A stretch of 64,000 nt of DNA from Podarcis liolepis. Lineage: Eukaryota. This document shows, piece after piece, positions 1-64,000 of this stretch. Where the stretch lies: the NCBI GenBank assembly GCA_965112155.1, contig OZ218103.1; one strand, given 5' to 3'. The position numbers were made by a program, and so were the translations under genes. The notes beneath the pieces are model-generated. The model had not been told where the DNA came from, did not search any database, and worked only from the letters and a program-made list of their open reading frames with translations. Position 1 is the first letter of the stretch. Each line of letters opens with the position of its first letter.

Positions 1-820
1 GTATTCTTAATTAAAAATTTGGCTTTAATATCAATTCCACGTGATATTAGCCTAGGGGGATTTTAGCTCCATTACTCATCCCCTGAAAGGTTAGAACCTC
101 TCGTTTTTATGAGATTGCAATCAATTTCTGAGCAGATGAGTTCAAATCTGACTTTTGCAGAGACTCGGGATACATTTGTGCACTGGAGAATGTATTTTTA
201 TTTCCATCTTCATTACTATTCAAATCAATTTATTTTTAGTGGTACATGGTAAGCTCAATAAGAATGTTAAAAGGCCAAATATTTTTTCACTATTATGCAG
301 GTGCAGCTAAAGCTTTATGTGGTGAGTTGAAAGCCTGAGTATCTTCTCATTATAGTGTAAGAAAATCTCCAGTGGAAGAGTGTGTTGAACAAGATTGTCT
401 CTAAGGTCTTGGTTGGCAACTAATTTTCAACCTACTGGCTCACTCCCTTTGGAGACCAGAGAGAGGCAAAAGTTAACCATTTTCTTGGCAGTGAGTGAAT
501 CACTTGCTGTGAGATCCAAGCAAGGGATGGCCTTTGAACAACTGAGCCTCTTAAGGGGGAGAGCCAGGATGCATCTCCATACCAGTTACTGGGAATTGCA
601 GGTGAGGGTACTATTCTGCTCAAGTTCTGCTTGCAGGCATCACATGGCTACTGCGAGAACAGAGCGCTTTTTGGACTGATCATTTACATTACACTTGTAA
701 ATGAGAGAAAGCGACTGATTCAGCTGTAGGGAGAGATGGGGAGGCACATGCAGATATGTATGTGTGGAGCTGGCTGGACTTCTTGCTTAGACACACTAAA
801 AGTGTAGATCTGCTGGGTGT

Positions 821-821
<1 letters not shown>

Positions 822-871
<50 letters not shown>

Positions 872-1097
872 TTATTATTTATACCCCACCCATCTGGCTG
901 GGTTTCCCCAGCCACTCTGGGCGGCTTCCAACAAAACACTAAAATACAATAACCTATTAAACATTAAAAGCTTCCCTAAACAGGGCTGCCTTCAGATGTC
1001 TTCTAAAAGTTTGGTAGTCATTTTTCTCTTTGACATCTGGTGGGAGGGCGTTGCACAGGGCGGGTGCCACTACCAAGAAGGCCCTCTGCCTGGTTCC
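822..1097 (-). mobile_element. L2-clade LINE 3' end with (TTA)n tail (microsatellite about 822-871)
   Basis: Minus-strand translation GTRQRAFLVVAPALCNALPPDVKE...FRRHLKAALFREAF matches the L2 ORF2 C-terminal RAFSVxAPxLWNxLP motif; followed by 3' UTR and simple-repeat tail; same family as 60417-60720. Confidence 0.85.
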
Positions 1098-1173
1098 TCT
1101 GTTGTGCTTGTTCCTCAATAAAGTAAACTTTTGCAATCCTAGCAGGGTTAATCTGCATGCAAAATTTTCCCTA

Positions 1174-1268
1174 GGCACTGGATAGCTCAGTTGATTAGAG
1201 CATGGTGCTGATAACATCAAGGTCACAGGTTTGATCCCCATATCAGACAGTTGCATATTCCTGCACTG
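1174..1268 (+). mobile_element. tRNA(Ile)-derived SINE head, decayed
   Basis: tagctcagttgattagagcatggtgctgataacatcaaggtcacaggtttgatcccc has tRNA-Ile-like A and B boxes and runs into a CR1-like tail. Confidence 0.7.
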
Positions 1269-1518
1269 GACATTTTAAAGGAGAGGTTGGATGGCCATCT
1301 ATCATGAACACTTTGGTTGAGACTCCTTCATTGCAGAGGGGTTGGACTAGATCAGCCTTTTTCAACCTGTGGGTCCACAGATGTTGAACTACAACTCCCA
1401 TCACCCCTAGCTAGCAAGGCCAGAGCTCAGGGATGATGGGTGTTGTAGTCCAACAACATCTGGGTTGAGAACCGCTGGACTAGATGATCCTCAGGGCCCC
1501 TTCCAACTCTACAATTCA
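1269..1518 (+). mobile_element. CR1 LINE 3' end, interrupted by a hAT MITE
   Basis: gagaggttggatggccatct...gggttggactagat|gatcctcagggccccttccaactctacaattc is a typical squamate CR1 3' terminus. Confidence 0.75.
1353..1477. mobile_element. hAT (Charlie/Buster-like) MITE
   Basis: CAG...CTG termini, internal inverted repeat actacaactcccatca/tgatgggtgttgtagt, exact 8-bp TSD GACTAGAT at 1345-1352 and 1478-1485. Confidence 0.9.
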
Positions 1519-1744
1519 GCGATTGATTCAATGATCAGTATCATTGGCTAGATTAGGTAATGTTTTGAGTTTCGTTTCCTTCAATACAGGGAGCCCTTGG
1601 GCAAAGTGCTTCCTGGAGAGCCACTTCATCGGTGGATCCCAGTGGGAAGCAGCAGTGTTCTCGGAGTTGCATCAGGAGCAGTGTTGGAGATTAAAATGGT
1701 GGCTGCACCTAGCTGCCTAGCACTGCACAGAGAGCAGGTCTAGA

Positions 1745-2530
1745 TGTTGTTGTTGTTTAGTCGTTTAGTCGTGTCTGACTCTTCGTGACCCCATGGACCA
1801 GAGCACGCCAAGCCCTCCTGTCTTCCACTGCCTCCTGCAGTTTGGTCAAACTCATGCTGGGAGCTTCGAGAACACTGTCCAACCATCTTGTCCTCTGTTG
1901 TCCCCTTCTCCTTGTGCCCTCAATTTTCCCCAACATCAGGGTCTTTTCCAGGGAGTCTTCTCTTCTCATGAGGTGGCCAAAGTATTGGAGCCTCAGCTTC
2001 AGGATCTGTCCTTCCAGTGAGCACTCAGGGCTGATTTCCTTCAGAATGGATAGGTTTGATCTTCTTGCAGTCCATGGGACTCTCAAGAGTCTCCTCCAGC
2101 ACCATAATTCAAAAGCATCAATTATTTGGCGATCAGCCTTCTTTATGGTCCAGCTCTCACTTCCATACATCACTACTGGGAAAACTATGGCTTTAACTAT
2201 ATGGACCTTTGTTGGTCTCTGCTTTTTAAGATGCTGTCTAGGTTTGTCATCGCTTTTCTCCCAAGAAGCAAGCGTCTTTTAATTTCGTGACTGCTGTCAC
2301 CATCTGCAGTGAACATGGAGCCCAAGAAAGTAAAATCTCTCACTGCCTCCATTTCTTCCCCTTCTATTTGCCAGGAGGTGATGTGCCCAGTGGCCATGAT
2401 CTTCGTTTTTTTGATGTTGAGCTTCAGACCATATTTTGTGCTCTCCTCTTTCACCCTCATTAAAAGGTTCTTTAATTCCTCCTCACTTTCTGCCATCAAA
2501 GTTGTGCCATCTGCATATCTGAGGTTGTTT
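1745..2530 (-). mobile_element. BovB (RTE-clade) LINE, 5'-truncated 3' portion; RT pseudogene
   Basis: ORFs 2197-2499 and 1757-2173 encode BovB RT C-terminal sequence (MAESEEELKNLLMRVKEES..., ELWCWRRLLRVPWTARRSN..., WRALVHGVTKS); (CAA)n tail; catalytic motif reads YADG; frameshift near 2215. Confidence 0.95.
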
Positions 2531-2631
2531 CCATAAAGAGGGAGCCTGGGCAGGCATCAGTGGTCGACTCCAGCAGCTGCCCAATGATGCTAAATGCTGA
2601 GGTCAGCCCTACTTCAAAAATCTGTTGGTAG

Positions 2632-2990
2632 TTATTTATTTATAAAAAAAGAATTTATCTACCACTCTATCATAGAAATATATCAAATCGGTTTACTGCA
2701 ATATAAAACCATGTAGTAAAGCCATACAGAAAAGCTACCAAAAGAATTAAAAACAAGTAACAGTAGACCGTTGTGGGGGATGTACTCTTAATTGCCTGCA
2801 CAGGCTTGGCGGAATAGAAAAGTTTTCAGCAGGCGTTGAAATGTTGGCACAGAAGGTGCCTACTGAATCTCTCCTGGCAGGGTGTCCCATAGGACCGGCT
2901 CAGTTTCTCTTGTAAAATGAGCCTCACCAACTCTGGGACCAGCCAGATAATCTCAATGATCAAACTGGGATATAAGGGTTCAGGCACACC
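2632..2990 (-). mobile_element. Old L2-like LINE 3' fragment
   Basis: ttatttattt tail followed by aagttttcagcaggcgttgaa...ggcagggtgtcccatag, resembling the reverse complement of the L2 ORF2 end. Confidence 0.5.
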
Positions 2991-4065
2991 TTGCAAGAGC
3001 AGTTTGCACGTTCAGGTAGTTAAACCTTATTTTCACAACATTGAACAGCCTAGATGCATCTGTTGATGCAGACTGGAATGTGTTTCCATATTCCCAACTA
3101 CAAGTGAAGAGAGATTAGTCGCTTACTTCTAAAGCTGAGCTATGGCCGCTGTTAACAGTGAAATAAAAATTTTCCTGTTCTCAGACTGATTTTGTACATC
3201 TGATTTTGTATACTTGATACTTCTCTATAAAAGTAAAACCTATGGGGAATGGTGTGAGAGAGTTTGGAGAATGTAAAAATCCTCCCCTTGCTCTAATCAT
3301 ATAGATGACAGGAACAGTTTCATGTGATTTTTGTAATTTTAATTTCGTCTCCCCTGAATGTAATTTAAAATTTTATACACACAACTGTTTTGGTCATTAG
3401 TATTCTTTTCTTTGAATCTAAAGTGTAACGGTCTTTCTATGAATGATTGTGCAGTCATGCCACAGCTGAGGTGAAGATTTAGCTTCAAATAAATCATTTC
3501 CACATTCTTGCTTAAGTGGCTATTTTAGAGTAGGGAAACACATTTTCTATTGGGATGTAATGCTGCAATTTCCTTGACCTAAGGTCTGAACAATTTTTGA
3601 GCAATGTAGGTTTAGTAGTTTAACAACGAAAAAGAAATATATATATATATAAATGAAAGAAGCAAAAAAAAAAAAAGGTAAATAAAAGTACCAAAATCTG
3701 TAGAACTAAAACCAAATGAATTAATCATCTTTTAAAAATTAGTTTGACGGATGCGAAGTTCCACACATAACTTTATGAAAACAAGGAGCAATACAGTATG
3801 AGTCTAAGGGCCACTTATATTATATATTAGGTGTATACCTATTGTTATCAGGGAACAGTGATTTACTACAGCTGTTTACTTAGCATATTTAAAAGCATCT
3901 TAGTCCAGTCTTTGATTCCTGAATTCTGATTCAACAGTGCTCAGCCAATGAGCTCTAAGGAGCACACTCATCATAGCATGAAGGCAATATGCTTTTTATT
4001 CATTTTGATTGTATTCAGTAAAGTCCTACTCAGAGTATACCGACTGGAATTAATGAGCCTAAGTT

Positions 4066-4418
4066 AGGTAAAGATAAAGGGATCCCTGACCATTAGGTCC
4101 AGTCATGACCAACTCTAGGGTTGCGGCGCTCATCTTGCTTTATTTGCCGAGGGAGCCGGCGTACAGCTTCCGGGTCATGTGGCCAGCATGACGAAGCCGC
4201 TTCTGGCGAACCAGAGCAGCGCATGGAAACGCTGTTTACCTTCCCACCGGAGCGGTACCTATTTATCTACTTGCACTTTGACGTATTTCAACCTGCTAGG
4301 TTGGCAGGAGCAGGGACTGAGCAACAGGAGCTCACCCCGTTGCGGGGATTCAAACTGCCGACCTTCTGATCGGCAAGTCCTAGGCTCTATGGTTTAACCC
4401 ACAGCGCCAACCACGTCC
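4066..4418 (-). mobile_element. Sauria SINE (Squam1), full length
   Basis: Reverse complement of the Sauria layout (ggacgtgg...tgtgggttaaacc ... tttacct tail); closely similar to the copies at 12562 and 14141. Confidence 0.92.
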
Positions 4419-4969
4419 ATATTCTATTATAGTATTTGCCAAAATCATAATCCATTTCATAGTTGCAGCTACACATGACCAGCTGACAGTAATGTCTTGC
4501 TGGTGGGTTTCCCATAGACATCTGGTCAGCCACTATGGGAACAAAATGCTAGACTAGATAGTACCATGGTTGCTGTGCTTATACCCTGCAGACTTTTCCT
4601 GTATGGAGCACATAAAATGGGAAAGGAAGAGAACTATTCCCAAACACTCAAAAGGACAGATGGATGCCAACAATTCTGGGCAATTGCAATTGAGCCACAA
4701 ATCCCGGGCACATGTCTGTCACATGTATGGAAATGAGCACATTGCCCTTTCACACTTACTACATTTTGCAACCAGAATAGCGTGTGGAGGAAGAAAAGGA
4801 GAAATCATTATTTTGCAACTGTTCATGTCCGTAAGGGGATGGTGTGGGGCTAGCCATTAACTAATCAAATTTCAGAATACTCTAGCATTAAATGGTGACT
4901 CTGTTTTTACTGTTTTACTCTGTGTTTACTGTTTTAACTGCTTTTGAACATAATAGACCTGCAGGATTA

Positions 4970-5195
4970 CAGTGGTACCTCGGGTTACATACGCTTCAGG
5001 TTACAGACTCCGCTAACCCAGAAATAGTGCTTCAGGTTAAGAACTTTGCTTCAGGATGAGAACAGAAATCGTGCTCCGGCGGCGCGGCAGCAGCAGGAGG
5101 CCCCATTAGCTAAAGTGGTGCTTCAGGTTAAGAACAGTTTCAGGTTAAGAACGGACCTCCGGAACGAATTAAGTACTTAACCTGAGGTACCACTA
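4970..5195. mobile_element. Tigger/pogo-like (TcMar) MITE inserted into a CR1 3' tail
   Basis: TIR CAGTGGTACCTCGGGTTA / TAACCTGAGGTACCACTA, TA flanks at 4968-4969 and 5196-5197, internal ttcaggttaagaac repeats; CR1 tail continues at 5198-5330. Confidence 0.85.
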
Positions 5196-5877
5196 TATCT
5201 AGTCCTGCATCCTGTTCTCACAGTGGCCAGCTAGATGCCTATGGGAAACCCACAAGCGGCACCTGAAAGCAGCAGCTCTTTCCACACTTGTGGACTCCGA
5301 GCAACTGATATACAGTGGAATTCTGCTCACAGATCTTTCTGGATCCATCCAACCCCAACCCAAAAACATTTCAACAGTAACACTTCGGTGGTGAATTGCA
5401 TGATGAGGTAACAAGTGATACGGAGTCCTATATGGATGAAATTTGAATGTGGAAGAGAACAGTGTGAGAGTCTGCTATTTATTGCACGTGGATTAATCTT
5501 AAAGGGAGGACACTGGTGCCGAATTAAGTCAAGTTCAGTATCTTGATGTCAAGTAACCTGTACTAAGAAGTGGGGGGTGGGAACAAGTTATTTTATGAGA
5601 TCAATTCACAGCTATATAACTTGGGCAGCATTTTTGCAGCCACTTGACTTTGTTGAGATGGAAGGAGTTGGAAGTGGTCGAAGTGATTCCACCCTAACAG
5701 CAAACCTAAGCAATGCGCTTGCTTTCCAAACAGCTTAAAATAAATAAATCAAATCAAATCCCTAAAACCCTTGTAATGGGCTGTCAGGCAAGCTGATTAT
5801 CTTTTCAGCAGTCTTTTATTAAGTTAATACCTACAGATGCTCCCTCGGTTGATGCCAACAGGTAATCTATTCTGGAA

Positions 5878-6235
5878 GGGACGCGGGTGGCGCTGTGGGT
5901 AAAAGCCTCAGCGCCTAGGGCTTGCCGATCGAAAGGTCGGCGGTTCAAATCCCCGCGGCGGGGTGCGCTCCCGTTGCTCGGTCCCAGCGCCTGCCAACCT
6001 AGCAGTTCGAAAGCACCCCCGGGTGCAAGTAGATAAATAGGGACCGCTTACTGGTGGGAAGGTAAACGGCGTTCCGTGTGCTGCGCTGGCTCGCCAGATG
6101 CAGCTTTGTCACGCTGGCCACGTGACCCGGAAGTGTCTGCGGACAGCGCTGGCCCCCGGCCTCTTAAGTGAGATGGGCGCACAACCCTAGAGTCTGTCAA
6201 GACTGGCCCCTTACGGGCAGGGGTACCTTTACCTT
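5878..6235 (+). mobile_element. Sauria SINE, divergent CpG-rich subfamily
   Basis: GGGACGCGGGTGGCGCTGTGG head, acctttacctt tail, exact 14-bp TSD TAATCTATTCTGGA at 5863-5876 and 6236-6249. Confidence 0.95.
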
Positions 6236-7765
6236 TAATCTATTCTGGAGGGTGCTTGTTCAATGACTTTTGATGGCTGCTGGTTGCTGGCCACATGTAC
6301 TGAACACAGAGGTTGAGTGTTTTGTCTATATGTAAGTGTGGGTGACTAGAGAGAAAAATCAGCATAGGTAGGTAGCTAACAAAGGGAAGGGAAGTTTTGG
6401 GTTTTGTGGTTGCCCTGATGTTGCCTTGCCTTGCCTTTTTTTTTTTTTTTTTTTTTTGAGGGGGGGACTGGTGCTTTTAAAAATACCAACTATATGTCTG
6501 TTGGTTTGCCTTCTTCCCCAAGTAACTCACGTATTTGTAAAAGGCACAAGTCTCCTGTTCTTTCACCTCACGAGGAAGTTTGCCCTGTGAAAGGCAGCAC
6601 CCATGAAAATTCCTTTTGTTTGGGGAAGGGGGAGCTGAGGGGGGAAACTATCAAAAGTGGGCTGATTGTGAGAAGAAATACCACATAAATTATTTCTTGG
6701 AAAATGCTTAGTGACACTTAGAATTGATTAACATTTCTGTGCTTTCTTTTGTTCTCATTCAAGGGGGAATCTTTTCAAAGCACCCTATTCAGGCTAAATG
6801 TAAAACTTTCAAAATGCCTTGGCCTTGAAGTGCACAGAGATACATGAGGATGGATACATCAGCGGAAAATGGTTTAAAAATATGTCAGTGTAAGTCCCCA
6901 CACCCCACACTAGCCAAGTAGATTGTAAGTCTGCCGGTTTATCAACAAATAAAGATACAATATTGTTTAGTGCTACCTACTTCTCAAATCACAAAAGTGG
7001 TTTTCGTGAGGGCTAGACAATACAGAGCAAGAATGTATGTTTAAAGATGCATTTTTTCGCCAGATTTTTTCTGACGAAGAACAATGCATTGCTATGATTT
7101 TATAATTATGTTTTAAATTTCATGAGCTTAGTGAAATAAATTATGTGGCTTTGCTAGATCTTAAATAGTTTTGTTCCACTTTAGACCCACAGCTGGAAGA
7201 AATTAGGAAGACATATATTTTGTTTTTCTTTCAAGAGAAAGAAAAAATTATGAAATTACTTTCTGATCCTATGCATGTTTACACTGAGTTCAGTGGTACT
7301 TATTTCCAATTAAATGTGTATAGGATTGCAGCTTTAATTTCACTACGCCTCTGCTATGACATTCATAATCAGTAAATGTGAGCTATAGTGGCCCAAGAGA
7401 GGAAGATTTCGATTTCATCTCCGGTCTGCTGTTCACAGTATAACAATCTCACTGAATGCAGCTCCTTTGGTCTCTGCCAGCTCTCACGTTCAACCAGCTT
7501 TTAAAGAATGCTTTGTATGCCGGAAAAAAACCCTGGTTCAATCTCTTCTGTGTCTAGGTAAGGCTGGAAAAAGCACCAACGAGCCAGTTATTGTAGACCA
7601 ACCAATTGTATGTCTCAATATGTCAGCTTCCTAAATTTATATTGGGCACTATATTTTATTTGGTATGTGTTCCCCAGAGAAGTACTGTGCGCTTGCATTA
7701 GATTTGCACCCTCTGCCATTGACTTTTGGCTTTTTCACTGCAAGTTTTGAAATGCAGAAGCTCTG

Positions 7766-7821
<56 letters not shown>

Positions 7822-8050
7822 TTATTTATATCCCGCCCTTCCCAGCTGAAGCCAGGCTCAGGGCAGCTAACAACAATAAAATAATACAACATTCTAAAAT
7901 CATTTCATTATAAAATTAATTCAAATCAAATTGATGGCAACCATTGGGCTAGAGTTCTGTGAAGATTGCCAAAGGAGGGAGTCAGGCTGTGCCCTGGCCA
8001 AAGGCCTGGTGCAACAGCTCTGTCTTGCAGGCCCTGTGGAAAGATGTCAA
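7766..8050 (-). mobile_element. L2-clade LINE 3' end with (TTA)n tail (microsatellite 7766-7820)
   Basis: (AAT)n followed by tttatttatatcccgcccttccc...ggctcagggcagctaac and ccaaaggcctggt...caggccctg, the reverse complement of an L2-type terminus. Confidence 0.7.
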
Positions 8051-8507
8051 CCATAGATTGGTTATCTGCACATTCGGCTGCGTAACTTTGATGGTGCGCC
8101 ATGGAGATTAAGACTACATTCTTATGCACATCTACCCAGCAGCAACAAGCACAGGAAGACCTTTCTCTCCTTAGTAAAGATTAATGGGATTGGGCTGCAC
8201 AAATTACGGTATCTCTGATGACTCAGACATAATTTTGCAGTGACCAAGCTCTTGCGGATTAACGAAGCAGAAAAACAAAAACAGCAAAAGAGGCTTGCTA
8301 CAGCCCTGTGCCTTGAGGTCACTGCTCGGTGTTGCATCATCTGCATTGCTGTGGGATTATGTGTACTTTCAAATTAAGAACAAAACGGCTAAAGTGAATG
8401 CCAGTCTTTCACTTTTGCGCAGATGTTATAATTACATTTATATGTTAACTATGTGGGAATTGGAAGTTATGCAAAACGAATAGTTTTACTCAGAGTTGAG
8501 TATCCAT

Positions 8508-8642
8508 GGGAAAGGGCTATAGCTCAATGGTACAGCAACCGTGTTACATGCAGAAGTCAAATTTCCAGCATCTCCAGGTCAGAGATGCTGCCAGCCTGTG
8601 TAGACAATATTGAGCTGGATGGACCAGTGGCCTGACAGCTTT
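8508..8642 (+). mobile_element. tRNA-derived SINE with CR1-type tail (Squam2-like), decayed
   Basis: gggctatagctcaatggta head; tgtagacaatattgagctggatggaccagtggcctga tail; related remnants near 7505-7635, 19215-19280, 33825-33960 (minus strand) and 51385-51570. Confidence 0.6.
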
Positions 8643-11600
8643 CTGTGATACATGGAAAAATGTCTTATTCTAGTACAGAAGTGGTGTGTGTGCATGCAGT
8701 CATCAGATTGCGAACAACATTCTTCCCCGCTTTGGAACAAGAAATTTGCCTTTGCTCATATATGTGAGTTTCATAAATTTGTGATTCTCAAAAAGAGAGG
8801 TACATGTGTGTCCCTGTGCACTTGTGTGTGTTCAAGGAGAGGAGGTTTACCTTGACCTCTCCCCTCCTCTTAATGCATCAGCTTAGGTTTTGTTTTGTAT
8901 TTCTTTTTCCCCCCTTTTTTTAAAAAAGATTTTTATTGATACAACAAGAAAAAAACACACAAATACCAAATTACACACAAAAATAACCATAGACACATAA
9001 TTTTCTTAGCAAACAATAAAACATATATTGGTCTTAACACTAAAGACCTGTCTATTCCATATTTCAATTTCATATTACTGTACTTATTGCCAATACATAC
9101 TTTTATCATAATTAAACTTATTCTTAATATATCTAATTTCTTATATCTACCTTGCCACTATTACTGAAGTTCCTCGAATGTATTTCTTATTGAATTGAGA
9201 GCCATTGTCAGGTGTGGCATATATCAGATGGGGTGCAGAGATCTCAGTCAGGATAAGATTCTCAGAAAGGGTTGACTGCCTTGTACTTGGATAAATAATG
9301 AGATTAAATAGTGAAACGAAACAAAAATACCACAGTGTGTTTTGAGAGCATTTGTTGAGGTTCCATTTTTAGGACTCAAGCCTCCAAAAGAAGGATATAG
9401 CAAGGCTAGCAGCACAGATAATTCAATTCTCCCACTCCCACTCCTCCACCCAGCTCAGAAAAGGGACTAAAGTCTCTGGCATGTATTCTTCCTTCATACG
9501 TCTAAATAATGGTTTCTAACAACTGCCATTTAGTGTATTTTAGCTAAAAATGTAAATCATCTTAAGAAAAAAAAATTAGATGTACCATATGGAGATTGGC
9601 GTAATTCTTCCCTGGCCTCTCTAAATGATGCTTGTGACTGGTGTAATACTAACTGTGCAAATCTATATACGGTATGTCTGCTGTAAAGTAAGATGCATTG
9701 AGGTCAATGAGACCTATTCCTAGGCATGTCAGGCTACAATTCAGGCTAAGAGAGTGTGTTGAGAAAGGCCTAGTTCAGATCACATCCCAAAATAAATGAA
9801 TGACCTTAGGTAAGCCTCATTCTTTCCACCTCAGCCCATTCTGTACCATACTTTTGGTCTGTCTTCCAGGACTGTTGAAATCACCAGGCCATTAAACTAT
9901 TCAGGAGCAGTTGTGAGCCTGAGATGTCTGTCCCTTCCTTTCTAGTATTCTTATTGTGGGATTGGGATACCTCATATATGTTCGTTCTTCACAATGTCTA
10001 CCCAGCATCATTGGGATCAAAATGGCAGCCTGATGCTGAAAGGCCAACAATGTAGGCCCCACAGGCAGACCTTCATGGGGAAACCATTTCATAATGGGGT
10101 GCTACAACCAAGAGGTCCCTGTCTCCAAGTGTCATCTGCCATCATCACTTCAGACAATAAGACACCTAGAGGAGGACCTCCAATGATTACCTGAGGACAT
10201 AGGCAGGCACATGTTGGTGTTGACAAGCCCTCAGGTACCCATGTACAAAACCATAAAAGTGCTTCCCTCTTCCCTTAGAATTCCCACTCCAGTAAGCATA
10301 TAGTCCTACTTCTTCTCCTTTCTCTTCCCTTTTCTGACCTAGATCAGCTATGAACATCTCTGGAGCAGCTATCCAACTTACATTTGCTCCTAAGGTGATT
10401 TAAACCCCCTTAGTGAGGTCTTCAGACCACCAGTGGTCCATGGGCTTCTATGAAGTGGTCCACAGTGGTACTGCAATGTGGTGTAATTTCTCTTATTTCT
10501 TATTGTATTGACATTTTGAATTGCATTTTTTAAAAAGAACAGTGCATTACAATTGCTCAACAATAGGCAGGGTGGGGACATTAAACTGTCTTCTAAGACT
10601 CTCAGCCATTTTTGGGGACTGGGGAGGAAGTTTGGGAACCACTAGTATCAATGCTAATTTCCACTTCCCACATTCAAAGCCCATTCTTTCCCTCAAAGAA
10701 TTCTGGGCACTGTGGTTTGTGAAGGGTTGCTGGAATTGTTACTCTGTGAGGAGTAAACTCTAGCACCCAGAAGTATTTGAGAGGAAAATGCACTTTCTAA
10801 CATTTCAGATTTCAGATGGGCAGAGAGATTTTAATCCACGTAGTAGAAAGATTCAGCAAATCCCAAAGGCCCTCTCTTGGATTATATTCAAGTTTATATT
10901 GCAAATAAATAAAATATAGGGTATTTTAAAAGGGCATTTGTTGTGACTATTTTCTTTTCTGCTTCACAGTACATATAATAATGTTATTAGTTACATGAAA
11001 CTTGAATTATTATTTTTTATCTGGCTTGTCACTTCTCATCTAGATCCCAACCTTTTCATGAAGATAATTAAGAATCTTGTGCAAAGACATCCAGTCTGTG
11101 ACATCTACATATTATTAGCATCATAAAATAGTTTTCAATTAATTTTTAAATTTTTTTTTAAAGTTATGAGGTAGGTTTTCAACCCTGATTAAGTATTCCT
11201 GATTCATGCATGATTTCTGGGAAATCTCTGTGGCTGAACTTGTGCAATTGCCACCTCTTGGGTTTGTTTTTCAATTATGATCGCTTTCCTCCAATTTATA
11301 GCTGCAGCCATTCTTATGTTATCATAGTGATTTATCTGCTCAGGAATTCTGGTGTGTTTTTTTTTATCTGCTGATTGCTTTAGTGAATTCTATCATAAAG
11401 GTGATGACACAATGTCAGTTGACTGGCTAACCTAATCATTAGATCTATAGTAACACTATAGTTTGTTTTTCCAGGCAATTGCTATGTTAATTTGCCACAC
11501 TGTCAACCTACAGAAGGTGGAAATAACAGGGTATGACAACTGCATTACTTCAGCAGCATCATAAACGAGAGTGGCAGCTGGGAATGTTTAATAAACAGTG

Positions 11601-11932
11601 TACATTTTAAAATAGTCCAGAGAAGAAAAAAATTCCCTTTTGCAATAGTTACAACTTTTATAAATAGTGTTGCTCCTTTTTACTTGCCCTGATCTCAGGC
11701 CTGAAGCACACAAATGAAGCTTTTACCACATCTCCAACACCTGGAAAAGTTTGACTGCTTCCCCTGCCAGCTTGCTGTTTAAAAGCACAGGGACAGAAGT
11801 AAACAATAGTTGGCAAGACTAGCTAAGAAAAATAAATTATTCTGTATATTTGCTGGTAACACTGTGTTTATTAATACTCAAATGTACCTAGTTATGGGAT
11901 ACAGTGTTTGAGGTCTGCTCATATTTGCTGCC

Positions 11933-11987
<55 letters not shown>
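11933..11987. repeat. (TTA)n microsatellite
   Basis: Pure trinucleotide run. Confidence 0.97.
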
Positions 11988-12315
11988 TTATTTACTAGCC
12001 TGCACCTGTGCTTTTAACTGCAACATGATATGCAGAAATTATGGCAGTGAAGCTTTCATAATCCCTTCATCCTCCTTGCAGGAAAAGACTTGCTTTATTT
12101 CTGGGTGCCTGCTGCTGTGCAAGGCATAGGATCAGGAAGAATAAAAAAAGTTTGCAACTCTTACTGTTTATGCAAGCTAGACAGCGAGACTTAAGTGGGT
12201 GCTTGCCATTTCCCCCTTTATATTTACTTCTCCTTCAGAAATCTAATATGTAGAATAAGGTTTACCCCCATTCAAGATGCACTTTGCCCTGTCTGTGCCC
12301 ACCCAGTAGTTTATT

Positions 12316-12468
12316 ACTGGGTGACCTTGGACTAGTCACTGCCTCTCAGCCAGCCTACCTCACAGGGTGGTTGTGGGGATCAAATGAGGAGAGGGAGAAC
12401 CATGCGGGCCACCTTGAGTTCCTGGGAGGAAAAAACAGGTGGCATATAAATGAAAATAAATAAATAAA
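12316..12468 (+). mobile_element. Squam3-like SINE, 3' part
   Basis: ctgggtgaccttggactagtcactgcctctcagcc...acctcacagggtggttgtg...ataaataaataaa; shares its core with the copy at 63568. Confidence 0.8.
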
Positions 12469-12561
12469 TCAGTGCGAGATTCAAACTCTTTGGAGTTGCT
12501 ACCTAGGTGCAAGTTGAGTTCTTTTGTTTTCCAAATTAATATGGGTGTAACTGTCATGGGT

Positions 12562-12912
12562 GGGACGCAGGTGGCGCAGTGGGTTAAACCACAGAGCCTA
12601 GGACTTGTTGATCAGAAGGTCGGCGGTTCGAATCCCGCGACGGGGTGAGCTCCTGTTGCTCGGTCCCTGCTCCTGCCAACCTTGTAGTTAGAAAGCACGC
12701 CAAAGTGCAAGTAGATAAATAGGTACTGCTCCGGCGGGAAGGTAAATGGTGTTTCCGTGCGCTGCTCTGGTTCGCCAGAAGCGGCTTAGTCATGCTGGCC
12801 ACATGACCCGGAAGCTGTTCGCCGGCTCCCTCAGCCAATAAAGCGAGATGAGCGCCACAACCCCAGAGTCGGCCATGACTGGATCTAATGGTCAGGGGTC
12901 CCTTTACCTTTT
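12562..12912 (+). mobile_element. Sauria SINE, full length
   Basis: Head gggacgcaggtggcgc, tail ccctttaccttt, 12-bp TSD TAACTGTCATGG at 12548-12559 and 12913-12924. Confidence 0.95.
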
Positions 12913-13931
12913 TAACTGTCATGGAGCTGTCTATAGATATAGTGAATATAATATTTCTGTAGATCAGCTTTTGCTTTCCTTTTAACGCATGGGATGCCTC
13001 TCTCACTTTTGCATCTTAATCATGGTGGTGGTTTTTTGTGTGTGTATTTGCATGATCTCTTCAATTCACTGCCTTCCCCAAACAAATGAAAACCCTGATC
13101 ATTATTAAAGCAGCAACTTTCATGCAACCTTCTTAAAGAGTAATTCTTTCTCTGCAGGGCTTAAGTATATGTCCTAAGGCATTCTTTTCGGTTTGCATGT
13201 TAACTCATTGAATTACTAGATTAATGCAAAGAAAATGGCTCCCATCGAAACTCCTCAATGTCTCTGAAGATCTCTGTGGACATTCCTCCAGGGCCACCGA
13301 CCTGATTATTATTAGTATAGAATACCACTTCAACTTCAGTTGCTTCGCTGAAGAAATCCTTTGCACGTATGTTGTTGCCAAAATGTTCTTCCCAGAGACA
13401 TGACCCACCAGGCTTTGTCTGAATATAAAACAATGGCAGGTGCATGTGAAACAGAAGTAGTGTGTGTTCATTGAAACATAATGCAGGAGCCGCTGAAATG
13501 TTTTCCGCAGCAGGGGGGGCACAGCTGCAGTTTATCAGGGCAACTTGCTGCCTCATATTCCATGTGGGAATGTATCATCAGTGCCACGTAAATCTTAGCA
13601 ATCTGCTCATCCTTAATTAGCGGGCATTAATTTCAAGCACTTGCCATGTTAAACTGACATGTTTGTACTCTTTTTAAAGTGTCGGAGTATGAAAAATTAC
13701 ATAGGAAAATCTCTGCCAGCTATTGTAGCAAACTATCGCTTGTTACCTAGAGTAGATTCAGATGACTGGAGCTTCAAAGTAACCAGCTTAGTAAGAGCTT
13801 AGCATAGGTCACCTCCCCTGAAGGGAGGGGCAAGGTAGGTACCTGTATCCAACCATGCATTTAAGCTCAGGGTTACTGCAGTGGTCACAGTAACTGTGTA
13901 GCCCATTCACTCACACCAAAGGACTACAACT

Positions 13932-13983
<52 letters not shown>

Positions 13984-14709
13984 CTTTATTGTCATTGTAC
14001 AACCTGTGTACAATGAAATTAAACGACCCCCCCCCAATACTCAATCTCTTATTGAACACCACACCACCTCGCAAGTCAATGTTATTTTCCGCTCACGGAT
14101 AGAAGCTATTTTTTAACCTGTTGGTACAGCTGATTATACAGGGACGCAGGTGGCGCTGTGGGTTAAACCACAGAGCCTAGGACTTGCCGATCAGAAGGTC
14201 GGCGGTTTGAATCCCGTGACAGGGTGAGCTCCCGTTGCTCGGTCCCTGCTCCTGCCAACCTAGCAGTTCAAAAGCATGTCAAAGTGCAAGTAGATAAATA
14301 GGTACCGCTCCAGCGGGAAGGTAAACGGTGTTTCCATGCGCTGCTCTGGTTCGCCAGAAGCGGCTTAGTCATGCTGGCCACATGACCCGGAAGCTGTACA
14401 CCAGCTCCCCTGGCCAATAAAGCGAGATGAGCGCCGCAACCCCAGAGTCGGCCACAACTGGACCTAATGGTCAGGGCTCCCTTTACCTTTACGGCTGATT
14501 ATACTTCTATATCTCCTGCCCGAGGGTAGAAGATTAAAGAGGTGATGGCCAGGGTGTGAGTCATCCCTGAGAATTTTTCTCGCTCTCCTAAGGCAACGAT
14601 CCCTTGCGATGTCATCTAGCGGACTCAAGGGACAGCCCATGATACCATGTGCTGTATTCATCATCCTCTGTAGAAACTTTCTGTCCGTGGTTGTCAGGCC
14701 AGCATACCA
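13932..14709 (-). mobile_element. Rex1/Babar LINE 3' end split by a Sauria SINE, with (TTA)n tail at 13932-13982
   Basis: Minus-strand WYAGLTTTDRKFLQRMMNTAHGIMGCPL...RCLRRARKILRDDSHPGHHLFNLLPSGRRYRSII continues in frame past the SINE as SRTNRLKNSFYP, the Rex1/Babar C-terminal signature. Confidence 0.88.
14141..14489 (+). mobile_element. Sauria SINE, full length, nested in Rex1
   Basis: 15-bp TSD tac(a/g)gctgattatac at 14125-14139 and 14490-14504. Confidence 0.95.
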
Positions 14710-15245
14710 TCCCTGACTGCTGGCCGGGGCTGTGGGAATTGTAGTCCAAAACATCGGGAGGGCACAACATTGCACACCAATGTAAAGGCCAGGAATGGAA
14801 CTTGGAACATTGTGCATGCTAAACGTGTGCTCTGCAGCTGACCTTTGCAGAGCCAACCCTATCATTAGGCAGAGTGAGGCAACCATCTCAAGAGGCAGAT
14901 GTTCAGGGGCAGCAGGTACAGCTCTTGAGCCCCCAGCCATGGCCACTCCTGGACCTCCAAATTTAGCCCGCTGTCTCAGCTTTGATGAAGGATCCTATCT
15001 AGGATTCCTATTTACTGTGGTATCTGGCACCTTGTAGTAAAGGGCAGGTAATAACAACAACTATAATTAATAGCCCATGTGGAAGTGTGATTCAGTCAAG
15101 TTCTCTTATTTTATTTTTTGGTGGTTTGGCAAAGCTCCCCAAGGAGCACAGAAAAAAATAAATAGCAAAATACAATAATGATAAAAAAGATCCAATAAAA
15201 TGAGAACACACTTACATCTGTTACTCTGGAGCTCATTCTGTAGAC

Positions 15246-15360
15246 CAGGGTTTCCCAAGCTTGGGTCTCCAGCTGTTTTTGGACTCCAGTTCCCATCATG
15301 CCTAGCTAGTCAGGGATGATGGGAATTGTAGTCCAAAAACAGCTGGAGACCCAAACTTGG
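15246..15360. mobile_element. hAT MITE, right terminus truncated
   Basis: cagggtttcccaagcttgggtctccagctgtttttggact...agtccaaaaacagctggagacccaa forms a long inverted repeat. Confidence 0.8.
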
Positions 15361-15780
15361 TATACAGTGAAGGCTTGTCCTTTAGGGCAAATGGGGCATT
15401 GCCCACTGGCCCACTTTCTTGCTTGAATCCAGCCCAGGTCAGCTTCCTCCTCCTTAGTTTCAGTGTTGCCATTATCATCAAATAATAGGAGGATGGGGCA
15501 AAATTTAAAGTAGTTGGCTCAGGATGCACCTACTGGCCTTTCAGCCTTTGCCCTCCCAGTCCCAATGGGCATTGGCCACCACTGGCTGGGCTGTAGAAAA
15601 CATTCTGCTTCTCATGATGAAGTCTCTCCAGCAATACCTATTTTAAAAGCATTTGATGTGAATTTCAAGACATTTATTCTGAGAACTCAATCTATTGCTA
15701 GGTCCTGTTTAGTTAAAGTGTCAGCATGTATCTTTCATATAATTTTCTTAAGCTACTAGTGAAGAGACAATGATAAAATA

Positions 15781-16196
15781 CAGTGGTGCCCCGCAAGACG
15801 AAATTAATTCGTTCCGCAATTTTTGTTGTCTAGCGAATTTTTCGTCTTGCGAAGCACGAAATCCCATAGGAATGCATTGAAAATCAATTAATGCGTTCCT
15901 ATGGTCAAAAAAAGTCCAAACAAAGCCAAATTTGGTACAACAACAGTTTATTAACTGCTCTTTAAAGTCACACATACTGTAAAGAGCAGTTCAAAAATTG
16001 AAGGGAAAATAAATTAACTTTATAAACAAAACATGTCTTTGTTTTTAGACAAAGAAAACAAAGTCGCGAGACATTTTCGTCTTGCGAAGCAAGCCCATAG
16101 GGGAAATTCGTCTTGCAAGGCAAATCGCGAACGGAAAAACCTTTCGTCTAGCGAGTTTTTTGTCTTGCGAGGCATTCGTCTTGCGGGGCACCACTG
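15781..16196. mobile_element. Tigger/pogo-like (TcMar) MITE
   Basis: Perfect 22-bp TIR CAGTGGTGCCCCGCAAGACGAA, TA flanks at 15779-15780 and 16197-16198, subterminal ttcgtcttgcga repeats. Confidence 0.92.
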
Positions 16197-16813
16197 TAAT
16201 TAAATTCATTAGAGACTGCAATGCTGCAAGTCTGTTCTTGGAAATTAGCCCTATTGAATTCCATGGAAGTCAGTATCTACTTCTGAGTAAACCTACATAT
16301 GGTTGACTAAACAGGATAATAGTAGAAATGTAGTATGAGCATGAACAATTAGATTTTTTAGTATGATTGCTGCCCCTTGAGCCATCAGGATGCCTTCTGG
16401 GGAATATGTAAAGAATCTTCATGAGTCTGGAATTTCTTATTTATGTATAAGTTTAGGCATGAAATCAATTACTTGCAGAATTGGCATGCTTTGATTTGGA
16501 TGATATGTCTTATAAGTTTGAGAATATTGCTTTTGAATGCGAAGGCACAATTAATTTCTGCATTTAATTTCTCTAACTTAGGTTACCAAAGTTCGTTCTC
16601 CATCAAATATGGCTAAGCACAATAGTCTGGTCTGCAGAAAGCTGCAACTGAAGGGGGTGGAAACTGTTCCTGCAGGTAGGGAATAAGGACTGAATGCTCC
16701 CTGCAAACAAACAAAAAATCCCAACACTCTCCTTGCGTATAGAAAACCAACATGTCTACATTAAAATTAAAATTTTTATTAATCAGATTTATATACAGTA
16801 CTGCCTTCATCAA

Positions 16814-17367
16814 CCTGACTATTCTAAAGAAAATGTGTCCATGGTATACTTACTTTCCCCCTGCCCACTTTGATTTCCCAGCTTCATATTTGTCTAAATT
16901 AACCATCCCAAAATACAGACGCGCCTTTACATTGGCTAGATGGGATGTTCTTCCCTCTGCCGTACTCGAAGGTCGTTACCAAAAGACTCCATTTGAAAAA
17001 CGACTCTGCCCATGCAGAGATGGCAACACGGAAACAGTGTCCCACGTCCTCCTATCCTGCCCCCTTTATAAAGACCTAAGGAATGAGATTATTACTCCAC
17101 TCATTCTCTCCAACCCCGGCCGTCCACAAGACATTATACTGTTCTTTCTCTTATCTGATACGGACAGTCAGACAACAGAGAAGGTCGCAAGGTACATCGA
17201 GAGAGCTGTGAAATTGAGGGCCACCATCTGAGTGACAGACGTGTTCATCTGACGGACCTCCTTTTGTTTGTTTTTATCCCCTCTTTATGTTTATTTTATT
17301 TTATTTTTAATTCTTGTATAGCTGTGGCCTGTTGGCTTTGCTAATAAAGTTCTGATTCTGATTCTTC
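16814..17367 (+). mobile_element. RTE-X-like non-LTR retrotransposon 3' end (C-terminal Cys/His knuckle)
   Basis: Open frame YRRAFTLARW...EGRY...RLCPC...ETVSHVLLSCPLYKDLR to stop at 17231; AATAAA then (TTCTGA)n tail; exact 15-bp TSD TACTGCCTTCATCAA at 16799-16813 and 17368-17382. Clade assignment is from motif recall. Confidence 0.8.
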
Positions 17368-18570
17368 TACTGCCTTCATCAAAAGATCTCAGGGCAATTC
17401 GCAAGATAAAGCCTAACAAGATTTTAACCTAACCTTCTCCCAATTTTTCTATGAATAGTGATTTCTTGCTGTCTCCATTGCTACCGTCTAGACTCTGAAG
17501 TATTACAGTATAAGGATAATATCAATATGTTGCTCCTTTTCTCTATTCCTGCACAGCTTTGGGGAGCATTCTGGAAGCTTTCACTTCCATCATTGATTAA
17601 CCACAGCTTGTTGTGTCAACTTAACCAACAAACTGTGGTCAAGATGACCTATGGTTTATCCAGCTTATTTTATGCAAGCTGTAATTAACATTAGCCACAA
17701 TTGGTCAAGGTTTGGATGACACTAGTTAGCATAATATGAAACCTAAAGCTCCTGAGCTGCTCTATTGTGGCCATGGCAGAGGAGGAGTGGGCAAGCCTCA
17801 GGCCATCCAAACTTCCTCATTGTGTGATTTTCAAACTCTCCCATTAATTGCCTCACTGTTTTGAATCTCAGATGATAAAGTCTCTATGAGGTGACTTTAT
17901 TGACTCATTTTCACAATGAAAGCGGTTTGTTTGACATTGCTCCTACTTGAAAAGGGATGAGGTTACAAGCACCTTAGAAAAAAATAATCCCATTTCAAAA
18001 AGATTTCATAGTCTGATGTCATAACGGCATCCGTTTTTTTTTAATATGCAGAATTAATTCAGTCTAATGTCTCCTAATGAGCAAATGAGATGGGTCAAGT
18101 CATCCCAAGAGAGTTTTTGCTACCTCCTTTTTAAAACTTGTGAAGGAGGCCTTAGAAGTCATTCTCTTGCAAAATGAGAGAACTGGTTTTGCATCAGGAA
18201 TACTTTTATTTCGTGCTTTTGGAAGAGCATGTTAGGGTTCATAGAGCTTTGCCCTGCCTTTGGCATGTAAATCCTATGCAAAAACATGCAAAGTTGGGGT
18301 TTCAAGAAACATCTCCAAACTCCCTTAATCCTTCCATCGACAACTGCACTATTGGGTTACACAGTTTTAATCCCAGAGGAGTTGTCTCTTGACATTAAAC
18401 TGTCCAAATAGTATTTATATCTGCTGCTGCCTTGCAAGATCACTTAACCCTGCACAGCAGTTTAAAAGTAGTTAATGACAGCCCCAGCTTGACTTGCCCC
18501 TTATGAATGATCACATAAGTTCGACCTGTGCTGTCATGGTTTATGGAGGAAGGCAGTTTGTCCATTGCCT

Positions 18571-18750
18571 NNNNNNNNNNNNNNNNNNNNNNNNNNNNNN
18601 NNNNNNNNNNNNNNNNNNNNNNNNNNNNNNNNNNNNNNNNNNNNNNNNNNNNNNNNNNNNNNNNNNNNNNNNNNNNNNNNNNNNNNNNNNNNNNNNNNNN
18701 NNNNNNNNNNNNNNNNNNNNNNNNNNNNNNNNNNNNNNNNNNNNNNNNNN
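18571..18750. other. Assembly gap (180 N)
   Basis: Run of N. Confidence 1.
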
Positions 18751-19545
18751 GCAAGGACGTTCAGAGTGAAGCTGTGAGGGAAGGTAATTGTGAACTTTAA
18801 CAACTCATGTTTTATGTTTCTGTTTTTCATTAATTATCTGACCAGATGAATCTACTGATAAAAAGTGTACCGCGTAGTATCCAGCAGGGTCCAGTGGAAA
18901 GACGTCAGAAGCCAAGAGCAGATCATTAGCTAATATGTGGATCTGTGAGTGGACAATTAAAATGATGCTATAGTTGTTGTCATAACCCTGTTGAAGCTTG
19001 TTGCATTTAGTCAGTTGGAATAGATAGCAAAACTGAAAAGCAAGGGTTAAGTTTGAAGGCAATGTACCATGAGTTGCTATTTGAATATATGGCTCCCATG
19101 CATAACTCACTTTTTTTTTTACCTCTTCCTCTGAATGCAGTAATGAAACCACCAATATTGAAAAAATCAGTATTGGGCATGCTTAAGAACAACAAAATCA
19201 AAGAGCCACTGGTAGTAACCATAGACAATACTGAGGTAGATGGAGTGATGGTCTGGCTCAGTTTGAGGCAATTTATATTCCCTTTTCAATTTACCTAAGG
19301 CAGAAAATATTAGTGTTGTTTACTAGGGAACCCCGCCCCCGACATTTTTAGCTACTGTTTTAAGCTGCACTGCTGAAGGATAAGCTTAATTCTCCAATTG
19401 AAACTATGGAACTTTACTTGGATTGATGGCGCCCTATCATTTTGTGTGTTTTCCCCCCAAATATTGATCTGGGACTTTTTGTGTGCCGCTCTGAAATTAA
19501 ATTATGGGTGCTTCTGTAAACCATAGGGATATGACGATCCAGCAT

Positions 19546-19681
19546 AGTAGGGATGATAACCTGTATTCCTCCAGATGTTATTGGACTTGAACTCCCATCA
19601 CTTCCAGCCAGCATAGCTAGTGGCCAGGGGTGATGGGTGTAGTAATCTGTAACATCTGGAGCTTCAGAATCTCCATCCCTG
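19546..19681. mobile_element. Decayed hAT MITE
   Basis: ctccagatgtt...actcccatca...tgatgggtgtagt...aacatctggag inverted repeat. Confidence 0.65.
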
Positions 19682-19954
19682 AGGCAAAGTAACAAACATA
19701 TTGGGTTGGCTCCAGGGGTTACTCCTGAGATGTGTTCCGGAGGGTCCCTCAGGTCACCTCTGGAGCAGATTTTCAGGGGTGGGACATAGGGCACTGCAGA
19801 AGGAGGGGAAAACTGACAAAATGGGGTACTTCACCCCTTTTGCCAATGAAATTACACTAATGGATCAGAAGTCTTCCATGGAGACAAGGAACCCTTTTGT
19901 TTCTAAGAAACACAGTCTTGATCCCAGTCCATATGCTTTGATCGAGACTGAATT

Positions 19955-20086
19955 TCTGTTGCATCCGATGAAGTGGATGGTACTCCACAAAAGCTTATGC
20001 CAGAATAAATTTGTTAATCTTTATGGTGTCAAAAACTTCTCGTTGTTTTCGCTGCAAGACACTAACATGGCTTACTCCTCTAGAAA
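19955..20086 (+). mobile_element. Penelope-like element terminal-repeat fragment with decayed hammerhead motif
   Basis: gcatccgatgaagtgga...tccacaaaagcttatgc...aataaatttgttaatctttatggtgtca...actaacatggct resembles sauropsid Penelope/Neptune pLTR ends. Confidence 0.7.
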
Positions 20087-20226
20087 TCCAGTCCCCTCCC
20101 CATGCAGCTTAAGAGTCTGGCGTGAAGTTAGGGTTTTGCTAACTTAGTTTTTTACTAGTGCATTTCAAAAGTAACCCATTGTGCTGCTGTAAGCATGACC
20201 CGCATATACTACGATGCAGATTTCCT

Positions 20227-20887
20227 AGGCCCCATCTGCACTATGCATTTAAAGCAGTATCATACCACTTTAAACAGTCATGGCTTTTCCCATAGAATCC
20301 TGGGAACTATAGTTTGTTAAAGTTGCTGAGTGTTGTTGTTGTTGTTCAGTCGTTTAGTCGTGTCCGACTCTTCGTGACCCCATGGACCAGAGCACGCCAG
20401 GCACATCTGTCTTCCACTGCCTCCCGCAGTTTGGTCAAACTCATGCTGGTAGCTTCGAGAACACTGTCCAACCATCTCATCCTCTGTCGTCCCCTTCTCC
20501 TTGTGCCCTCAGTCTTTCCCAGCATCAGGGTCTTTTCCAGGGAGTCTTCTCTTCTCATGAGGTGGCCAAAGTACTGGAGCCTCAGCTTCACGATCTGTCC
20601 TTCCAGTGAGCACTCAGGGCTGATTTCTTTAAGAATGGATAGGTTTGATCTTCTTGCAGTCCATGGGACTCTCAAGAGTCTCCTCCAGCACCATAATTCA
20701 AAAGACTGCCCCTATTTCCCTCCAAAGATAAAATTCCCAGTTTCCTGAAAAGAGGAATTGTTTAACCACCCTGAGAACTTTAGCTCTGTGAAGGGAATAG
20801 GGGGACTCCTAACAACTCTTTGTGGGAAGCCATAACTGTTTAAAGTGGTATGCTCCTGCTTTACATTTATAGTGCAGATTGGGGCCT
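20227..20887. mobile_element. Long-TIR MITE (possibly PIF/Harbinger-like) interrupted by BovB
   Basis: aggccccatctgcacta...ataccactttaaacagt versus actgtttaaagtggtat...tagtgcagattggggcct; TSD not readable, so superfamily is uncertain; related remnants near 10680-10780 and 22350-22560. Confidence 0.75.
20331..20704 (-). mobile_element. BovB LINE 3' end
   Basis: ORF 20346-20675 RVPWTARRSNLSILKEISPECSLEG...WRALVHGVTKSRTRLND; (CAA)n tail; closely similar to the 1745 copy. Confidence 0.95.
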
Positions 20888-21399
20888 CAGTTCTTGCACC
20901 ACATTCGTCACAAGGTTTTTATGGGGCAGGAGCAAGGGAGGTTCTGCAGTGGAAGAAGAGGAGAATGTTACCACAATACACAATTTTAGGCAATGGTTGT
21001 ATAGGATTAGGTTGTTTGCTGTTGTTTATTTTTGTATGTTTAAAAAAAAGGCAGTTTACAGAGTCACGAATCCAGTTACCTATAAATAAATGCAACACAC
21101 AATGTAAACTTATGCATGGGCTACACTGATTTTCCTCAGGCATTTAAAAAAATAGATTTTGTTCTAAAAACTTTAGCAGTAGGATTGCGCTTGAAGACCC
21201 CCCTCCTTTCCCCCTTTTTCTAAAAATGCTGTGACCTAAGTTTCATACCGGCATCATTTTAAATTATTTACTACTCTTTCCACTCATATTTTCATTGAAC
21301 TATGTTAAAAATATTTTGCTGAAATGTTTCTTTATGTTGTCCATTGGGTTTAATAGACGTGCCATTTAATAAGCTCTCTACCTGTAAGGATAGACTATT

Positions 21400-21579
21400 N
21401 NNNNNNNNNNNNNNNNNNNNNNNNNNNNNNNNNNNNNNNNNNNNNNNNNNNNNNNNNNNNNNNNNNNNNNNNNNNNNNNNNNNNNNNNNNNNNNNNNNNN
21501 NNNNNNNNNNNNNNNNNNNNNNNNNNNNNNNNNNNNNNNNNNNNNNNNNNNNNNNNNNNNNNNNNNNNNNNNNNNNNNN
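21400..21579. other. Assembly gap (180 N)
   Basis: Run of N. Confidence 1.
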
Positions 21580-22679
21580 TTGACAAGATATAAGAGAAGA
21601 GAACATATCTTTGAACTTTTAGTTTTAAAGTTTTTTAATGAAAATATTTATCATTTTGTAAGGTTCCTTCTTTCTTTATCACAGCTGGACTGTATAACCT
21701 TAAAACAATCCATTCTCTTATTGTAAGGGATATAAATACTGGGCTATCTTTTATATTAAACATCATAAAGGATACATGCACAGAGCGGAATTGTGTGACA
21801 CCTGTATCAGTAAAGGGGTGTCATCTTAATAATAATAATAAAAAGCTTATTGGGGAGGTTGAAAAATCAGTCATTAATAAGCCACATATTTTTAAGCTAT
21901 GTAGAGCATGTAAAATACTTCAGACAAGGAGGCTGCCTTTGCCATATTTTCTGCTTGCTCTTGGAAACATTTTCGATCTGAAGCGATGGGGTAAATATGC
22001 CTGGCTGGGCTGAGTCCTTTGGGGAAATTGTGTTTTCAACTTTAGAGACATTTTCAAATGCATACATTTGAATAAATATTATTTTAGATCCTTATTACTG
22101 GGTTGAGGGTGTGCTGCTGCAAGTTCTCAGCTCTGCAGCTCCCATTTGTTTCAGTGGGACTTTGCACCTTCCTTTTGTAAGACCGTTGGCAAAAATATGG
22201 TATAAATTCAGACTAAAATTATTTTAGCTGTATTGCATCCGTAATGATTAAAAATGCTTGGCAATGCTTTCCCTGAATGTGTCAAAATATTTATATGGTA
22301 AGGTACCTTTGCCGCAAAGCCTTTGGTACAGTCCCCTTGTTCTCATGCCCACTAAGGTCACTTTTAATATATTAAAAGTGCTCATATGCCACTTTAATAG
22401 TCATGGCTCCCCCCTAAAGAATCATGGGTACTGTAGCTTGTCTGTGTAACCTTTCTCAGCACCCCTAGCAAACTACAGTTCTCAGGATTCATTTGGGAAG
22501 GCTATATGACTGATAAAATGCCATAATAGTGCATTAGATGTATTGTGTGGATGTGACCATAGTCTCTCCTCATTTAACCCGTTTCTACTTCCCCCCTTTC
22601 CTCTGTTTGTTTCTCCTGTGTTGAATTTTAGATTGTAAAACGCCTTACCTTGTTTCCTCTGTAAACTGCACAGTTAACC

Positions 22680-22704
22680 AATTAATTAATTAATTAATTA
22701 ATTA
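22680..22704. repeat. (AATT)n self-complementary microsatellite
   Basis: aattaattaattaattaattaatta. Confidence 0.9.
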
Positions 22705-23127
22705 GGGTGGGGGGGGGAGAGGTAATTGAAATTTCACAAAAGACCAATAAATCATTTATATACAAAACTGCCTGCTCTATTCCATCTACTTATTGTTGCC
22801 AATTCCTTAATGTAATTAGTTTTGAAATAAAATAATAGCCCAGTGTTATTATTTTTTTAAAAAGGTTCTTTGTGAGTTTGTAAAAACTCCGTTCATACTG
22901 GGAGGATTTCAAAATTATTGCTGTAAAAGTTAAATATGATATTCCTTTGAATTCCTCCCCTCAGTCAGTTAAAGTTTTGTTTGTATATGTGTGTGTAGTG
23001 GGAAGGACTCTATGCTGGCATTCTGAATTCAAAGGCCAAATGTATGGCTACATCTTATTCTATGCTTTATTTCAATAGTCTTGGTAATAAACATATCAAT
23101 ATGTGTTCCAAGAGATGTGTGAAATAA

Positions 23128-23318
23128 GTGCACGGTGTGTCTGCACGTGCGCGGGTCACGTTTCGCCGCTTCCACACATGTGCATGGCGTCATTTTGAGT
23201 GTTTGAGCATGCGCAAGCGGCGGAACCCGGAAGTAACGCGCTCCGTCACTTCCGGGTTGCTGCGGAGCGCAACTCGAACACGCTCAACCCGAAGCACATT
23301 CAACTCAAGGTATGACTG
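23128..23318. mobile_element. Tigger-like MITE, right half only
   Basis: Ends aaggtatgactg followed by TA; internal hairpin aacccggaagt/acttccgggtt; related to 55971-56201. Confidence 0.7.
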
Positions 23319-26009
23319 TATGTATAATAATATTTTTAAGTTTTATGACTCTTTGAAACCGGTATATAAGCTTTGTTCTAATGTGCCTCAGGGCAGTCTT
23401 TCTAACTAGCAGTTTGTTTCTTTTTTCTCCCCCTCCCCTCAGGAGTTTTAGTCTCAGGAGGATTCAAAAGATTTGTGTGTGGGGTTTGCCCAGGGAAAAA
23501 TGGCTCCCAAATGAGCCCCCTTTGATGGTTGCCACATAGACTGGATTGAAACAGACTTTTTTTTCTTGTATTAGGATGTTTGTGTGGTAAACCACCTTGG
23601 GGTGTTGGATGGTTACATTAAAAGGCCTTAAACAAGTCAATAACCCAAAGGTGGGGAATGTTATCGGTATACCTTCTTTCAGGTAAAGTTGTGTGGAAAT
23701 GGGCAGATCAACCCTTTTTCTTACACCCAGGATTGTCAAGTGTGGCGCTCCTTGAATGTTGACCACAGAGGGAAGCTAAAGAAAATCTTCACTGGTGTAA
23801 CTCAGAGGAAATACTCTCAAGGCTGTGAAATCTGCTTCTGCCTTGAAGTGGGTCAGGTGAGGATCCCGGTCATAGGGCTGATCCTTAAGATCACAAAAGA
23901 GCAGGATATTTACTAGCAGTTTGTTGAATCACTGGCACTTCATCTGCAAGCATGCTTAGTCGTCCCTCAGTAAAAAGAAAACATTAACATTTTACATGTT
24001 ACAGGATGTTGATTGTGCTCCCAGGACAGAGACCCCCGTTTGCCTAAAACCTGTTCAGTCTACCGGCAATTTCTCAGTGACAACCACATGCTGCTCCATC
24101 CATATGTAATCTTGTGCCAGGAAAGGCCACTTCCCTTAAAGGGAGGTAGCCGAGTTGCCATTTTCCAGTATAAAAATAACTGGCTACATGGATTCTCCTG
24201 CGAAGGTAATTATGCACCTTCCAAAGGATTTCTACCATGGATGTGTAATATAATTGTCCTCACTGTGTGTGAGCAGACATTACACACAGCCAGCATCTGG
24301 CCTGGATCTGTGACCAATATGGTAAACGCTATTGCTTGGCTCCGTAACATGGGAACAGAGGGAAAGGAGCAATTCTCAACTGAGGCAGAAGGCAGGACAT
24401 GAAGGAGGCAGAAAGTAAAGCTGAGGAAGAGGAAAAAGGCAGAAACTGGGGGCTCTTGACAGCTCTGGCTGGAGTTGTTTAGGCTGCAAGTAGCAGCTTG
24501 TCTCTGTTCAGGGTAATACTTCTTCAGCAACATGCAGCACCTTAAAATACCTGACAATAGGATGCCCTTGTGTCATTAGTATTTGATATTTCAAAATATG
24601 GTGCAGAGCAGAGTTAAGGCACAGTATAATGACAATTTTTTTTGGGGGGGGAATTAAACTTTGAAAGAGCCAATCCAAAATGAAGCAGTATTTCTACACT
24701 TTTTAAAAACTTTGGCTGTTAAGTAAGATCTCCAGAGCCAATCCTTTAAGTGAATCAGTAGTTGGGGAATCTTTAAAATTGACAAGTGCTGATTGTAATA
24801 ATGATTGTAAAGTAATACATTGCATTTTAATTCCCTCCCCTCCTTATTTTCCTGGGTTGTAGCTCAGTGAAGAGCCAGATCACATATGTTTGCACATCAC
24901 TTACTGCTTTGTTGCACCAAGCAATGACTTGCATGTGTGCCGTCCCAGGTTAAGAATGACAGAATATTTGTGCCACCCAATGTTAATTCAAATACAATAA
25001 TTTCCAATGGACACAGATCACACATTTTCCTTAGAATCATAATGTACTGCATAATCAAATTGAGAGAGATTATGTCGCGAGCAGGTGTGTGTGAATTAGC
25101 TGTTTCCTTCTTTCTCTTTTCCAGGGTTGAATGGTCCTAAGGCAGGTTCTTCTGTGTTTTATTGAAAATTTCTCTCCCTTTTACTGTCTCCTGCTGCAGC
25201 AGTGCTATCCTGTTGACCACTAAAAGCAGGAATTACACATTTTTTAATATCCTTGCAATTCGTTATTTAAATTATCTGACCTCTGTTGTTTTAATGAGCT
25301 TAACAGGATTATTTTTCCACTTGAATATTTTCTACTAGTAGGAAATTCCCCCCGAAGGATTACTTGTGTGCTGCCTTCCTATGTAGCACTATTAATGTTG
25401 ATGACCAAAAGATGGCAGCACTATTTCCATTGTCATTGCCCTTCTGCTTTCCTGTATATATACTATTAAAGAAGAACCCGGATACAACAAAGCTCCCATC
25501 AATGACCAACAAGAAGGGAGTAGCTAAACTTGTGAGTTGTGCATTTCAACTGCTTAGAGCACTTAGACCTATACACTGCTGGATAATGTATTAAAGACTT
25601 CATTTAAAACAATTGTATGCTATGTTATATACAGAATTGTTGTACCACCTTTTTTTTTGTAAAATTAATACGGAAAGAAAGAAAAAATTCTAGCAATTTT
25701 TCTTTAGTGGTCTACAATTCTCTTGTGAACCTATGATTTGACAAGTAATAACCATTTCACTTTTTAGAAGTCATTTTGGGGAACCTGTCACCCTCCATAT
25801 GTTATTAGACTCCTATCATCTCTGACCATTAGTCATGCTGGCTGGGGCTGATGGGGAATCCAGCAACATCTTTAGTGCTACAGGTTCTCCTCTCCTGCTT
25901 TTTAGAGGTTGCAGTTAGGTGCAGATCTCTTTTACAAGTCTGATGTGGGCTTAATCTGAGCCAAGTCACCTGGGTGCTTGATTTGCTGTGATGTTTCGAA
26001 GGGCTACCC

Positions 26010-26147
26010 CAGGCACCCACAATCTGCGGCCCCCCCCAGATGTTTTGGCCTACAACTCCCATGATCCCTAGCTAACAGGACCAGTAGTCAGGGATGATGG
26101 GAATTGTAGTCCAAAACATCTGGAGTGCCGAAGGTTGGCGATGCCTA
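26010..26147. mobile_element. hAT MITE
   Basis: Internal ccagatgttttgg/ccaaaacatctgg inverted repeat; exact 8-bp TSD GGCTACCC at 26002-26009 and 26148-26155. Confidence 0.88.
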
Positions 26148-27886
26148 GGCTACCCCGATATAGTTTGCAACCTGAGGAAGAACTCGAAACAGAGCCCATC
26201 CAAAATCCAAAGCTGGTCAAGTTGTTTTGGTACCTGAGCCAGAAAATCCTGCAAGTGCCTTATCTTGTGATTAAAAATATAATAATATTTTTTGTTGTAG
26301 ATGATGATGAAAAAATGCTTACCTTTCATGGGCCTCACACTGCATAATGGGAGGACTTACCTCCCAACAAAGAAGACCTTCCAAAAAAGTATTCTAGCAT
26401 GATTTCCAAATATTGATACTCTCCTGACCACTGATGAAATGCAAAGAAGGACAGGGCTCTTGCACTGTTAATAATGGAATAAAGGAAATTTTATCAGGAA
26501 GGTTTTTTCCTTGCCTGGCCTGACAATCTTATCTATTGCGTTTCCCTCTACTCTACAATTTTAAATATACATGCACCCCATTTTTTTTTGCATCTGGTCA
26601 TCCTAGCCCTTAACTATGGAGCAGTTCAATGTCATACATGTATTTCTACACATATGAAGACTTCAAGTTAGTATAAGGTGATGGTTTTGCTTTCACTGCT
26701 CCCTCCCCGCAAATTGAGACCAGGGCTATACTTAGCCATACCTTCCTCTCATGCATAATTTGCATTTTTAGAGAAACAATTTTAGAGAAATGGGGGGAGT
26801 TATTGTTTCTTAAAAGTAATAACTAAAAACTTTCTAGTGTGGCTGATCAACCATTCCTTGCCCTCCCCTGGAGTGAGTGATAATAAAGCACATTATATTT
26901 GTTGAAAATTCGAGGACACTCTTGAGTAACGTGAAACACACTGTCCCACTGGGGCTGAATGAACTTGTTTCCTTTGTAGCTTCAACCCCACTTGACCTGG
27001 GAGAGAAGCCATGATGATGAATGAATGCTGGCTTCCTAAATGGCAAAGCAAAACACTCACACTACTGCTCAGCTGCCAGTTTGCTTAGCCACCATAGTTA
27101 GCATTAACAGCAGATCTAACCTACACATGGAGTACCAAAGAACATTTCCAGAAGGCACTTCCTTATAGCTGCTTCTCTTGCCGCCCCCCCCCCCGTCTCT
27201 GTCGTCTTCTTTTTAAATCTAATTGAAAGATAGCGTCTCGAGGTGATGACAAAAAGGCATATATCTGACCAGCACCAGATAGGCTTTCCTCAGCTCCGGA
27301 TACGACTTCTGTAATGCACAAAGCAGCAATAGAGTGTCAGCTCCGAAGCAAAGTTTACGATGTTTTTGAAGATTGTGTTAGTTCCTGTCAAAGTTAACTT
27401 AGAAAATGGCCACAGCGTGGCACGGTATGTTGAGATGTTAGTTTATAGATCCTTGGTGGAGCTTGTTCCAGAATTGGTAATATATGGGATGTGAGAGATC
27501 AAACGAAAGGAAGGCTTTTTTCTGTTTTATTAAAAAAATGATTAAAGAGTTGCAGCATCGTTTTGTTCCTTTTCTACCACATTGATCAGACAAATGGCTA
27601 AGAAGGTGGCTGCTGACCTATGTATAACAAACAGGGAAATAAGGAATTATGGGGCTCTACCAGGATCTTGGGTCATTTTGGGGAATCGAAGCTGGTGCTG
27701 TTCTTGCTACTTTGCCAAGTGCTTCCTAGTACCAGTTTCACTACTAATGCCCACCATTGCCTGGTAAGCCTACTTGAGGCCTTGCTGTGGTCACCTTGCC
27801 CATGGCCCCCTCCAACCCAGAGTGCTGGTACCACTGAGCTTCACTGTTCTGATTTTCTACGGATAGTTCAGTCCACACAGCATGAG

Positions 27887-28012
27887 CACTGCTATTTTTC
27901 TAAAAAATGATGCGGTGCCAGAACTCACCATGGACACCTCCCTCGTTCTCTTAGAATGGCACACACCTGAGAGGTGCCGGAACTAAGTTCTGGCTCACAA
28001 AAAAAAGCCCTG
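27887..28012 (+). mobile_element. Non-autonomous hAT-type element, copy 1
   Basis: cactgctatttttcta...ggtgccggaact...aaaaagccctg; 8-bp TSD agcatgag/agcatggg (1 mismatch). Confidence 0.75.
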
Positions 28013-28099
28013 AGCATGGGATCAAGCCTCATATTAGGCAGGGGGTTGGACTAGATGACCCTTGTAGCCCTTCCAATTCTACAATTTTATGATTCTATG

Positions 28100-28216
28100 C
28101 AATGCTATTTTTCAAGAAAAAGAAGTGCCGGAACTCACCACGAAAGCCTCTCATAATGGCAATAGTATCCACTTGGGTTCTGGCGAGTTCCACCTGTAAA
28201 AAAAGAAGAAGCCCTT
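28100..28216 (+). mobile_element. Same hAT-type element, copy 2, adjoining a CR1 tail (28038-28099)
   Basis: caatgctatttttcaagaaaaagaagtgccggaactcacca...aagccctt; degenerate TSD attctatg/tttctata. Confidence 0.7.
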
Positions 28217-28742
28217 TTTCTATAGCAGGCAAGGAAGCATAGCAGCAGCTTGTTTTCCCACAGCCTCAGAGGTAGGCAGAATCTGCAATTTGCAATCCAG
28301 TCAGCTGAAAAATAAAAGAGATTAAAGTTGCAGGTAATTTAGTTATTTAAAATGATGGTATCTCACCTACTCAAGATGGCTAATAAGTCAAAACACCAAA
28401 ACCATGGTCTGCATCCCCTGCTGTATATTTGCTCCTGCAACAGACTTCCTCTTTCTGCAAAGGAACTTCCTCTTCCACTCCTGCCATACACAGCTCCACC
28501 CCCTAAGTGCCCTCAAAAGCAGCTACAGAGGGTTGGAGGACTCTCCGGAGAAGATAGGAGGTGTGGGGTGGAGAGAAAATGGAAGTCCCGTTGCACATTG
28601 GATGCAATAGAGTATTTCAGATGCAAAAGAATCTCCAGGTTAAACTCAGTCATAAACCAATCCCGGGAACTCTTGACAAAGTGAAGAAGCAAGTGTAATT
28701 ATTCCTGGCAAGCATACTTGAGAGGGTTCACATCTCGAAAGG

Positions 28743-28743
<1 letters not shown>

Positions 28744-28790
<47 letters not shown>
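28744..28790. repeat. (TAA)n microsatellite
   Basis: Trinucleotide run. Confidence 0.95.
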
Positions 28791-28793
<3 letters not shown>

Positions 28794-28926
28794 TTTATTA
28801 TTATGTGTGTGGAGGGCTGAGGTTAAGCAGCTTGTCTCAAGTCATGTTTTTGGCAGAAGTAGTAGTTTAACCCAGAGTCTTCCTGGTTCACTAAATAACC
28901 CTAGTACTAATTTACAATAGTAAAAT

Positions 28927-29033
28927 CAGGGCTTTTTTCCCACCTCTCAGGTGGGCGCCATTGCCATTCTAAGAGAACGAGGGTGGTGTTCGTGGTGAGT
29001 TGCGGCACCTCTTTTTCTAGAAAAATAGCACTG
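28927..29033 (-). mobile_element. Same hAT-type element, copy 3, inverted
   Basis: caggggctttttt...tctttttctagaaaaatagcactg; 8-bp TSD agtaaaat/agcaaaat at 28919-28926 and 29034-29041. Confidence 0.78.
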
Positions 29034-29704
29034 AGCAAAATACTATATGAGTAAACAAGTCTGTTTAAAGCTTCGTGGCGATGTGTGGGGGGGATTAAAC
29101 GCAGTGTGCCTGATATCTTTTAAGAGAGTTTAATGGATTCCCTAATGGTTGAGAAGGAACTGTAATTGGGGGGCCTATCTAGTAGTTGATTTCTGGATCT
29201 TGTCACGCCAGGTAAGTAGACTGATTTTTATAGCCTATACAGTATTCCCGAGGGGAGCAAATTCTGAAGAAAAGGGTTCCAGGCGACTGAGCGTGTTCCA
29301 TTTGGTTCACTTTGCTGGAATTACTGTGAACCAGTAACTGAAATCTACTCTAATGAAAAAGCTTTAGGGGCTCACTTCGCAGCTACCAGAACTGAAGGCA
29401 CTGTGGAGAATAGAAGATGGAAGTCAAAGAAACCAAAACAGCTTTCCTTAAGCTTTCTTTCTGAATCAGTAACTTGCTTGTTTTTTTCTGTTTTAATGCA
29501 GTGTGTGTTTGTCTCCGTAAAATCACAGGCAATATAAAAATAGGGGGGTTGGGGTTGGGGTGATATTCTCATCCTAAGTCTGAGGAAGAAAATTGATTAT
29601 TAAAGGCCTCCACTGTCTCTTTATCAGAGAGAGAACACACCTAAACTGTGCAATGCTTAAAATGAGGAGAAGGCAGAAAGTAGGTCCCCCATTAAAAGTC
29701 TTCC

Positions 29705-30080
29705 CTCACCTTCCAAGTGTCCCTATTTTTAAGGATTCACAGAAGCCATCCAGGTTTTTGATTTGATCCCGAAATGTCCTGCTTTTCCTTAGGATGTCCC
29801 TGTTTTCATCACAGAAATGTTGGAGGGTATGGAGTTATGCAACCCCTGAGCCAAGGAGATAAGTAAACTATACAACCAGGCATCTGAAAACAGCCCTGTA
29901 TAGGGGATGTTTAGTTTTTTAAAAAATGTTTGTTGCTTTATTATGTTTTATATATATTTGAAGCCACCCAGAGTGACTGGGGCAACCTAGTCAGATGGGC
30001 AGGGTATAAATAATAAAAGTATTATTATTATTATGGAATAGGATGTCCCTATTTTCATTGGAGAAATGTTGGAGTGTATG
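29705..30080 (+). mobile_element. Composite element: DNA-transposon-like ends enclosing an L2 3' tail
   Basis: 42-bp right-end sequence repeated at 29790-29831 and 30039-30080 around an L2 tail (catctgaaaacagccctg...tcagatgggcagggtataaataat). Confidence 0.65.
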
Positions 30081-31748
30081 CTGGTGGCCATAGATAAGCC
30101 GTAATATTTCCACATTAGCCATCTGTAAAAAATAAATAAATGGGGAGGGGGGGCTGAGACAGTGTAAGTTGTAAGGAACTGGTGCCTTTAGGTGAAGTTT
30201 GCTACAAGGACATCATTTTATTTTATTTTTCCCTGCGTGTCATCAAAATTAAGGAGTTACCAGGAGTTCATAGATGCATTATTCGCCTTTCAGCCTCTGG
30301 TTTTTTTTTACATTTATTAATGTGTAATTGTTTTGGTCTTCTCGTTCTTGGCATGATCTGTCTGCTTTCAAGCATCTCGTGCAAATAGTTTCCCTGTTAA
30401 CATATCTGAGTGTTTGATGTTTATTTGGGTAATCTGTTTAATAGAAAGAGCTGTATTTTTTCCCATCTGAAGAAAGCAGAATCTACCTCTGTTATTTCCC
30501 CCCTCCTCCTGTTCTTGCATCTATTTTTAACACCTTAAAAACATGCTAAATAGGAAACTGGAAGGATCAAACAAAAGTCACTTCATGGGAAAATAACAGT
30601 GTTAATAGAAAACTAGGAACAATCTAGATATAGCAGGTGTTAAGGTTGCTCACTGGGCCTTATCTTTCTCCCCATTTGAGCATGCTCATTATTGTTGTAA
30701 TATTGATCATACACTTGTTTTAACAGTGTATATATCGTGTTTGTGAGGGATAGGCAATACATGGTTGGCAGGCCTCAGAACAATTCCATGGAGCCAGTAG
30801 ACACTTACTTGAAACTGAAAATCTTCACTTAACGAATGTGAGTGTGCAGTCCTGATGTATTCACAAATGTGATGGCAAAGCTATTTTTTTTTAAATCTTC
30901 AAAATATATATATATATATATATCTAAATTAGAATCAGAGTATTGCAGAACAAGTGAAATAGCTACATTTCAACCCCTGCCATGTACGAGAATGATGTAT
31001 ATGTTATGTTAATTTAAAGCCACCAAATGAGCAGAATTAATACACTTCACAAACGTTTTGACTATTGTAATTTACACAGGTGTTTGATTTGCAAAGCCCC
31101 ACTGTCAAAAACTCTTGCTCATGCCAAATACATCTTATCTCTTTAAAAATGGATTTGTTTGTCTTTGCCAGCTCTTAATGTGAACTTTGTGGCTGTTAGC
31201 TTGTTTTTTACCCAAACAATCTTTCAGCAAGTCGTTATTAAAGGGTATTCCTCCACCTGGCTCCAAGAAACAAAACAAAAAATGGAGTAGATATAGCCCC
31301 CACAACTTTCAAGCATGAGTGATAGTCCTTAATTTGGAAATAGGTGGTGGCTATGAACTTTCCATAGCCCTCACCACACTGCTTCCTGGTTTACTTGAAG
31401 TTCTAGTAGCCTCCCAGAGCACATTCTCTGCCCAGGCCACAGTTTCTCCCCTCTAACACCACCATGGTTTCTACACATATGACTCCCTGCTTGGCTGCCT
31501 GGTTTGCCTATGTGTATGTTTGCATGATGAGCACACCAGCCAGCTGGCCATATTCATCAGGGTAGCTGCAGCTGCAGCAATTTCTGTGTGGGGCGTGGCA
31601 GAATGCAGAAATTGATGGGCTTCCTGTTGCAGCAAAGAACTTCTTCCCTTCTCTCTAAGCACTAGATCAGCAAATGTAGGTTTGTGAACTCAGGCCAGGG
31701 AGGTCTCCTCAGCAGCAACAGCCTTGATAACCTGCTACCAATTTGAAA

Positions 31749-31793
31749 ATGGCACCGGAAGTTATTGTAAATGAGAAGATGATCATGAAGCAT
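31749..31793 (+). CDS. Candidate alternative first coding exon, MAPEVIVNEKMIMKH (host gene unidentified)
   Basis: Strong Kozak context aaaATGg; 15 codons ending exactly at a consensus phase-0 donor CAT|GTAAGT; upstream in-frame TAA at 31728-31730; no recognisable repeat; GC-box and E-boxes upstream. Confidence 0.35.
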
Positions 31794-32579
31794 GTAAGTT
31801 CCTTTTCCCATTTCCTGCAAAATATACAAAACAGGCTTCTGAGATCTTAGTAAAGTTGTTGCTTAGTAAAACTGGGATTGGGCTCCAAGGTCTATATCAA
31901 GTAGAGCCATGGATCCTAGGCGTGCTTGCATGGGAGTAAATTGCACTGTATTCAATAGGACTTCACTATCCAGAGGGTCACACCCTAACCTACATTTCAG
32001 CCAGTTTAATCCCTTTTAAAAATAAAAACTGATGAAATAAAAAGAATACAGTACAATATGCACCATGTCTTTTGTTCAAGGCTAGACTCCCAAGCTATGT
32101 GGAATCAAAGATTCCTTTCTGTTACACAAAAGAAGGGAATTCCTCTCAGAGGAAGTCAGGGTTAGAAATTGAGGTGGCCACAAAACGGCAACAATTTATA
32201 ATATAGCCATATTTTAAGACATTTGAAAAGGGTAATAAATAATAAATTTAATAGCTACCTGTGAAAAAATAGGGCTTTCAGCCATTTTGTGTTTGGTTTT
32301 TGATTGCATAACAGTTGCTTTTTGCTTTATGGTGTTTTGTACGATTTGGTCTGATTCCTTGTTATTCATCCAGCACTTTTAATGCCACATTAGTATTGGG
32401 AGTAGGTTGGGCCAGGTCCAGAAGATTAGAAGACTGACTAGCAGATACAGCCTGATAAAAATAAAGATGCCCATTTAAGAAGATTGAGGGGTTTGGTCTG
32501 CCTAATGTTGTTCCTGCTCTTCCCACACATGGTGCGGGCTGCAGCACATAATCTCTGTTTTTGTGATCTTGATATTGTT

Positions 32580-32785
32580 TTATTATTAGCTTTGTGCCCC
32601 ATCCAAGGGTTTCTGGGCAGTATACATGGGACTATTCTTTTTGTCCTATAAAAGGAGGTAGATTAGAATGAGATGCACTATAGTTAGTTCAAAGTGAACA
32701 AATAAGCCTCATGGCTGAATGGAGATTTGAATCAAGAACCACCAGTCCAAGTCCAACACTCTGACCATTGCACCACAGTGTCTTT
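32580..32785 (-). mobile_element. Decayed Squam3/MIR-like SINE
   Basis: catggctgaatggagatttgaa...agtccaacactctgaccattgcaccaca is the reverse complement of a tRNA-like head. Confidence 0.6.
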
Positions 32786-34346
32786 CACTAGATTTACTTT
32801 GCACCAGCTTTTCCAGATGATGAAACAAAATGTGAAGCTTTTATGTAACTCTACACTACATGCAATTTCTGCAAGTGTTGTATTTTCATAAAGGAGCCGT
32901 AGAGATCATGGATTGAATGTAGGCTTGCTGTTTCATGAATGTAAGGACCCTTTTGATATGTGGAAGCGAGTTATGTTCTAAGGAGGTTCCCATTACACAG
33001 AATGGATGCTCCCCAGTGCCACCTCCCACACTGTTTTGGAGGGCTCCCCAACCCTAGTCTAGAGCAAATATTTTTTTGCGGAGGGGGGCTTGGGAAGCAT
33101 CTGGTTTTTAAGGTTCCAATTATATGGGCAAATCTGTCTTATTCCTGAAATAGAAATTCATTTTTGTGTCTTCTGAGTAGTTACATAGAAAGGAATATAT
33201 CTTACAGATTCAAGAGAATGGAGGGGGAAGTGAAAATAAGAAATATATATATGAGATGCCTTTGATGCAGGAGGTGATGGGGAGGTGTGCAAACAGCCAT
33301 TGTTTCTGTACCTGAGAATTCCTCTATTGATAGAATAAAAAGAAAATTGCAGAGTAGTTCCGTGAATCTTCCAGGGCTCCAAAGGACTGAAGGGCTTCTC
33401 TCTAAATAAAGTGCTCCCTGCTTTTCCTCCCTGGCTCTTTGAATATAAAATTTGATCAAGGAAAAAAAATGAACGTAATAGAAATCAGTTCTCATTTGCT
33501 GCTTTATTCGTTTAATAAAATGGGCTGTTTGTGAATGGGCTTCCTTTGAAATGAACTATTTCCATGGTAAATGGGTGAGCATTTGAATAGACTGGAAGTG
33601 TGGAGAGATAGATAATGCTACTTGCAATGATGCCTATGATAGATGATGGCACATGTCAAATTTTAAATAAATTTAGTGCTCCTGAAATGTGCTAGATTGC
33701 CAGTGACTGAAATTACTCTATTTACCAAGCATGAACCACATAACTGCAGCAGTGCCTGGTTTTCCATGCCGACTTGTTTGCTGCTGTTGAATAAGGCAAT
33801 GCAGAAGTGAAAGCAAGCATACCGCAAAGGAAGCTGTCTTATGTCGAGCCAGACCACTGGTTTATTGTGCTCAGTATTCTCTTTGCTGATTGGCAGTGGC
33901 TCTCCAAGGTTTCCCAACCCTACCACAGATTGAATCTAGGACCTTTTCCATGGAAAGCTCATTAATTCTAAGTGTTGTCCCTTCGCCTTTCTAAAGTAAT
34001 ATTCACTGAACATAGTGGTATTTATTGACTTCAAAGTCACGCCAACACTAACTTGCAAGCCAATTGCTGTTTATCATCTCTGGCAGCCATCAAGGAGCTT
34101 CATATACCTTCTTGAAAATCCAAGGTCATTATTTGTCCTGGGTTGGGAGCACCTTCAGAGATGTTGAATAAAGGGGCAATCAGGATTGGGGCCATGCTGT
34201 GTCCCCCTATGCCACAGTCTTTGTGAAAATCCCCTCCCACAGCTGATATTTAACCCCATTAGAAGACACTCATTTTCAGTGTGAGAAATGGCAACTAATG
34301 GGGCTTTGCAGAGTGGTGGAACTACTGGTACATTCATTGCCTAGCC

Positions 34347-34483
34347 CAGGCATAGGCAAACTCCGACCTCCAGCTGTTTGGGGACTACAACTCCCATCAT
34401 TCCTAGCTAACAGAACCAGTGGTCAGGGATGATGGGAGGTGTAGTCCCAAAAATATCTGGAGGGCCGAATTTGCCTATGCCTG
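34347..34483. mobile_element. hAT MITE
   Basis: Perfect 14-bp TIR CAGGCATAGGCAAA; exact 8-bp TSD GCCTAGCC at 34339-34346 and 34484-34491. Confidence 0.93.
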
Positions 34484-36077
34484 GCCTAGCCACTTATAGT
34501 TCCTGTGAGGAGACAGGACAATTGTGACATCTCCAGACTGGTGCACTAGTTGAGTTTGAACTGTGCCCAATGCCAGCTGCCAATGGTTGTGAGATTGGCT
34601 TTGGATGCAACAGATCAGAGGCCAGCACAGCCTCTCCCCACCCTTCCCTTCTCTTTCGGGCTTTTTGCTGGGTTTCTCCCAATGAGGATATCAACAGCAG
34701 GCCTCCTGGCTATTTGGTGGCCAGCAGGAGGCTGACTCACTTGTCAGAGCTGAGCTGAGGGACACCTCCACTCAATCTAAGCCTCACATAGCTCAGCCTA
34801 AGCAGGATTTGGATTGCCCTTTAAATCTATTTCCCCAGCCTTGAGCAGTCGATAGTTGCAGAAAATCCTTCTGTCTGTTCAGAGTCTAGTTGTTTTCGTT
34901 TAAGCAGCCATTCCTTCAGTATAATTAATTGTCTGCATCAACTTAAAGGCACTGGGTGTCACCTGTGTGCATTTTGTTTAATAGTTTTTATGGTCAGTCC
35001 TGCACAGTGTAAGGAAGCATTTTGCTGCATGCAGAAAGAGGTTGAAATGTCACAAGGATGAAACCACTCACAGTGGAAGGTTTTATGGTTGTGATTTTAT
35101 CTTTGAGGTCAGTGGGACTTACTCCCAGGTAAGCGAATTAGGAAGATTTGCAGCCTCGTGGACTTGGGTGTTTTTGGCTTTGGGTATGCGTGTGGCAGTG
35201 CTGCTGTATCTCGAGTTTCATAGTCTTAAAACTTAACCACTTAAAGTTCTCCCTCCTCTCCGCGGGGATGACAACACCATCACTAGAATGCCGACACAAT
35301 AAATGCATGGGTAGCAGGTTTAACAAAAAATATAAATGGATTACGGAAGCCACACAGCTGTTTTGGCACACCACAACAGTTTAACAAAACTGCAGCATTT
35401 GAGCTGAACTCTGCTTTTAATAGACTTCTGCACTGGCCCTTGTGGGTACTACCAATTTGTTTCTTTGGAGGGCATCTGAAGCCCATCAGATGTTAATAGT
35501 GTTCAGTCACAGCTGAGGTAGGCTGGCTATGAACCAATGATCCAGAGGCAAAAAGCTTCTGTGGCCCATCACCAATCTCCCTGAGCCACCCAGTCTCCTG
35601 CAGTCCACTCATCTTTCTGGTCTCATAGCTCTCATAAGTTAATCTTTCTTCTCCTGTGTCTAATGTGATAATCTTTCTTCTCCTACATATCTGCCTTTGA
35701 CTTCCTTGACAGTAAGGCTGACAAACACCCTCAGTAGTCCCCCCCTCCCTTTGTTGCACAGAAGTATTAGTCAGGAGTACAGTTTGAAGTAAAATGGATA
35801 TCTAAAAATAAAAAGACATGTGCCGAAACCGTTTTCACGCATTCAGCAGAATGCCGAAGGGACATGCTGATGCTCGAGTGTGGCTAATGAGGGTGGTTCC
35901 ACCCTCCTCGTTCATTCATTGAATTCATGAGGGGTTTTGTGAATAAGGCTTATATTTTTTAGAGTTCTGTGGAGTTTTTAATATAGTTTTGTTGTGTTAG
36001 TTATGATATATAACTGAATTGAATTATGATTATCAGTTGGATTGTTTTGAAAAATTATTCTTATACCATACTATGTA

Positions 36078-36315
36078 CAGAATGGTACTTTGGTTTAAGA
36101 ACAGCTTAGTTTATGAACAACTTGGATTAAGAACGCTGCAAACCCAGAAGTAGGTGTTTTGGTTTGTGAACTTTGCCTTGGAAGCAGAACATGTTTCACT
36201 TCCTGTTGAGTGTGTTCCATTTGTAAACTCTGTCCCCCGCTGCTATGGGAAAGCACACCTTTGTTTAAGAATGGACTCCCAGAATGGATTAAGTTTGTAA
36301 ACCAAGTTACCACTG
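36078..36315. mobile_element. Tigger-like MITE, decayed
   Basis: TA-cagaatggtactttggttta ... taaaccaagttaccactg-TA. Confidence 0.7.
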
Positions 36316-38383
36316 TACTGCTTTTATTGCTGCTATTACCAGCTTTTGTTGAAACATTTTTTAATTTGGATGAATTATTATAATAGTTGATTTTGAGTGG
36401 TTGTCATGAACTGAATTACTTTATTTGAAATGCTGATGTTGGTGTTTGTTACAGATTGCTGTTTGCTACTGCAGTTCTTCCTTCATTTTTTTCTTTCTTC
36501 TCCATACCTCAATAATCCTCTCTACTTCTGATCAACATGTGAGGAATGGTTATTGATCAATCAATTTCTGTACCGCCTTTCAACAGTCAAATCACACTTT
36601 TTACCTCTCCCCTTTTCTCATTTTGAGAAAATTCTTATTTAACATCACCTTGGCTTGAACGAAAGACAGCTAAAATGCTACTCTCATCCTTGAGCTGTGA
36701 CAGGAGCAGCATCACAAGGAGAAAACCATTTGCAGCCATCCTTACTGACACTGAAACATCACATGCAATGGCCTGGTTTGAATATTCCGCTCCTGGGACT
36801 ACAGCTAGCCTTAGTGTCATGACTGGATGATGCGTTTGGGGACAGGATGTTCCTGCTGGTTCAGAAGGTTCAGCGCCTGGTCCTTTGTCACTATTCCATG
36901 CACCAAGGCATGGAAGTGAAAGTAGCAAAATTCTCTTCCCTTCTAATGCACTGACTGCTAGTGCTGTCTTAACCTTTCCTCCGATTGCTTCCAGATTGAT
37001 CTGTTTATTGAGCATTACTCCTGATGTTTGCACAAAATTTGCATGGATTTTATATTATACCACTGTCAAGTGGTAGTTATCACACACTCTAAAATACATT
37101 TCTCCATTACTTTTTCCTTTTACTGTAAAAAGTCATTTTTTTACAAAAGCACATTTGTTGCACATGAGTGCTGTAGTGCTGTTTATCACAATGTACCACT
37201 TTTTTGGTACAGCTCTAAAGTGCTGACAGACTGAAAGTAACCACTGGAAGTAACTAGTTTGCATACGTGCTGCCTCTCTGCAGATATTTACTCCTCTTCA
37301 TCCGTGGTGGGGCACAACACTGGAGGGTGGCATTCTTCCCCACATAATTATTAATTGCCAGGAGTGACTGCTCAAATATGACTACAGTGGTTCTGAAAAG
37401 TCTGAAAATGGGACAGTGTTATATCTAGCTGTCCAAACCTGTCCTATAAATTTCACATCACAACAGAAGCCAGCACTCTAGCATATGGCAAGAAAGAGAT
37501 GTACAAATAAGTTTTCATATTTTTCTTGTAATCAGTGTATCTTGGACCATGGATGACATGGATTGAAAGTTTCTAGAATGGGATAATGACTCTGGGAGGC
37601 ATAGCATTCTACTCAGTTAGCTAATGAAAATCTGATATTCCATTTCTTCTTTTCTCTGTTGCATTACAGCACTTGATTTATCTGTTCAGGAACAGTTTAC
37701 CACTTATCTTTACAGTTTGTAATACTGCCGTAGGGAATACACATTTTATTTCTGCAAACAATCCCCAGAAATAGATTTTTTGTTGTTACTGTTACTGAAA
37801 GCAGTTTGTTTTTAGTAATACACATTGAATTTTAGAGCCTGATTCCTTATGGAACCATAAAATAAGCCAATCTCAGCATCTGACTTCCTCTCTTTGTCAA
37901 CTTTTTACCAGATGTGCTGGATTGTCTGCATGATCAGCTTCTGAAAACAAAGTACAGTGTTAAGAACATAAAAAATTGGATTGCTAGTGCATTGAGTCCA
38001 ACACCCTGTGGCAAGCCAGATGCTGTCATAAGCTTTCAAGAATGGTATGATGGAAAAAGCCACTATTTTATCCCTAGCATGTGTTATTCAAGGTACACTG
38101 TCTTTGAACATGGAGTCTCCATTTTGCGGCTGTTATGTTACAGGCCTGTAGAAGTGCATTGGGAATAGGATGGAAAATTATGTTGTCTTTGTAGAGAGGA
38201 GTGATAGATCTTGCTTGTTATCTACTGCTGTTAGTTATTAGTAACACGTAAAAGGGGGTGAGAACTCCCACAATGGTCTGGATTCGAATTCAGATTTCCC
38301 AGTTTAGCATTCCCAACAATTAATAATTTTGGTTTCTTGTGTAGTGAGAAAGTACATTAATTCTACATGAAGGTCTAATATTT

Positions 38384-38608
38384 CACAGAATTGTAGAGTT
38401 GGAAGGGACCTGAAGCGTCATCTAGTCCATCCACCTGCAATGCAGGAATCACAGCTAAAGAATCCCTGACAGATGACCAGCCAACCTCTGTTTACAAAAC
38501 CTTCACTGAAGGAGAATTCACCACCTTCCAAGGCAGTCTGTTCCACTGTTGAACAGTTCTTACCACCAGAAAGTTCTTCCTGATGTTTAGTAAGAATCTC
38601 ATTTCTTG
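38384..38608 (-). mobile_element. CR1 LINE 3' end
   Basis: agaattgtagagttggaagggacc...tctagtcc...ctgttccactgttgaacagttcttacc...aagttcttcctgatgtt. Confidence 0.82.
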
Positions 38609-40382
38609 CCGTTAAAGGTATACACTGTTCTGGAGATGTAGCTTCATATCAGCTTTCTGCTCTAGTATTTACAAGAGTAGAAGGGAACATCCGCCAAAAA
38701 GCTGGAATGGTGCATTGCCAGAGGTTACTTTGCTAACTCTACAGCCTTCCATAGCCCTTGCATCTAGTGTGAACTGGCCATAAATCAACAAGTGATTGGT
38801 GTACATGCTCTTACTTAGCATTACAACAGCTAGATGTGGATGCAAAAGACCGCTGTGTAGATTTGCTTTGTGTGTTTTCCATTCTGCAACAGAGAAAAAG
38901 CTTGGGGTCAAGGAAGAGGGTGCAGGGAATGTTTCACCCCGCAGTCTTCTGCATTTTTACCTGAAAGTAAAATCTCATTGCCATGGGTCTTACTTCCAAG
39001 CACTTATGCACAAGACCTCAGCCTTAAAGCAATAATGCCCCAGCAGGTGGTTTTGAATTTTATGGCTTCTAAAAATCCAATGGCTTTATATTTATTTTTA
39101 TATCTCCACCTCCTGCAAAACTTCTTTCTTTTGTCCTCATTGATCATTTCAGCTGCTGATCCATCTCTTCTTCATCCTTTTTCCAGTAGCCACTCTTGAT
39201 ACTGCCAGGATTACTGCTTCTGTGGCCTAAACTGACCAGAATTGGATACAGGTCACTGACTGCTTTGGATTGCAGGTTGCTAAAGTGTGTCACTGCTTTG
39301 TTGGCATCCTTCTGAACAAATTGATCCTAACTTGTCCAACATAACACGTATTGCCCTTTGCTCTCCTTGCCTCTCACATTTCCCTACAAAACACCTCTAC
39401 TTTGATCACCTTGCATATCCCCTTCCATTTTTTCCACTAATTTCCTTTTTGTCTCTGCCTTACACTTCAAGCTTAATGCGCTCACTTTTTAAGGCCTTGT
39501 AGAATTGATTGCTGCCTACAAAGTGGTGCTTGTTCCTCGTTGCATGATATGCTTCTCTCCCATTCTTTTCAACGTAACATCTCGTTTGTTTCCACCTCCT
39601 TCCTTTCCCATGGCATTTTCCCTCTCTGTGTTGTCTGTCCTTGAGTCTTCTTCTATCCCAACCTTTCTGTCTGCCTTGTGGGAGGCTAGATGGAAAACTT
39701 TGAACAATCTAGTTCTAATATAGATGTCTTAATGGACCGACAAAGGATATATTCTGGTTGTGCATAGACTTGGTAATTTAGCACTCGGTTGCATTGCATA
39801 TGAGACTCTGAGCAGCCAGATACTGTAGAGAAGTGAAGGATGGTGCGGAGGCATGTAAATGAATAATAATTCTACTGTTCCACGTACTTTAAACTCTGGC
39901 TGTTTAACTATTAATATTCTAGGTTTATATGATAAGATAAATTGGTACCACTTAGAATACGTAATGGGCGTACTTGAGGTGTTTACTGCTGGGACCTAGG
40001 ATTTAGAATGCATTTTAGGTTCACTTCCAAGGTTTAAAGGGCCTCAGACGCACACTTCTCTTGAAATTAAGATTATTTGTGGGTTTTGATTTTTGCTCCC
40101 CGTACTTGGTATCCCTTTCCAGTTGTAATAATGTTATCAGTGCATGTATTTAGAAAGATTATTTTGCAGCATTTGGCTGTAAGGACCTTTGTGATTTACT
40201 GGAAGGTTCTGCTAATTCATTTACATACAAAATGAGATTATTTGTTACCACATTTAAACTTTTTTAACAGTCATTAGTATTACTTTGTGCTGCACTTATA
40301 AATGAACAGAAGGCAACCCTGTTTAAACCGCAAGCCTGTCTTTGTGTTGAGGAAGACACTGGCTTTCAGTAAATCCATAGTA

Positions 40383-40706
40383 CAGTGGTACCTCGCAAGA
40401 CGAAAAGAATCCGTTCTGTGATTCTCTTCGTCTAGCGGTTTTTTCATCTTGCGAAGCAAGCCCATTGACGGATTAGCGGATTAGCGCTATTAGCGGCTTA
40501 TCTGCTGATCGGATCAGCTGATAAGCGGCTTAGCGGCTTAGAAAAAGGGGGGGGGGAGGAAAAAAAACCCAGCAGGAACTCACAAGACATTTTCGTCCTG
40601 CAAAGCAAGCCCATAGGAGATTCGTTTTGCGAAGCACCTCCAAAACGGAAAACTCTTTCGTCTAGCGAATTTTCCATCTTGCGAGGCATTCGTCTAAGCA
40701 CCACTG
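40383..40706. mobile_element. Tigger/pogo-like MITE related to 15781-16196
   Basis: TA-cagtggtacctcgcaagacgaa ... ttcgtctaagcaccactg-TA; shared tcttgcgaagcaagcccat blocks. Confidence 0.85.
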
Positions 40707-42334
40707 TACTAAGGAGAGATCAGAGGATCCAGATCTGTTCCTTTATGCAGAGTAATAATGCTCCTTCCCTTGTCTTCTATCCCATCTGACTGTCTTGAAT
40801 CAGACGGCATTGAATATCCATGTGTGGGCATAACAGTTTTAGATGTGCCCAAGCCTGGATAATTTAGTCAGTATTCCAGATGAAATTTGAGATGATCCTA
40901 GATAAAACCCAGGAATCGGATGCCTGATATGGGCCCCAGTACTTGGGATTTATGCATTAAGGACATGATGCCTGCTTGTGAATTGACCTCCGGTAGTGTT
41001 GAAGTGCAGGATGTACATGTGAGGAGGGGAGACATGGTCGTGTTTCCCATCATATGTAGGGGAGTGGTGCTGGGGCAAAGCTAAGATTTAATCCAGCCCA
41101 TAGGCATCTATATGTGGGGATGAGGAAGACAGACAGAAGTGGTTTGGAAAGCTTTTACTATAGCCGCGGTGAAACATGCAGGCTGCTTTTCTTTTTAAAA
41201 CCTGTTCAGCCAGGTGATTGGATGCAATAAAAATGTGCAAAAATACCTTCGGCTGCTTTATTGTCCTCCCCCCCAAATAATGACCTTTTTATTTGATTTC
41301 TGCCAAATTGAAAAGGAAAGTATTACAAAATGGTTTACAGATTGTATTCATTGCAGGTAAGATTGAAATGAGTATACCGTAGAGGGTTGGAAATGTAGTG
41401 CCCGAGGAGCTGAATTTCCTTTAATGTTGGTGTGTTTAGAAAAACGATTTAATTCTTGTGGGGAATCTGTTTTGAACGTTATTCAAGATACTACTTGTGG
41501 TTGGCTCCAGATGAAATTTCACTTGACTATGTAAGCAGTATTTTGGATGTGGAACTATTTGTATTAACTTTCAGCTGCTGTGATCCGCTTTGTCAGTTAG
41601 CGTTTCTGGGGGGTGGGGGGTGGGACGGGATAAAATTATAATAAATGAGGGATGAATTTGTTAATCCCTATTTGTTAACTCTTAATTAAGCAGGGATTGA
41701 AGAATAAAATGTGAAGTTTTCTGGGTCCTAGGCGGTGCCATGAACACATGAATTGTAAGAGTCTAAAATGTCACTGACAAAATGAACTGACAAATTTAAG
41801 TGCAACTTTGTGAAAGAAAGGAAAGGCTTTGTAATTATTCAGTTTTGAGAGATATTGGAGTGGAGTGATTTAGGATGGGCATTCATAGGAAACCCAAGTT
41901 AAAATGCCCCTCCCTCCATCATTTATGTATTTATTTATTTGATTGATTGATATACTGCCCTTCATCATAAGCCCTTAGGGCAGTTCACAGAACCATAAAG
42001 CTCCATCAGTGGTCACTTTCTCCTTACAAGATTAACATGAGCAGAAAATCACAGATTTCTTTATAAACTGCCCTGAGTTCCAGATGCAACTGTGATGAAT
42101 TTGTTGGCATCTGTCTGTCCTGAGAAACAATGGAGCGCAAAGGTGTAAGAGACAATGGAGGTGAAGTCAAACTGCTGACTGCAGAGACCTGTTCTGTCCA
42201 CTGTTGTACAGTGACCGCATTTGCATGTCACATTAAACCATAGTTTAGTGGAACATGAGCAAGCAAAAAGCAAGCCACAGCAAGCCTTAGGTTTGCGCAC
42301 TCCCCTGGGAAGATGAGCTCAGAATTTGGATAGA

Positions 42335-42437
42335 GAGAAGCTTTTCTCCCTATTTTATAACCCAGGGCCATCTAGTGAGGATGGCTGTTGGAACTTTCAA
42401 GGCACACAAAGGAAGGTACTTCTTTACACCACACATA
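42335..42437 (+). mobile_element. CR1 ORF2 C-terminal fragment; target of the large MITE
   Basis: Translates TQGHLVRMAVGTFKAHKGRYFFTPHI|V (compare CR1 TRGH..KL....F....RKYFFTQRIV); interrupted at a TA. Confidence 0.65.
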
Positions 42438-43610
42438 CCGTATTTTTCGCCCCATAAGACGCACTTTTTCCCCTCCAAAAATGAAGGGGAAATCGGGGTG
42501 CGTCTTATGGGGCGAATGCCTGCAAGCCTCGCGCGCCCGGCAGGAGGTCCCACCGGGTGCGCGAGGCTTGGGGCGGCAGCCTGTCGCCCGAAGCACGGGG
42601 AGCCCTCTGGAGGGCTCCCCCTGCTTCGGGCGAGTGTCTGCAAGCCTCGCGCACCCGGCAGGAGGTCCCGCTGGGTGCGCGAGGCTTGGGGTGGCAGCGG
42701 ACTGCTTGCGCGCACCTAGAAGCTTGGGGCCAGCTGAGCTCAGCCCGCCCCAAGCTTCTCGGTGCGCGCAAGCAGTCCGCTGCCGCCCCAAGCCTCGCGC
42801 ACCCGGCGGGACCTCCTGCCGGGTGCGGGAGGCTTGGGGCGGCAGCGGACTGCTTGCGCGCACCTAGAAGCTTGGGGCGGGCTGAGCTCAGCTGGCCCCA
42901 AGCTTCTCGGTGCGCGCAAGCAGTCCGCTGCCGCCCCAAGCCTCCCGCACCCGGCAGGAGGTCCCGCTGGGTGCGCGAGGCTTGGGGCGGCAGCGGACTG
43001 CTTGCGCGCACCTAGAAGCTTGGGGCGGGCTGAGCTCAGCTGGCCCCAAGCTTCTCGGTGCGCGCAAGCAGTCCGCTGCCGCCCCAAGCCTCCCGCACCC
43101 GGCAGGAGGTCCCGCTGGGTGCGCGAGGCTTGGGGCGGCAGCGGACTGCTTGCGCGCACCTAGAAGCTTGGGGCGGGCTGAGCTCAGCACGCCCCAAGCT
43201 TCTAGGTGCGCGCAAGCAGTCCGCTGCCGCCCCAAGCCTTGCGCACCCAGCGGGACCTCCTGCCGGGTGCGGGAGGCTTGGGGCGGCAGCGGACTGCTTG
43301 CCGGCATGCAGAAGCTTGGGGCGTGCTGAGCTCAGCACGCCCCAAGCTTCTAGGTGCGCGCAAGCAGCCCGCTGCCGCCCCAAGCCTTGCGCACCCGGCG
43401 GGACCTCCTGCCGGGTGCGGGAGGCTTGGGGCGGCAGCGGACTGCTTGCCGGCACGCAGAAGCTTGGGGCGCGCTGACCTCAGCTTGCCCCAAGCTTCTG
43501 GATTAGCGCAGCGCACCTGGGGGGGAAATAAATTTTTTTCCCTTTATTTCCCCCCCTAAAATCTAGGTGCGTCTTATGGGCCGGTGCGTCTTATGGGGCG
43601 AAAAATACGG
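42438..43610. mobile_element. Tc2/pogo-type (TcMar) non-autonomous element with expanded palindromic interior
   Basis: Perfect 27-bp TIR CCGTATTTTTCGCCCCATAAGACGCAC; TA TSD at 42436-42437 and 43611-43612; extra TIR-motif copies at 42498-42516 and 43567-43580; CCGTATTT termini as in Tc2-like families (Kanga/MER104). Confidence 0.93.
42641..43499. repeat. GC/CpG-rich palindromic minisatellite, 148-bp period, about 5.8 units
   Basis: GCTGAGCTCAGC dyad centres at 42733, 42881, 43029, 43177, 43325 and 43473 (variant); 12-nt loops at 42659, 42807, 42955, 43103, 43251 and 43399. Confidence 0.95.
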
Positions 43611-43644
43611 TAGTTCATAGAATCTTAAAAGCTGGAAGGGACCC

Positions 43645-43820
43645 AAGTAAGAGCTGTTTAACAGTGGAACGGTTTCCCTTGGGAGGTTGTAGACTCTCCT
43701 TCCTTGGAGGTTTTTAAGCAGAGGTTGGATGGCCATCTGTCATAGATGCTTTCGCTGGGATTCCTGCATTTCAGGGGGTTGGACTAGATGACCCTTTGGG
43801 CCCATTCCAACTCTTCAATT
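43645..43820 (+). mobile_element. CR1 LINE 3' end, preceded by a short inverted CR1 tail piece (43616-43648)
   Basis: aagagctgtttaacagtggaac...ggaggtttttaagcagaggttggatggccatctgtc...gttggactagatgaccc...ttccaactct. Confidence 0.82.
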
Positions 43821-43954
43821 ATTTTATGAAAACAAATACAATAATTTCCACATTTGAATGCAGCCAAAGTCCAACCGCTTATGCTTTCTGGAAGTACTGT
43901 AATATATCCTAATACGAGTTATATTTTAGCAGTCAGAGTTTAGCAGGTTTGTGA

Positions 43955-43955
<1 letters not shown>

Positions 43956-43988
<33 letters not shown>
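43956..43988. repeat. (CA)n microsatellite
   Basis: Dinucleotide run. Confidence 0.95.
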
Positions 43989-44841
43989 AGTTAATGCCCC
44001 TATTCACATGTGAATATTGACAATCCCATTTGAATTTTTATGAGTGTCTGAAAATTCAATAGCGCTGATGAATGTTGCCTTCACCCAAATGTAATCATGA
44101 GCATTAACTCAAATATGTCTAAAAACTGGGGGGAAATATATATCTTTGTTTGGGTCTCATATAATTCAGCTAGGGTTGATCACATTCATATGTGCAAGTT
44201 GACATTCACCAAATTTTGGACATGAATTGCAACATATATGTAGAGTGGGTGGAATCTTTTTGTTTGTTTGTTTGTTGAATATTTTATTAGTTGAATATAA
44301 GAACAACATATAATCAAATACAAGCAATCAAATACAGTTTTCCCCTACCTCCCCAAAAAACACCCCCAACTACATCCAGGTAATTACATTGGTAATATAA
44401 TCAAATAAAAAATTATTTCTACAGTTGCTGGTTTAAAAAATGTCATTCTTTTTTTTAAAAAAGAACTATATATGACTTGCCTTAAAGAGTGGGATTTTGG
44501 GAAGGGGTAGGACAAAAATTGGAAATAAAGAAATAAATGAAAGCTTTGAAAATCACTTATCAGACGTAATAAGTTTCCCAGCTGCCCAGGAATTAGTCTG
44601 GTGAATTTACACATGCTGCACATGTCTCTCACTGCTGATTTTACATGTCTTGCAACTGACATTCCACTTACTACTAAAAAGTGTGCTTGTGGAGTTTTGT
44701 TCCTGAAATCCTTTGGTCTGACTCCTGTGAGTCTTGAGTGTCATTCCAGCTCCAGTAACTAATGCGGGTAGCACAGGTAGATGGATCTGACAGGACTGAG
44801 AACTAACAGCGTGTCAGACGCTTTTCTCCAATGAAGGCTAT

Positions 44842-44973
44842 NNNNNNNNNNNNNNNNNNNNNNNNNNNNNNNNNNNNNNNNNNNNNNNNNNNNNNNNNNN
44901 NNNNNNNNNNNNNNNNNNNNNNNNNNNNNNNNNNNNNNNNNNNNNNNNNNNNNNNNNNNNNNNNNNNNNNNNN
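44842..44973. other. Assembly gap (132 N)
   Basis: Run of N. Confidence 1.
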
Positions 44974-45181
44974 GAAGCAGGGAGGGCAGAAGAATTGAAA
45001 ATTAAAGAGGGAGTGAAAATTTGGTGTAAGGCTTTAGTGAGAGGTTGGAATAAAACATCAAATGTCACTCGTTTAATTGCCTTATTGTTGATGTAGGGGG
45101 GTCTTGAAATTTTAATTTTTATGACTTTAAACAGTCTAGTTAAAATGATTAAATAACACACACTATTTGTGGGTAGGTCAA

Positions 45182-45183
<2 letters not shown>

Positions 45184-45219
<36 letters not shown>
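45184..45219. repeat. (CA)n microsatellite
   Basis: Dinucleotide run. Confidence 0.95.
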
Positions 45220-45221
<2 letters not shown>

Positions 45222-46683
45222 ATCCCATGTGTTTTACATATTTGGCTAGCTTTTGTGTATTCTGTTTCATTGAGTGTTGAAATAGTGAAAAAAGGGTTTA
45301 GAACCCCCCCCCCTTAAAAATGTTAAGAGCTATTGCAAAAACGTAAATGCATAAGTTCATGAAAGTACAATTTCTCTCTTTCTCTGGCTCTCTGTATGCA
45401 TATGAGCACTGCGACATAGCATGCTCTGTGTATGCAGTATATAGTGTGTTAAATGTATTTAAAAGGTATTCCCATATTTTATTCATATTAGTAAAAGCAT
45501 ATATTTTACTTTGATTTCAGAGAAGCTACATAAATTCAAACCCATTAAACTTTAGCCTGGATATTTATTTATTGTTTACAGTCTTTGTGTGTGTACACAA
45601 ATCACAGCCCAAGGGAGTGATTTTATTTATTTCTACAGTAGTTGATGCAATCACAAAGTTTTTAAGATAAAGCCTTCAAACCACCTATTGGTTTAAATGT
45701 GGCTAGTCCATAGCAGGTTGTTTGAGCTTTTCAGTTTAACTTGGTTTAGGATCTCATCCTTGGATTGCAATTCTTGCAGATACTAATTTGGAAGTAAGCT
45801 TCTCTTCAAGAACTCTGGTAGGATTTTCAGCATTAGGTTATCATCCTGGGACTCAGGGTAGTATATGTGAAAAACAACTGCATAACAGTATCCCCAGCAA
45901 ATTAAATCAGCGCAAGTATTTAGCCTACTGAGAGGTCTTTATTGTGTTTTGTTATAATACTTCACAATGAAACAATCTTAAGAGATTTTACAGAACTGGC
46001 TGCAGTCGTGAACGGACTTTCTCTGGTGCAATCCCGTATCTTTTAGAACAATTTATTCTAGAGTAAATGATTGCCACGGCATGTGTTTGCACATGTAACA
46101 GAAAGGCAGAACAAAGCAGCAATAATAGATCTGGCTTTGCCAACACCAGTAGCTGCAAAGTAGCTTTTAAGAAGTGATGTGCTCAAAGGTTATCTTTGTT
46201 ATATGAGATGTACTTACTTAGTTTTTAAAGTGCGACTGGTGTTTAGTTAAATCTTTTACAGACTCAGTTCACTGAAGGTGACAGAAGTACTCACTTGAGC
46301 TCAATGAGAAGTAGACATGACAGTAAATTTTTCAGTCCCAGACAGGGGATCTTGTTATAGGAGTCAGTATGGGGGTCAGGGCAGAGCCTGTTGATGATTG
46401 AGGAAAAGAGAAGTAAATTCATTCTGCTCCAGGCACTTTGTCAAGTGCCAGTAGCTTACCATTGAGAACTAGTCACCCGTTCGAGTCTTACAGCCCTAGA
46501 GGTCACTCATTTGATATAAATCATAGCACTGCATAGGCTCAGCAACCCATTGCCATTCAGGATGAAAATAAAAAAGAGGAATGCAGCCTTCTGAATGGAA
46601 ATGACTGCGAACGTCCCCACCACATGTTGCTGTTTAATGCAATATGCGGCTCGATATTGATCTCCAGAATCAAGTCATTAAAA

Positions 46684-46887
46684 NNNNNNNNNNNNNNNNN
46701 NNNNNNNNNNNNNNNNNNNNNNNNNNNNNNNNNNNNNNNNNNNNNNNNNNNNNNNNNNNNNNNNNNNNNNNNNNNNNNNNNNNNNNNNNNNNNNNNNNNN
46801 NNNNNNNNNNNNNNNNNNNNNNNNNNNNNNNNNNNNNNNNNNNNNNNNNNNNNNNNNNNNNNNNNNNNNNNNNNNNNNNNNNNNNNN
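46684..46887. other. Assembly gap (204 N)
   Basis: Run of N. Confidence 1.
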
Positions 46888-48086
46888 CACACACCACACT
46901 TCATATTCTGCAGCCTTGCATAATGAATAGGGCACAAGAGGGGGAAAACAATATCTTAATCAGCAGAATTAGCATCTTTGCTTAAGCCCCCCCCCACAAC
47001 CAACTAGGTGGCATTCAGTTTTACAGTACCGACATCCATCAGCTGTTGGAGAACTTCAGTGTCACTGAGTACACTTCCTTTTTTATAATAGTAATTTGTT
47101 TCAAAGGACAAGTCTAGTCACTTTTATTTTTAAAGCACAAAAGATTACACTATACTAGAAAGGCAAGAGGCAGCATGAAAATAAACAGTTAGGATGAAGC
47201 TATGCATCCAGTTATCTTTTTAATGCAAAAAATGCCATGAATTTTGCCAGAAGAAATGTATTCTATTGATTTCTTGTATTCTTCTTGTTGCTGGACTAAA
47301 TGTTTTGGTAACTATGTCATGAAAGACATTGATTTGGTTAGCTTTTGAAGTGAAGCCAACAAAGGGAGGTTCTTTTTTAAAAAAATTTGCATCAACAATT
47401 TTATTTTGTACATTTATCAAAATTGACTTTTTGGGGAAGGCATTATGACTGCAGTCTGATGCACACATATATACAGCCTAATTTTATGTGTAAGTTCAGG
47501 AGGGCTTACTCAAAGAAACCCACACTGAATTCTGGCATAAGGTGAGGCTATATCACAATGTATTTATTTACTCTCAACGTTGGTTTTTAAAATAGTGCCT
47601 GAAGTTAAAAATCCAACACAATCATGGTTGGAACCGAGGCTCCGGTGACAATGGAAGTTTGTTTTGATAGACAGCTTTGCACTGACAACCACACACACAA
47701 AGTGACCAAAGACAAGGAAGGAAAGGAAGAAACACAGAGTATATAGCACAGAGCTGAGGTTTGGAGTGATGCAGAGGAATGTGTAGAACAGCTGCTCACA
47801 AAATACCTGCCTTGTAAGTAAATGGAAAGCTTCAGCTTCTATTAATTTGACTGGTGTGCTCTAGTCAACAGTAACGAAAATCCTATGTGATGTGCTTGCA
47901 ATGTAGCCCCCATTACATTTGAATAGACAATTTGGGACTGCACTGCTTTTTCTTCTTTTTGAAGTGTGCTGTTTTACACTGTGAGCAATTGAGATATGAC
48001 ATAAAGAAGCGTGAGGTTTTGCAGACGAGTGCTAGCTTAGAATGACTATTATTATTTCTACTAATACTGTATTATAATTGTTATTA

Positions 48087-48255
48087 CCGTATTTTTCGCT
48101 CTATAACACGCACCCGACCATAACACGCACGTAGTTTTTAGAGGAGGAAAATCCGTAGGCATGCCACCCATAGGCATTTCCTCCATAACACGCACAGACA
48201 TTTCCCCTTACTTTTTAAGAGGAAAAAAGTGAGTGTTATGGTGCAAAAAATACGG
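48087..48255. mobile_element. Short Tc2/pogo-type MITE (169 bp)
   Basis: TA-CCGTATTTTTCGCTCTATAACACGCAC ... GTGAGTGTTATGGTGCAAAAAATACGG-TA; internal cataacacgcac repeats. Confidence 0.88.
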
Positions 48256-48584
48256 TATTTTATTTCTGTATGACCCTCCTGGTTGGGAACCCAGACTGGA
48301 GTACATCATAAATAAGATATAGTCAATTAAAGCAACATTACATTGAAACCAATCTAAAAACTCCTAACATCAAGCAGAACCCAACTAAAACCTGTAATAA
48401 CATTTTTCAGCTGCTTGGTACCTGTAAAGGATGCAAGCAGTTTCTGCCTTAAAGTACCAGGTAGAGGCAAGCCCTACACTCACCACCCCCTCCCCTCAAA
48501 AAAAGGCTGGTGACCCCTACTTTACTTACATGGTCCACATAAATGGAAAAACACACACACCAGTGCCTTTTAAATAGATAATTT

Positions 48585-48680
48585 ACAATCCCATTCTAGA
48601 CATGCCTGCTTAGAAATAAGGCCCACTGAGTTTGATAGGGCTTACTCCCAGGTAAGTGGGTATAGAACTGCAGCCCTAAC
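48585..48680. mobile_element. Small dispersed palindromic repeat (unclassified MITE-like)
   Basis: cttagaaataaggcccactgagtttgatagggcttactcccaggtaagtgggtatagaactgcagcc; decayed relatives near 7265-7335, 9655-9735, 16215-16300, 35105-35155 and 57175-57250. Confidence 0.55.
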
Positions 48681-51436
48681 TGACCACCCCTTTTGACTTT
48701 TGTTGAAATGACATGCTTGTTAGTTTTCCATGGCTTAACAATTAGAGTGATGTGTTGAATTTTCCTGTATGATTATGCACCAGTTATTGAATTATTCAGC
48801 AATACACATTTTCTCGGGATCTTAAGTGACATACAAGCTAAGTATACCAGCCCCTTTGCTAAACTAATAGAAGAAACAAAGAGGGAAGAAAATGGAAATG
48901 GCAATGTTTGCACATTATAAGGCATAAACCGCAAGGTTCCTGCCCTCTCCCAGCTCACACTAAGGCTGTGTATATGCTCCTGTTTACTTGGCATCCAGTG
49001 CACTCCTGCTGCAAGTCTGGCAGCATTAACCACAACAAACCTTTATCCTGTCGTTTGTAATGAAATGCTACAGTTTGATGTGTTTTCCCCACAAACCACA
49101 TTCAATCTTCAATCTAACGTGTACAGAGCCTAAGAGGGAGGGAAACATGGTCCCTGCCTGGTTTAGTGTTACTCCAAACAAATCACAACCTGTAGCCAAA
49201 TTTTATTATTGGCTTAGAGGTCATTGGATGCAGTGATAAATCCAAGGTGGTGGTTTGCTTTCTCTGGGTGGAATTAAGCAGTTTTGCTAGTGCACAAAAA
49301 GCCATGGTTTATGGTGTACTGTGATGTGCAAACACCGCAGGAATTGTTGAAGGCTATCTCCTACCACAACCAACACGCTATTCTGTAACCTGAGCCCTTT
49401 TGTACACAAAGTTACTTGCCAAATCTGCCCAGTAGTACACATAAGACAATCACAATATGCCTGCAGGTGCATTGTGGGAAATGAATAATCTCTGCTGGCT
49501 CATGGAGAATTAACCTAACAGCAGTCCTTAACATAGGATGTCCGCGTGTGGGATGTGCTAGGTGAGGAATGCAGGATTATACCCCAGGATAGTGGTGGTG
49601 ATCTCTGGCCCCACAATCTTAAATTCTGAAGTAAAAAAAAGAAGAGTTGATGGAAGCATTAGGTACTAACGGGAGCTAAGCTGAGACATTTTTGCTGTCT
49701 GCTGCTGAGCAGCAACCCCACATGCACCCTCAAGTCAAGGTGCATTAGTTCCCTCAATGAAGACATGGGGTTGATATTATTGACTAACTCACAGTGCCCC
49801 TGAAGATACACAAAGAGAACATTTTATTTCAGAAGGAACATGGCTATACTATCCCATAGGGTTGATAGGACCCGTATCACAAAGAACTGAAGAGGGCTAA
49901 AGATAACTTCACTATAAAGTGTATCCTCTGGGTTTATAAATGCTATGCCCCCACTCTGCTGCCTTTATCCACAAGAAACCTATCCTATCCTTGTTGAGGG
50001 AGGAGGGTGGTTCAGGTGGAATGATTATGCAGGGCTAGTGATACCACCAACCTCCAGCATCTGTTTTCCTGAGTTTGTCTAATCTCTGCCCTGGGTACAA
50101 TAATGGGGACTGGAATTAAGGTCTTCATCCACCACTAAATTTCTTAAAGCAAATCCCTAATTGCTGACCAGGTCTATTAGGGCTGCATAACCTACTGTGA
50201 TTTCAATGCTACAAAAATTCAGTGCAGCACATTGTTTTATGTAGATGGAACAGTCTATAGGTTTTAGAATATCAATTCCCCCTTTTGTTTAAGTAGAGCT
50301 CCGTTGTTTTATTTATTACTAAATTGCTCTTTTGTTGCTTCCTGACGGTTTGATTTGTTGCGCCGGTTACATATCAAATGAGCCAAAGTCTCTTGGAATG
50401 AGTGGCTCTCTTTCTTTATTCTTCGAGCCATATTGAAAACCATTCCTGTCAGCTGATACTCTCCCAAGTAGAATAGGAGAACTTTGGCATAGTTTGCCTA
50501 ACCTTACAAACAGTAAAAGCTAAACTCGCCTTTGATTAAAATAATAATAATAAAGCCAGAGGACTTTGGCACAGAGCCATTAAGGATGCAGGTGACGTTT
50601 GTAGCAGGCTTGACAGAATATTTCGCAAAACAGTAAATGTTCTCCTGAGGGTCCCTCAAATGGGCTGCGGCACTTTGCTTGTACTTAACATATATCAACT
50701 GTCACCCAACGGCAGTCACCGCTGAACTGAGCACAATGGAACATCCAGATGGGCTAAACAAAGTGAGCAAATGTTCAATGCTATTAAAAGCTGTTTACAT
50801 CAACTTCCAGTATTTCATGTGGTGAAGTTTATATTGTGTCACCTCTGAGCTGCTTAGCTCCATCCACTGCCAGCCGACACTTTTGTAAACTATTGTTGCT
50901 TATGTATGAAAATGCTGTACGTGCTACAGAGCATTTAAACAGCAGGGAACAGTCCATTGTATGCTAATTGCTTACTCCCTAGTATTTCCCAAGTAGATCT
51001 CCTTTGTGGACTTCTTTTCCAGCCTTACTATTCTTCTAACCAACAGGTGAACCATCAGGATTTGTTTTACTTTATTTTTCCTCCCACTTGCAAATCTACA
51101 CACACTTTGTGCCATATGCAAATTTGCTGTGCACAAGTAAGATGATGTCGGATGGGACGGAATTTCAAGGAATGATGCTTTCCCCATAATTGTGTTTCTG
51201 TACTAGAAAAAGCTTAACCTGTTGAATCCCAACAGGCAGATATACAGCTATAATATATACATAGGAAAAACTCTTGCAGAATTAGATAGCCAAACTAGTT
51301 CTTCACATTTTCTGGAAGTTGATTTGAAGAGATGTCTCTTTCTCCTTAAGTTGCTTATTGTTCCACCCATTCTTGGATAAGTGCTGCAGCTTAGTGGCAG
51401 AACAAGTGGACCGTTACTGAGGTGGATGGACTAATG

Positions 51437-51492
51437 AAGCCGTCCACAGTGGCTGGGGAAACCCAGCCAGATGGGCAGGGTACAAATAATAA

Positions 51493-51540
<48 letters not shown>

Positions 51541-51549
51541 TATTTAATT
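51437..51549 (+). mobile_element. L2 3' tail with (TTA)n, inserted in a Squam2-like SINE remnant
   Basis: gtggctggggaaacccagccagatgggcagggtacaaataataaa(tta)n; SINE tail resumes at tctggcttaatttaaggcagcttt. Confidence 0.7.
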
Positions 51550-53681
51550 ATCTGGCTTAATTTAAGGCAGCTTTCCATGTGCCTTCATTATTGGAGCCTC
51601 TTCCATTACCTTTTTTAAAAAAATGAATTTGCAGGTGGGGGGTTTCATCTGTTTGTTGCTTACACCAAGTTTCTTTTTAAAAAGGCGGTCTAGTTCATGA
51701 TTCCAGGACATGACTGCTCCAGGTTCCCACTTTTGCCAGCAAACTGTATCAAATGTGTGTGGATGTATGTATAGGTGCTATTTCCCTTTTTTGAAAAATG
51801 AAAGCAAAGAAAGAAGAGTTTCCCATTTTGGGAGGAGTAGGTGTGTTTGGGAAATGTGTAAAGGTTAAAAGAAGGGTAGCAAATAGGATAAAACTGAAAT
51901 GAACTAAAATAGGCGTGCTTGTCTGCATACACAATGTGACTTTGTTCAGTCCATTACATAGAAGAGATTTATTCTGGAGTGAGCCAGTCCTGTGTGCTTG
52001 GAGAGCTCCAGTTCTGCTTGCTGCCCATTTGCTTTATATAAGGTCTGTACCTTCAAGTGTATCAGATTGTTCCAAAGCCTCTGCATTCATGCTTGACAGA
52101 GGTCAAACCTCGTGCCTTTAGATGAGCCCTTGGAGCCAGTTTGTCAATCCAAATGCAAGCTGCTCAACTTCCTGTTTATGCCTGTGCTGAGTTACATATC
52201 CGGACTTCCTTGCCTTCAGCTGCAGGTTTTTCCGTACTCCCTAGGAGATCCCTTCCTTAAAATGGTTTCTTATCATTTAAGCAGGCTGCTGGAATTTTGC
52301 TAATTCCTGTTTCACTTAACACATGTGAAGTTCTGCATTGACTACACAGGCCATACAGTGTTGTGAAAAGGTGATTTAAATAACAATGTACAATCAGAGA
52401 GGGCATTAAATGCAATATTTTGATTACCTGTTAAAGGCACTTCCTGTAAACGGACCTCAAGTTGCTATCAATGAAAGTGTGATCTTGTAAATTTAAGTTG
52501 TAGTTAGGAATTTGCTGATGACTGTTTTGTGTACCTTTAAAAAGAGTATCCTTGCACCTCAAAGTTAATTTTGGCTGACACTGCAAGTGGTTTTAAAAAC
52601 TGATAATCTCTCCACTAGATGCTGATGCTGAATCCTACGAGTACTTGTTCCTGCACTTACAAGCTTGCCATCTAAAATTAAACACTGGGAGCAAGCAACA
52701 GAAGAAGATGCCTAAGCTGAAAGAGACAAGTTAGCCAGGTGAGCAAATGTAATTGCACATGCTACACCTTTTCAAAGGTAGCCTCCCAGTTACGGAACCG
52801 TATTCTAAACATGATCCGTCAGGCCTCATCCCTTGGCAGTTTTACACAGTCCTTAGAGATCTTTTTATCATGGCCCTTGGGAGCCAATCTGTAAATTGGT
52901 CATTTTATTTTCTATTGTATACTATACTGACTATGTATTGTTGGACAGAGATGTATATTTCAAATGTTTAAAGGTAATTACTGCTGGATTTTATGAATAT
53001 GCATTGATATGTTGGGAGGCAGCTTGGTCTAAATTGAATTGAATTACTATATCAGCACCTCAATTTTTAAGTGTTATTGGAACAAGCAAATATCCAGCAT
53101 TGAATGCTACACTGTCATCAAATGTTGTGCACAAGGCTAAATATTTACACTGCATATATTAATATGAAGGCAACCCACCACTGAGCAAAGGTGTCACGTT
53201 TTAAGCCCTGACCCTTTGTATAGAGTCAGTAGCCTCTGGCAAAGTTGCAAGAAGTGATTTTTGAATAAATAATTCAGCCGTCTACAGTGGAAGTACCAAA
53301 GGAAGCATTGTATGCAGAAGAGAATTGGTCTAAGCAGTTAAGCCAGCTACAGGGGTTTGGGTGTGGGTGGGTGGGTGTCCTTGTACCATCTAAATAGAAC
53401 AATATGTTGGTGCAACGAAGGGAGGGAAAGCGTTAAAGCAGCTTGGTCCCTCCAGAAGTTTTGAACTACAACTCCCATCAACCCCAGCTGGCATGGTCTA
53501 TTGTCCAGGATGATGGCAGTTTTGTCCCTAACATCTGCTGATCGCTAGGTTGAGGAGGCTACCCTCAATTTCATAAATTTATTATTATATATAGATTTTA
53601 TGTTCTTATGTTGATGACATAAAAATACAAGATGGAAACACCAAAATATCTTTCCTCATCTGTCTTTACACACCCCTGCCT

Positions 53682-53903
53682 CTATTATTATTATTATTTT
53701 ATTTTATTTTGTATGCTGCCCTATATCTGCAGGTCTCAGGGCGGTTCACAGGATAAAATCACAATATATATATATAAACCCAAATACATAATCAAAATAA
53801 AAACAAAAACAACCCAATAACACTCCCCCCCCCCATTTTAAAAGGGCATTGGATGTCAATGAGCCAAAGGCCTGGTTAAAGAGGAAAGATTTTGCCTGGC
53901 GCA
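53682..53903 (-). mobile_element. L2-clade LINE 3' end
   Basis: tattattatt tail, tctcagggcggttcaca, agccaaaggcctggttaaagagga...ttttgcctggcgc. Confidence 0.7.
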
Positions 53904-55142
53904 TAGTTCAGGGGTCACATGACTACGTTATGTTTGCTATCCAGATCCATCTCTCTTCTGTGTGGGTCTTCCTGAAGAGCACACAATTTGGTGTGCGCAG
54001 TGGGGAATTTGTGACTGCACAATGAAGCTTCCTATCATGTAAAAGAGAACAGGAAGCTATGAATATACTGGGCTCCAGGGAGTGTTCTGATTGTAGCTGT
54101 TGTGTATAGACTTGCACGCAGAAAGGAATAATTATTGAACTTAATGACTGTCGTGTTATCTTAAGAGAGGTTCCTAATGAATATAGAGTAGCTTTCAAAC
54201 GTAAGTGTTCGGGCTCCACACTGTTTAAATAATGTTTGATTGATCAACTGCAATTTAACCAATTAAATAATAATTAAATTTAAACAACTAAATTTAAATA
54301 ACTTTGCATATTGCCAAACCTGATGTCCTCTGAGATTTTGAAGGCAATGTGGCATAGCTTGCAATTTAATAAAAAGGTGTCACTCATTGGAAGGGAAGCT
54401 TAATATTTTATTTTTCATTTCCTGTTTCCTTTATGCAGAACTAAGGCTTTAGTTGAATAACGTTAAGATCTGTAGAGGGGGCTCTCTTAATATTTTCCCC
54501 AGCTTTGGAACTGTGGAGGCTGGGAGAGAGCTTTTTCTGTGGCAGCCCTTAAATTGGGGAACTCCGTCCCCATAGAATGCATCTTGCAACTTCACTGTGC
54601 AGCCTTTGCTGTATGTTAAAGAAGCAGCTTTCCCCCCTGGCCTTTGGCAGTGAAAGTAACTTTGGCTAAATTTATACCATTCTATTCCATTTGGAATGGT
54701 TTTATCTGCTTTATAATTCCAACTGTTTTATCATATAATTTTAAATACTGCTAAACCACCCTAGGACCTTAGGGCATAGGGTGGGTAAGAAATCAATCAA
54801 ATAAAAAAGATAATTGTTGTTTAAACTGTTCAAATCTATATGTGCTAATATATATGGGATTTCCTTACTGTTTTTTTTTTTGTGTGTGTGTATAACTATA
54901 ACTTTTATTGGGCTACCACAATTAAGATTGAAATCTCTCCAAAATGGCACTTTATACATAAAAAGAGAAAGTTAATTTATTTTATAAAAGTATTTCTATA
55001 TCGTCGCATTTTGAGTAGGACTAACATTGGATACAGTCATATGTAATATAAAAGGCAAGGTGATGTGGAAAGTGAAAAACTTCACTCCATTATCACTGTC
55101 TTCATTCTTATTTATCTGCCAGATATATATAGATATACTGTA

Positions 55143-55492
55143 AAGGTAAAGCGACCCCTGACCGTTGGGGCCAGTCGCGGACGACTCTGGGGTTGCGGCA
55201 CTCATCTTGCTTTACTGGCCGAGGAAGCTGGCGTACAGCTTCCAGGTCATGTGGCCAGCATGGCTAAGCTGCTTCTGGCAAACCAGAGCAGCGCACGGAA
55301 ATGCCGTTTACCTTCCCGCCGGAGCGGTATCTATTTATCTACTTGCACTTTCATGTGCTTTCAAACTGCTAGGTTGGCAGGAGCTGGGACCGAGCAATGG
55401 GAGCTCACCCCGTCGCGGGGATTCGAACTGCCGACCTTCTGATCAGCAAGTCCTGGGCTCTGTGGTTTAGACCACAGCTCCACCCGCGTCCC
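55143..55492 (-). mobile_element. Sauria SINE, full length
   Basis: aaggtaaag tail to accacagctccacccgcgtccc head; degenerate 12-bp TSD agatatactgta/atatatacggta. Confidence 0.93.
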
Positions 55493-55709
55493 ATATATAC
55501 GGTACTCCTCTTCAATTAGCACTTTATTAATAAAATATAGTAATAAAGCAACATAGAACAATTAAAGGCAGCATTAAAAAAAAACCAATTGAGAAGACGA
55601 ATGTTACATCTTCAGTTAAAAGATTGGGAAAATTAAAAGGTTTTTATCTGGCTCCAGAAAGATAACACAAAGTCCAGCAACAACATGCAGCTTCTTTGGG
55701 CAGGAGTTG

Positions 55710-55860
55710 GAGCTCCCCAAGATGTAGCAATGGCCACCAACTTAGATGGCTTTAAAACGAGATTAGACCGATTTATGGTGCCCAAGGCTCTCAAGGGCTA
55801 CTAGCCATGATGCCTATATTCTGCCTCAACTGTCAGAGGCAGTTCCTGGGGATTACAAAC
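55710..55860 (+). mobile_element. CR1 3' fragment
   Basis: atggccaccaacttagatggctttaaaa.gagattagac...atgg...aaggct.tcaa.ggctactagccatgat. Confidence 0.7.
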
Positions 55861-55970
55861 AGAATGGCATCCACATACTGCTTGCTGGCTTCAGATTGGC
55901 AAAATTTTGGAACCAGGATGTGAATGGAAAATTTATGGGCTTAATTTTCAATACTTTCATTTAATATATA

Positions 55971-56201
55971 TAGTAATACCTCCGCAAACGTCTGCCTCAT
56001 CTAGCGTCCATTCCAGCGAATGTCCGTGGCAAACCCGGAAGTACCGGAATGGGTTACTTCCGGGTTTGCTGCTTGCACATGCGCAGAAGTGCTAAATCGT
56101 GCTTTGCGCGTGTGTGCAGATGTGGCACTTTGCCTTGCGTCCTTTTCGGCTAGTAGCTGGGGCTCCGGAACAGATCCCAGTCGCAAAACAAGGTACGACT
56201 G
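55971..56201. mobile_element. Tigger-like MITE
   Basis: TA-tagtaatacctc ... aaggtacgactg-TA; internal aaacccggaagta/tacttccgggttt hairpin. Confidence 0.75.
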
Positions 56202-58529
56202 TACTGCTAACCCTAGCATTAATTTAGATAGGCATCAGAGGTAGTACAGTCAGCATAAAGTGGCTTTGGGGGACTGAATAACTATTGGTTTCAATGCTTT
56301 AGCCTAATCATAGACCATGTTAAGAATGTGCTTTGTGTGTGTCAGAATATTCATATGAAAACATCATCCAGATTGAAATCAAATCATCTTGTAATGACTT
56401 CATTAACTCTGCCACCAGTTCAGCAACCCTTTTTATTCCCTTTCACCCTTTGTTTTCTGAAACATTTTCATGATGTTGTTGTTTTTGGTCAGAAAAACGA
56501 ATGTTGCTAAATATGGTTTCTGTTTTTCTTTATAGTAAAACCAACAATAACAATGAGTCTAGCTATTATATTAACAATTAGTGCTGATACCACACACGGC
56601 TTTCATCTCCTGGTCATTTGTCATAATGCTTATATTTCTGTTGCAATGAGGATGTGTGATGCCTCTCTGAAAGCAGCTGGAATGAAAACAAACACATCCA
56701 CCAAGTTTGGCAAGCAAGAGAACAGAGACAGATTAATTTGTTGTGTGCTTCAAAGGGTTCCTCAGAAAAAGCTCTTTCATTGATGGTGGAGTGGCACACT
56801 ATGCCTGTAAGCATGGAAAGTCTGAGCTGCATTCTTAATTTAGTACCGTGTGGGAAAGTTGATGTACGATGACAGTAATGTTGGTTTTACTTCTATTGTA
56901 AGGTTCTTTGTAAAAGAGCAAGTCTCAGTTATTAATCTGTAAAATCTTAATTTCTGTGGATTAATTCTGAACACACATATATGCACACACTGCTAAACCT
57001 CACTTCTAATGCTGTGCAATTTCCCAGTGCATTTACACAGCTGTCTCTATCGGAGGTTAAGTTTTGTTTCTAAACTGTGCAAAGAAGAACTGAAGAAAGT
57101 TCTATTTAAAACAAAGTTCATGGAGTTCAGTAAGTGTTCCAAACAAGAGGAAAATAATCCTAAATTATTCAAAGTCTGCAATGTACACACTTACCTGGGA
57201 GTCAGCCCCACTAAACTCACTGGAACTTACATATCAATTCATGTTATTAGAAGACAATTTGTCGCTAGCACACTTCACTTTGATTTCCACTCCACCCCAT
57301 CCAGTTGATTATTTTATGTCATTTTGGTAAGAACTTGGCTTGAAGTTCACAGGCAGCACAAAACATGTAGCTACAAACAGAGCCCTTCATCAGTTGAAAC
57401 ATCTTCCCTTCAGACTTTGGGATAAATAGACTTCTCCGTTTACCACTGACACGTGTGTGAGGAACAGCCCATAACATGATTGAACTCCATTGATTTTTCA
57501 TAAAAGTTTAATAAGACGATACAGGTCAAAAGCTTTGCAAAATTTGCAATAAATTTTGGCAGCTATCTGAACTAGACTTTGCTGCAAAAGCTGACATAAG
57601 AGGAGTGAAAGTGTTGGCTGAGACTATGAAAGGTAATGAGCACCGTGAAACTTTTGATCAGCTTTTTAAAGACCTTTGTATTGACTGCTGTTTCTCAGCA
57701 GATTAATTTTTTGTTTTTGTTTAGAGGAGATTTTATTCATTTGATAATATCAGCATATCTGCAACAGCATGCATTATAAAAGCACCTTCCTAATAGTGAT
57801 GTGCCAAAACACTTTGATGCCCAAGACAGACTATCTCAATGGTGGTCTGAGTATAAAAACTAAATAATTGACATTTTGCTGCCTTTTAGTGGTATTCCAA
57901 AACATGCTGTCTGAGGTGAACTGCTTCTTCCCGCCAAATATTTGGGATGATCCTGCTCCCTAAATGCAACCTCTCTTGAAGTGCAGCTTTCTGTGGGAAT
58001 GTTGAGGAAGGTAGGAGAGGATATATTGATTAAATATTATCCCTCCTCACTCACATTAGTGAGCAAGCAGCAGAGCACATTCCTTGCAGCTTGTTGGAAG
58101 CAAGTTGATGATTCGTTAGAATCATTTAAATTAAGCAGTTCAGACTGGCTTGTCCAGTCTGGATTGTTCCTGGTAAGTTTTCCTTTTATTTCCTCTTTAA
58201 AATAATAATAACACGACAGTCTTCTTTAAAAGTAAGAGTAAAGTTTTACTTACATTCTGTTCACAGCATTAATCTGAAGGCAGGCTTTATCTTGTGGTTA
58301 CAGTTACATAGTCAGCTTTTACATGGTCAGCTAGGGTCATGCCCATCTACCTGGTCACAAACAAGGGGAGGAGACTCCAGAGCAGGTATGATGGGAAGTC
58401 CTCCCTGTCTGGAGCCACATTCCCCTATGTGTCCACTCTAGGCAACAGGAAAATATTGTACTTGGCTGCTTCAGGGATGATACATCCCACACTTCCTTCA
58501 TGTTTTACACAAGCTTAAAGCAGCTAGGA

Positions 58530-58651
58530 CAAGGGTAGTCAACGTGTTTGGGACTACAAATCCTGTCAGACTCAATCAGTATGGCTGGTGTTTGGCAATG
58601 ATGGAAGTTGGAGTCCAAAGCATCTGGAAGACTTTGCATTGGCTATCCCTG
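58530..58651. mobile_element. Decayed hAT MITE
   Basis: gggtagtcaac/ttggctatccctg termini; TSD agctagga/atctagga. Confidence 0.65.
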
Positions 58652-59208
58652 ATCTAGGACGTACGTACTTGCACATTATGGCTGCCAACTGGAGCCCATT
58701 TTTATATAGCTCCATGTGGGTGGTGATGCTTCATGATGACGTATTTGTTGTGTAGTGACATACCATGCAACCTGGGCAATTTTCTCCATACCAGCACAAA
58801 TGCCCTTTGCCATGAGGTTTCATGAGAAATGGAGAAAATCACTGATCCATGTGGTGATTAATAATAATAATAATGAGGAGGAGGAGGATTCCACATTTAA
58901 CAGTATCAGAAGCTGTTAAAGGATCATGGTCATACTCCCCTATCTTGTTTCTGACAAGCGTTACCAATCAGGGCAACCAAGGTGGTGGTTTCAGTGTCAT
59001 GGCCGGGCCTGAGACCAGACTAGGAGGGATCCAAGTAATCAGTTTCCTCCAAGTATGCCTGAAGCTGGACCACCTCCTTGAACACCTTGCTCAACATATT
59101 TGCCACTGGGCGATACATAAGTTACACTTCTAGGCCCAGGGAGGTCACCTGTTATATAGGGAGATACCGGTAAAATATAAGGCAATATGGGAGTTCATAA
59201 GTGAGAGA

Positions 59209-59286
59209 GGGATTCGAACCGCCAACCTTCCGAATGGCAAGCCCAAGAGGCTCAGTGGTCTTTAGACCACAGCACCACCCATGTAC
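59209..59286 (-). mobile_element. Sauria SINE head fragment
   Basis: gggattcgaaccgccaaccttc...tttagaccacagcaccaccc. Confidence 0.75.
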
Positions 59287-60416
59287 ACATAGAGGGACCC
59301 ACTGAATGGTTTGAGTTTCTAACGTACACTTCTTCCATTTTACATTTTCACATTTAAATTGCTATGATTGGCTTTGTAGTGGACAGCTTAGACACCATAA
59401 TATTTTTTCTCTCACACCCTTCCCCACCCTCCTTGCCCTTTCAATCATTTCCTACTTTCTATACGAACTTGTCATTTAGCTCCTAAAAATATCCGTGTTA
59501 TCAGGGTTCAGACTCAGGGCTTTCGCTGAGAGACTATTGTTTGCCAATTTGTGGTGCATAGCATCTGAGTGGCTCTCTGGTCCTTCTGAGCAGCCTATTA
59601 TGCTAACTTTCAGTTTCCTGACCGGTCTGCCAAACAAGCACAGATGGAGATAGAAGGAACTTTTGGCTTACTGATAACAGTGATGTTCCCCTTCCGACAT
59701 CTACACAGAAAACATGGCAGTTTTCGCAGAAAACCAGCGTGTTGCAGAAAACAACCCATAAACAAGCAGAGGATACAAGTGCTAGCAGGAAGGAAGGCCG
59801 AGAACAGACAAAAGGGAAACAATTTTGTTGCTAGATGTTGAGATGTTGTTTTTGAGACTCTGAAAATGTTTTGCAAAATGGGAAAAAGGCATGGCCTTGA
59901 AAGCATCACGCTATCTTAACGTTTATAGAGGTGGCTTCACAGTGCGCTTAGCGTATTGATGAAAGCCTTGCTGTCTCGGTATTGAAAACGGGTCTGTCGT
60001 TACGGTTTGCCTTGAAGATTAGAATTGCCTGATTAGAATCCAGAATTTGACAAAAGGAAGGTTCTTGTTTCTTACTTTGGCTGTGGTTGATCCTCCGAAT
60101 GGTTCATTCACCTGCAAGGGTGGCCCCTGAGAGGCGTGCTTGGTAGATTGTGTGGCGACCAGGGTCAGCCCAAGACATTTTGCTGCTTCAGGTGAAGGGG
60201 AAACTGACACAACTGCTTTCTATCTACAGAAACTGGGAGAACCGGCAGTATAAGCTTACAGGTGACATGACAGCAGGCTTGCTCTCACACTGCTTTTCAA
60301 TCTGTTAATATACAACCTTACATCTCCAGTGCCCTATCATTTAGAGAAAAGATACCCAGCAGTACATCCCTTCAAACTCCTCAGCTCTCATAAATATATA
60401 CCGGTATATAGTCTGT

Positions 60417-60659
60417 AGAGGGCCTTCTCGGTAGTGGCTCCCGCCCTGTGGAATGCCCTCCTATCAGATGTCAAGGAAATAAACAACTATCTGACTTTTA
60501 GAAGACATCTGAAGGCAGCCCTATTTAGGGAAGCTTTTAATGTCTGATGTTTTATCCTTTTTAGATTTATTTATTTATTTATTCATTCATAATTTTGTTG
60601 GGAGCTTTCCGGAGTGGCTGGGGAAACCCAGCCAGGTGGGTGAGGGGTGTGTGTGTGTG

Positions 60660-60717
<58 letters not shown>

Positions 60718-60720
60718 TTT
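60417..60720 (+). mobile_element. L2 LINE 3' end with (GT)n(AT)n compound tail
   Basis: agggccttctcggtagtggctcccgccctgtggaatgccctcc encodes RAFSVVAPALWNAL; same family as 822-1097. Confidence 0.85.
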
Positions 60721-63567
60721 ATTGTGGGTTTTGGTTTATTTTTTTAACTGCTGTTATTGTATACTGCTCCGATCTCCTTAGGGGGAAGAATGGAATCTAA
60801 ATTATTTTTGATATCCAGCTAACTTGTGAATGTCAATATGAGGTACAGGAAAGAGCCTGAAATGAGCATCTTTATCAATGTAGCTTTTTCATTTGATTTA
60901 CAGACACGAGAGAACCAAGTGCCAGGTGAAACTATGCTTGAGAATACAATAATACAAATGGTTTCAAAGAGTAGTGTAGAATCTTATGTCAAGGGTACTC
61001 GGTGATGTCCTCACTTCTTAAAGTTGGATTAAACATTTTGCAATTATTATTTTTGTTGCAAATAATGTTTTGGGCAAACATTACATATTTATTAAATCTC
61101 CCCCGCCCCTTTCATGAACAAACACTTTATTTTTAAATGTTAAAAAAGACACACCAAAATTTAAGTTGAAAAGAAAAAAATACAAAACTTATCTTGATCT
61201 TTCTAGGTGTTGCTATGTATTTGAGTAATATGTTGTCAAACCAACAGCATTCCTAAGATGCATTAAACTAATATTTCATAAGAATGCCTCAACCCTGATG
61301 ATGTATTAATGTAATACATCGTTAAGGCGCCATTGCTCTTATGACATATAGCTCAAAATATTCCTATACTATTGAAGCACTACCTAGGGCATCTAGATCT
61401 GCTCGACCTGGGAAGGAAGAAAATGTTTCTAACGGCTAAGGTGTAGAGTTTTTGCAAAGGGGGATGCATAGACAAATGCAGCTGAAAACTAGATGTATCT
61501 GGAGGAAGCAATGGCATTGCATAGTTTGTGAAATAAAAATAAAGAAGAGCCAGACTGAAGCTGTAAAATTCTTAAATGCCAAAATAGGAGCCAGAAGATT
61601 TGATCCTGGCTACTCTTAAGACAGCTTTTGATGCTGCACAAAAGCACACACTTTTTTGTGTAATGTGCAAAGGGAAAACTGCACATTAGCATGGAATTTA
61701 CGCATCTTACACAGATTTCAGTATTGGTGCCTGTAAGTTTTATCCCAGATGTCAAACAGCAGCTTTGTGGAGCGTTGGGGAAATTGTACATGGGAAAGGA
61801 TTAAATAATAAACACAGCCCAATCTGATTTGTCCACTGCTGTAGGCTACTGCTATTATTATTATTTTTTAAGAAACTGAGAGATCCTAATCATAAATCTG
61901 CATCACACATCACATGTGGTTGTGCTCTCACATTGTGTGGAAAATGAGCAACACCCTCTTCTCATGGTACCACAAGTGGTATAAACACACAGCAGTGCCA
62001 TTAGGCATGGACTTGGGTCCGGCTGGCCAGCTCTCAGTGAGGCCCAAATGAGGCACCCTGGTTGTCCACGCCCCCTCAGCACTGGGCTGAACCTGGGATA
62101 GCCACACGGAGCAATCTCTCAGCAAAATGGTGGCGCTGTTACTGAGATCCCAGTAATAGCTGTTTAGGTGGCTGGCTGACATTTTGGAAATGCAGCCTAG
62201 AGGACGTGAGTTGGAAACCTGGCGGGTGAAACCAGCTCCAGTGTAGAGTGTGGTTGCCAAGTGAGTAGCCAGGAAGGAAGAAACCATGGCAAGAGGGGAG
62301 GTTGGAGCACTGGAAAGGTACCAGCAGACCCAGTCTTGTGCTCCTACCATGTGTCCACCGTGCCAATCTCACCACCACCTTGTACTCCCCCTTCTCTGTT
62401 TCATCATGCAGCAGTGGTGTGGGCCAATGAGGTCAGGTCAGCACCACACCCTGCTACTGACGGCTCTCAAACCTGGCAGTGCTCCTGCAAACAAGGGGAT
62501 GCAGATCCCACCGGCAATTGTATAGAGTGCCTGAAGCCATTCCCCAGAACCAGTTCCACTGAAATAAAATGGACTTTATTCCAAGAAAGAGATGGTATAG
62601 CTGTTAGCATCACTGTATTATTAGTTGTATTGCTTGTACATACGGTGTAACAACAGAGATCTAAATACGCTGACATGCATTTTTCATTAAGTGAAAACCT
62701 GCAGCGCTGTGGTGCATCTTCTCCTGTTGCTGAACCATGGGCTGGTTGCACTAGTGCTGTGCTGAAAGCTGCCCTTCAGTTTCTGAAAAGGTCCCCCCCC
62801 CCCGAAGAACAGGATTTTCATTATTTGTTTTATTCTTAGGGCACTTTAGAATTTCTTTAGAATTTGCTGGGTGTAGAGGTTTGACTTCATCACTGGCAGG
62901 TGGTCAAGGGTGGCTTGTTGTTGTTTTCCTTTCCAGTGAACTTTGCAGCTTTCCTTGACTGTTTATTCTTGTTGATCAGAAATATCCCCATGGGAGGAAT
63001 GATCTCATGATGTCTTTTCTTGGGCTTAAACTTTTCTTGGGCTTTAAGTGTGGTCACCCAGGGAGGCTGCAGATTGCAGACTGCTGCTGAGATGATTTGT
63101 AAAATGAAAGAAAGAATGCTCACTCTCAACCACCTTAAAAATAAAGTCAGTGTGACCCCCTTAAAAAAAAACAACAACCCAGGAGAATTTCACCTCCCTT
63201 TGATCATTTTCTCTGCATTTGAAAATTACAAAGGAGACTCCCCCTTCCCGCCAATTCATTGCATGAATGACAATTCAGGTTTAGATGACCCTTGGGGTCC
63301 TTTCCATCTTTACAATTCTATGATTGACAGAGAAAAGCAGACAGAAATGTGGGAGAAACTTTTAGCATACTTCTAGGTTGCACATTTAATGAATGCTGGT
63401 AACAGACATAGAGCAGATGAATTGCATTGGTGTTTTGGCCATACCCATCATGTCTGCCTCTCAAGCAACAACAGCTCAGACTCCAGTTGTCCACCAGTTG
63501 TCCACCTGTGACATCTCTACTCTTGCAAGATTTATGAAGATTAAAAAGGGAATATATGGCACTCTTC

Positions 63568-63799
63568 GCCAGTGTGGTGTAGTGGTTAAGAGCGGTAGTC
63601 TTGTAATCTGGGGAACCGGGTTCGCGTCTCCGCTCCTCCACATGCAGCTGCTGGGTGACCTTGGGCCAGTCACACTTCTTTGAAGTCTCTCAGCCCCACT
63701 CACCTCACAGAGTGTTTGTTGTGGGGGAGGAAGGGAAAGGAGAATGTTAGCTGCTTTGAGACTCCTGAAGGGGAGTGAAAGGTGGGATATCAAATCCAA

Positions 63800-63836
<37 letters not shown>

Positions 63837-63888
63837 TTCTTCTTCTTCTTCTTCTTCTTCTTCTTCTTCTTCTTCTTCTTCTTCTTCT
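63568..63888 (+). mobile_element. Squam3-like SINE with compound (CTA)n-(CTT)n tail
   Basis: gccagtgtggtgtagtggttaagagc A box, gggttcgcgtctcc B-box region, ctgggtgaccttgggccagtcac core; tail (CTA)11 at 63801-63833 then (CTT)n. Confidence 0.88.
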
Positions 63889-64000
63889 ATTTTTCATAAA
63901 TTTTGCATTGTGTGCACAATTAAGCTTCTAAACCAGAGCTATACATTAATGTCTATAGTAGCCTGTTAGTTATAGCCAAGATACTTCCCTCTGGAATATT

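Follow-up and report, generated by a model that had tools for sequence, protein, structure and literature searches.

The hairpin termini of parvoviruses and poxviruses occur as flip and flop isomers, the two reverse-complement forms of an imperfect palindrome, and these isomers arise at each replication via nicking and unfolding of a covalently closed end. Bacterial BIME arrays consist of alternating REP palindromes with two kinds of junction and are tied to a transposase. In the hairpin cases treated in PMC8794818 and PMC8604942, template switching inverts loops and homogenises arms: a forward inter-strand switch inverts the loop in place and other switches make the arms identical. Internal tandem repeats are carried by the transposons and MITEs Xstir, HindIII and BIV160, as listed in PMC6947457, and the Tetris foldback element (PMC4079207) is a further transposon of this kind.

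The window analyzed here, a stretch of 64,000 nucleotides from Podarcis liolepis (contig OZ218103.1), contains an array that shares some properties with each of these systems. The window's family displays both kinds of template-switch product described in those papers, inverted centres (CA|CC versus GG|TG) and symmetrised ones (CA|TG). However, the cases described there are single short hairpins in genes, whereas the window's family forms a chain of 74-bp inverted halves, in which the flips also cover whole halves and were then amplified by slippage and transposition. As in Xstir, HindIII, BIV160 and Tetris as described, a mobile shell encloses an internal array of variable copy number, but in the window's family each unit is palindromic in its own right, and the array as a whole tends towards a single large palindrome. 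The alternating unit and the two junctions are like those of BIMEs, while sequence and enzyme are unrelated (HUH versus DDE), which leaves an analogy only. The comparison with viral flip/flop termini made in the initial annotation is purely formal: neither a terminus nor a resolution site plays a part, the window hairpins are internal chromosomal DNA and their states are inherited. A literature search covering sources other than Repbase, Dfam and subscription journals returned no description of the arrays of this family.

The array makes up the interior of a non-coding DNA transposon of 1173 bp (42438-43610), whose terminal inverted repeats match at 27 of 27 bp. The initial annotation was right that the array is real and read it as a record of micro-inversions, but overlooked that it lies inside a recently inserted DNA transposon. 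The features of the element are the following:

42436..42437, no strand: left TA target-site duplication, a single TA in the empty-site contigs
42438..42519, plus strand: left end of the transposon, with the 27-bp terminal inverted repeat at 42438-42464
42520..42573, no strand: first hairpin, loop 42541 plus, a fixed part of the element outside the 148-bp array
42585..42632, no strand: separate hairpin between the first two loops, from the sequence
42641..43499, no strand: array of 148-bp units (TRF: period 148, 5.8 copies, 93%)
42659..42670, plus strand: loop 2, plus, from the sequence
42731..42746, no strand: first second-type centre, CA|CC state, which 10 other copies share at the same position
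42807..42818, minus strand: loop 3, minus, with arms matching the plus/minus junction hairpin of copy L006
42887..43182, no strand: two identical plus units, loops 42955 and 43103, with halves letter-identical in 6-7 other copies
43183..43478, no strand: right-hand tract of minus units in the standard form, loops 43251 and 43399, with halves shared with other copies
43517..43610, minus strand: right end of the transposon, with the terminal inverted repeat at 43584-43610
43611..43612, no strand: right TA target-site duplication, from the sequence and the empty-site contigs

Near 42498, the left end also holds an inner inverted copy of the last motif of the terminal repeat. Each 148-bp unit consists of two inverted 74-bp halves, 11 of which alternate between 42665 and 43478, and the array is CpG-rich with 72% GC. 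Where halves meet, the centre is palindromic and of one of two types: an asymmetric loop, in plus or minus orientation, or the second centre, in a CA|CC, GG|TG or symmetric state. With DNA parameters, the folding energy of a single 148-bp hairpin comes to about -100 kcal/mol. The 74-bp arms pair with 3-7 mismatches at the inner centres, and therefore a chance origin of the paired arms is excluded.

The 11-mer CAGGAGGTCCC, which marks the plus loop, begins at 42541, 42659, 42955 and 43103, and its reverse complement at 42808, 43252 and 43400 (42807, 43251 and 43399 for the 12-mer used in the initial annotation, whose motifs, coordinates and pattern + + - + + - - are all exact in the sequence). 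Although these seven loop states had been read correctly, the loop at 42541 belongs not to the 148-bp array but to a hairpin of the left part at a spacing of 118 bp, and all 86 copies of the window's family have it in plus orientation. The second centre is located at 42733, 42881, 43029, 43177, 43325 and 43473. It flips too, as had been noticed, since CA|CC at 42733 and GG|TG at 42881 and 43029 are exact reverse complements. The distal mismatch indeed stays unflipped, with T at half position 53 in the forward halves 1, 3, 5 and 7 and G in the reverse halves 2, 4 and 6; in halves 1-7 this position is independent of loop orientation, and the reverse halves 8 and 10 have T. Halves 4 and 6 are identical, as are halves 5 and 7, which makes direct duplication within the window array evident.

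An empty site with a single TA was present in 3 of 3 public runs compared on both flanks (X15, X1 and X17, contig runs with three organism labels). In each of them, a contig of equal length and equal depth reaches 42437 on the left flank and starts at 43611 on the right flank, with an overlap of two letters. Run X5 (left flank only) and run X2 (right flank only) agree with the empty site. The empty-site contig in X15 had a depth of 29.9 versus 62.7 alongside, which hints at a heterozygous insertion, contig depth being no proof. Right ends differed by 0.4% from the majority and rare alleles made up 0.2% of the array bases. Together, the empty sites and these two low values suggest that the window element was inserted recently.

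One of the left-end matches is a 3935-bp TA-flanked coding element, L141 (G000:C5:1571677-1575611). The window element matches its left end at 97.6% over 82 bp and its right end at 90.6% over 96 columns. L141 has an intact-looking, Passer-type frame of 425 aa for a DD35D transposase with BrkDBD and HTH_Tnp_Tc5, in which the catalytic D's were picked by motif and not by alignment with Passer. Such features are given for the Passer family of pogo in the relevant parts of PMC9976928 and PMC7386202, and by this match the predicted transposase is of the Passer type (pogo). L141 is a candidate active source of transposase, and the matching ends indicate that the window element was likely moved by a Passer-type (pogo) transposase. 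The array of L141 lies upstream of the gene and repeats a 119-bp two-hairpin unit 12.4 times. The window copy has no coding capacity, and both it and L141 carry long GC-rich hairpin arrays, unlike the Passer elements described in the portions of the literature cited above; the word 'tandem' is absent from the main text of PMC9976928. In the first 1.8 kb of five more distant coding copies (L142-L146), no hairpin exceeded the threshold. L141 adjoins a frame of more than 1000 codons that is retrotransposon-like in look.

The 30 best DDE_1 loci (L111-L140) were rejected as partners, having no such terminal repeat within the stretches examined. Many near-identical DDE_1 frames of 575-646 codons with other ends were seen throughout the genome, in L112-L140 and further matches, and loci of this type appear to form a second abundant young family of the pogo type.

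A total of 1.57 Gb of genome was searched for copies of the element. The exact 41-bp left end gave 210 matches (control, 0) and a looser end pattern 3315. The loci studied were the 30 best matches to the window, 80 of the 100 left ends listed out of the 210, and 14 loci with the asymmetric centre; 44 of these loci were picked for likeness to the window, so the sample favours sharing, and the copies are not independent. Both ends were found at 121 loci, 86 belonging to the interior family of the window and 35 to a sister family. TA was present on both sides in 115 of these 121 (the left TA partly by selection), and the right-hand TA was also present in 75 of the 79 copies chosen by their left end. 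Within the window's interior family, 69 of the 86 copies had at least two halves, with 625 halves in total, and the loop strings of all copies were read from assembled sequence. L159 and L162, in which the left end was unrecognisable, were omitted from the counts, and L148 had one end only. L099 had no right end within 4 kb and proved to be the coding copy L141. Among the copies of the window's family, L047 is interrupted within its left end by about 430 bp of inserted DNA, and in L039, L056, L061, L076 and others the amplified unit is a 119-bp or 118-bp hairpin and not the 148-bp one.

Flipped units of the window element were shared with other copies. Eight of its 11 halves were letter-identical, in the same orientation, in 2-21 of 56 other copies: those of the plus unit in 6 and 7 copies, and halves 8, 9 and 11 in 17, 21 and 20 copies, respectively. 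Halves 1, 2 and 10 had no identical twin among the copies compared. L005, located on another chromosome, has the same first six loops and first four centres as the window, with 0-4 differences per half. T predominates at half position 53, with G present there in 25 of 69 elements. The T in the later window units had been interpreted as a corrected mismatch, but it is the commonest state of the family and half 8 recurs unchanged in 17 of 56 other copies; it was likely inherited and not corrected in the window copy.

The reverse half of the minus loop between plus units (loop 3) differs from the half at the plus/minus junction of L006 by the centre flip alone, and its forward half is a direct chimera of the L006 flanking halves. 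Had the plus unit been flipped locally instead, there would be one extra mismatch, at a CpG site (position 8). By this thin margin, decided by one CpG site, the lone minus loop seems to fit direct duplication better than a local flip. The out-of-order string of the window can be explained without a new inversion, because direct duplication across a plus/minus junction fits. Repeated inversions inside the window copy, as initially proposed, are not supported, given both this and the letter-identical flipped states in other copies, and most of the window's flips therefore probably did not happen in the window copy.

The CA|CC state was found at the first centre in 11 of 29 cases (versus 18 with GG|TG) and at later centres in 2 of 38 (versus 36), in copies that are not independent. 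It occurs on several different flanking haplotypes, and for this reason may have arisen more than once.

The loop strings were strongly ordered across copies. Among the 55 arrays with at least two loops, 30 were all minus, eight all plus and 14 plus-then-minus, so that 52 consisted of one orientation or of a plus run followed by a minus run; the window element, L005 and L080 accounted for the three out of order. Several copies form one large palindrome over the whole array, their plus run being the reverse complement of their minus run. Counted in the first 57 elements, the 14 mixed arrays contained 16 orientation changes, compared with a shuffled mean of 34.6 and a minimum of 22 in 20000 shuffles, and three minus-to-plus steps, compared with a mean of 17.3 and a minimum of 9. 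Plus loops with a CpG change were initially ambiguous, and their orientation was recounted on position 1. With 52 of 55 strings ordered and the first loop always plus (86/86), both isomers are not freely regenerated at each centre. The paralogous copies thus show both orientations recurring, but in ordered runs, and the binary orientation code suggested for each copy is not supported by them.

Non-CpG marker alleles at half positions 1, 16, 46/47, 52, 53G, 67C and 74C were present in both forward and reverse halves. Direct slippage cannot carry a letter from forward to reverse halves, and these markers show that inversion-type copying took place in the window's family. The plus unit has the letters of the other arm at positions 1-16 and not at 46-53, and CA|CC exchanges positions 67-68 only, leaving 53 unchanged. 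The proposal that some inversions were local agrees with this pattern, in which the centre was exchanged (67-68; 1-16) while the outer mismatches (53; 46-53) stayed. Linked markers point to at least three scales of inversion: some took in 16-40 bp around the second centre, others 32-90 bp around the loop, and others entire halves. From the marker groups we infer that at least about five separate inversion events would be needed, and recurrence could add more.

Among alleles found in three or fewer copies, there were 11 cases of repetition within a copy in one orientation and three in both. The latter were in L012, L080 and L160, at least one being of the CpG type; three further both-orientation rows, from L057, were excluded, since a deletion in this copy makes halves 5 and 6 overlap. 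This proportion suggests that direct copying outweighs inverted copying in the family and that inverted copying probably still goes on at a low rate. The growth of the array by template switching mixed with direct duplication, as first envisaged, is therefore compatible with the family, in which inverted and direct copying are both represented, but not as repeated inversions inside the window copy.

Hairpins in other arrays of the same shell did not flip. The sister family (L031 and 34 more loci) has a direct array of GC-rich hairpins, 0.4-2.2 kb long, with a unit of about 89 bp as read from the sequences. Its 35 copies contained no flipped loop among 597 (244, 130 and 223 forward). Likewise, there were no flipped loops in the L141 array, against 12 and 10 forward ones, and none of 61 centres of the hairpin at 42585-42632 was in the reverse-complement state (56 copies). 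Flipping thus appears to go with the alternating architecture and not with hairpins as such, and the absence of flips from the 597 direct-array loops suggests that long inverted homology matters. In the 119-bp unit, two of 44 loops matched the flipped form at one mismatch; they were counted as ambiguous, because this loop differs from its own reverse complement at two places only and no exact flip was found.

Taken together, the flips probably represent a few past inverted-copying events in source copies, multiplied by slippage and transposition in a non-autonomous, TA-flanked transposon that was likely moved by a Passer-type transposase. A small founder, in which a plus hairpin and a minus hairpin flank a second-type centre, would form one long palindrome. 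Every 74-bp half has inverted partners, and therefore a replicating or repairing strand could occasionally switch to the opposite template and invert a centre or whole halves. Much more frequent slippage by 148 bp in direct register would yield plus units first and minus units after them; the out-of-order string of the window element would arise without a new inversion if the stretch spanning the plus/minus junction were directly duplicated; and transposition would then spread flipped units to further copies. Template switching and crossover or conversion between inverted halves give the same products and are indistinguishable by sequence alone.

The CA|CC state on varied flanking haplotypes in 11 copies, the symmetrised CA|TG in four copies and the many recombinant hairpin classes could also be expected if the centres of an alternating array were a hotspot, flipping often and independently after insertion, so that shared states would partly reflect recurrence; recurrent, reversible inversions of spacers are reported for yeast in PMC8604942. 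We regard such a hotspot as unlikely, since only three of 55 strings depart from the ordered pattern, two of them being the same string, the flipped units agree letter for letter between loci, and the flipped centre is associated with the first position. An origin of the flips in the assembly graph is very improbable. Near-perfect 148-bp palindromes at 72% GC are difficult to sequence and the strings come from assemblies, but the array is shorter than 1 kb and lies within unique flanks, L005 has the same start string with private differences of its own, the arm markers travel coherently with loops whose strings are ordered across 55 arrays, and the asymmetric centre has 65 exact copies genome-wide. 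Two exact reverse-complement states at both centres would be in line with an enzyme-driven or selected flip/flop switch giving each copy a binary code, as in viral hairpin termini or with invertases. Such a switch is hardly credible here: the breakpoints fall in several intervals and not at a single site, the strings carry little information with the first loop fixed in 86 of 86 copies, the insertion is missing at the site in three runs, which argues against a conserved function of the locus, and a cut-and-paste transposase is the sole enzyme tied to the element. A mechanism for such flips is already known, and nothing points to a switch or a code.

At least four different hairpin arrays (148, 119, 89 and 119 bp) occur in the same young shell, the coding copy included. 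It is conceivable, if rather doubtful, that a spreading Passer lineage builds or reshuffles hairpin arrays in its own life cycle, or was selected to carry them. Template switching and slippage would then occur during repair of the gap left by excision. If so, the family, with hundreds of copies that are young and in part polymorphic, would naturally report how the length of inverted arms sets the rate of template switching in a vertebrate germ line. The family itself appears to be that of a young Passer transposon in a vertebrate, with a coding copy that looks intact and with hundreds of derivatives carrying GC-rich hairpin chains of variable length inside. Flips in alternating inverted arrays and their absence from direct ones provide a built-in contrast within one shell, by which inverted and direct copying can be measured. 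Each insertion adds a CpG-rich, potentially cruciform-forming kilobase to the genome.

Other repeats were observed in the window. To the right of the insertion, at about 43690-43825, lies a fragment of a high-copy repeat with very high contig depth, which we take to resemble a CR1-type 3' end. A short TA-flanked relative of about 170 bp, with similar terminal repeats and without an array, is located at 48085-48256. Another MITE family is probably represented by two short, related elements at about 16050-16200 and 40380-40650, in which TCGTCTTGCGA-like motifs recur and an end is of the CAGTGGT/CCACTG type.

Follow-up and report, generated by a model that had tools for sequence, protein, structure and literature searches.

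In this study we describe a 1,173-bp, TA-flanked insertion at positions 42438-43610 of the window (the whole 64,000-nt stretch of DNA that was analysed), which is very probably a very recent insertion of a long-form member of an abundant, non-autonomous, TA-targeting transposon family, carrying an array of a palindromic unit as its cargo. An earlier note on this DNA had recognised it as a mobile element of the MITE type, and this description holds, as the element is non-autonomous, is bounded by terminal inverted repeats (TIRs) and a TA duplication, and has an exact empty site in three sequencing runs. The coordinates and features listed in that note were all correct, with a single refinement that concerns a 12-nt loop.

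The ends of the element are exactly defined. The TIRs had been described as perfect over 27 bp, and the left copy (42438-42464, plus strand) and the right copy recovered by the inverted-repeat search (43584-43610, minus strand) are indeed complementary at 27 of 27 positions, or 29 when the TA is included, with a chance expectation for this TIR pattern of 0.00 in the 64,000-nt window. The TA proposed as the target site duplication (TSD) is found directly outside both ends, at 42436-42437 and 43611-43612. Inside the TIRs, each end belongs to a backbone that aligns to a short family member at 48087-48255, comprising 42438-42522 on the left (plus strand) and 43543-43610 on the right (minus strand). 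Within the left backbone the inner 19 nt of the TIR recur in inverted form at 42498-42516, making a hairpin paired at 19 of 19 positions (z = -8.0), and within the right backbone a direct copy of the 17-nt inner-TIR motif lies at 43567-43583, adjoining the TIR itself. The motif CCCATAAGACGCAC is present four times in the element, two per end, and the two ends are asymmetric beyond 27 bp. We also observed that position 42495 carries G in this copy and T in 90-99% of the family reads and contigs; among the differences listed, this is the only well-supported departure from the family majority in the left backbone, as would be expected of a copy that is close to its source.

For the age of the insertion, contigs of public reads from three runs (X15, X17 and X5) and the raw reads of a fourth (X24) were aligned to 41588-44137. 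The empty TA site that was sought in the reads was found in one contig each of X15, X17 and X5, which joins 42435 directly to 43611 and reads ...CACACA-TA-GTTCAT; the joint omits 1,175 letters with a 2-letter ambiguity, which is precisely the element plus one TA, and its shorter side measures 64, 94 and 31 letters, respectively. The flanks in these contigs differ from the window at about 3 of 1,048 letters in X15, 11 of 1,238 in X17 and 28 of 1,072 in X5 (0.3%, 0.9% and 2.6%). Since the site is empty in a near-identical genome, and also in two others at increasing distance, the insertion must be very recent, and it is probably polymorphic or private to a lineage. The element had been called young from its letters, and this is borne out by the empty site in the near-identical genome, by the perfect TIRs and by CpGs that remain intact in a CpG-depleted genome. 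Cut-and-paste elements do excise, and an older insertion that had once been fixed might in principle have been excised precisely to give the empty sites; a footprint normally remains after Tc1/mariner excision, however, and all three runs, over their whole range of flank divergence, show a clean single TA, which argues for ancestral absence over excision. As the perfect TIRs and the intact CpGs, in a genome with a CpG observed/expected ratio of 0.31, also speak against an old insertion, we consider excision highly improbable. A heterozygous insertion in X15 was considered on account of the depth of its empty-site contig, 29.9 against 43-82 in the neighbouring contigs, and was dropped, because the share of element words in X15 is no higher than in X17, where the site is empty at full depth, and because mean contig depth is too coarse a measure.

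The DNA around the insertion is itself highly repeated, at 43628-43882 and in patches at 41928-42012, 42098-42182 and 42353-42437, with the raw-read depth reaching a peak of about 18,800 in the bin 43713-43797. The flanking repeat that contains ...GGTTGGACTAGATGACC... resembles the 3' end of a CR1-type LINE, the name that the earlier note had given it.

The family to which the element belongs is abundant. In the X24 raw Illumina reads (about 1.9 Gb, roughly 1-2x), counted at a likeness of 85% or more, the terminal bins reach depths of 2574+2571 over the left backbone and 2259+2261 over the right (about 5,100 and 4,500), against 0-5 in the bins of unique flank. AT-rich loose ends begin precisely at 42436 and at 43612 in more than 3,000 of these reads; as the loose ends start at the TA, the likeness shared across the family stops at the TA. 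The family thus consists of thousands of copies at 85% likeness or more. The interior is much rarer in the same reads: the left hairpin bins have depths of 92-190, the right inner bin reaches 485, and the array bins stay at 0-60. Interior bins accordingly lie 10 to more than 1,000 times below the termini, the array bins being about 100-1,000 times rarer, a rarity that may be overstated since GC-rich hairpin DNA is under-represented in Illumina reads. In the X15 and X17 contigs, the summed depth of the array bins amounts to tens to hundreds of times the unique depth, a sum that is not to be equated with copy number; given that X17 holds array sequence while its site is empty at full depth, array-like sequence must sit at other X17 loci. 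Some array bins are nearly void in X5 (6.5, 4.3 and 28). Other contigs skip parts of the interior, passing from 42584 to 43198, from 42724 to 42771 or 42774, and from 42705 to 43535 with 12 other letters between. The suggestion that unit number varies among copies is therefore sustained as regards a variable interior within the family, through the 169-bp relative, the drop in depth and the skipping joints, and as regards unit number specifically it is supported, not proven. The element described here probably comes from a subfamily with variable interiors.

The short-form relative lies in the same window at 48087-48255 (minus strand, opposite in orientation to the large copy), has a length of 169 bp, is flanked by TA at 48085-48086 and 48256-48257, and is without the GC-rich interior. 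It is 77% identical to the left 84 bp of the large copy and 84% identical to its right 64 bp. Its TIRs are decayed, with 5 of 27 positions differing between its two ends, and it keeps the asymmetric layout of the inner-TIR motif, which is repeated in inverted form at one end and directly at the other; it carries the variant ATAACACGCAC in place of ATAAGACGCAC. Because the relative aligns only to the two ends of the large copy, the latter can be described as a short backbone plus about 1 kb of GC-rich interior, and the decayed relative together with the fresh large copy indicates that the family holds both old and very young members.

A TA duplication is the hallmark of the Tc1/mariner/pogo superfamily, and from the TSD and the TIRs we infer that the element is a non-autonomous transposon of this superfamily, in which the Tc2/pogo type named in the earlier note would be a candidate. 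At 1,173 bp it exceeds most elements that are called MITEs; the backbone of the family measures about 150-170 bp. None of the window ORFs of 130 aa or more contains a Pfam domain or is of transposase size, and no transposase ORF that could represent an autonomous partner was found within the 64,000-nt window. The ORFs within the element arise as mirror images on the two strands of the GC-rich palindrome, and scanning one of them gave no Pfam match. With three positions left free, a metagenome scan for the TIR returned no match, and a full-text literature search with the TIR string returned unrelated primers only. As in a tandem-repeat-containing MITE, a central array (148 bp x 5.8) lies between end cassettes that are homologous to the short form. 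The element also comes close to being one long inverted repeat of tandem units, with 401-nt arms at 91%, which might suggest a member of the foldback (FB) class, or of some superfamily other than Tc1/mariner. Foldback elements have long TIRs made of tandem repeats that reach the termini, and a longer TSD that is not TA. Here, by contrast, the TIR is 27 bp, the array is central and its repeats stop short of the ends, the asymmetry of the ends beyond 27 bp is retained in the 169-bp relative, the TSD is TA at the large and the short copy alike, and the family-wide likeness stops at the TA. In spite of a resemblance to foldback elements such as Tetris (PMC4079207), we give this assignment a very slight probability, and treat the element as a MITE of Tc1/mariner/pogo type.

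Other inverted structures were noticed elsewhere in the window. Two 67-nt arms at 20230-20296 and 20817-20883, 84% complementary and 520 nt apart, look like the two halves of one element, of TIR or SINE-like type, interrupted by a nested insertion whose start near 20330 is a (GTT)n run; for the ORF at 20314-20748 there was only a sub-threshold match to DUF6239. Nested inverted arms at 4286-4395/5903-6012 (110 nt, 83%) and 4499-4560/5196-5257 (62 nt, 81%) may mark another TIR element of about 1.7 kb, or a pair of inverted repeat copies. In addition, the microsatellites (TTA)n at 11933-11994 and (TAA)n at 13933-13982, of about 50 nt, are inverted relative to each other at a distance of 1.95 kb, and a hairpin at 15250-15365, whose 54-nt arms are 89% complementary around a loop of 8 nt, has the look of a short interspersed repeat present in two inverted copies.

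Between the two backbones the element consists of a series of hairpins. The first hairpin had been placed at 42523-42570 and is found there, with arms of 23 nt (42523-42545/42548-42570), three mismatches and a GG centre; it is a solitary copy, A0, of the 48-bp hairpin A. The unique hairpin reported next to it, U, is likewise present at 42584-42633, with 24-nt arms (42584-42607/42610-42633), one mismatch and the 2-nt loop TG at its centre (z = -8.4). On the far side, a G/A/T hairpin with perfect 14-nt arms and a 10-nt loop occupies 43519-43556, at the inner edge of the right backbone. The 12-nt loop assigned to alternate dyads of the array does exist, although most of it is self-complementary, so that the hairpin is better described as having 23-nt arms with two mismatches and 2 nt between them. 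As single-stranded DNA, the 148-bp unit is predicted to fold in either phase into one hairpin with 74-nt arms (z = -17 and -22), a fold matched by none of 200 shuffles, and the predicted folding energy of the whole element is -741.8 kcal/mol. An RNA gene was also considered and rejected: the 139 Rfam matches obtained at a permissive E-value were all below the gathering scores, and nearly all were to long-hairpin miRNA-precursor models, equally on both strands, which is a generic hairpin signal.

In composition, the contrast of intact CpGs with CpG-poor flanks that had been pointed out is confirmed by CpG observed/expected ratios of 0.79 in the element, 0.30 and 0.26 in the two flanks of 5 kb, and 0.31 across the whole window. 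The element contains 111 CpGs at a GC content of 69%, rising to 72% in the array, and includes 15 of the 18 GGGGCGG boxes of the window, for the whole of which 1.5 are expected. By the usual sequence criteria its interior is a CpG island; a regulatory effect of this island would be speculation. The array also carries, per 148-bp unit, two HindIII sites 32 bp apart (between 42720 and 43497), a single SacI site at the dyad of B and a pair of BssHII sites, and a HindIII digest of the array is predicted to yield fragments of 116 bp and 32 bp.

The array itself extends over 42641-43499 and comprises 5.8 copies of the 148-bp palindromic unit, with 93% matches at a period of 148 and no indels according to TRF. 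The unit is its own reverse complement, in which shared arms link the tips of hairpins A and B. The claimed dyad spacing of 74 bp was recovered as a nest of inverted repeats whose arms are separated by 0 or 2 nt and whose centres lie 74 bp apart, the arms reaching 401 nt at 91% identity. Where we depart from the earlier note is in its reading of the monomers as alternately head-to-head and tail-to-tail, as opposed to a simple tandem arrangement. Tandem repetition of such a self-complementary unit places a dyad in each unit and another at each junction; the two layouts are therefore geometrically identical, and only asymmetric sites can reveal the history of the array. These sites keep the direct 148-bp phase.

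For this comparison the array was cut at its dyads into 74-nt half-units, oriented alike, which vary at 15 positions. At each of three B dyads in a row, position 53 is T in the left arm and G in the right; half-units 10 and 12 share the block at 46-53, and half-units 9 and 11 share the marker at position 17. Among whole units, 42887-43034 and 43035-43182 are identical in direct comparison (148/148) and agree at 134 of 148 positions as reverse complements, and 43183-43330 and 43331-43478 agree at 143 positions directly and at 127 as reverse complements. The direct-phase markers and the identical adjacent pair together imply that the array grew, at least lately, by direct tandem duplication. The tips of the hairpins follow a different course. 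Hairpin A runs along the array in the order flip, flop, flip, flip, flop, flop, as judged by markers that extend as far as 16 nt from its axis. At the first dyad, the tip of hairpin B (positions 67-68) has the opposite orientation to that at the two following dyads, the neighbouring position 53 not being inverted with it. Both the direct-phase duplications and the tip flips are thus shown by the letters of this copy. Polymerase template switching between the arms of an inverted repeat is reported to make the arms alike and to turn the spacer round (PMC8604942), and short-range template-switch mutations at inverted repeats are documented in PMC8794818 and PMC5453318. The tip flipping may thus have come about by template switching, or else by recombination between the arms.

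An alternative is that the array grew mainly by fold-back (snap-back) copying at the hairpin tips, each event adding an inverted half-unit of 74 bp, in which case the head-to-head and tail-to-tail arrangement would be its true history. When the two obvious recent tandem duplications are collapsed, hairpin A does alternate flip, flop, flip, flop, and positions 67-68 carry markers that mirror each other across the dyad at 42812.5, a symmetry that needs an extra flip under a purely direct-duplication history. The right edge of the array, where hairpin B has arms of only 21 nt followed by non-palindromic sequence, would also agree with such copying. Against this, position 53, the block at 46-53 and position 17 all repeat in the direct 148-bp phase, and the adjacent pair matches fully in the direct sense and only in part as a reverse complement, and we therefore regard growth mainly by fold-back copying as unlikely. 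Under the preferred history of direct tandem duplication, the short 21-nt arms with non-palindromic sequence beyond them suggest a single origin for the long palindrome, in an inverted duplication about B that preceded the tandem growth. The units diverge from one another by up to about 12%, and 12 of the 46 differences from the half-unit consensus are of the kind CpG>TpG/CpA. Since the insertion is new, this divergence and CpG decay imply that most of the array predates the insertion and was carried into the site as cargo; the identical unit pair alone may match the insertion in youth.

The insertion itself and the length of its array are read from the assembly only, and an artefact in the length or the internal order of the array, in the sense of a palindromic repeat expanded or collapsed in a real insertion, was also weighed. 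Palindromic repeats of 72% GC are difficult to sequence and assemble, none of the contigs listed spans the array, none of the four runs showed the filled site, which depends on the assembly, and a pair of units identical at 148 of 148 positions is the kind of feature an assembler could create. On the other side, the 148-bp register is consistent and free of indels, the unit variants are ordered and not scrambled, two runs have array-like contigs at 85% likeness or more, and the termini, the TSD and the empty site agree exactly. We judge such an artefact improbable, and continue with the array as assembled.

The following course of events would account for these observations. The 27-bp TIRs and the inner-TIR motif are presumably the binding sites of a transposase acting in trans, a role we assign from their sequence and layout, and this transposase would then mobilise the element by cut-and-paste. 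The backbone of about 150-170 bp holds about 1 kb of GC-rich hairpin modules, among which the 148-bp unit has been multiplied to 5.8 copies by direct tandem duplication, presumably through unequal exchange, slippage during replication or slipped repair of the gap left by excision. The dyad spacing of 74 bp is a consequence of tandem palindromic geometry, and the tips of the hairpins have been inverted repeatedly, giving the flip and flop forms, as expected from template switching or inter-arm recombination. Most of the array was accordingly assembled in source copies and then transposed as cargo. A bolder version, which we offer tentatively and think rather doubtful, is that a TA-targeting family is still active, or ceased to be so only very recently, in lacertids of the wall-lizard type, and that its long subfamily grows and reshuffles the array at each move, the slipped or fold-back repair of excision gaps adding units and template switching flipping the tips. 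If this were true, transposition and the birth of satellites would be mechanically coupled; each new copy would drop a 1-kb island of unmethylated-looking CpGs and GC boxes into AT-rich DNA; and the palindromic cargo, by folding back, would keep the TIRs close to each other and let a 'MITE' bear a kilobase cheaply.

Recent activity of cut-and-paste DNA transposons is uncommon in amniotes. The clean empty allele at 0.3% flank divergence points to very recent movement in the lizard lineage, and hence to a live source of transposase. Moreover, the copy is an unusually legible record of the amplification of a palindromic unit together with the flipping of its tips, and so bears on the question of transposons seeding satellites. 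Each insertion brings 111 CpGs and 15 GGGGCGG boxes into CpG-poor DNA, which might alter the local chromatin. This significance is drawn from one locus together with read-depth evidence.

Small transposons with an array of repeats are already known; what is distinctive here is the fully self-complementary 148-bp unit, the flip/flop record, the reptile host and the very recent movement. In the bivalves, DTC84 of Donax trunculus and the pearl-type elements of oysters have high-copy end cassettes around up to about five or six core repeats, and in DTC84 the repeat variants are ordered and the palindromes in the repeats have been proposed as hotspots for changes in array length (PMC3879986). The lizard element resembles these tandem-repeat MITEs in being a high-copy non-autonomous cassette with a short central array and ordered variants. 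DTC84 has short inverted repeats, a putative AA duplication, a microsatellite module and a palindrome only near the repeat junction, whereas the lizard element has 27-bp TIRs, a TA duplication, a vertebrate host, a unit that is self-complementary throughout, and flip/flop tips.

Tetris of Drosophila virilis has the same ends as a short MITE, contains internal tandem repeats and has seeded a satellite (PMC4079207). As in Tetris/DAIBAM, the long non-autonomous copy of the lizard has the ends of a short form (here 169 bp), and its internal tandem repeats give it a foldback structure. The repeats of Tetris, of about 220 bp, lie within long TIRs as direct arrays in each arm, unlike the single central self-complementary array of the lizard element; and while Tetris-type repeats may seed satellites, the lizard unit is known here only inside the element.

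Among reptiles, Anolis has many TA-type non-autonomous families without a known partner, some with ends like those of Tigger or Tc2-related elements, and for most of its mariner-like families a comparatively old age is reported (PMC3014272). The present family is similar to Stowaway-like MITEs and to the TcMar-N MITEs of Anolis in its TA duplication, its TIRs, its apparent lack of coding capacity, its thousands of copies, its AT-rich sites and, as we infer here, its mobilisation in trans. It differs from the TcMar-N elements of Anolis in that the lizard copy is 1.17 kb long, has a GC content of 69%, consists mostly of array, and is absent from a near-identical genome. Lastly, the flip/flop states of the tips of hairpins A and B match the effect of short-range template switching at inverted repeats, which homogenises the arms and inverts the spacer or tip (PMC8604942; PMC8794818; PMC5453318). 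Those reports concern isolated inverted repeats in genes and RNAs, whereas in the lizard such hairpins are stacked in a tandem array within a mobile element, where the same mechanism may have acted.
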